This document shows, piece by piece, positions 1 through 64,000 of a stretch of DNA of 64,000 nt; positions within the stretch are counted from its first letter, which is position 1; each line of letters opens with the position of its first letter. A program made the translations under genes and the position numbers. Location: NCBI GenBank assembly GCA_964035545.1, contig OZ037773.1:8833751-8897750 (forward strand), in the 5' to 3' direction. The notes under the pieces were generated by a model. The model was not told the origin of the DNA and did no database searches. It saw nothing but the letters and a program-made list of their open reading frames with translations. The DNA is from Bugula neritina (lineage: Eukaryota > Animalia > Bryozoa).

Positions 1-49
1 ACTTATAAATTATACAGGTTAGACTTTGACTATTCATTTCACAATAATA

Positions 50-938
50 ATGGACGTAATGAAGAGTGTCAGATTTTGGTGTCTTGCTTTGGCCATAGGT
101 GAGAACTAAAATATCAAAAAAATAATTTTAATTTATTTTGTGATTTTAATCGATTATTCTGTTTTGCATGAAAGAAGATAGTTCATACTGGTTGCTTATA
201 TTTTATATTTTCAGTACCATACCTGCTAAAATATTTTTAATTGAGAAAGTTTTTGAGAGATTTGGGTGGTCTGCATGAAATCGACTTTTTCACTTTAGTT
301 GTTTGAAAAGTTGACTTTTTACTTGTAAGAGCAAAATAGCTAAAAAGTTTTTTATACTCGTTATAAAAACTTCAGTCCCTAATTATTGCCCAAAAATTGC
401 GTGTTTATAAACAAAATTGATTTATATAAGACATTTCTGTCATTATAGTTATAGCTATTTTATTTGATCATTATTATTATTTTAAATATTATTGATAATC
501 TCAGTATAGTATAAGCATTTTAGGTTGCTGTTGTTTGGACCCGAGAGCAAAAACTTACTAGGTTATTGATGTCATACCCCAAAAAATTATTTAATTCAAG
601 CTACTCTTCTCTATTACACTTTTTGACTGCTTGTTCCCTTGTAGTGGTGCTGGTTAGCCTATCTGCTGATGCTGCCAAGGCTGATGAGACAACCAAGGCT
701 GCCAAGAAGGCTGCCAATGTCACTGAGGCCACCGTAGCACCGATACCGTCTTTAGAAAACTACTTGAAGGCTAATCATGGCATGTTTAAAAACATGTTAG
801 AGGTGTACAATGCTATAAGAAAATACTTTGTAAGTTAGTGTTGTAATTATTTTCGTCAGTAGTTTTTTAGTGACAAGGAATTTTGTTGTATATTGTTATG
901 TATATTGTTATGTATATATATATATATGTATATATGTA

Positions 939-986
<48 letters not shown>

Positions 987-2778
987 AATATATCTTTACG
1001 AGCTAGCAATTTGATTATAAATAGGTATACGAGAAACATTGTTATTTATTACTTTATTAGGTAAAGTAACTACACTGATATTTCGGGTACCACTGTACCC
1101 ATCTTCAGAGTAGCAATGAATGAAATTCAAAAATTAAATAATTTATATATATACATATATATAAACTAAATAAGTTATTGTAGAGTTTGTATAAAGATAA
1201 AGCACTGAGCTCACACATCAGGGACAAATGCACTCTGAAAACCACTGAGTGTTGGAGAGCCTCCAAGTCTCCAAAAGAAGTTGTAAGTCTCAATGTACTC
1301 ATGAAACTTTACTCTTAACATTTGTACAAGTTCTAAATAGACATTGAGTTGAACTCGAATATATAAATAGAAGTGATCATGGTCAAGTTTAAATTAATTG
1401 CAATGCTGACCCCATCTGATGTTACTCGCTGACGGTATTTCAGATTTGAAGCACATGTTTATTGCCAGCTGAGATAAAAATATATTTAAAATTTACTTTT
1501 GTTTGCGTGCTAGCAAAATGCAATTACTTACTCAAAAACCTTTCCTTTTCATTGAAAATTAAATTTTTGAATAATTTTGCATCAAGTGGACAAAATTAAA
1601 AATAAGCTTTTAATGACTTTATTTTGCCAGCTCATGTAATATACCATATGTATTGTCATGTCAGCTCATGTAATATACCATACCTATTGTCATGTGCGTC
1701 TATGTTTACCATAAGTATTATTGTCTTCAGACAGTTGAGATCTTATCTGCTCTGCACCGGCAATTCCACTGCTGTCTGGTACAACACACCCTCCTCCCTC
1801 ATGACCTGGTACAGTTCATAAACCACAACCAGAACGTAATATGTCTGATGGGGGGAATTCCCGGGTTGTGTGACTCACATGCCCACCTGGTAGATCTCCC
1901 TCACTGTTCTGACCACTGCCCAGGTATATCAACACCATACTATCTGTGTATCATATGATATATTATATGTGGTATTTAATATACATGTAATATATTATGT
2001 GTATTATATAGTTTATTACATATTGTAGTTCAACATGTATAATATTGTTACTGCATGCATACTAGTGTATTTTATGCATTACAAACTGTTTAATTTTACT
2101 AGATTATATTATACATTTATTTTATTTTATTCTAAATTTGCAAAGTTACGTTAAACATACAATTGTAGTTTAGCACATTACCCGCAGTGTTATTTCAACT
2201 GTATTTCATAATTAAATACTTGGTTAGTGAAAGCAAAAGCACATGTAGCAAATAAAGAAGGTTTGAAACTTTTGAAGTGCTTAAACAGATTTATTCAAAG
2301 TGCAAGGATTTAAAAATCCTAAAAATCGCTAACAGTTTATTTGCGAATTTTAATGAAAAATTGGTCTGCATGTGTACATGCAGCTTTAAATAGTTCAGTG
2401 CTGGCCTTGAACATAATTATAGACATTAAAACTAGACATAGAAGTTACAGATAAATATAGAGATTAAAATAGATATAAGGATTACTTGTCTCGCTATACA
2501 AGCATTTATTATAGTTTAGACAATGACATTAGCATTTAAATATGCTCAAGAATTAAAATTATACATATTTGATGTGAGATTCAATGGCTCTACGAACTTT
2601 CAATCCTGCTTTATGATATATTTATGCCAACTTTGATAGTATTTAATTCAACTTAAATACCAAGCTGGATACAATGTATTAAGTACTGTATAACTTTGTA
2701 GTTCCGATAGAGACCACTCTCTGTTCCCTGGCCAGGACTATGAGTTACTATGACTGTATGATGTTTGGACAAGAGTAA
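50..2778 (+). CDS. Secreted Cys-rich helical protein A (~200 aa), candidate four-helix cytokine-like; exons 50-98, 645-829, 1184-1282, 1731-1923, 2702-2778
   Basis: All junctions are GT-AG and in frame (phases 1,0,0,1). Signal peptide MDVMKSVRFWCLALAIVVLVSLSADA; ends PIETTLCSLARTMSYYDCMMFGQE*. Exon-by-exon homology to the paralog at 3575-5395. Confidence 0.85.
893..985. repeat. (TA)n-rich microsatellite, intronic
   Basis: Visible TA run with TATG interruptions. Confidence 0.95.
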
Positions 2779-3574
2779 TCAGCTTAAAGTTAAAGAGAGG
2801 CAAATGAATGAACGCAACTTTAGCTTTTCATGCTAATTGTTGGTTTTCAATGAACTTCAATATGCTATTGTATTTCTTGATGCAGCGGTGTAAATTGTTT
2901 CAAGGTGTCAACAAAATATAGTTCAATTTAGTGCGCAATGATGTCTAGTGTTATATAAATGTATGCAATACAAGAGATGCGTGAAAATCATTTGAATAGT
3001 AGGTAAATGCTATACATATCACAAAAAAATAAATGATGCCACATATGTCAAATTAACAGATCAAACAATGAAAATATTTGCCTGAAGTTTAAATTGAATT
3101 TCACTGCATCTCAGCAGTCTAAAAATATATTTATATTTTATAAAACAGATTGGCTGGATTTATTAAAACTAAAATTCTAATGTTTTGTGGAAAAAAAGTT
3201 CAAGTCAAAATATATTTTCAATTAGGCAAATAAAAGCTGCCAAAATGTTTTATTAAACATGTTTTGAATTATTTTTCTGTTAACAACTTTAAAATTCAAA
3301 CAAAATTGACTGATAGAAAAGATGGCTCTAACTGTAATGAGTTTGAATATTATATAGCTGTAGTGGTCTGCTCTTGTGCTAAAGTCAACCTAACACTTCA
3401 TACATATAATTATACTCCTATGAACTTACATTATTGCAGTAATTAGTATTGTTAAAATTCCTACAAGTATTATACCTATAGACCAAGCATAATTCAAAGT
3501 CTTGGAGAAACTGAAATATGGGAAAACAGTTATTTGTAAAGTAGTTTTTCTGCTAGAAGGTAGCAAATATTGTG

Positions 3575-5395
<1,821 letters not shown>

Positions 5396-6872
5396 CCGTA
5401 AGCAGTCTTTAGAAACCTCATCTCATACTGATGTATATTTATTATTAATAAACTCCAGCATTATAAGCAATTATTTGTTATACTATAAATGAAAAATTTC
5501 AACAGCATAAACCAATAAACAGTGTTGAACAAAGTTGTAATCTTCTGTTTTAGACCCGTAAATACTAGTTATTTCATAAATCTGATATGTGATTTAATAG
5601 TTAATATTTAAATGAAAATTCTGTAATCTATCATAATATTTGAATTACAAGCAACATAATTATGTATTTTTAATATAGTAGCTAAACTGCTTTATACATC
5701 TTTTTTAAAGTTTGATGTGGTCTCAGAAACCATATTAGTTTTTTGTTCTGATTTTTTGACATATAGATTTGCTGATTTAGACTATTTTAAGTTATAGACA
5801 TTTTAGGTAAGTGAAAGTGTATACTTCTTCATGTGCAACAAAGAAAACAATTTAAAAAACCTTTAATCCCTTTGGTTAAGGTTAAAACTCTTTTAAATAT
5901 TTCAACTCGTATAGCTTGAGCAGACTTAAAACAGTACAATACACATGAGTTGTAGCCTAGCTATCTTTAGCTATCAGTAGATCATATTTTCTAAGCATCT
6001 ATAAAAAGCAATGCAGCTTTTTAGCTTCTAATGACCTGGATGTAAAAGTTTTGCCGACACTAAAATAGTGGTAAGTATTTTATCATATCTAATCTAATAT
6101 CCTCAAATAAAATTTAGAAACATGTAATTTGTAATTTGGTTACCAACAACTTTATAAAAACATTTTAATGATATGTAAATTTATTCTTGTTTTGTTATTG
6201 CGGATGCAATATATTTATGTATTACATGGTGTAACTAGAAGTATATTCGATAGCAAATATCTGAAACACCACATCCATGGGCCTACACTATAGCTAGCTA
6301 TAGCTGTAGCCATTAGAAAGCTTGTGATAAAGCAGAAAGCTATAGAGCAGTTTTTGGTTTAAGTATAAGAGGCGGTGGATTTATCTTTTATGATCTTTAC
6401 AAAAAATAAAACACTGTGTGCATTGAATTGAAGGTCTTAAACAGTTTTTAAATAGAGTAAGAATATATATGTCTGAGATAGTTTTTTAAATTAACAATCA
6501 AATATTTTTTAACTAAATGTTTTTCATTTATATATTGATTCACTGAAACTAAACTAAACTTATGATACAAATTATCCTAATAGGCATCTTTTAATAATAC
6601 TGAAACATGCATGAGAAAAAACTAAAATTTTGCACCTCAAATACTTAATCTTGTAAGTTTTTTCAACATTTGACACACTTTACAAGATTGCAGCGATGTC
6701 TTACTCAAATAAAATAAGAAAAAATTATTTGGAAACAAAATGCATCAGTTATTCAAAAAATTTTCAAACAATTCCTATAATTCTTTTAATTCTTTTAAAA
6801 GGAAAATTTGACTAATAGTTGTATTCTGTAAAAATCGAAACTTTGTTGTAGATCAGCAGACAGCCGCTGAGA

Positions 6873-9800
6873 ATGGCAAAGCCAAAAGATATTAGGCAGA
6901 TTAAAGTGCTGTCTACAAAGGAAGTTGTGTGTGGATATATGTTACAAAGGTAAAACTCAATTCATACGGGGAGCACAACTTCATAATAAATTGCTGTGTG
7001 TCTTTATTCAATCTGCTATGGTTTTCACTTGCTCAAGAGTGACATAAAATGTAAACTGAAGTAGTGAAAGACTCAATGTTTGAGCAATTTGAAGTTTGAA
7101 CTCTATAATTTCTTGGTAACTGAGTTACTTGTTATAGTTGTTATGCAAGCTTAAACAGTGTAATGCATCAAATGTGTAGCAAACCAATCACTTTAAGGCT
7201 AATAAAATTAGCAAATAACATACTAAATGTTAACGCTAATAAAATGCTTATTCTCTAACTGGGTAGAGGGAGATTATAGGTCTAGGATTTAGCATTCCAA
7301 ATTAATTATAACAATTGTGATACACTGACCCTATAATAATCATGATAAGTAAAAATCATTTCAATTTTTACCTCATTATAAAGACGTGTGATATGTATAT
7401 GTTATGATTTATATAATAGCACTTTAATTTTAACAGCAAATTAATTTTTCAATACACATGTATTGAGTAATATTGTATAGTGCATTGGTTAGTATATAGT
7501 TTTCTATAATCAATACCAAAGGTTGTAGATAAGACAACTTCTCTTGAATTTCTAGATTGTCAGAAGATGCTGACAACTTCTCAAAACAAGTGATGCAATA
7601 TTATGCGGATAAATTTGACTGCTGGACTCTGGATCACCTAGTAAAGCTAAAAGCAAACGTAGAGGATTACCTGCATGCATTTGATTTCCTCCGTGAGTCA
7701 GATATTAAGTAGTTATAAGTTTTGGTGTTAAACTTAACTTGAACAATTTATTAGTTGAATAGAATTAACTTCATTTATAAAGTTACTATATAGATGCTTG
7801 TAAAAAATTGCTAGCTTTAATTAAAGGTAATTGAAATATATCTTTGCTATAATTATTTATTTAATTGATTAAAAAATGAAATTTTGACTGAAATATTTTG
7901 TCAATAACTTCTACTAATAATATAAGTTTTAAGCTCCCCCCCCAATAAAACACTAGTAAAGTAACGCATATGTAACAGACACACAAAAGTCACTTATAGG
8001 ACTGCTTGTCTAACAGGGACTCCCCAGAAAGCATATTTTAGTTGACATATTGCATAATTTAGCAGGATTTAAGAAATTAAGTTACAGGCAGCGTAAGAGT
8101 ATATAACTAGCTATCCTTTCTTACATGAACACTATTTCCAAGAAGTTTGAACCCATGACCTTGTGCTATTTATATTAGGCTGCAGCTGCTACTTATAATA
8201 TATTGATTATTGATATTGATATTGATTACTATTAGAGCATAAACAGTCTAGTGGTCTAGTGGTTAGAGCTTTTGCCTATAAGTAAACAAGAGGTCATGGG
8301 TTCCAGCCCGGACAAACACTATTGGTGATGTTAAGAAAAACATCCAGTCATAATTGCTCCTGTGCCTAATTTAAATAAACCCTTAGCACTTTTTAACAAG
8401 AACTTTTTTCATCACAGGGTTTCTCACATAGATAGCAACTATAAACTTGCATGAGTGATTTCATTAAAGTACAAACATCTTTATTAATACATCACATCAA
8501 CTTTAGACTTGTAGAACTAATGTATACATATGATAAAGTCAAATTTATCTTCAGCCTTGCACAATGCATATTTGTTGGAAAATTTTTTACTTTGCTATAT
8601 AGTGCATGTTGCATTGTTTGATGCCAATCTTTTTACAGTAAAACAGGAGAAGCTTCATGTTGGCAAAGTGCCCAAAGATCTGGACCTCATGACTATGTCA
8701 GAAATTCGACAACACCTGAACAAACATGTCACAGTGACAGCTGTCTCCGAGCTTAAGTTGAACGTAACTTGGTGTGAAGTGACAGCGGTGAGTTTGACTT
8801 GAATGTAACTTAACTGAATTAAGTTTTACTTGAAGTCTGTTGCAAGTTTGGATTGAGTTCTTGAGTATAACGGTTCTATAAGAAATACAAGTTTGGGTTT
8901 TACACGATGTATTCGTTTGCCATAGAGTGAAGAAAATCAATAGAAATAATTATGATAATGTAAGTTTTAATTACATATTATGTTATGTTGAAGCTAAGAA
9001 ATTAATGTGCATGCAGCTAAAGCATTATATTGTGACTCATCTCAATATCAAACTCAAAAACTTATATCAAATTTTCTTCCAATATAAAACCAAAAGTAGC
9101 TACAGTCTATATAGGAAGGTTCCAGCAGATAGTTTTAATACATATAAACTGTCAACTCTAGAAATATTTGTTGAAATTCCAGCTCCTGGAATATGTGACA
9201 AGAGTAGCTTTTGCAATTCTGAACTTTGGTAAAATAAATGAGTCAGTGATGGTTCTGCAGTGGTTCGTAGAGTTCATGACAGGACTACCTATTCTAGAAA
9301 CTTCTGAGGGCTGGGTAAACTTTTACTTTAATTATTTGCAATATATAGCTCTTTCAAAATTTCCATTTTTTATATTAGCTTTTACTAAAATATGTTACCC
9401 ACAACATTGGTTAGGTGTTTTAATTTTTGAAGTTCATCCTTTTGCATAAACAATGCAGTTGTCTAGAAGATAGTGCTAATTCACACATCCTAGGATCTCT
9501 CAAAATTAAAAAATAATTATTTCTATTACTGAAACATCACTATAGTTATACAATTCACCAGTTCTTGTTTGTCATCTATAAGTCCAACGAAATGTTTCTT
9601 ATAATCTTACCATGCCCATTTGTAGAGAGGAGTAACCAGTGTGCTGCTTCGTCTACCTAACTACGCCAGATCATTTGATGAGGAGGAAATAGGGTCATCT
9701 GATGGACCAAAGAGGATTTCCTGTAAACATGTTTCAAGCACCAGTCTTAATATTCAATGTGCTCAAGATAAATCTCAGAGCGCAAAGAAGAGAGCTTCTA

Positions 9801-10096
9801 AAAGAGCTACATCCAAAGTAACATCACGGGACAAAATTGACAAACATCCTTCACAAAAATCTTTGTCAAAAGAATCTTTTTCTAAGAGTAGCTGCAGTAG
9901 ATCCAGCAGTACATTGGTAACCCCATCAGATGAAGCTGTCTTTGAGGCTCCTACATCTAAAACTCCCCCTTCTAGGAGACCGAGATCAAGCTCCAACAAA
10001 GGTGATGCTAATTTAGAACCACCTAAAACTACATCTAAGAAAAGATCTTTCGAGGATATTAAGAAAGGTAGCTCAAGAAAATCCCGCCTCCCTTAG
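6873..10096 (+). CDS. Divergent Bcl-2-family-like protein 1 (~321 aa) with Ser/Lys-rich tail and no TM anchor; exons 6873-6949, 7556-7692, 8639-8787, 9183-9314, 9626-10096
   Basis: In-frame GT-AG model (phases 2,1,0,0). BH4-like STKEVVCGYMLQRLS, BH1-like SELKLNVTWCEVTALLEY, BH2-like ILETSEGW|RGV with a phase-0 intron directly after GW. The family call comes from motif recognition only. Confidence 0.72.
8245..8460 (+). mobile_element. tRNA-derived SINE, family 1 (V-SINE-like core)
   Basis: A-box-like TGGTCTAGTGG and degenerate B-box GGTTCCAGCCC. Core CTATTGGTGATGTTA..CATCCAGTCATAATTGCTCCTGTGCCT is shared with 51925-52130. Confidence 0.7.
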
Positions 10097-11062
10097 TACA
10101 CTACTTTAGGTGATATATAGACATCCTAATTTGCTTAGTTTCATTTTGAATGATCAGCAGTTTGAATAGCCTATCTTTGAAAGTATGTTTCAAAATACCT
10201 TTAGTAAAAATAAAGTTTGAACAAATATTTAGGCCAGCAATTGATTTATGCAAATTTAAACACATAAGTATACTTTCATGTGTTTAAGCAGCTTTGTATT
10301 GTAATGATCTGCAGTTTCTAACCTTAAATAATTTAAATGACTATAATATTCCTGTAAACTTTTATGTTTGGCAAAATTAATTGAAGCAAATAAACTACTA
10401 TAAATGAATTAATCAAATGTGCGTTTGAGTCGTATTTTCATATAACTCATCAGTATAATATCCCTTTCCATGAAACAGCTTGTAAAAAAAAGTGCTAAAA
10501 AATAAAGTCGAGAAGCTTAAAAAATTTGTGAAAAAACAGTTTATTAGTTATGTAATGATGCAGTGAAATAAACTTATATTAATTTCTTCCCTTTTTTGTA
10601 AACTAGCAATAAAAGTTGCTGTTCCTTGGATTCATTACACTGATTATTAGTGCAGGTAGCAGCTACTTAAAAATAGCTTATTACATAAAAGCATTTCACC
10701 AGAATTGAGTAATTTAATTTACGCATGACACAAGTATGTTGCATGAAGTTGCCTGTCATTGGTCAATTTACAAAGGCATTCTATTTACCAGCCAATAGAA
10801 GCTAAGTACACAGTTTTCATTAGCTTAAACTTTGAGAACTACAAAATTCGTATAAAACAACTTTTTGCAACCAGCAAACCTAATAGTTAAAACAAAGAAT
10901 GAATTTATGTTGATTAGTGGCAGCATGTGTTTTATTCACCATACAGAAGAAATAGCATTAGATGTCCGCCAATCAATTATTATGTCAATAGAGAAACCAA
11001 CAAAAAGAATTGCTATAGCTGAAGCCAGTTAGTTGCCTTCTGCTAGACTTGGGAGATAGAGT

Positions 11063-14000
11063 TTATTTTCTTGTCGATTTCTTTCCAGAGCTCCTGTCTC
11101 TCTTTGTCTTACTAGATCCACTACTTGGCTTCTTAGGAGTGACTGATGAGGGAAACACTGTTTTGGTATTTCCAGGAGCTGGCGTGCTGGTAATAGGACC
11201 TTCAGCTTGTTCACTGAATTTTCCAGCAAAGGGAGTTCCCTTGCTTTTGCTCGCAGATGACATAGTTGGCCTGCTGGCACCTAGTCCAGAGTCACCAACT
11301 CCTATATCCATCTGAGAGAGTTTTTCTTGAGCAAGATAATCCAATACCTCAGAATGATGCTCAAAGGATACATTATCTGCCATAGTCTGAAAGTGATAGC
11401 ATAAGTTACACTTTCCAACTGATGGGTCAGTAGCCACTGCGAGATACAGAGAGCCTATAGCTGAACAGTCTGTATTGGCGCACTTTCTCTTGCGGAGAAT
11501 GTTGTTTTGATGTCTATGTTCTGGTTTTACATCACTATCTTTGTCTAGGTCGTGTACCACCATATGCATTTTCATGCATTTCTCAGCCATCAGTTGCACA
11601 CCGCATATAAGACAAATGTATTCTTTACATTTGTTGCATTTAGCAAAGAATTTTCCTTGTCTGGACAGAGTTTTTATGCTGCAGCGTGAACATTGGAGGA
11701 GCCCAAGCATAGGTTCATCATCCTTTGCACAATCAGTTGCGGCTGCTTTAAACTCCGTTGCAGCTAATCTCTTTTTTGTTTTTGGTTTGAGATTTGTTGC
11801 CAGAACATAAGAAGTACTTTCGGAGTCCATAGGTTTCTTTTCTCTTACTGTAGATTGAGCGAGTCCACTATCATCAGCAACATTGGCAAAAGCTGGCGTG
11901 AGAGTTTTGCTAGGGGAGACTTCTATGGGTTCTGGATCCACCTCCATCAGTTCAACAACCTCTCTTTCTGGTGAACAATCCATTGGCAGGCTTGATGGCA
12001 CTATCACATCATACTTCTCTAACGGTTTCACTCTGTTGCTGTTGAACTCTTTAGGCAAGGTAGAGAGCACATCGTGCTACAAAAAGTTGTCAATATACAC
12101 ATTACTTTACAAATCATGAAGTTTAATTTTCACGTAAGTTTGAAAAGCAGGACTGATTAAACTCAAAACTCTGCAATATGATTTGTTTAGATTTGCAAAA
12201 GTTAAAAAAACTTAGATACAAAGACCAATTGTTGTGCGTTCTAGTAATAACAATTTGCTTTTTGGTGAAATTACTAAGTAAGATTCTAAGCACAATTTTT
12301 AAACAAAAACACAATTTCACATCATACTTTGAAGCTGTTATGCCTTTGAGCTGTAAGAGACTTTTTTGTCTAGAAGGAGATATACAGAACTAAAAGAGTA
12401 TAACATGCTAACCCAGCCTTTTGTGGACTTGACTACTTTTTGGTCGTCTAAAAATGATACTAGCATCTCAATCGTTTCTTTTATTAATCCAAACTTTGAT
12501 AATCTGACCAGCTGGCAGATGACATCAGTTGTGAAATGAATCAGCTGCAATATATATAAATTAGTAATTCAGTAATATAATAATACAGTACTATAATATA
12601 ATATGCATTAGCTCGTTCAGTAAATTACTATTTACTATCACACTAAAAAGTAGAAGCTCAATATAATAATAATACCCTGATACCACAATAGAGACATTAT
12701 TGATTTGATATGTTACTACCCTATTACAAAATTTACTAATTATGCAATATATTAGTATTGCAAAATAATAGATGACAAGTTATGCTAGGATCCCCTGAAA
12801 CTGTAAGACCTAATCTCAGGTTGAAAGATGACCCATGACTTTCCTAATCGGTGTCATAAACAGCCTACAACAGTTTTTGCAGAATTCCCTGCCACGGCTT
12901 CCCTTAGAGATTCAAACATAAACACTTCTCAGAGTTTATTGAAAGCCAGTAGAGTCGACTTGTTTCCCTCTTGTCCCTAACACATACACAAGTTGGCCAT
13001 CTTGTCTCTAACACATACTCACACCAGTCATTTTGTCTCATAACATTATGCATGTGTCAGCCATCTTGTCTAGCAAATACTTACGTCTGCTATTTGATGC
13101 CATGTGACTGGTCTTCTATAAAGGTCTGAGTACTGTAAAGTCGGATGCTGATTGTAGTAGTGCTCATATCTTACAGCGTTATCAAATACTTTCTTTGGAC
13201 AAGTCTTGTAGATATTATCTGAAAAAGCAAGTACAAAATACAGCTGGTTTCAATAAGTTCAATTTGTTTACTTAAATGTTTCTATTAGCAGCTTTGAGTT
13301 GGAGGTTGTAAAATAATTGCCCCCACTGGGAATCGAGCCCGAGTCCTCTGGCTTGCAAGCAAGTGTGCTACCATTACACCACGGAAGCCATTGGGTAAAC
13401 ACTACAGAGGTGAATGAGTGCAGTAGTTTGGGGTTTGGGGACATAGCTCCAAACATGCGGGGGGGGGGGGGGGGGGGAGGTTAGGTACCCTCCTAACTAC
13501 TGCACTTATTCACCTCCAACTCGGAGCTGCATATAGAACCATTCTGTTGACTTCCAAATGACAGGGTGTCTATAAATAGATATTAGGTGCTAGCTATCTG
13601 CTACCAGTGACTGCTAATTAGCTGAGCTTTGTTCCCTAGATTATATAAGAGTAAAGCTACTATGTATAGGCCCACGTGCAGAGTGGTGTTTTGTTTCTTT
13701 CAAAATGACTGGTTTTGTGAGAAGGAACATGCTGAGATGGCTTGTTATAAGTTTTCCATAGATCTCATGAAGAGCATAAATAAATAACTTACACTATAGA
13801 CAAAGGTAATCTTGCATCTATTCCAACTAACTTGTATAAGTAGTTTATATTCTTACCTTTGTTGTAAAGAACTTGTATATAGGCATAAAACCTTGCGTAA
13901 TTCCATGGTGAAGGTGCTAAGTGTGTATCTTTGCCTAAACAGTCTTTAAGAATTCTTCTGATCTCTTTTGGTAACTCTCTTTGATCTTGAATTATTCTGC

Positions 14001-14772
14001 AGAAGTCATTGTAGTGTAAGCTAGAGGTCTATTTTCATTTAAACTATTTCAGATATAAACTATATCCACTTAGTACTAAGTAGAACCTAGGTATTATAAT
14101 GCTTGTAATCTCTTACATTCATCTAATGACAAAACTGATCTACATCTGTAACCATGTGGAACTAAACTAATAAAGTAGAGAAATCAAACAAATAATATAT
14201 TCATTCTGTATATTCATTCTGTAACTATAATAAGAATGTTCAAAACTTAAAACTTCTATACTTTTTCAAGAATGTTGAATTCCATAATTTATTAAATTTT
14301 TTTATATGGAATACAGTTATTATAGAAGTTATTCTATTATTAGTATCAGCTTGCGAAATTCATCAGCATTTTAAAATAAATAGTATGTATTTTGGTGTCA
14401 ATTACCATCTTTATAACAAATTAGAATCATGTATTGGAAACTTCATGCGTTAAGGAAGATTTAATGAACAGCTTTTGAAAAATTTTTTTCAAAAGTATTC
14501 AGTATTATTTGGCAGCTGAGGAAAAGAAATATGTTCTAACTATAATTCCTAATATTATAAAATTGCCTTCCTTTAAATTATTTTCCATGTGACTGTAGTT
14601 GATCGAGTACAAAATGATAAGCCTAAATTGACTTCTAAAAAGCAGAGGTAGTTGAACTTATTAGGGTTTTGCATGTGAATTATTGGAAAGACAGGTGAGA
14701 GATATATAGCAGTAGTTACCTGCAGCATACACAGGCCAGGACCACTTGTCTGCTTGTTATAATGTCCGGCAT
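11063..14772 (-). CDS. Divergent Bcl-2-family-like protein 2 (~498 aa) with C-terminal zinc-finger-like region; exons 14772-14720, 14020-13857, 13218-13085, 12544-12413, 12076-11063
   Basis: Same phases (2,1,0,0) and same 132-nt fourth exon as protein 1. BH4-like TSRQVVLACVCCSL, BH1-like SDLYRRPVTWHQIADLIHF, BH2-like VVKSTKGW|HDVL. Tail has CxxC..CxxC, C2H2-like YICLICGVQLMAEKCMKMHMVVH and Cx4C-x18-CNLC. Confidence 0.72.
13305..13406 (-). mobile_element. tRNA-like element (SINE family 2 or pseudo-tRNA), intronic
   Basis: Minus strand GCTTCCGTGGTGTAATGGTAGCAC...CTTGCAAG...GGCTCGATTCCCAGTGGGGGC; anticodon stem imperfect. A second copy lies at 53775-53891. Confidence 0.7.
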
Positions 14773-15167
14773 TGTCACACCTGAGGTGACGTTCATTGCA
14801 TAACTCATTATTTATGCAAAACTTTTGCCAGCAAAAGCCTTGCCTATTCCTATAGGATATTTCGTCACTGAGAATCTAATAACTAACTGAGCTAGAAAAA
14901 TATTTCAAATATTGCAAATATGATATTTTAAAAGATTTTTGCAATGAGTGCAAATATTTCACATTTGCATTATATTTTCTCTCATTTAAATATTTACAGT
15001 CAGTGAAAAGGTGATTACCCTAGACTAAAGCTCAGCAAGAACCTCTTAGGCTTTAAATGTTCAGCAAACTTAGAAGTCCCAAAGCACATGTAGAACAAAG
15101 ATATAGCAATATTTTATTTCATATAAAACTATACAAAAATACAGAGAAAGTTCAATATAATAAACAC

Positions 15168-18100
15168 TCAACCTTCAGTATCAGAGGAGGCATAACTCTT
15201 AATTTTCATATTACTTTTCCGTTTTTTAGAACGAGACTTAAACAGAGAAGTGTTAGAAGTATGTTCGGATGTGGAGGCTTCTACGTTGACATCATTTCTA
15301 GAGGTCATTGAAGAGGAATGTGAACTGCTGCCTCCAGATTGCTGTCTGCTGCCGGTATTGTGTTTCTCTCCGAACTCGCGGTTCTCCCCGTCTCCTGACT
15401 GTCTCAGCTTCTTCAGCACACTCAGCGCTGGAGTTGTACTCCTAGACAAGAGAGTAAAGACATGACACATGAAACAGGTGCTTCTAGTTTAGTTCAGGAA
15501 ACTGCTGAGGGCTGACAGCAGTTGAATATACAGCCAGTATAACTGATTATAATCAAGATGGGAATGTCCCTTATTTATCTTACTAACAATAGACTAAAAT
15601 ATTACTATAAGCAGATTTAGTTAAGGTTGTTAAGTTGTTGAGTTTTTCTACTTAAGATTTTCAAAACTGCTGTGAAACACATCCATATCCTCTGAGACAC
15701 GCCCACCAGCTCTAAGACACACCCACCTGTGTTGTGCTACACCCACTTACTATGAGACACACCTCCAGCTCCAAGACACACCCCCAGCTTCAAGACACAC
15801 CCCCAGCTCTAAGACACACCCACCTGCTGGACCAGCTTCCTCTCAGCTCACTCAGTCTCTCATTGACATCTACAGGACCTGTATCGGGTATAGAGGTCAT
15901 TGTGACAGCCTCATTCTCCCTAGACCGAGATCTTAACTCTCTAACTCCAATTCTAGTAAGAATTCTCTTCATTTTCTCTCGACGTCGACGTCGTGCTTTC
16001 CTATAACATGCCAGAGGAACAAAAAGTTGGGTACATTGAAGAAAATATGTTATGTGTGAGGATGTCAAAACAATTCATAAAATATGCAGTGTACAACCAT
16101 CAGCAAATTTAAAATAATAGCTTTTTAAAGCTTAAAACTATAATATAAAATTAAAAAAACCTATACTGAGAGTCACATCTACAGTCAAAACCCACAGTAG
16201 TAGCTAAAGTCAACCCCCACAGTAGTAGCTACAGTCAACCCCCACAGTAGTAGCTACTACCTCTGAGATGCTGTGAGGTTCACGTCACTATCTGAGTCCG
16301 TATCCTCAGTTCTGGATTTCAGCAACTCAGCCTTCCTCTTCTGTCGCTTCAGTTTCTTTTTAGCCAAGGCTACAAAAATAAAGCCAGGCAGGTCCAGAGG
16401 CTATTCCAAATTAATTCATGCTGCCCTATGACCAACTGTGAGACAAGGTAATCTACTATTGAGGAGAAAAAAACCTAACAATAAATGACAACTCCAATAT
16501 ATTCACATCGATTGGTAACAAATTTATTATGTCTAACCATTCCACTCTTATAGTTCTTATGAAAAAATTTTACCCGCACTTCACATACATAGAGAAAACG
16601 ACTACCAGCCTGCTTGTTTACACATCCAGCTGGACTTTTAACAATAAAGAGTCAATATAATAATTATTAATTGATTTAGATCTAAGAAGAAACATTTCTT
16701 ACTAGACACTAGAGTGAGTCAAAATTTATTTAATTTCAGGAAGTGAATTTGACCGACTTTCGCCCTTTAATGACCCTTTTCCTAGAGGAGAGGGATTAGC
16801 TAAATACTAGCACCGGCTTTCCATGTACCGATTTCAGATCGATCTTGCTGAGATCGATCCATGGAAAGACGCCAAAGATCGATCTCAGTCGTTCTGAGCT
16901 GGTCGGTCTGTAGAGCTCGAACTCAGATCGATCTCAATGCAATAAGACCATGGAAAGACGCCAGATCGATCCGAGAAGTAGAAAAATGACTGCTCGCTAA
17001 AATGTTGTCTGCTAATAAAAACGATAACTTATTGTTAATTACTAAGCAAAGTACTTAATAATTAAGATAGCCACCTTTTTAAGTGGCAAAACTTTGACTT
17101 TCAGTAAAATGATTAGGAAAACTTAATTATGTAAAATTATGGACGGTAGAAGATACAAAAATTGAGAGCATTTAAATTGAATTTAAACGACTAGTATAAC
17201 GCACTGTCATTAGTTATTTGCTGCGTAATTTTAAGCCTAATAGTCCCGTAAGTTTATGAATAAGCTGCACAACAGCTATTAATTTTATATAAGCTGTCAA
17301 GCTAAAATATTAAAATTAATTACATTAAATTGGCCAAATTACTTCATACTAAAAGCTTTACTGCGTAGAGTTTATAGCTGACGGTAAATTTTAGACTATG
17401 AAAATTTCATCACTCAGGTGGGTGAAAAAATTATGCTATTAAAGTAGTCTTTACCTAAGAGGAGGCAACTCCGAGAGAGCGATCTGACACTTTCATGGAA
17501 AAACGATCGATCTGAGATCGATCTGAGATCGGTACATGGAAAGCCCGTGTAGGTAAGCCAGGGTGCAGAAAGTTACAGTGAAGCTGGTTGCATCAGTATG
17601 TTGACCTGTAACCTTTAACCCCTGACCTCACAGAGAGTTCATTACCTAATGAGTTAGCAAGGTCTTGCTCCTTCTTCTTTCTGATAAGTTCTGACATTGT
17701 AACCTGAGTTTTAGGCTGAGTTGAAGGGGTTTGGGAGGAGCCAACTTCAGGAGTCACCTCCTCGTCTTGCAGGACTGAGGCAGCAAATGCTGACGTGAAT
17801 GGACTCATCTCAGCTACCTCCTCTGAGTCAGAACTCAATACAGCATTCTCATTGGTTGATTGTCTAAAGGGAAAAAAGGAAATGACATCGTTACATAGTA
17901 TATTCAGCACCAGAGAAACTATCTTATACTCGAAAACTACCTCTATTTTCAAAATTTGGTGTAGCTAAACTTTGAAGAGTATTTTCGTAACAGTTCATAA
18001 AGTATTGGTGAAAAAAATACTAAATTTTTGGTACTCGGTTTCAAAAATACCATTGAGTAATCTTATTATCTTGCGGGTGACACAAAAACATAATTATTAG

Positions 18101-21100
18101 AAAACATTTCAAAAAATATATTATATTGATGGGTAGATAGAGTTCAGAATGAATGAGCTTTTAACACAACATAATGTGCCGTGTCATGTACACTTAATAT
18201 AGTAACATGACAAGATACTATAGCCATAAACTAAGTTAAGTGACACTCACTCAATGGGGAGACAAATCCTAGTCAAAGTGTGTATTATTCAAATACTACT
18301 AGTGTAGCACTGTAGCCAATCACATGTTGGCTTTCGTCACAACCAGCCAACTATAAGTGACTCATAGCTTCATTAGCCAGTCAAAGTTTTTAGATTTGAT
18401 TGGTTACTTGATTGACTTAGTTTATGTATTATAATGCTGCTGATTGGCTAAAGTCTATCTGATTTGAATAATATAATACTGTGATTGGTTAATATGTCAT
18501 CAAGATCTCCGTCAGCTAGTAGAAGGTTCTAGTCTCATCAAATCATGATGGTGACTCACCGAGCAGATGAGTTGGTAGACGAGTCAGGAGAAGATGAAAT
18601 CTCGTAGTCATACAGTCTCTGAGTTGATTCCTCAGACTCGCTCTCTGATAGGTTGGCTGTCAACAGAAGACAGACTCATCAACCAATCACAAATGAGTAT
18701 AAGAACTGACAATCAGTTTAATGTGCTTGAAAATTAGACATTAACTAAAATATATTCAATTACATAGGGGAGATAACAGCTAAATATCAACTGTAAATTA
18801 TGAAATATAATTAATATTACTCTAATGACAACTTTATTGTGTACAACTGTATTCTTATGTGTGCATACAAAACACCATTAGAATACATGAATCTAATGAC
18901 AAACCACTAGCTGGCAGATATTTGATACACACTTGGAGAGGAATAGTAACACTAGTGTAGTGGAGACAACTTCGGATACAAATATCTTCAGAACCTAGTT
19001 CTCGGGGCACACAACTCATTTCTTTATTACATTTTTCAAGAAAATGACTCCCAAAGTACGCTTTGAATTCATTTGCTATTCCTCTAAATTCTACAATCTA
19101 TGCTACAAGGATTTTTCCAGCAGGAAAAAGAGCAACAGTTTTGTCATAATGATTTGATTACTTATTATACTAAACTACCTTCAAGTTGACGTTGAACTAA
19201 CGAGTCAAAGAAGGCGATCATTCTGGAATCTTCTTCCATGCATTCCATGGCGTAGTTATGAGACATGAGACCCCCAGCGGCTCGAGTAAATCTTAGATAC
19301 TCCTCGTGGGAGTAGACAAATCTCTCTGACGACTTCTGGTCATCTAAGTGGGCAATACTGAACGGGCTCCATGCCTGTGTATTATAATAAGAGTAGATAT
19401 TAGTCTATACTGTGTCAGTGGACAGAGCTAATATCTCTTCAGTCCACCATATCAGCTAAAACAGAGCTGAAAAAGAAGTCAAACTGAAAGTTGGGTTTTT
19501 CACTTGGCGCATTGGCCGACTATCCGTAAAACAGAAACACATTTACTAAACATCTGCTCCATGTGACAGCAACAAGATATGGTGAGAGAAATATAAGCAC
19601 AGAGCAGTAGAATTATAATAGAGTAAACTTATTACCTTTACTATCTTCTCCACACCAGATGAGACTAGCAAGTTGTACTCATCATTGTATCGAACCTGCA
19701 ATAGAGCAATAGGTGTGTTATGATACGAATCCACTTTATGCAAACACAGCATTCTGAAGAGTGAGGAGCTAAGGCTATGAAATGATACCTGGTTGACGAC
19801 CGATCTGTGACCTTTCAGCACTTTACTAGCGACCTTGACCTGATAGTTTTGAAAATATGACTCATCAGGAAGTTTCCACATGTAGACATTGAAGTCATCA
19901 GATCCAGTAGCTACGTACTAAATATAGTATGACTAAATATAGTATGACTAAATATAGTATGACTAAATATAGTATAACTTAATATAGTGTTGTTACTAAA
20001 TATAGTATTTCTAAATAAAGCATTTCTAAATATAATATTTCTAAATATAGTAACACTAAACATATTCTGAAACTCTGCAGAAGAAATTTGATTCACAGTA
20101 ATAGCAACAATGTGTATTGTACCATAGACTTACCAATCCTTATAATTGAAAGTGTAATAAGTGATTACTTCTTCACTAACTTACTGAAATACTAATTAAC
20201 AAACTGCCAATTGCAACATCCAATAAATGTATTTGTATTAATCATCCAATCAGCACCTTACCTCATTGCCAGGCCCAGCCCAGCAGCAGCTTTTTATAGT
20301 GCACGCGCTGTAGTAGCCACTGGCATGGAACTCATGTATAGGAGTTGTCCTTGTGACATCATACACCAAAGGGGGATTCCATCGACCAATCACAAGGAGT
20401 CTATCTCCTCGGTCATTGAAAGAGAGGCTCATACCATTATATTTGCCACTGGAGTATTTGTATTCCAACACGGGTCTGTATAGTAAGACATTCATTGTAG
20501 CAAGTGCAGAGGAGATAACTCTTTAGCATGAGATTTATTTGCTGAGCTGAGGTGGGAGCTAGACTACCCCACTACCAGCAGAGATCGCCCTTACAACTTA
20601 CTTATATACAATGGGTTATATTTATAGAGTAGAAAACATGCTTTGAAAGCAGCAGTAACACAACATTAGCTAAAAAGTTTCTTCTAGAAAACTTAATAAA
20701 GGTTCTATGTTTCATATTCTACATTAAAAGTTTTAGCTAAAATATATATTCACCAAAATTCAACTGAGTAAAACTCAAAAGTTTAATTCACATTAACTTT
20801 AGAAAAAAAAATGTATTAACTTTGTAAAAATAACAAATTACATGAAATCAAAAAAGTAAATTGTACACAGAGGCTGCTAAATTTGAATGTCATAAATATC
20901 TAAAGTGCAAGAAACTCTTTACTGTTTGTCTGTTCGAGATAAGTTGGCGTAGTTTACCTGCTCGTGTTGCGTATGTCCCAGAGCCGAGGGGTGTGTCTAC
21001 TGGACACAGTAGCCAAGTATCTTGGTGCAGACGGATTATACTGCACAGAGTACATGGGCTCTTCTGTGTCCCCAAACGTCAGAGATTCTAAACAGAAATA

Positions 21101-21662
21101 TCCTGCATAGTCAGGGGAGGTTATTACACAACCCAACACATCATATGGGGAGGTTGTAGAGGACCAGTGGTTAAATGCTAAATCTAAGCTTATAAAACAT
21201 TAAACATACTGAAAACAACTTTTGTCTTGAAATCAGAACTCAATCCAAGACTCACAGCTATTTGTCAGCTGTATAACATTAGGTTTCACTATATAGAGAG
21301 GCTCGGATTATAAACTAGAACATAACAAATTGGGGAGACAACTTATAACTTCACTACAAAATAATTAGTTATAAAGACATTTATCTCTATAGACATGTGT
21401 TACACACTCTAGACTGTTAGCAGAAGACTTCATTGCGAACAGAAGGAACATCCTTTGTTTAGTAACACATTATGCTGACTCTCTAAACTTAGCTGTCCCT
21501 GAGATACCTGAACATTTACCTGAATGGCAGCGTGAGTCATAGACCAGAGCGTTTCCCTCGTGCGAAGTGGCAGCAAACACAAAGTCGTTGAGGGGATCAG
21601 AGCTAAGGCAGTGTATAGCCTCAGTGCACAGATATGTGTTTCTAGGTCTACCGCTAGAAGGA

Positions 21663-21702
<40 letters not shown>

Positions 21703-22734
21703 GAGAACAACTCCAAGAAAGCATTGTCAGAGCAGAGAGTTCAAATTTAGACAAAAATAATTCATGTGAATAAAGCTGTTTGTAAAGTAATTATAAACAC
21801 AGCCTGTGATACTAAGAACTATGCAGACTACCTGGCCAGATCATGTACAATGATACAGCCATCATTCCCTGCAGAGATTAAGCAACTATCGGTTATGTTG
21901 AATGTCAGACAGAAAATATTGCTGTTGTGCTCTGATGTCATCTTATGCGGCACTTTGTGAGTGGCAGCAGCAGTCAGTGCTTTGCTGACACTCCATACTA
22001 GTACCCGTTTGTCGTCTCCACCTGTAATCATGTAAACAGGGCAAAGCATAACGAGCAGTCACAATAGAAAAATTGTTGTTAAATTCTAGTAATTGAAGTT
22101 GCCTCCCTTGTTTGATTTATTCAAACTGATGAGATCAGGAATCACATGTACAGGATATTGACCATACATCATTGGCGGTTTACTAACAACCATGTGAATT
22201 CACAACAGTTAGTCTAAACCACCATTTAATGCAGTTCCATTATCTAAAATCTTGAACCTAATCAGCTTTTCACAGAGCCATTTCGAATGTAAAAACAAAC
22301 TTTGTGGTTTTGAATAAACCCTTTCATAAACACATATTTATACTTAAAACTTTTTCATTATTCAACTTTTCATCAAGTCACACTGAATGCAAAATAAACT
22401 TTTGGTTTAATAACTGAATAAACAGGTAAAAAGTTAAGACTGTAAACTCTACTAATAGTAAACGTAATTAAGTATTGGATTTGTTACTAAAATAGAAACA
22501 CAATGTATATATACTAAAATAAAAACACAACAAATACTAGAATACTGCACCTGAAGCAAGCAACAGTTGATTGTTGCTAAACTCAATAGCATTCACACAG
22601 CCAAAGTGAGCTTTTAGATCAGAAGAATAGAGAAATTGAGCTTCTTTGAATGCGCTATGCCTGAAATTTTTCTTGGGAGAGCAGCTGTTACAGCTTCTAG
22701 ACTGATCATCCAAGTACTTTAGATATAAAGACAT
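15168..22734 (-). CDS. DCAF5: DDB1- and CUL4-associated factor 5 (WDR22)-like WD40 protein, about 13 coding exons
   Basis: Exons encode DLKAHFGCVNAIEFSNN, SGGDDKRVLVW, EHNSNIFCLTFN..SAGNDG, ACTIKSCCWAG, YVATGSDDFNVYMW, LKGHRSVVNQVRYN..SSGVEKIVK and EDSRMIAFFDSLVQRQLE, matching remembered DCAF5 sequence. The low-complexity 3' exons and exact stop are less certain. Confidence 0.9.
15690..15830. repeat. Short degenerate tandem repeat (~21-22 bp, GACACACCCACCAGCTCTAA-like)
   Basis: About 5-6 imperfect units at a DCAF5 exon/intron boundary. Confidence 0.7.
16179..16257. repeat. 25-bp tandem repeat x3 (CTACAGTCAACCCCCACAGTAGTAG)
   Basis: Directly visible, next to a DCAF5 splice donor. Confidence 0.85.
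16811..17549 (+). mobile_element. Non-autonomous DNA transposon (CAC...GTG termini, 3-bp TSD; CMC/CACTA-Chapaev-like), copy 1
   Basis: TIR CACSGGCTTTCCATGTACCGATYTCAGATCGATCT; TSD TAG/TAG; many subterminal GATCGATC motifs; inverted copy at 44129-44904. Confidence 0.88.
19919..20055. repeat. 15-bp tandem repeat (TAAATATAGTATGAC), decaying
   Basis: Three to four near-perfect units plus degenerate units abutting a DCAF5 acceptor. Confidence 0.85.
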
Positions 22735-25181
22735 GGCCCGAGGCTCCTAAACACAAGAGAAAATAATAAAAAAAAATTATGATCATCAGTGCCAGGAACG
22801 ATAAAGTCTTTTTGATTAAAACTACTTTTCGAATTTTATATTTGACTTACTTTAAAAAGTAAAATAAAATAAGCAATTGACCGTTAATATTTTCATATGG
22901 AGGTCTCCAACAGCCTATAATGATGGCTAACAAGAAATATTACGAATATTTTCATAACTTTAATAATAGAAGTTTTGGAAACTAAGGATTGTATAGATAC
23001 CATAAACTTCGCATACCTCAATATAATATAGTAATATATTCTAATTTATATTAATATTAATATTATTCAATATTTATATTCACTTTATTACTATTATATT
23101 GATATTCAATTTTATATTCATATTGATTATGATAATCATAATTAGATGTTCATATCGACATATGCATTTTAATTTTTTTATTTGTTATACTTCTAGTTAT
23201 TATAAATAGTAATAATCGCATAATTATAATATTATTGAAACTATTAATATTAATAATCGTAATCATAATGATAATCATAATGACATTGATGATTGATAAC
23301 GTAATCAAATAATCCTAATAGTAATAGTAATACTTATACTAATTGTATCAATATTGTGAGTAATACTAATACTCTTAGTCATACTCATAAATCATAATCA
23401 TTATCATAGTCATACTGATACTCATACTCATACTGATACTGATACTGATCTGATACTTAAAATTGATGTGCAGTACTGAGTACTGATAATCATAGTAATA
23501 CTCACTCATGATTATACTGGTAGTCAATATCACTATGATGATTATAATGAATATGATAATGATAGTATTACTAATTATAATTTATTATGCACATTAAATT
23601 CAATTTCTTGAGACGTGAAATATAATGATAATGATGATGATCAACATCCTCTGGAATTGCACTTTTAAAATATGAGTCGCTGTTAGCATCACTGGATTTT
23701 CCCAGTTTAACTAACTTTGTCAAATAGATTATGATTGGGGGAAGCAGACCAAACTCTCCAATTAACACTTGCTTTCGTTTTCCTGCGACTTGCCACCATA
23801 GTAGTATAGTAAGTATAGTAAAATACTAGTACTATTTTGGCTAGGCGGACCAACAAGATTTTGCAGCGCTTCCGACTAATGTAGAATTAGATGAGGGAGA
23901 TTCAGTAGGTAATCATTATTGTAATACTATAATAATCATTTTATGTATAATTCTCAGACTTTTCTTATTCATTTAATAGCTGAAAATATCTTCCTTTATT
24001 ACTTGGGCCTGGTACTAGTGACTATGAGTTACTGTTACTGTTATAGTGAGATAGTCAATCACTCAATTACAATAGCATAGGCATAGTCATGCTCATATGC
24101 ATAGTGATACTGATAGTAAGCCGGCATAGTGATAGTCATATTCTAACTCTTAGCCATAGGTAATACTAATAGTAATACTAATACGCATACGGCATAGTGA
24201 TAGCCTCATAACATTAACTATAAGTATAAGTCATAGGCCATAGACATAGGCGATATTCATATTGGTAGGCCATTATCATACTGATGCTCACTCATAGTGA
24301 CTAAGAGATAGTGATAGTCACTGTCAGTAAACATAAATCCGTAAATGTACTAGCGAAAGTGAAACTCGAACTGAACAGTGAAACTAAATGTGATACTTAT
24401 TAATTTTATTACTAAATTTTGGTTTGGGTGTGTGGGTTGAAATTCTCGCGAGAACATAACTTCTTAGGCTACATTTCTAATCTTGAACACATGCTTTTCT
24501 CAATTTCTCCATACTGCACCTACGTCAAATCCCACTCTTCTTGATGCATTTTGATGAGTGGGCTAATTTATTTAAATTTAACTCCTGTAGCATCCCATGT
24601 AACTGTAATTATATGCTTAAAGTTAGTTGCTGTTTAAATGAAAGAATAGATAGTATTTGTAATTCTCTAGTCTTACATTTGATGCAAGTTACATTAAATC
24701 AATGTAACTTGCATTAAGTTAAACTCACTGTAAACTCCCAGGGGTCAACGTAAGGTTAAATCTTAAGTAATGTGCATACTATGTTGACAGAAGTGAATTT
24801 CATAGCTGCTTCATTTTTGCAATAATTTTGGGTTTGACTTTATCAGCATGCTTACGTCACCCATCTCTTTTGCTTCTAGTTCTGTACTAATAGTGATTTC
24901 AATAACTTCTATGCACTTGAAAGTGAGACTGAGAGTGAATGTTACAGGTTTTTGCTGCCTAAATATTTTTGCAGTTGTAAGATTGAGAATATAACAGCTC
25001 GTAAGACAAATGTTTTATTCCTAAACTTTTTTAAAACACATCATCACAAAACTTGTAGCCAAATACATGCTGTTGTTGCATTTTAAAAGCACTACACAGT
25101 TCTGAATTCAATAGTAGTTTTATGATATCTTGGTTATTTGACTTTTTCAGCTGTACTTCTGTAGGCCGACGGTGAATCATC

Positions 25182-26987
25182 ATGGCTAAGAAAGATTTCT
25201 TTGATCTCTCCTTATGTGTGCTCATCTCTTGTAATACTGAAGATGTCTTGGCTCAATCAATATCCGCTTCAATAGTGAGAAATGTTAATCCAAACTTTGA
25301 CGACTTGGGTCAGGTTTTAACCGATAGACTTCAGTTTATCGATGACAGAGGTTACGCAAACTCAATTTCTCAAACAGCAAATATATTTCACGCGCCTCAT
25401 GATACTGATAATTGGGAAAGTAATAAAGCTCTTATATATTCAACATTTACAGCACCATATATCTTGTCTGCCACTTATCTTTCCGAGCTTTTCTATGCAA
25501 CTCAGAATGAGTGGAGGCACAACAGAAACGTTGCTGATGAGTTCGTCATTAGCTTGTTGAGACTAGCTATTCAAAGTAGACTAGAAGACGAGACATTGCC
25601 GACGAGAATACGCTATGACCTTCAAAGGTTAATTGAATTGGTTCCTCAACCCCCTCTGACTGCAGAAGTGGCCGAGAAGCTCCGTCAAATTCAGGCATCC
25701 CGCCACCAAATCATCCTAAATGCTCCTCATCAGTTTATTGAGGGCGAAAAAGAACAGTTCACGATGAACTACACCCGCTCTGTCAAGTTTTGTGTTCGAG
25801 AGTTTAACTGCTACCCCCACTCCGCCGAGGTACAGAATTAATATTACACAGGCTATTGAAATACAATTTCAAAGTTCTAGTATTTAAAGCCAGTGGGTGA
25901 TTTAGCCTATTGTAACCAAAGTATGTGATATGCTCATATTCTATTTCTCAACATATTTTGTATTGCAGAGGATTTTGGAAGAGCTGCAGAAACTCAGACT
26001 CAACCTTCCTGGCTATGATGCGATTAAACAAGCTTATCAGAGGTGAACTTGAAATATTTCTATTCTTATTGGACAGTAGACATGTGGAGAAAAAAGTTCA
26101 GTGTTACATTAGTTTATACTAATAAGTTGAACAATGTAGTGTGTGATTAGGCAATACGTTGTTGGAAAATAATAACGATCATGAAAAGTTTGTATTTAAA
26201 GTTGTTTTCAATTTTTCAGGTCCGCCGAGCAAGAAGGGTTGGCTGTAGAGGAAATAAAAACTCGTTTGAGGTGAGTCTGCGAGAGTTGTGTCACCATGTG
26301 AGAGTTGTCTCTATATTATACTATATTATATATTATAATATATATTATATATTATACCATAGTATATATTACATACTATACACTGTTAACAGGAAGTTAC
26401 AAAGCTGGAAGCTCAGAGCTGATGGAGCTCTCAGGGATTTGTCTGTAGGCCAACCTGAGATTAAAGTAGATCTTCAAGGGGCACAAGCTTCGGTAATCTA
26501 TTTGCTCATTCCGAACTCTTATATGTTGTTGACTAGGTTAATAGTATATAATTCTAGCACAGCTTATGGTTTCTATTTCGAGTAGCCTTAGGGAGTGGTT
26601 TAGCCAGAGCATTTTCTTGGGTTAGTATTAACTACCTCCCCTACCTCTATGAGGCTTTGTCATCAACATAACTGAACTCACAGCATCAAATATTGTTTCT
26701 GTTTTACTTTATTAATCTATTAAATTCTATTGAAAGTCTTAAACTTATGTAAAATGAACATTTTACAAGTGAGGCTTTTGTGCAACATACTTAGTGAAAT
26801 GCTGTTAGTGGTTCCATGTGATTGGTTACTTGTGAACTTCTATAACAGATATGTTTTGCAGAGTGAGTTATAACTAGATATGGAGTCATTTTATTTCGAG
26901 TTCTCACCCTCGATGTGTATTAGTAAGATGTATGATTCCTGTATTGGTATTTCTTTGTAGGGAGTTACGTTGGCCGGGGACCAGTAG
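25182..26987 (+). CDS. Stand-alone uncharacterised helical-domain protein (~299 aa); exons 25182-25829, 25969-26042, 26220-26270, 26393-26492, 26961-26987
   Basis: In-frame GT-AG model (phases 0,2,2,0, as in the array genes). DLSLCVLISCNT..SIVRN and NYTRSVKFCVREFNCYP align with DIPLCVLVTSRT..LLVRN and KYKRCVNFFVGDLGCLP. Confidence 0.8.
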
Positions 26988-29515
26988 ACTGAATAATCTA
27001 GGAGGTGAGATTATACACTTGTACATGTCATGCTTTCACTCGTGATGTGTGTAAAGTAATATGCGGTTAAATTATCTAACGTGGAAGTTATCTAGCCACA
27101 CGGTTTTTGAAAGTGAATTTACATCCAGGTACTGGCATTACCTGCTTGATAAGTCAATCCTTGGTTTAGTCGGGGTTATACACATTGGATATATCTATGC
27201 TCATGTGTGTTACTTGCTGAGTGATTCGGAGAACCCTTTTCTGTTAACTATCAGTATTATATCTACTCACTGATATTCACAATTTTTCTACTTTGGAAAA
27301 ATCTTTTTGTGTCAGTGAAAAGCTTAGAAACTTCCAAACCCCAAATAGATGTAACATAATCGTGTACAAGAACTTCACACAACTCAGTATATTGTAATTG
27401 TTTTAAAGTTGTCTTCTTTTCCACTTTCTTCAAGTTTTCATTCCTCCATTATTCTCTGCTCTAATGTGAAAATTTAATTCACTGGTAGATAAAGGCAGTC
27501 CTCACTCTATCTAGCTCTAAGCAAAGACTTGCTATTTTCAGTAGAAACTTGAGTAAATATTTAAGTTAGATATTGTAACAGATCAGCTATGCTTTACTAT
27601 TCACATTAGAAGATAACCAAGTGGGCTGTCTAGTAACTAGGGCTCTCTGTCTAGTAACTAGGGCTATCTTTCTAGTAACTCATTGGTGTTTGTTTTATAC
27701 TCTGTAATTTATTCTACCATTATGTTTCTGTTTATTTACAGCAAAAAACAAACAGCAATGTTAAACTATGAACTTGGAGCTGATAGCCACCAAATTTACA
27801 TGCATTCTACCTACACTTTACCTGCATTCTACCTGCATTCTACCCACAGTCTACCTAGCTACTGTCTACCTGCATCCTGTGTACAGTTTGACAAGGATTT
27901 CTAATGACAATCCTTTACCATGGCATTCTATTTATATGACCCATTCTAGATAGTTCTATTGTCGGTAGTTTTGAAATCATTATTACAAAAATCTGACATG
28001 CTAATATCTTGCCATAACTATGGCATCAGACTAATTTTTAAACTTTTTAAAAGGAAATTTCATTCTTACACTTTCACTTGTGTTTTTTAGCACTATAGTA
28101 CTCCTACAAAGGAGCATAACTCCTAATTACTAGCAATGCAGCAGTAAAATAGTTCACTATAATAATGTTTACTTTTGTTTGCTCTAACTTTTTTACTTTT
28201 ACCTATTTTCTTAGAAGGGATATTATTGCTAGATATAATATCAAATGCATCTAAACTTGATATTTAAAGAATTACACATTGATTACAAGACGTGATTTTA
28301 ATGTGTTTTTGCTCATTTAACCGGATTATTTGTGAGTGCAAATGTACCTGTATAACAATATGTGCTGATATTTTTCACCTTGAATGTATCATTTTAATGG
28401 ATTTTAGAATTTAGTAGAATAATTATTTGTGCTGTGTAGTATTGTGTGACTAATCTCTCAATTTTATTAAATAAAGTAGAATTTAGTGATTTGCTAAATA
28501 AATTATGTTTTCTGTCAAAATTCCTCTACAAATTCATATTAATTATTTCTCCGAGCTCTAGCTGATAGCTTCCTGAAAATGCAGCCCAAGGTCTTAATTT
28601 ACATTATTGGTTTTGTGGTGCAGTTTGTAGATTATACATGACTTCCTCTGCATACCTATATTATTTGCTAGAACCCATGTGCTTTTGAAGAATCCCTGAT
28701 CTAGTGTTCCGAATTTCTGAAGTTATAATTATTACTATAATGTAATTTTATCTGAATCAATTGAAATATTATTCAGTTGTACAGCCATGTTTTAGTAAAA
28801 ATGTTGAACAACATATGGATGCCTAATTTTGTGTTGTGGAGTTGAACAGTGAGCAGACATTTGCAATTTGCAACTTGCAAGTGTAGCGGGACAATATTAT
28901 GTGGTTCAGAAATGGCAAGTGTAGTAATACAGTGTGTGGTGTAGGCGTAGCTAGTGTAGTAATACCAATCTTTTTGAGAAAGTGGTTCAAGATAACACTT
29001 AGCCATAGAAACACAACATGCCTTCTGGGGCGCCATTGTACTACCCACACACTTATTCAAAAGTTTCTCACAAAAAGGCTAATATTGGACTAAAGTAAAC
29101 ACCTAATAGATAAGGGAGCTCAAAGTTCCAACAATTCTACAAGTTAGTGTTTGCAATTTGGATAGAAAGCAATAGTATAGTTGCAGCATTTCTGTGTCGC
29201 CTACCTGCATAGGCTTGAATTATTCTTTCATACATATGAATAGAATCGAAGCATAAAAAACTTAATCAGCATTCCGGTAGGTTTATAGCATACTGAAATA
29301 TAATACATACCATTGCTTTATTACAGTCATATAGTATTTATATGGTATATATACTATTAGATTTTATTAAATACTAAAATAAGTTACATTTTAAACCATC
29401 AACATTTATTGAACTCTGTAGTTTTGGCAGTTTTGTTTCTGAAATCATTTGGAGTTTTCAATAATAATGACGTAATGTTCACATAACTATATATGAAGAC
29501 TCATATATTTCAGCA

Positions 29516-42074
<12,559 letters not shown>

Positions 42075-44128
42075 TGATTTTCTGTTTGCTCAGTGAAGTA
42101 AAAACTTCACATTAAGTGACTGCTATGATACTTTTTGTAATTTAGAATAACTAGTTCAGTTGAATTTCTGCTGTATTGCATTTCACATGATTTACCAGTC
42201 ATTCATATATTAGATGTAATAAAACAATCACCTCTCAAGGTAATGTTTTTATAGTTTCTGTATTTTAGAGCTTTTTTATTTTTTTATCAGCCAGTTGAGT
42301 TATCAGATATTCAGTAATTCATATAGCAATAAAACTTCAAATACGATAATAATAAACTGTTTAGATATAGATATACTTACTGCATGGGATTTATTTTTAT
42401 GTGAATGCATAAAGATAGATTTTTATCATCCAGTGTGTCTCTAATTGTCCATAATTCACATTATATTTCATGTGTGCGTTTCATGTGCTCGTAAATTATA
42501 GTTGCATATTGTTTTGGTGTCAGGGAATCAACTTGAATCTAGATGTATGCAGTTATATAGTATTATTTAGTTGTAGTAGTATTATTTAGTTGTAGCTAGT
42601 AATATTTAGTTGTAGTAGTATTATTTAATTGCTAATAATAAAAGTGAGAAAATTCCAACAGTTGTGAATTTCATTTTTTAAAAGTTATTGAGCAAAGTAA
42701 TCTAGAACTATAAAAAAGTAAAAGGAACATATAAAAATATAAAACTTATATACAAAACTATAATTGATGAGAGAAAACAAGCAAGCTTTTAGTTGCACAC
42801 AGAAATTGAGCTAACTGATTACTGCCAAAAAGTTACAAGTGTTGAATATTTTGAATATATATAATTTATAGTACATTATAAAATTATTGAGTTGTCTTCC
42901 CTTGATCTGCATGTATCTTGTACATCTATACATGTGAACAAAGTGGGAGTTCTCTACTCCTATATACCGGCATCGCTGTGAGAGGCCTATATAAGCTGAC
43001 TATAGCTGGAATTGTGGTCCCAACATAAATTTTGAAGTGGATAATATCAAGAATATGCTTGTAATCTATATTAGTATTTATAATGATAACCAAATGTCCA
43101 AATAAACTTCAGGTATTAGATGTTCTGGTATACATAATAGTTTGAAGAATATATATAGATCACTTGTAAAAACTGGCTCATGTAAAACTTCGAGACTAAT
43201 GTGATTGGAGTTATGACATCATGGCATTTAAGACCGTAGAATAGCTTTGTGATAGCCTTAAACCCAATACACATGTGAACAGTTAGGAATGTCTCATTCT
43301 AGAGTGAACCTGGTGAATTGGTGATAATCTTCAAGATGGTTATTCTGGAGTATTCAGCTAGTCTACAGTATTCATATCAAATCACATCAGTGAATGTGTT
43401 TTCTACAAAAACAAAGTAAAGTCAACAGAAGATGTGAAAGAATGAACTTATTTATCAGCTTGTCAATATTGAATGCTGACACCATTTTTCAAGTCTCTCA
43501 AGAACAACTTTGTATACATAATATCTATGGTATGTCATTGCAGGGTTCTATTTCTTATAGGAATCAGATAGTATAGGTGCAGAATTGCAGTCCTTCCATA
43601 TTTATAATTCTATTTCTAGTCTAATTCCCTGTCATGAGAGGTTGCTTGACTTCAACATTATAAACCCAAACTGTGAGCACAAACCTACATATCATTACAC
43701 ACATCACAGCAGATTGTATTGCTTCATATACTCATACTGTTACTAAATCTACACACACCACCACTTTTGGCAGAGTCAGGACTGCCTGGTTTTGACGTAT
43801 GCACTATAGAGATGGCACAGTGACATATCTTAATATAATGCAATGCAATGTTCCTGTATTCTGGTACATGACCTTAATTTTTCGCTTCAACACAAATAAG
43901 TGCTATAACAGATGTTTCACTGACCTTATTCTGTATTACCTACAATAGCTAGGTCAATCTAATATAGAGATAGCATTCCCACCAGATTTCCATGCAGCAT
44001 GACGTTATATGTTATGTTGATGCAAATGTTCAACAACCGGCACATATATTGCCACGCTAACCAAAGGGTTAAAGGTCATATTTGTTGAATATAATATCAT
44101 GATTCTCTATTAACCTGGGAAACTTATT

Positions 44129-44904
44129 CACGGGCTTTCCATGTACCGATCTCAGATCGATCTCGCTAAGATCGATCTGAGAGATGTGCTCAGATCGATC
44201 GTTTTTCCATGAGAGTGTCAGATCGATCTCGCGAAGTTGCCTCCTCTTAAGTGAAGAATACTTTAAAAGTATAATTTGTTCACCTATTTGAGTGATTAAA
44301 GTTACTACTGTTGAAAACAAGATGGTCGTAGTCTAAAATTTAATCCCAGCTATAAACTATACGCAGCAAAGCTTTCAGTGTATGGTAATTTGGCCAATTT
44401 AAAATAATTAATTTTAATTTTTGAGCTTGACAGCTTATATAAAATTAATGGCTGCCTTGCAGATTATTAATGAACTTACGAGAATGTTGGGCTTAAAATT
44501 ACAAAGAAAATAGCTAATGAAACTAAGTTTTAATAGTCATTTAAATTCAATTTAAATTCTCCCATTTTTTTACCTTCTACTGCATATAATTGAGTTTTCT
44601 AAATCATTGTACTGAAAGTCAAAGTTTTGGCATCTGAAAAGGTGGCTATCATAATTATTTAATACTTTGCTTAGTAATTATTAATAAGTTATCATTTTTA
44701 TTAGCAGACAACATTGTAGCGCGCAGTTTTTTTCTACTTCTCAGATCGATCTGGCGTCTTTCCATGGTCTTATTGACATCAGATCGATCTGAGTTCGAGC
44801 TCCACAGACCGACCAGCTCAGATCGACTGAGATCGATCTTTAGCGTCTTTCCATGGATCGATCTCAGCGAGATCGATCTGAGATCGGTACATGGAAAGCC
44901 GGTG
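44129..44904 (-). mobile_element. CAC...GTG non-autonomous DNA transposon, copy 2 (inverted relative to 16811-17549)
   Basis: Same TIRs; TSD ATT/ATT; internal sequence is the reverse complement of copy 1. Confidence 0.88.
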
Positions 44905-45303
44905 ATTCAAGCGCAGGTTAATATAAACTTCAGATCACAAATAGCAATAGTAATTTGTACATCATGATGATTGACAGGGTTAAAGTTTAATGTTTAGTAC
45001 TAGTATAGTGTGCAAAGGGCACGGCTTCAGTAACTGGCTGCACTACTTCCATTACTTGTGTTTCTCTCTACCTGTTTACTCTCAAGTAGCAATTCAGAGA
45101 GCTGAGTATCACAGTAAGTTAGCATTATTCAACATTATATCAGCATTTATTCATGAAATTATCTAGTTAAGTGCAGTAGTACTAATAGATTTTTTGTAAA
45201 CCTCTTTCATTTTGGCTCCATTCATTAAAAGATTTCACATACCTTTTGGATGAGCCATACCAACATTACTTGTTCGGCAGACACATTTTAGGTACAGCTG
45301 TTA

Positions 45304-45636
45304 GCCTAGGGCCACACTGTGCGTATTTTTGCATGCAAAAATTGAAACCACAAGCAGCAAAGGTGTCCACTGTAGCGTCAGTGATGGGTGAGAAATAAAG
45401 CTTTCATTTTTAAATCGCACTCGCTTTCAATAAAATGCAATTTACTAAAATTTAGCACTAAAATAATGAAAGTGGGCTCGCTGAATAACTAGGTGACGAC
45501 GATAGAGACGATTTGCACTTGCATTGAGAATGCTGAGCGACAAGTGCGAATGTTTTCTCAACGCGTACAGTGGACACCTTTGCTACTCGTGTTTTCAATT
45601 TTCGCATGCGAAAATACGCACAGTGTGGCCCTAGGC
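45304..45636 (+). mobile_element. PIF/Harbinger-type MITE (TIR GCCTAGGGCCACAC...), copy 1
   Basis: Long imperfect TIRs (~65 bp); flanks TTA/TAA; inverted copy at 57108-57450. Confidence 0.85.
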
Positions 45637-45891
45637 TAACTGTTAGACAATGTTATGAAGTGTTTGGTAGTGATCCATTGTAGCTCTTCAGTATAGTATG
45701 TTGAATTATTAGATTGTTGGATATTGATGGTTAACATGTGTAAACAATAATCAGATTGGCAAAAATTGTATATATAAAGTTAGAAAGTTGTTTATTACTA
45801 AAGATAATATTTTAGTATAGTTTATTATAAGTAATTAAAAAGAGAAGCCATAATGACGATTACAACTTAAGGTGAATCATATATTTCAGCA

Positions 45892-51859
<5,968 letters not shown>

Positions 51860-51924
51860 TCGTCTTTTTGCAGTGTATACATGTACAATGAATAAAAAAA
51901 TTCTATATTGAGAAACTGCTATAG

Positions 51925-52130
51925 GAGCAGCCGTAGTTTAGGAGTACATGGCTTAGTACATAAGAAGTCATGGGTTCAGACCCCAAACAAAGGCTATTGG
52001 TGATGTTAGGGAGAGCATCCAGTCATAATTGCTCCTGTGCCTCATCTGAATAAGTTCTTAGCCCGATTTAACAAAAACCCATCAGCGAGTTTTCACAGGG
52101 ATGGCGACTATATACACTTATGTAAGTTTT
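51925..52130 (+). mobile_element. tRNA-derived SINE family 1, copy 2, in the 3' region of array gene 2
   Basis: Shares head and core with 8245-8460; absent from the equivalent 3' regions of genes 1 and 3. Confidence 0.72.
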
Positions 52131-52697
52131 TTATATCAAGTGACTGCCATGATACCCATTTCAATTTATATGAGTGTATTATATTGCAAAAATAGTTCAG
52201 TTGATTTTCTGTTGTGTATTGCAATTTACATGATTTATCTGTCATTTATAACTTAATGTGTCCAACTAACGACTTTTCTTTGTTACTTGTTTTTGATCTG
52301 GTAGCTAAATTGTAAATTTGTTTCTTTTTTATTAACCAATTAAATTATCAGATGTTTAGTGATTTATATAGAAATATCAACTTGGCTATGCAAATAACAA
52401 ACTTTTTAGATATAGATGTAAAATTATATGAAATAAATATTTTAATGCCTAAAAATGAAGCTACTTCATTCAGTGTGTGTCTAAGTTCATAATTAGCACA
52501 TTACATTTCATATATGTATTTTCTGTCTTCAAAAATTAATTGTATATTATTATGGTGTACATCAGGGAGTAATATTTGGTGTCAAGAAATCATTTTGAAT
52601 TTAGATGTAGTAGTATTATTTAGTTGCTAATAAAATTGGAAAATCTCAACAATTGTGGATATCGTTATTTAGAAACCATCTATAAGCAAAATGCTAT

Positions 52698-52912
52698 AAT
52701 AATATATAATATAAGATATATATATAATAATAATATAATATATATAATATATAATATAATATATATATATATAATATATAATATATAATATATAATATAT
52801 AATATATATATATATATATATATTATATAATTATATAATATAATAATTATATAATAATATATATATTATATATATTATTATACAATTATTATATTATATA
52901 ACTATTATATAA
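52698..52912. repeat. AT-only low-complexity tract
   Basis: TATAA/TA runs. Confidence 0.9.
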
Positions 52913-52955
52913 TTCCACCGAGCCATCAATTTTCTCATCTTCTCACCGCGATACC

Positions 52956-53753
52956 CTAACACGGTCCATTATTAGTCAGTAGTTTTTTGGGAGGGCCTCT
53001 TTCATGGAACAATTGCTCCAGTTGTTTTACAATGAACTCAGATGTTTCATTCCTCAGTTGCTTCCATATTAAAAACCTACATGGCCCACAATCAATAACT
53101 GTCAGAAAGGGAACTCCATTGCAGTGGGTGATGTCCGATGAAAGCCTGTTCCATGTTGTTTCAACTGACAGCTTGCCACTCTCCCAATTTACTGGTGCAG
53201 GGTCAACTTGACGGTGAACATCATACTTCCTCACGACTCTAGCTATATCCTCTTTCACGACAGCATCACCCCATTTACATTTTGCCAAGTGTAACGTCTT
53301 CTCAGAGCCCAAGTGGCTTGTATCATGTAAATCTCTTATTGCAAGAATAGAGTAGGTACTTGCGCACCCAACAGCGCATACTTGAGTCTGCAACCAACTC
53401 CTTGGAACACGTGTCAACACGTCAGCCAGACTCTCCTCCGACTTCATTAACCTAACTCTTACTTCAAGGTCATACAACTCTATCAGTTTTGTAACCATGG
53501 CCAACCCTCTTCAGATAAGCATCTCGCCAAGATCATTTACTTTGGGCTGCTTACTGTTTCTTATGATTGACTGAACCCAAGCATACACTGTAGCTGAATC
53601 TGTAACAACTGTCACAGATGTGAGACTCCATTTTACAGCACTATTGATGTCCCTGATTGCAGCGTCCAGCTCCGCGACGTTTATCTGGTTACCATCATCT
53701 TTACGCAGCCAACTCTCATCCTCCACCTGCTCTATATCTATCTCAACTGACAA
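52956..53753 (-). mobile_element. LTR-retrotransposon pol fragment (RNase H + integrase), degenerate
   Basis: INVAELDAAIR..VTVVTDSATVYAW (RNase H); LHDTSHLG, WNRLSSDITH..FLTVIDCG and FHERGPPKKLLTNNGP (integrase); internal stop and mutated catalytic residues. Confidence 0.85.
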
Positions 53754-53774
53754 GATTATAGCCCGTTAGCTTGA

Positions 53775-53891
53775 AAAATAATTTTGGGTTCGTTTCTCAG
53801 TAGACTGGGAATCGAACCAGAGACCTCCGGCTTGCAAGCAAGTGTGCTAACCATTACACCACGGCGACCAGTGGGTAAACTCAACACTACA
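53775..53891 (-). mobile_element. tRNA-like element family 2, copy 2
   Basis: CCGTGGTGTAATGGTTAGCACACTTGCTTGCAAGCC..GGTTCGATTCCCAGT matches 13305-13406; acceptor stem does not pair. Confidence 0.7.
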
Positions 53892-55406
53892 TCTCACCCA
53901 TTTCTCTGAACTCCACTGGCCTCTTTACTACTCCTTCAGTTTTTAGGCTCCCCTAGCTACTCAACTCCTTTGGAGTACTACTAAACTTCACTATAGACCG
54001 AAATAGCTTGTAAAATAATTTTTCCCAACAATAATATGCTGATCAGGGAGCATAATTACTAATTGCTAGTGAAAATATATTTCTATATTTTCTACTCCTG
54101 TGTAAATTGTACAATTGCTCTTTAATTTATTTACTTTTACCCATTCTCTAAGAAAGTACGTTATTGCTAGATATATTATCAAATGCATCTAGACTTGCTA
54201 TTTCAAGAATTACACATTGATTGCAAGACGTGACTTTAATGTGTTTTTTGCTCATGTTACTGTATTATTTGTGAGTGCAAATGTACCCATGTAACAACGT
54301 TCACTGATCTTTTTAAACTTAAACAAATGTATCATTTTAATGAATTTTAGAATTTAGTTGAATAATTATTAGTGTTGTGTAGTATTGTGTGACTAATCTG
54401 TCAATTTTATTAAAATATAAAGTTGAATTTAGTAATTTGCTAAATAAATTGAGTATTCTGTCAATATTCCTGTACACAATTATTTTTCTGAGTTTTGATA
54501 GCAACAAGTTTCCATTGGAAAGGTTTTAATATACCTTTAGAGCATCACTGATCTAGTGTTCTGAATTTCTGAAGCTATTATTTCTATAATGTAATTTTAT
54601 CTGATCCAATTAAACCATTAGTCAGTTGCACAGAGACGTTTTAGTAAAGATGTTGAACAACATATAGACGCCTAATTTCTTGTTGTGGAGTTAAACAGTG
54701 AGCAGACATTTGCAACTTACAAGTGTTAGCCGAAGAATATTATGTGGTTTAGAAATAGCGATTGTATAGGAATACAGTGTGTAGTGTAAAAATAGCAAGT
54801 GTAGGAGTACAGTCAGTGTGTGGTGTAGATATAACAAGTGTAATAATGCCAATATTTTTGATAAAGTAGTTCAAGATAACACTTAGCCATAAAAACACAA
54901 TCTGCAATCTGCTTACTAAGGCGCCATTGTACTACCCACTCACTTATTCAAAGGTATCTCACAAAAAGGCTAATATTAGACTAAAGTAAACACCTAATAG
55001 ATAAGGGAGCTCAAAGCTCCAACTATTCTACAAGTTGGTGTTTGCAAGTTGGATAGAAGGCAATGGTATAGTTGCAGCATTTCTGTCTCGCCTACCTGCA
55101 TGGGCTTGAATTATTCTTTCATACATATAAATAGAATCGAAGCATTAAAAAGTTAATCAGCATTCCGGTGGGTTTATAGCATATTGAAATATATAAAATA
55201 TATACCATTGCTTTATTTTAGTCATATAGTATTTATATGATATATACTATCAGATTTTATTAAATACTAAAATAAGTTACATTTTAAACCATCAACATCT
55301 ATTGAGCTCTGTAGTTTTGGCAGTTTTGTTTCAGAAAGAATTTGGAGTTTTTAATAATAATGACGTAGTGTTCAAACAACTGTATAAAGATTCATATATT
55401 TCAGCA

Positions 55407-58400
55407 ATGGAACAGGCAGTATCCGCAAGCTCTGAATCTGTGAACCTTAGAGTATGGAGTGACATACCAATCTGTGTTCTGGTTACAAGTAGAACTACTT
55501 CTCTGCTTAAACATGGCATAGCAACTCTTCTAGTGAGAAACACTCAGTTTGATGCAGCAGACCTGTTCAACAATCTTGTGAAGTTTCATACTGACGGTTT
55601 GTCAGAGGCTGTTTTAAAAGAGATCAAAATTATTGCCACTATTTTGTCAAAGCTGCATCACCCTAACCTTTTGAATATCCAAGGAATTCGTCTTGACATC
55701 TCATGGGATCATGAAAATAGAGTTTTTCAAAACATGCCAAGTTTTTCAAAAGTCCAGTTAGAGAACATTGAAGACAACCTAATACAAGATATCAGCTCTG
55801 GTATCCAATTTCTGGAAGATGACATCATCAAATCTTCCCCAACGGTAGTGACCCTGACACTTGTAGAAGAAGCTATGAAGAAATTCCAGTCTCCCACACC
55901 AGCTGAACAGAGAGAAGCCATAGAAGGTCTGGTGGCAGGACTAGTGGCTGGTGTCCTTGATAAATCTCCTCTCAGCTTGACACGTCTGTTAGACATGTTC
56001 CGTGGTGAATTTCCAGAAACTGTAAATGAGTGTCTTCAATATATAGACAGTAGTCACTCTCAAATAATGGATAATGGTGGAAAGCTTGAAGGAGATCATG
56101 AAATACAAGAACTTCTGGCTCAGTACAAAAGATGTGTGAACTTCTTTGTTCGTGATTTAAAATGTCTTCCACTCAAACCATCAGATATCGTAAGTTCCTA
56201 TAAAAATTCTACACGGTAAATAAATAATTAGGTATAATAATATAATATTATTATATTTGCAAAGCTTATGAAGAATTCACTATTATTTAACTATTTACAA
56301 GCTTACAAATATTGTTTGATGTTGCAAGCACCTAAAAAGACTAATTCTAAGCAGGCACTTAAAGTGTTACACCTATAGCTACCATTTTTAAAAACAAGTA
56401 TAATCACAACTGACCTTGACATTGAACTTAAAATTCTCCGTCAGTCTACTTGTTCAGATGTTTGAAACATTTGAAAAACGTTTCCTCCATGCAGAAAGCT
56501 GTGATGCCATATCGTACAACGTACTCCAACCAATAGCATATCATTGTATTTTCTAGGTCACCAATGATCTGATGGAGATGAGTCCAACTGCTGAAGAGTT
56601 AAGCTTCATTATCACAGAATATGATGAGTAAGTGACTCAACATGTACAGCGGTTTAACTCTTTCTGTTTTCATACTTTACAATATAGGTATAAGTGTATA
56701 AGCTCTTACTGTAACACTAGAGTATCCTAAAATGTCATATTCTCTTCTGTCAGGGTGATTTCAAGAAGTAAAAGCTCTGATAACACGGACACAGATAGAA
56801 TCAACTTGCTGGCAAGGTATAGAGACTATATATTCATATCCTAATGTTCATTGTGGTGTTAGCTAACTATATATATTTTGCCAGTTTCAAATAGTCCAAA
56901 GCTTTATACAAACTATACAAAGTATATAATATGGTGATTACCAGGATGTTTATATGTTTCCAGAGAACAACATTCTATATGGAGACAAGCCAACCATCAT
57001 CTGGCTTGTTTATTAGATGTTAAGGAGTCTGGTGCCTTAGATGAGACTTCTGGAGACACTCAAGAGCTGCAAGAGAAGGTAACTCTATAAGTAAATCATA
57101 ACTATTAGCCTAGGGCCACACGGTGCGTATTTTCGCATGCAAAAATTGAAATCACGAGCAAAGGTGTCCACTGTGCGCGTTGAGAAAACGATCGCACTTG
57201 TTGCTCTGCATTCTCAACGCAAGTGCGAATCGTCTCTGTCGTCGTCACCTAATTGGCTGGTATAGTTATTCAGCAAGCCCAATTTTTTTATTTTAGTGCT
57301 ACATTCCAGTAAATTGCGTTTTATTAAAAGCGAGTGCAATTTAAAAATGAAAGCTTTATTTATCACGCATCACTGACGCTACAGTGGACACCTTTGCTAC
57401 TTGTGATTTCAATTTTCCCATGTGAAAATACGCACCGTGTGGCCCTAGGCTTAGTTTATAATCTTGATGCTGATAATCAATACTCTATAACACATGTCAT
57501 TAACCATGCTAGGGATTTTTTGATAAGCTTTGAAATGCTTTCAACTCAAACCAAATACAGTTTATGAACATGGATAATGTATATATGTTACTGGAATGAG
57601 TTATAAAACTAACTGTAGCCATTGTATGAAATAGCATGCCATTAAAGCAATCTTTGAGGCCAAAATGAATTTTATTTTATATTTTTATAGAATACTAATT
57701 TGACTCCAGAAGAAGTAAACAGTCCTGCACAAACCTCTTCTCAAAGTAAGTACAATAAACTTGTGCTCCAGTCATTTTTCCCGAATTATGATTAAGTATC
57801 AGTACTGATACCAGAATGTTGTTTGTAACAGTGTATTGGGTCTTCTATGAGTTTATTTCATTACGGTCTTTTATTAGCAATTGCTCTTTACTAATGAGAT
57901 ATTTTATTGTACATATTCTGACTAATACTAACAAAATAGTAATTGCTAGTATACGACAGTTTCATTTTAGACAATATGCATTACACCTAGACAAAACTAC
58001 TCAAATTATGATTATTTTGATGCATCTATAAGACCTACAGATTAATTTCCCCTTAAATTATTTTTTTTATTATGAGCAGGAGGAATAAATTTCTTCATTA
58101 CAGAAAAATTAGTTCACTTATAAAAGGCATATTTTCATTATTAGCTTTTTATTTCAGCTACACCAACTCCAAAGCATCTGGGTGGCCTTCAAACAGTTCC
58201 TTCAGATGTCCCACTGTGTGTTTTGATTGTGAACAGAATTAGAACATTGTTGGTGAAAGCATTAGCCTTTCAGTTGGTTAGAAAATCAGAATACAACATG
58301 GCCGACCTTATTGATGGACTTTCTTCAGTACTTCCTGCTGATTATGGTAAAACCAGCATCAAAGAGCTCAACATCATCGCTAAAATCATATCAAAGATTC

Positions 58401-61400
58401 AACCTAGAGAAGCAGTAGAAGGTCAAACAACTCCAGGCACCATTAAATGGGACAACAAATACAACAGATTTGAAAACGTTCCAACAGAATTGAGAGTTCG
58501 GCTAGCAAGACTTCCACTTGGGCCACTAAAAGTTCGTTGCTTGAACATCTCTTTACTAAAAGGCATCATTATCCAAACCCTACCGACCGTAGAGACACTA
58601 ACACTAGTAGAAGAAGCTATGAAGAAACTCCAGTCTCCCACACCAGCTGAACAGAGAGAAGCCATAGAAGGTCTGGTGGCAGGACTAGTAGCTGGTGTCA
58701 TTGATAAATCTCCACTTACCTTGACATGTCTGATAGACATGTTCTGTGGTGAATTTCCATCATATGTCATAACCCTCCTCAAGGTTATCAACAATAACCA
58801 AGTCCAGACAATGGAAAGTGGCAAGAAAATTGAAACTATGGAATTGAGACAAGATCTTATCACTGCATTCAATGATTGTGTGATTTTTCTTATAAAAGAC
58901 TTCAAATGTCTCCCAGTCACAGAAGCAGCAGAGGTGAAAGTTATAGTTGTAGCCTAATATTTTTTGCTTTACCTACAAATAAAATATAAAGTAGCAAATT
59001 TTAAATTTTTTTAGAAATTTAAAACAATTCACGAGTCATTTGTTTAGTCTAAAATTTAAAGTTGTCATCCAAATATATACTCAAACACTGCTATCATTTT
59101 TGCAGGCTTGTAATGAATATCTACAACTCTCTTTAACTGCAGATGAGTAGAAAATGGTATTCTCACAGTATGACAGGTATTGTAAGACAATAAACAAGCT
59201 GTTATTACTCAGCGTAGCTCTTGCAATATATGGACTTGGCTGAAATATGTACATGTATAATATAATCTACATGTATAATATAGGCAAATCAACAGTTACA
59301 CTCTCTGAAATGAAAAGTATAGTTGGTTATTTGATTAAATATAAGCTATTATGCTTAATTCAGAAAATTATATTTATGTCGCTTATTACTAGAAAGTTTT
59401 CTTGTGACTTTTTACTATTCCTTCCCTAAAACTCAGATATTTTCAATTCGTTTCAGCAGCAATAATAACTGTTTCTTGAAAAAATAGCTGTGGCAGTTTT
59501 AGTCAAAATCCACAAACTAATAGTGCTAAAATATTTTCTTCTCCACTTCAGAATTATCACAAATATTGACAACACTGATGGAGCTAAGACAGAGGAAATC
59601 AATCTTTTAGCAAAGTAAGATTTTGAGCCATTATTAAATATTAATATCTGGTCTCAGTGTGACAATTATTTACTTATAATAATTTACAAGTTTCACTATT
59701 CTGAGGCCATAGTTCAAGTTGTATCTGGTTGTAGTGAACAGTTCAGTTTATGGAAGAAGACAAATCAGTTGCTGGGAGATTCTATTGAAATACCAAACAT
59801 ATTTGCTGACATAAAACCCATCTACAAGGTAATTGACAACTATAGAGCAAAGCAAATTGTTCTACTATAGTTATATACTACTAGCTCTAGTACAAGTAGC
59901 AGTTGTAGCAGTTGTATTAGTGATGGTGGTGGTGGTGGTGATGGCGATGCATGGCGGTGGCGCTGACGGTGGCGATGGCGGTGGTGGTGATGGTATCATC
60001 AGCAGTAACCATTTAAGGATATAGCTTAGTTGCTTTAGTTGGTCTGACCAGAATAGCTGAAGAAATATTATATCATGTGCTTTATATGATTTGATTGCTT
60101 GGTAAATTATCTACCTTGATGGTTCCATTCATGTTTTTGTTATTCCTTGTACTATTTATAGAAGAAAGATGAATATTCAACACAAGTTGGAGGAGCTGTC
60201 CGATACAGCATCTCTCAACTTGAAGGTATGACTATGATGGAGAATCTGAATCTAAGTGAAGGAGCTGCCGGAGACAGCATCTTTCAAAGTAAGGGTGTGA
60301 CTATGATGTATAGGATGTTAAGTAAAACTATTTAAGTTAAATGAAATAGAAATGTTAAAAAATTCATTACTTTACATATTATATTAAACCTACAAACTGA
60401 AAATCACTTTGGCTGTGTAGTTCTATAATATGTAGTATCCCTATATCGAGAGTTGTCCGTTATGGTTGCTGTGTAAAGTAATGATACTACAGTTACTAGT
60501 CATATACAATAAACAATATGTCACTATACCAACATTTGACAAAATGCTTTTTTTGATAATATTATATGTGTATTTTATACATATCCTTCTATTTGAGTAT
60601 ATAGTACTTATTTATGGAATTTGTTTCACAGCTTTATATTTTTTATAATACAATCTAGTAATATATGTAATGTTGCAGCTGGTACAGAACTTCAGTACAG
60701 TCTGAGTGATTACTCTGTTATCTTGAGAGGGTCCTACTCTGATGTAACTAATAGTGGAGGGCATACTATACTAGCTAGTAGAGAGGGAGGGTTTGATGTA
60801 TTGGATACTAGTAAAGTATCTGAATCTAACAGTAGTGAAGGAGGGAGGGGATATGAGAGGGTGAAGTCTGTCCCAATAGAAATGGGTGGTTCTGTTGAGT
60901 CAATACAGAGATATGAGAATTGTATATATACTCTGTGTAGAGTAAATTATCAGCTAAAAGTAGTAGTGTTTGATGCTAACACATATGTTGAAGTAAAGAG
61001 ATGGTCTGTACCAGAGCTTGTATCACTTCTTACTAGACTAGCTGTGTGTGATGAGAAGGTCTATATGGTAGATCTCATACATAAACAGCTAACTGTATTC
61101 TCTACAGATGGTAAACACCTCACTAATATTACACATTCTAGTATCATTGAGCTCTCTGCCCTCTCTGTATGCCCTCCACACAGTATCATCATATGTGACT
61201 TCTCAGCTGACAGAGTACATAAACTAGACACTACAACACATGACATCATATGGAGTTCTACCGCAGTGAAGAGACCTTTAGCAGTATGCTGTGACCACAC
61301 ACGTGAAGAAGTGTGGGTGTGGTCTCATTATACTGGCTCTATGTACATTCTAGACTCCAATACAGGTATGTAGTTACCATACTGTATGATAGGTAAATGT

Positions 61401-62303
61401 CATTTGTTAGATACTGTTTTAATTCAAACAATGATTGTGAGCTAACCAGGTTTCAAATCTAAACTTTCTGCACTGTTTTATATGGTTAATAATTTTGATA
61501 AACCATGCATATATAGCATATGGGATAATAACAATTCAACTTCTGAAAATATATAGTTTTATAATTTCTATATACCCAACTTAATGCATACTTGACTACA
61601 TTAAATTTCAATCACTTTTTATTATTGCAAACAGGCTTAATATAATCATATTTTGGTCCTTTTTGTTTATGTGCTAATTTTCCCATTCTCCCAAGAAAGT
61701 TCTCTAAACATAATGGCAGTTTTATTCCATTCTGTTAAAAAGTTGAACATTCTTCAACACACAACCATATGTCCCCAAGAGCCCTGCACCATGTGGTTAT
61801 TGAGTCTAAATGCATGTATAAAATGTCACAAGGTTTAGTCCATATAAATATGTAATCAAACATTTTAGGGTAGACTGTAGAGTTATCTCATCACAACAGT
61901 TGGAAAACTTTATGGTAATAACTGCTGCAGCATCTCAGCTAAACATTCTAATCATGAAATCAATCAACTTTTGCAAACCGTATGAATAATATCTAGATTT
62001 TAGAATACAGATTATTATTTTATTTTTCATGGAAAATAGAGAGGGCAACTTCTTGTAACAAATATGGAGACAGTACACAAATTATAAGTTATTTATTATT
62101 TTCATGCAAGGGTAAAACTTGAATTTGCAAATTAATAAAGTATGCATGTTGTAGGAAAGCAGAGGAAGATAGTAGGCAATACCCAAGACTTGCGCCACCT
62201 TCTAAGGCAACCTGTTCCTGCTGGTATGTGTGTAGTGGAAGGACAACTCTGGGTAACACCTTTCTTCCGCGGACTAATAAAATTTAAAATTAAGCAACAA
62301 TAA
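55407..62303 (+). pseudogene. Array gene 3: two tandem helical-domain modules plus beta-propeller, with premature stop at 59148-59150 (truncated gene or pseudogene); exons 55407-56189, 56557-56627, 56754-56816, 56964-57078, 57691-57745, 58158-58933, 59106-59176, 59552-59614, 59735-59828, 60162-60225, 60679-61365, 62155-62303
   Basis: In-frame GT-AG chain up to GAT GAG TAG, where paralogs read GAG TGG (W). The hydrophobic segment at 59860-59950 is out of frame; the propeller exons are still open. Confidence 0.7.
57108..57450 (-). mobile_element. PIF/Harbinger-type MITE (GCCTAGGGCCACAC TIR), copy 2
   Basis: TTA/TTA TSD; reverse complement of 45304-45636. Confidence 0.87.
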
Positions 62304-62755
62304 TTGTGTTCTGTTTGCAGTGTACATGTCTTGTGGAAACAAAATTGTGTATTAAGTGACTTCTATGTTACGTGTTGCAATTTACACTGTGTAGTTTAGT
62401 TGACACTCTGCTGTATAGTACATTTTATACATGATTTATAGGTCATTAATGTGACAACAACAATTACCTTTCACAGTTATTTGCCTTTTTTGTATCGAGA
62501 TTTTAGAGTTGTCTCCTTTTTCAACCTATTGATTCCTAATATGTTCAGTAACTTATATAGAAATATCACCTTAACTATGATAATAACAAACTCTCTAGAT
62601 GTAGACTGTATGGGATGAACTTTTTTAAATGCATGAAGATGATTATACTATTCAGGTCAGAGTCTATAGTTCACATTATATCCCATGTGTGTCTCATAAA
62701 TTAGTTGTATGCACTGTTTTGTAATCAAGGAATCAATTTGAATCTAGATTTATAG

Positions 62756-63045
62756 TAGCTAGTATTATTTAGTTGTAGTAGTATTATTTAGTTGTAGTAG
62801 TATTATTTAGTTGTATAGTAGTATTATTTAGTTGTAGTAGTATTATTTAGTTGTAGTAGTATTATTTAGTTGTAGTAGTATTATTTAGCTGTAGTAGTAT
62901 TATTTAGTTGTAGTAGTATTATTTAGTTGTAGTAGCATTATTTAGTTGTAGTAGTATTATTTAGTTGTAGTAGTATTATTTAGTTGTAGTAGTATTATTT
63001 AGTTGTAGTAGTATTATATTGTTGTAGTAGTATTATTTAGTTGCT
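62756..63045. repeat. 19-bp minisatellite (TAGTATTATTTAGTTGTAG), about 15 units
   Basis: Directly visible; about 4 units at 42558-42632 and about 1 at 52607-52626 in the paralogous positions. Confidence 0.92.
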
Positions 63046-63687
63046 AATAATAAAAATGATAAAATCCAAACAGTTGTGAAATCATCTAGCAATGTGCTAT
63101 ATTAATATAAAACTCATGCAAAGCTATAATTGATGAGAGAAGAAACAGCAAGTCTATAGTTGGACACAGAGATTGAGCTAACTGATTATTGCAAAAGTTA
63201 CCAGTGTTGAATACATAATTTTATATATATTTATAGTATATTGAATTGTCTTCCCCTTGACCTACATGTACCATGTACCTCTACATGTCAACAAAGTAGT
63301 AGTTCTCTTACTTCGATCAGCATACTAAAACATAGAGGCCATGCAGTGACTTCCTGTAAACTAGTAATAATAGTGATGACCCTGCAGGAGGAGAAAACAC
63401 CTCTGAATACAACTGATATATAATTTATATAGTCAGCACGTAGCTGGGAACTGGGACTAACATATTCAACAGTTATAAGCTCAGTTACACCCTTCTAGAA
63501 TATTCTATTCTTATATCACACTTATAGTTGACAGTCACTCTGTAAGGTGGAAATGTACTCATGTGTCTTATCTCGTTTATTTGTATTAACATAGCTACGG
63601 AGATGAAACTGGAAGATGACTACTAAACAGTGGGGAAGAACTGGGAAAAACCTAACATGCAGTCACGTGACCATATACTCTTGAGTA

Positions 63688-64000
63688 GGGGTAACGGGGG
63701 CACAACGGGCCGAATTTTGCATTTGTTGCTCTCATTCGTCTGTTTTTCAAGTTACTAGTTCAATAATTTCTGGTCTTAATGCTTCATCTGTTGTCTATTA
63801 CAGGTACCAGTTTGTTGTTTCTATCTCTTTCACAACTTTCAGAATAATGAAATTTTCATGACGAAAAAATTGGCCCATTGTGCCCCGGTACCGGGGTACA
63901 ATGGGCCACTGGGTAGGACACAACAAATATATTGAAATTTTGCGTATTTTGTTACATCTGATCTTTATTTATTTAATATTACAAATAAATAAAGATACTC
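63688..64000. mobile_element. Probable left end of a TA-flanked DNA transposon (Tc1/pogo-like), truncated by the window
   Basis: TA|GGGGTAACGGGGGCACAACGGGCC; the same motif recurs as a 38-bp palindrome at 63871-63908. The other end is not visible. Confidence 0.5.

What the first reader, a model, noticed from the sequence alone, without database searches (positions are those of the whole stretch)
6873..14772. Convergent pair of highly divergent Bcl-2-fold genes lacking NWGR and the membrane anchor
Seen: two tail-to-tail paralogs with identical intron phases, BH4-like N-termini, VTW in place of BH1 NWG, and GW followed by a phase-0 intron. Known: the intron after BH2 GGW is conserved across animal Bcl-2 genes, BH1-BH2 spacing is similar, Bok has ITWG, and most members end in a TM helix. 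Here the BH1 Gly-Arg and BH3 GD are not recognisable, and the tails are long, basic and hydrophilic. Inference: soluble, possibly nuclear Bcl-2-fold proteins with a remodelled groove that routine annotation could miss.
Basis: partly seen in the sequence, partly recalled or inferred. Interest (0 to 1): 0.75.

Follow-up and report, generated by a model that had tools for sequence, protein, structure and literature searches.

The report
Anchorless Bcl-2-derived genes, one with zinc fingers
Two tail-to-tail genes of a bryozoan (Bugula, per earlier scan notes) are real, conserved and very divergent offshoots of the Bcl-2 cell-death family. They have lost the membrane anchor and the usual binding motifs, and one carries a zinc-finger tail, a build I found described nowhere for this family.

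Summary
Gene A (+, 6873-10096, 321 codons) and gene B (-, 14772-11063, 490 codons) are convergent five-exon genes with intron phases 2,1,0,0 and a 132-nt fourth exon each.

Pfam's Bcl-2 model misses them. A profile of their fourth exon matches the BH1-BH2 exon of Pfam-positive Bugula Bcl-2 genes (hhalign 96%, P 3e-9; 300 shuffles never exceed half the score). Three of four intron positions and phases are shared with those genes: inside the Arg codon after the BH4-like helix, five codons after the BH1 Trp, and after the BH2 Gly-Trp.

NWGR is replaced by VTW-CE/HQ. There is no hydrophobic tail. dN/dS against a second Bugula lineage is 0.13-0.29.

They are not an isolated pair. Six tandem paralogs lie on another chromosome and share B's zinc-finger module; A has a conserved basic tail instead.

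The 3D fold and the splicing could not be tested: the joined model was not searched or folded, and no RNA run exists.

The scan noted this kind of gene before on other DNA of this genome (s1-447150, s1-442877).

Verdict: a new variant of a known kind. Soluble, possibly nuclear function is inferred.

The parts
6873..6949 (+). Gene A exon 1: ATG and a BH4-like helix (..STKEVVCGYMLQ + split Arg). Ends in phase 2 inside an AG|G Arg codon.
   Evidence: The e1 profile matches the first exons of canonical Bugula Bcl-2-like genes end to end (hhalign P 1.5e-5; 200 shuffles max 10.8 against 16.9). Those genes have the same phase-2 donor in the Arg codon.
7556..7692 (+). Gene A exon 2 (model). Holds a BH3-position stretch ..MQYYADKF.. 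seen by eye. Ends in phase 1.
   Evidence: Splice sites and phase only. No significant similarity to e2 of B or of the C2 paralogs. No ortholog coverage. This is the least certain exon.
8639..8787 (+). Gene A exon 3. Ends ..NVTWCEVTA with a phase-0 intron five codons after the BH1-position Trp.
   Evidence: Eleven canonical Bugula Bcl-2-like genes have a GT donor at the same Trp+5, phase-0 place. Only the xTWxx[VI] motif aligns.
9183..9314 (+). Gene A exon 4 (44 codons): rest of helix 5, helix 6 and the BH2 position. Ends ..EGW with a phase-0 intron.
   Evidence: hhalign of the family e4 profile against the canonical 47-codon exon: 96%, P 3.1e-9. A alone: P 0.0012. 93% identical in L001, dN/dS 0.14. 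AF2 of the exon alone gives helices 2-14, 18-33 and 36-40.
9626..10096 (+). Gene A exon 5: 156-codon hydrophilic, basic, Ser-rich tail with stop. No TM segment and no zinc finger. Conserved basic C-terminus.
   Evidence: Max KD19 -0.04; K+R 22%. 79% identical in L001, dN/dS 0.29. In the last 36 codons, 7 of 7 differences are at third positions and the stop is conserved. AATAAA at 10209.
14720..14772 (-). Gene B exon 1: ATG and a BH4-like helix (..SRQVVLACVCC + split Arg). Phase 2.
13857..13996 (-). Gene B exon 2. Holds ..ILKDCLGKD.. at the BH3 position (by eye). Ends in phase 1.
   Evidence: Similar to e2 of the C2 paralogs (hhalign P 0.0028; 60 shuffles max 11.6 against 16.4).
13085..13218 (-). 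Gene B exon 3. Ends ..RPVTWHQIAD with a phase-0 intron at Trp+5.
12413..12544 (-). Gene B exon 4 (44 codons). Ends ..KGW with a phase-0 intron.
   Evidence: B alone against the canonical exon profile: 80%, P 1.4e-5. 93% identical in L001, dN/dS 0.13.
11063..12076 (-). Gene B exon 5: 337 codons plus stop. Acidic/Pro linker, zinc module, basic Ser/Lys tail. No TM segment.
   Evidence: 89% identical to P0001/L001, dN/dS 0.27. AATAAA on the - strand at 10936-10931.
11336..11707 (-). Zinc-binding module of B: CxxC-x14-CxxC, then a C2H2 finger (CxxC-x12-HxxxH), then Cx4C-x18-CxxC.
   Evidence: Aligns with both modules of the C2 paralogs, with 16 invariant columns, 10 of them Cys or His. dN/dS 0.18. 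AF2 pLDDT 82.8, pTM 0.73. No PDB fold match below E 0.3.

Best explanation
A and B are two functional members of a family of at least eight genes that arose from the bryozoan's own, greatly expanded Bcl-2 gene family.

The first four exons (about 165 codons) are the remains of a whole Bcl-2 domain: a BH4-like helix 1, then the helix 5 / helix 6 / BH2 core.
- The ligand-contacting BH1 Gly-Arg is replaced.
- The BH3 signature is degraded.
- The exon that encodes the tail anchor in canonical genes is replaced by a long hydrophilic last exon.

In B and in the six paralogs on another chromosome, that last exon carries one or two copies of a zinc ribbon + C2H2 + zinc ribbon module. In A the module is absent and a basic tail with a strictly conserved C-terminus remains.

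Shown: homology, gene structure, purifying selection, absence of a hydrophobic anchor.

Inferred:
- The domain still folds as the Bcl-2 helical bundle.
- The proteins are soluble rather than inserted in the mitochondrial outer membrane.
- The bundle serves as a protein-binding module with an altered groove.
- The zinc module or basic tail takes it to nucleic acid or the nucleus.

On this reading they would modulate cell fate by sequestering partners or acting on chromatin or RNA, not by forming or blocking membrane pores.
For: 1. e4 profile (A2) against the 47-codon BH1-BH2 exon of 11 Bugula genes (A3):
- hhalign prob 96.1%, P 3.1e-9, all 44 columns aligned.
- 300 column shuffles that keep the terminal GW: mean 10.0, sd 1.7, max 20.1, against 39.4.
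- Still 33.1 with GW removed from both.

2. The A3 exons are bona fide Bcl-2. They hit PF00452 positions 56-100 at E 4e-8 to 2e-3, and their upstream exons carry NWGR, NWGK or TWGR.

3. Three shared intron positions and phases: Trp+5 phase 0, after GW phase 0, and phase 2 in the Arg codon closing helix 1. The post-GGW boundary is the family's hallmark (PMC8998228).

4. e1 profile against canonical first exons: P 1.5e-5, in register to the exon end; 0 of 200 shuffles reach it.

5. e4 aligns in the right register to classical single-exon Bugula Bcl-2: residues 115-149, P 0.024.

6. Purifying selection: dN/dS 0.13-0.29, and A's last 36 codons show synonymous-only change.

7. No TM segment, while canonical L005a keeps a tail-anchor exon.

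8. B's zinc module is homologous to those of the six C2 paralogs.
Against: - No exon hits Pfam PF00452 at E up to 10. The locus is absent from the six-frame PF00452 scan and from the canonical-exon HMM scan of the genome. The e4 profile finds no Bcl-2 chain in PDB sequences.
- e2 and most of e3 show no significant similarity to canonical genes. The stretch between the BH3 position and the BH1 position looks by eye some 15-25 residues longer than in canonical genes, so an altered or partly different fold is possible.
- The fold was not predicted for the joined domain.
- No RNA evidence for any splice joint: the only run holding the locus is DNA.
- Localisation and binding are pure inference.
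Confidence: 0.8

Rival explanations
1. Mosaic gene. Only the first exon and the e3-end/e4 block derive from a Bcl-2 gene. e2 and most of e3 are unrelated or newly evolved sequence. The N-terminal region does not form a Bcl-2 bundle and is some other helical domain ahead of zinc fingers.
For: e2 and e3 profiles give nothing against canonical Bcl-2 beyond the TW motif. The stretch between the BH3 and BH1 positions looks by eye longer than in canonical genes. There are weak SAP / DEK_C / Rho_N-type Pfam hits in e3 of A and of the C2 paralog (E 0.07-0.11).
Against: Shared homology and intron positions bracket the whole region: e1 at one end, Trp+5 and GW at the other. That is most simply explained by descent of the entire domain. 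The canonical Bugula exons are themselves extremely diverse in this stretch. Total domain length fits a Bcl-2 fold. The weak Pfam hits are far below their cut-offs.
Confidence: 0.12
2. The exon models are wrong or the genes are decaying: unexpressed relics, or exons wrongly chained. In that case no such proteins are made.
For: No RNA run holds the locus. A's e2 has no similarity support. No full-length protein of this family is in the protein collections searched.
Against: Open frames and consensus splice sites are intact in eight paralogs with identical phases. dN/dS is 0.13-0.29 against a lineage whose introns are 79-87% identical. Change in A's C-terminus is synonymous only, with a conserved stop. 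The convergent arrangement is kept in the second lineage.
Confidence: 0.05
3. They are ordinary membrane-anchored Bcl-2 regulators whose tail-anchor exon was missed, reached through an alternative donor inside e5 or a downstream exon.
For: Canonical relatives have a separate tail-anchor exon after the GGW intron. AT-rich flanks hold many short hydrophobic frames.
Against: e5 begins at the post-GW acceptor and stays open for 156 codons (A) and 337 codons (B). It is under purifying selection right up to a conserved stop. AATAAA follows 113-127 nt after each stop. The two genes' ends are only 966 bp apart.
Confidence: 0.03

Closest known systems
Bugula's own Pfam-positive Bcl-2-like genes with an intron five codons after the BH1 Trp (for example loci L005, L022, L024, L027, L028; at least 11 genes)
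   Same: - First exon ends in a BH4-like helix with a phase-2 intron in the Arg codon.
- Phase-0 intron at Trp+5.
- A 44-52 codon exon ends in G-W plus a phase-0 intron.
- Profile-profile homology of that exon and of exon 1.
- BH1 is already relaxed in some of them (SWQR, SWPQ, TWER, TWTK).
   Different: - Those genes are detected by PF00452, and at least one keeps a tail-anchor exon.
- A and B are not detected.
- In A and B e4 is three codons shorter, before the G-W end.
- A and B have an extra phase-1 intron, or one not yet matched.
- They end in a long hydrophilic exon with a zinc module (B) or a basic tail (A).
[quoted passage not shown]
   Same: - Order BH4-like helix, BH3 position, BH1 Trp, BH2 G-W.
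- Trp-to-Trp spacing of 49 residues against 52 in the Bugula genes.
- Exon boundary right after the BH2 Trp (PMC8998228).
- e4 aligns in register to classical Bugula Bcl-2.
   Different: - No NWGR Gly-Arg and no clear LxxxGD.
- No C-terminal TM helix.
- Below every sequence-model threshold.
- A zinc-finger tail is not a known Bcl-2 architecture as far as my searches show.
Anchorless or atypical vertebrate members (BCL2L12, BCL2L14/Bcl-G, BCL2L15/Bfk, BCL2L13/Bcl-rambo). From my own knowledge, not tested here.
   Same: Partial sets of BH motifs. Some lack the TM helix and are cytosolic or nuclear. Bcl-rambo has a long extension after BH2.
   Different: No evidence of orthology. Those proteins have no zinc fingers. 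The bryozoan genes arose within a lineage-specific expansion.
Poxviral Bcl-2-fold proteins without recognisable BH motifs (for example vaccinia N1, myxoma M11L)
   Same: The Bcl-2 fold is kept with little detectable sequence identity. In N1 it is used for a non-apoptotic task, NF-kB signalling, through another surface (PMC7022251). This is a precedent for a repurposed bundle.
   Different: Those are viral, single-domain and intronless. Here homology to cellular genes is still traceable through gene structure.

Membership tests
Bcl-2 family (Pfam PF00452 / Bcl-2 fold) | Match to the Pfam Bcl-2 model at or above its cut-off (31.4 bits) | tested here: not met
   No exon of A, B or the C2 paralog hits PF00452 at E up to 10. 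The locus is absent from the six-frame scan of the genome. Equal-sized canonical exons score 19-34 bits. The joined protein was not scanned (rule).
Bcl-2 family (Pfam PF00452 / Bcl-2 fold) | Homology to bona fide members over the helix 5 / helix 6 / BH2 core | tested here: met
   hhalign A2 against A3: 96.1%, P 3.1e-9, 44 of 44 columns. Shuffles max 20.1 against 39.4.
Bcl-2 family (Pfam PF00452 / Bcl-2 fold) | Exon boundary directly after the BH2 GGW Trp, phase 0 | tested here: met
   EGW|gt in A and KGW|gt in B, phase 0. The same holds in the canonical Bugula genes. Hallmark described in PMC8998228.
Bcl-2 family (Pfam PF00452 / Bcl-2 fold) | BH1 motif NWGR (the Gly-Arg contacts the BH3 ligand) | tested here: not met
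   VTWCE in A, VTWHQ in B, ITWLQ in the C2 paralogs. Only the Trp and its place relative to the intron are kept.
Bcl-2 family (Pfam PF00452 / Bcl-2 fold) | BH3 motif LxxxGDE | tested here: inconclusive
   By eye: YADKF (A), CLGKD (B), CGNRK (C2), against VGKD / VGNR in canonical Bugula genes. Profile comparison of e2 is not significant.
Bcl-2 family (Pfam PF00452 / Bcl-2 fold) | BH4-type first helix | tested here: met
   e1 profile against the first exons of L027, L028 and L005: P 1.5e-5, and 0 of 200 shuffles reach it. Same phase-2 intron.
Bcl-2 family (Pfam PF00452 / Bcl-2 fold) | C-terminal transmembrane tail anchor | tested here: not met
   Max KD19 is -0.04 (A e5) and 1.09 (B e5, inside the zinc finger). 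Tails are basic and conserved up to the stop.
Bcl-2 family (Pfam PF00452 / Bcl-2 fold) | Eight-helix globular bundle with a central hydrophobic hairpin | not testable with these tools
   The joined spliced model was not folded or searched, and no full-length protein is in the collections. e4 alone is predicted as helices 2-14, 18-33 and 36-40 at pLDDT 67. That fits helices 5-7 but does not prove the fold.
C2H2 zinc finger (module in B e5) | CX2-4C-X12-HX3-5H spacing and similarity to known fingers | tested here: met
   CLIC-x12-H-x3-H in B. Profile positions 30-55 hit many poly-C2H2 proteins. No Pfam zinc-finger model reaches its cut-off. The flanking C4 units have no significant fold match.

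The most novel reading that the evidence does not exclude
A Bcl-2-fold domain has been recruited as the N-terminal partner-binding domain of zinc-finger, nucleic-acid-associated proteins. This would be a new class of nuclear Bcl-2-domain regulators that couples death or survival signalling directly to chromatin or RNA. It would have evolved inside the very large Bcl-2 expansion of a colonial animal that cyclically destroys and rebuilds its zooids' polypides.
Probability: 0.2. Interest if true: 0.8.

Novelty: new variant of a known kind. Interest (0 to 1): 0.55.

Why it matters
Bcl-2 proteins are defined by a fold, a BH3-binding groove and, for most, a membrane anchor. Work on them centres on the mitochondrial outer membrane.

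Here homology is still traceable through gene structure even though every sequence model fails. An animal has kept the domain under selection while removing the anchor and the groove's signature residues. In seven of eight copies it has joined the domain to a zinc-finger module.

If the proteins are made and fold as expected, they are a natural experiment on what a Bcl-2 bundle can do away from membranes. The only comparable precedents I know are viral.

The finding also shows that exon-level profile comparison plus intron positions can recover family members that domain scans miss. The true size of Bcl-2 expansions in lophotrochozoans may therefore be underestimated.

Tried and rejected
Sequence and profile searches
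- Pfam on every exon: no Bcl-2 hit.
- PF00452 and the canonical-exon HMM over the whole genome: the locus is not hit.
- e4 profile against PDB sequences: only a designed repeat protein and IFIT2, no Bcl-2.
- Single-exon searches of the genome find only the exon itself.
- hhalign of the e1, e2 and e3 profiles against classical single-exon Bugula Bcl-2 (A4): nothing.
- e3 against the canonical upstream exon: only the six-residue TW motif.
- ESM Atlas look-alikes of A e4: unnamed clusters only.

Structure
- AF2 of e4 alone: pLDDT 67. Foldseek finds one designed protein at E 9.
- AF2 of B's zinc module: good model. Foldseek PDB gives nothing below E 0.3; the weak rows are RBR/IBR zinc domains, ribosomal zinc ribbons and Kaiso.

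Search for a full-length protein, so that the domain could be folded by reference
- Word searches with B e5, with the C2 paralog's e5 and with a classical Bcl-2 returned only genomic last-exon ORFs.
- The full-library profile search with the zinc module returned family fragments plus generic C2H2 proteins.
- Contigs of P0008 and P0045 are too short to show upstream exons.

RNA evidence
- The one run that holds the locus is DNA and shows no splice joints.

Not established
- Whether the phase-1 e2|e3 intron is shared with canonical genes; the acceptors are ambiguous.

- Any search, scan, fold or comparison of the joined (spliced) protein model.
Full report
**What is in the sequence**

The window is AT-rich eukaryotic DNA. 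Earlier notes of this scan name the genome as the bryozoan Bugula neritina; I did not test that.

Between 6873 and 14772 two genes converge.
- Gene A, + strand: exons 6873-6949, 7556-7692, 8639-8787, 9183-9314, 9626-10096 (321 codons).
- Gene B, - strand: exons 14772-14720, 13996-13857, 13218-13085, 12544-12413, 12076-11063 (490 codons).

All boundaries are AG|..|GT. Intron phases are 2,1,0,0 in both genes, and exon 4 is 132 nt in both. The stops are 966 bp apart, and an AATAAA follows each by 113-127 nt.

- a first exon ending in a helix-like ..KEVVCGYMLQ|R (A) and ..RQVVLACVCC|R (B);
- VTW five codons before the end of exon 3;
- G-W as the last two codons of exon 4.

**Are they real genes?**

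A 4.1-kb Logan contig from another sample (L001) is 81-88% identical in DNA. It carries exons 4-5 of both genes in the same convergent arrangement.
- Exon 4 is 93% identical in protein in both genes, with dN/dS 0.13-0.14.
- The last exons give dN/dS 0.27-0.29.
- The adjacent introns are 79-87% identical.
- The last 36 codons of A differ at seven sites, all at third positions, and the stop is conserved.

So both genes are under purifying selection up to their stops.

No RNA evidence could be had. The only public run that holds the locus is DNA, and its contigs show no splice joints (I laid 5,801 letters, within the operators' limit).

**Standard detection fails**
- None of the exon translations hits Pfam Bcl-2 at E up to 10.
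- A six-frame PF00452 scan of the whole genome gives 29 matches, none at this locus.
- A profile of exon 4 finds no Bcl-2 chain among PDB sequences.
- Each exon 4 finds only itself in the genome.

**A larger family**

A profile of the two exon-4 sequences and their L001 orthologs (A1) picked up six full-length 132-nt matches in tandem on another chromosome, C2:27456483-27487056. Each is flanked by AG and GT and ends ..TSKGW.

These genes have the same five-exon plan and phases:
- first exon ..SKEIILACLVQ|R;
- exon 3 ending ..NITWLQVLD|;
- a 351-codon last exon with two Cys/His modules.

A wider profile (A2) finds exactly these eight loci in the assembly.

B's Cys/His region aligns with both modules of those paralogs, with 16 invariant columns. 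The zinc-finger tail is therefore a family trait and A is the exception.

This looks like the same family, so the scan has seen this kind before on other DNA.

**Link to Bcl-2: exon 4**

I fetched the PF00452-positive loci of this genome. Eleven of them have a 47-52 codon exon that starts in phase 0 and ends GGW|gt in phase 0.

As isolated exons they hit PF00452 positions 56-100 at E 4e-8 to 2e-3, which serves as a positive control.

Profile-profile comparison of our exon 4 (A2) with these exons (A3):
- probability 96.1%, P 3.1e-9, all 44 columns aligned, one three-residue gap;
- 300 column shuffles that keep the terminal GW score 10.0 +/- 1.7, max 20.1, against 39.4;
- the reversed profile scores 11.3;
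- with GW removed from both the score is still 33.1;
- lineages alone give P 0.0012 (A), 1.4e-5 (B) and 3.5e-6 (C2).

Against classical single-exon Bugula Bcl-2 the match is weak but in the right register: residues 115-149, P 0.024.

**Link to Bcl-2: gene structure**
- In the same eleven canonical genes the upstream exon ends exactly five codons after the BH1 Trp, with a GT donor in phase 0 (WGRLAI|gt, WGKLVL|gt, WQRIIM|gt and others). A (WCEVTA|gt), B (WHQIAD|gt) and the C2 genes (WLQVLD|gt) do the same.
- Three canonical genes whose 5' parts were in the fetched loci have a first coding exon ending ..TKDVAIAYMMQ|R..TRDVVACYAWH|R or ..TKELLLHYIRY|R. Each has a phase-2 donor inside the AGG Arg codon, the same place and phase as our e1|e2.
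- The last 14 columns of our exon-1 profile align end to end with these: P 1.5e-5, score 16.9; 200 shuffles max 10.8.
- With the post-GW intron, which is the family hallmark (PMC8998228), three of four intron positions are shared.
- Whether the phase-1 e2|e3 intron is shared could not be settled.

**What does not match**
- Exon 2 and most of exon 3 show no significant similarity to canonical genes. Only xTWxx[VI] aligns.
- Among the three lineages, exon 3 is marginal. Exon 2 is similar only between B and the C2 genes. A's exon 2 rests on splice sites alone.
- The BH1 Gly-Arg is gone.
- A BH3-like LGKD / CGNR / YADK can be seen by eye at the expected place but cannot be tested.
- The canonical Bugula exons are themselves extremely diverse here, and several already have relaxed BH1 motifs.

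**Tails**
- No 19-residue window reaches TM-like hydropathy: -0.04 in A, and 1.09 in B, where it lies inside the zinc finger.
- A canonical relative (L005a) still has a short tail-anchor exon.
- B's module reads CxxC-x14-CxxC, then a C2H2 finger, then Cx4C-x18-CxxC.
- AF2 models it with pLDDT 82.8 as small beta-hairpin/helix zinc units. Foldseek finds nothing significant in the PDB.
- A profile of the module searched against 1.84 billion representatives found only family fragments (P0001, P0003, P0006), two short relatives from other samples (P0008, P0045), and generic C2H2 arrays matching the single finger. Contigs of the two relatives are too short to show what lies upstream.

**What I did not do**

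The joined protein was not scanned, searched, compared or folded.

No full-length protein of the family exists in the collections that could have stood in for it. The Bcl-2 fold of the whole domain is therefore inferred from homology, not predicted.

Exon 4 alone folds as helices 2-14, 18-33 and 36-40 at pLDDT 67. That agrees with helices 5-7 of Bcl-xL as I remember them. It is not discriminating, and Foldseek on it gave nothing.

**Reading**

A and B descend from the bryozoan's own Bcl-2 expansion, which has at least 34 BH1-BH2-type exons in the genome.

Shown: they kept the domain under selection, lost the anchor and the groove's signature residues, and gained a hydrophilic last exon.

Inferred: they act as soluble, probably nuclear or nucleic-acid-associated proteins in which the bundle is a partner-binding module. 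Precedents for a Bcl-2 fold with no detectable motifs and with non-apoptotic tasks are viral (PMC7022251).

I found no paper on bryozoan Bcl-2 genes or on a Bcl-2/zinc-finger architecture.

**Verdict**

This is a new variant of a known kind. Interest is moderate to high for the Bcl-2 field. It is tempered by the missing RNA and structure, and by the fact that the scan has already noted sister loci.

Noticed in passing
G000:C2:27456483-27487056 (loci L008-L012): Tandem array of six near-identical paralogs (85-95% protein identity in exons 1-4), each with the N-terminal Bcl-2-derived domain and a 351-codon last exon carrying two zinc modules. A truncated e5-like remnant with an in-frame stop lies between copies (L010:398-584 and L009:9621-9847).
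   Followed up: partly
G000, for example C8:9.87-9.94 Mb, C3:19.93 Mb, C3:7.51 Mb: The genome holds at least 34 exons of the BH1-BH2 type, many clustered on C8. Eleven checked genes share an intron five codons after the BH1 Trp, and several have relaxed BH1 motifs (SWQR, SWPQ, TWER, NWIT).
   Followed up: partly
window 13318-13388 (-) and about 8240-8470: A tRNA-like element sits in intron 2 of gene B (Rfam tRNA 36.2 bits; not called by ARAGORN). A related tRNA-derived repeat sits in intron 2 of gene A, with contig depth about 77,000 in run X1 against about 70 nearby. This is probably a very abundant SINE. A run of about 22 G lies at 13459-13480.
   Followed up: no
window about 32000-38000: A GC-rich block (46-51% GC against 30-36% around it) has no ORF over 140 codons. 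A 2-kb sample of it has at least 47 diverged copies (67-79% identity) across the chromosomes. It looks like an old, degraded dispersed repeat.
   Followed up: partly
window 8641-8787 (+) and L010:2195-2323: Exon 3 of A and of the C2 paralog gives weak, sub-threshold Pfam hits to small helix-extended-helix DNA/RNA-binding motifs: DEK_C E 0.068, SAP E 0.082, Rho_N E 0.11. These may be chance.
   Followed up: no
L033 (Logan SRR4020080) and L032 (ENA ERZ23500781): Short contigs from other samples encode relatives of the zinc module (P0008 with two modules, P0045 with one). The module therefore exists outside this assembly. What lies upstream of it there is unknown.
   Followed up: partly
L001:1636-1648: In the second Bugula lineage, B's ortholog has a stop four codons before the window's stop (..SSGKK*), slightly shortening the basic tail.
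   Followed up: no
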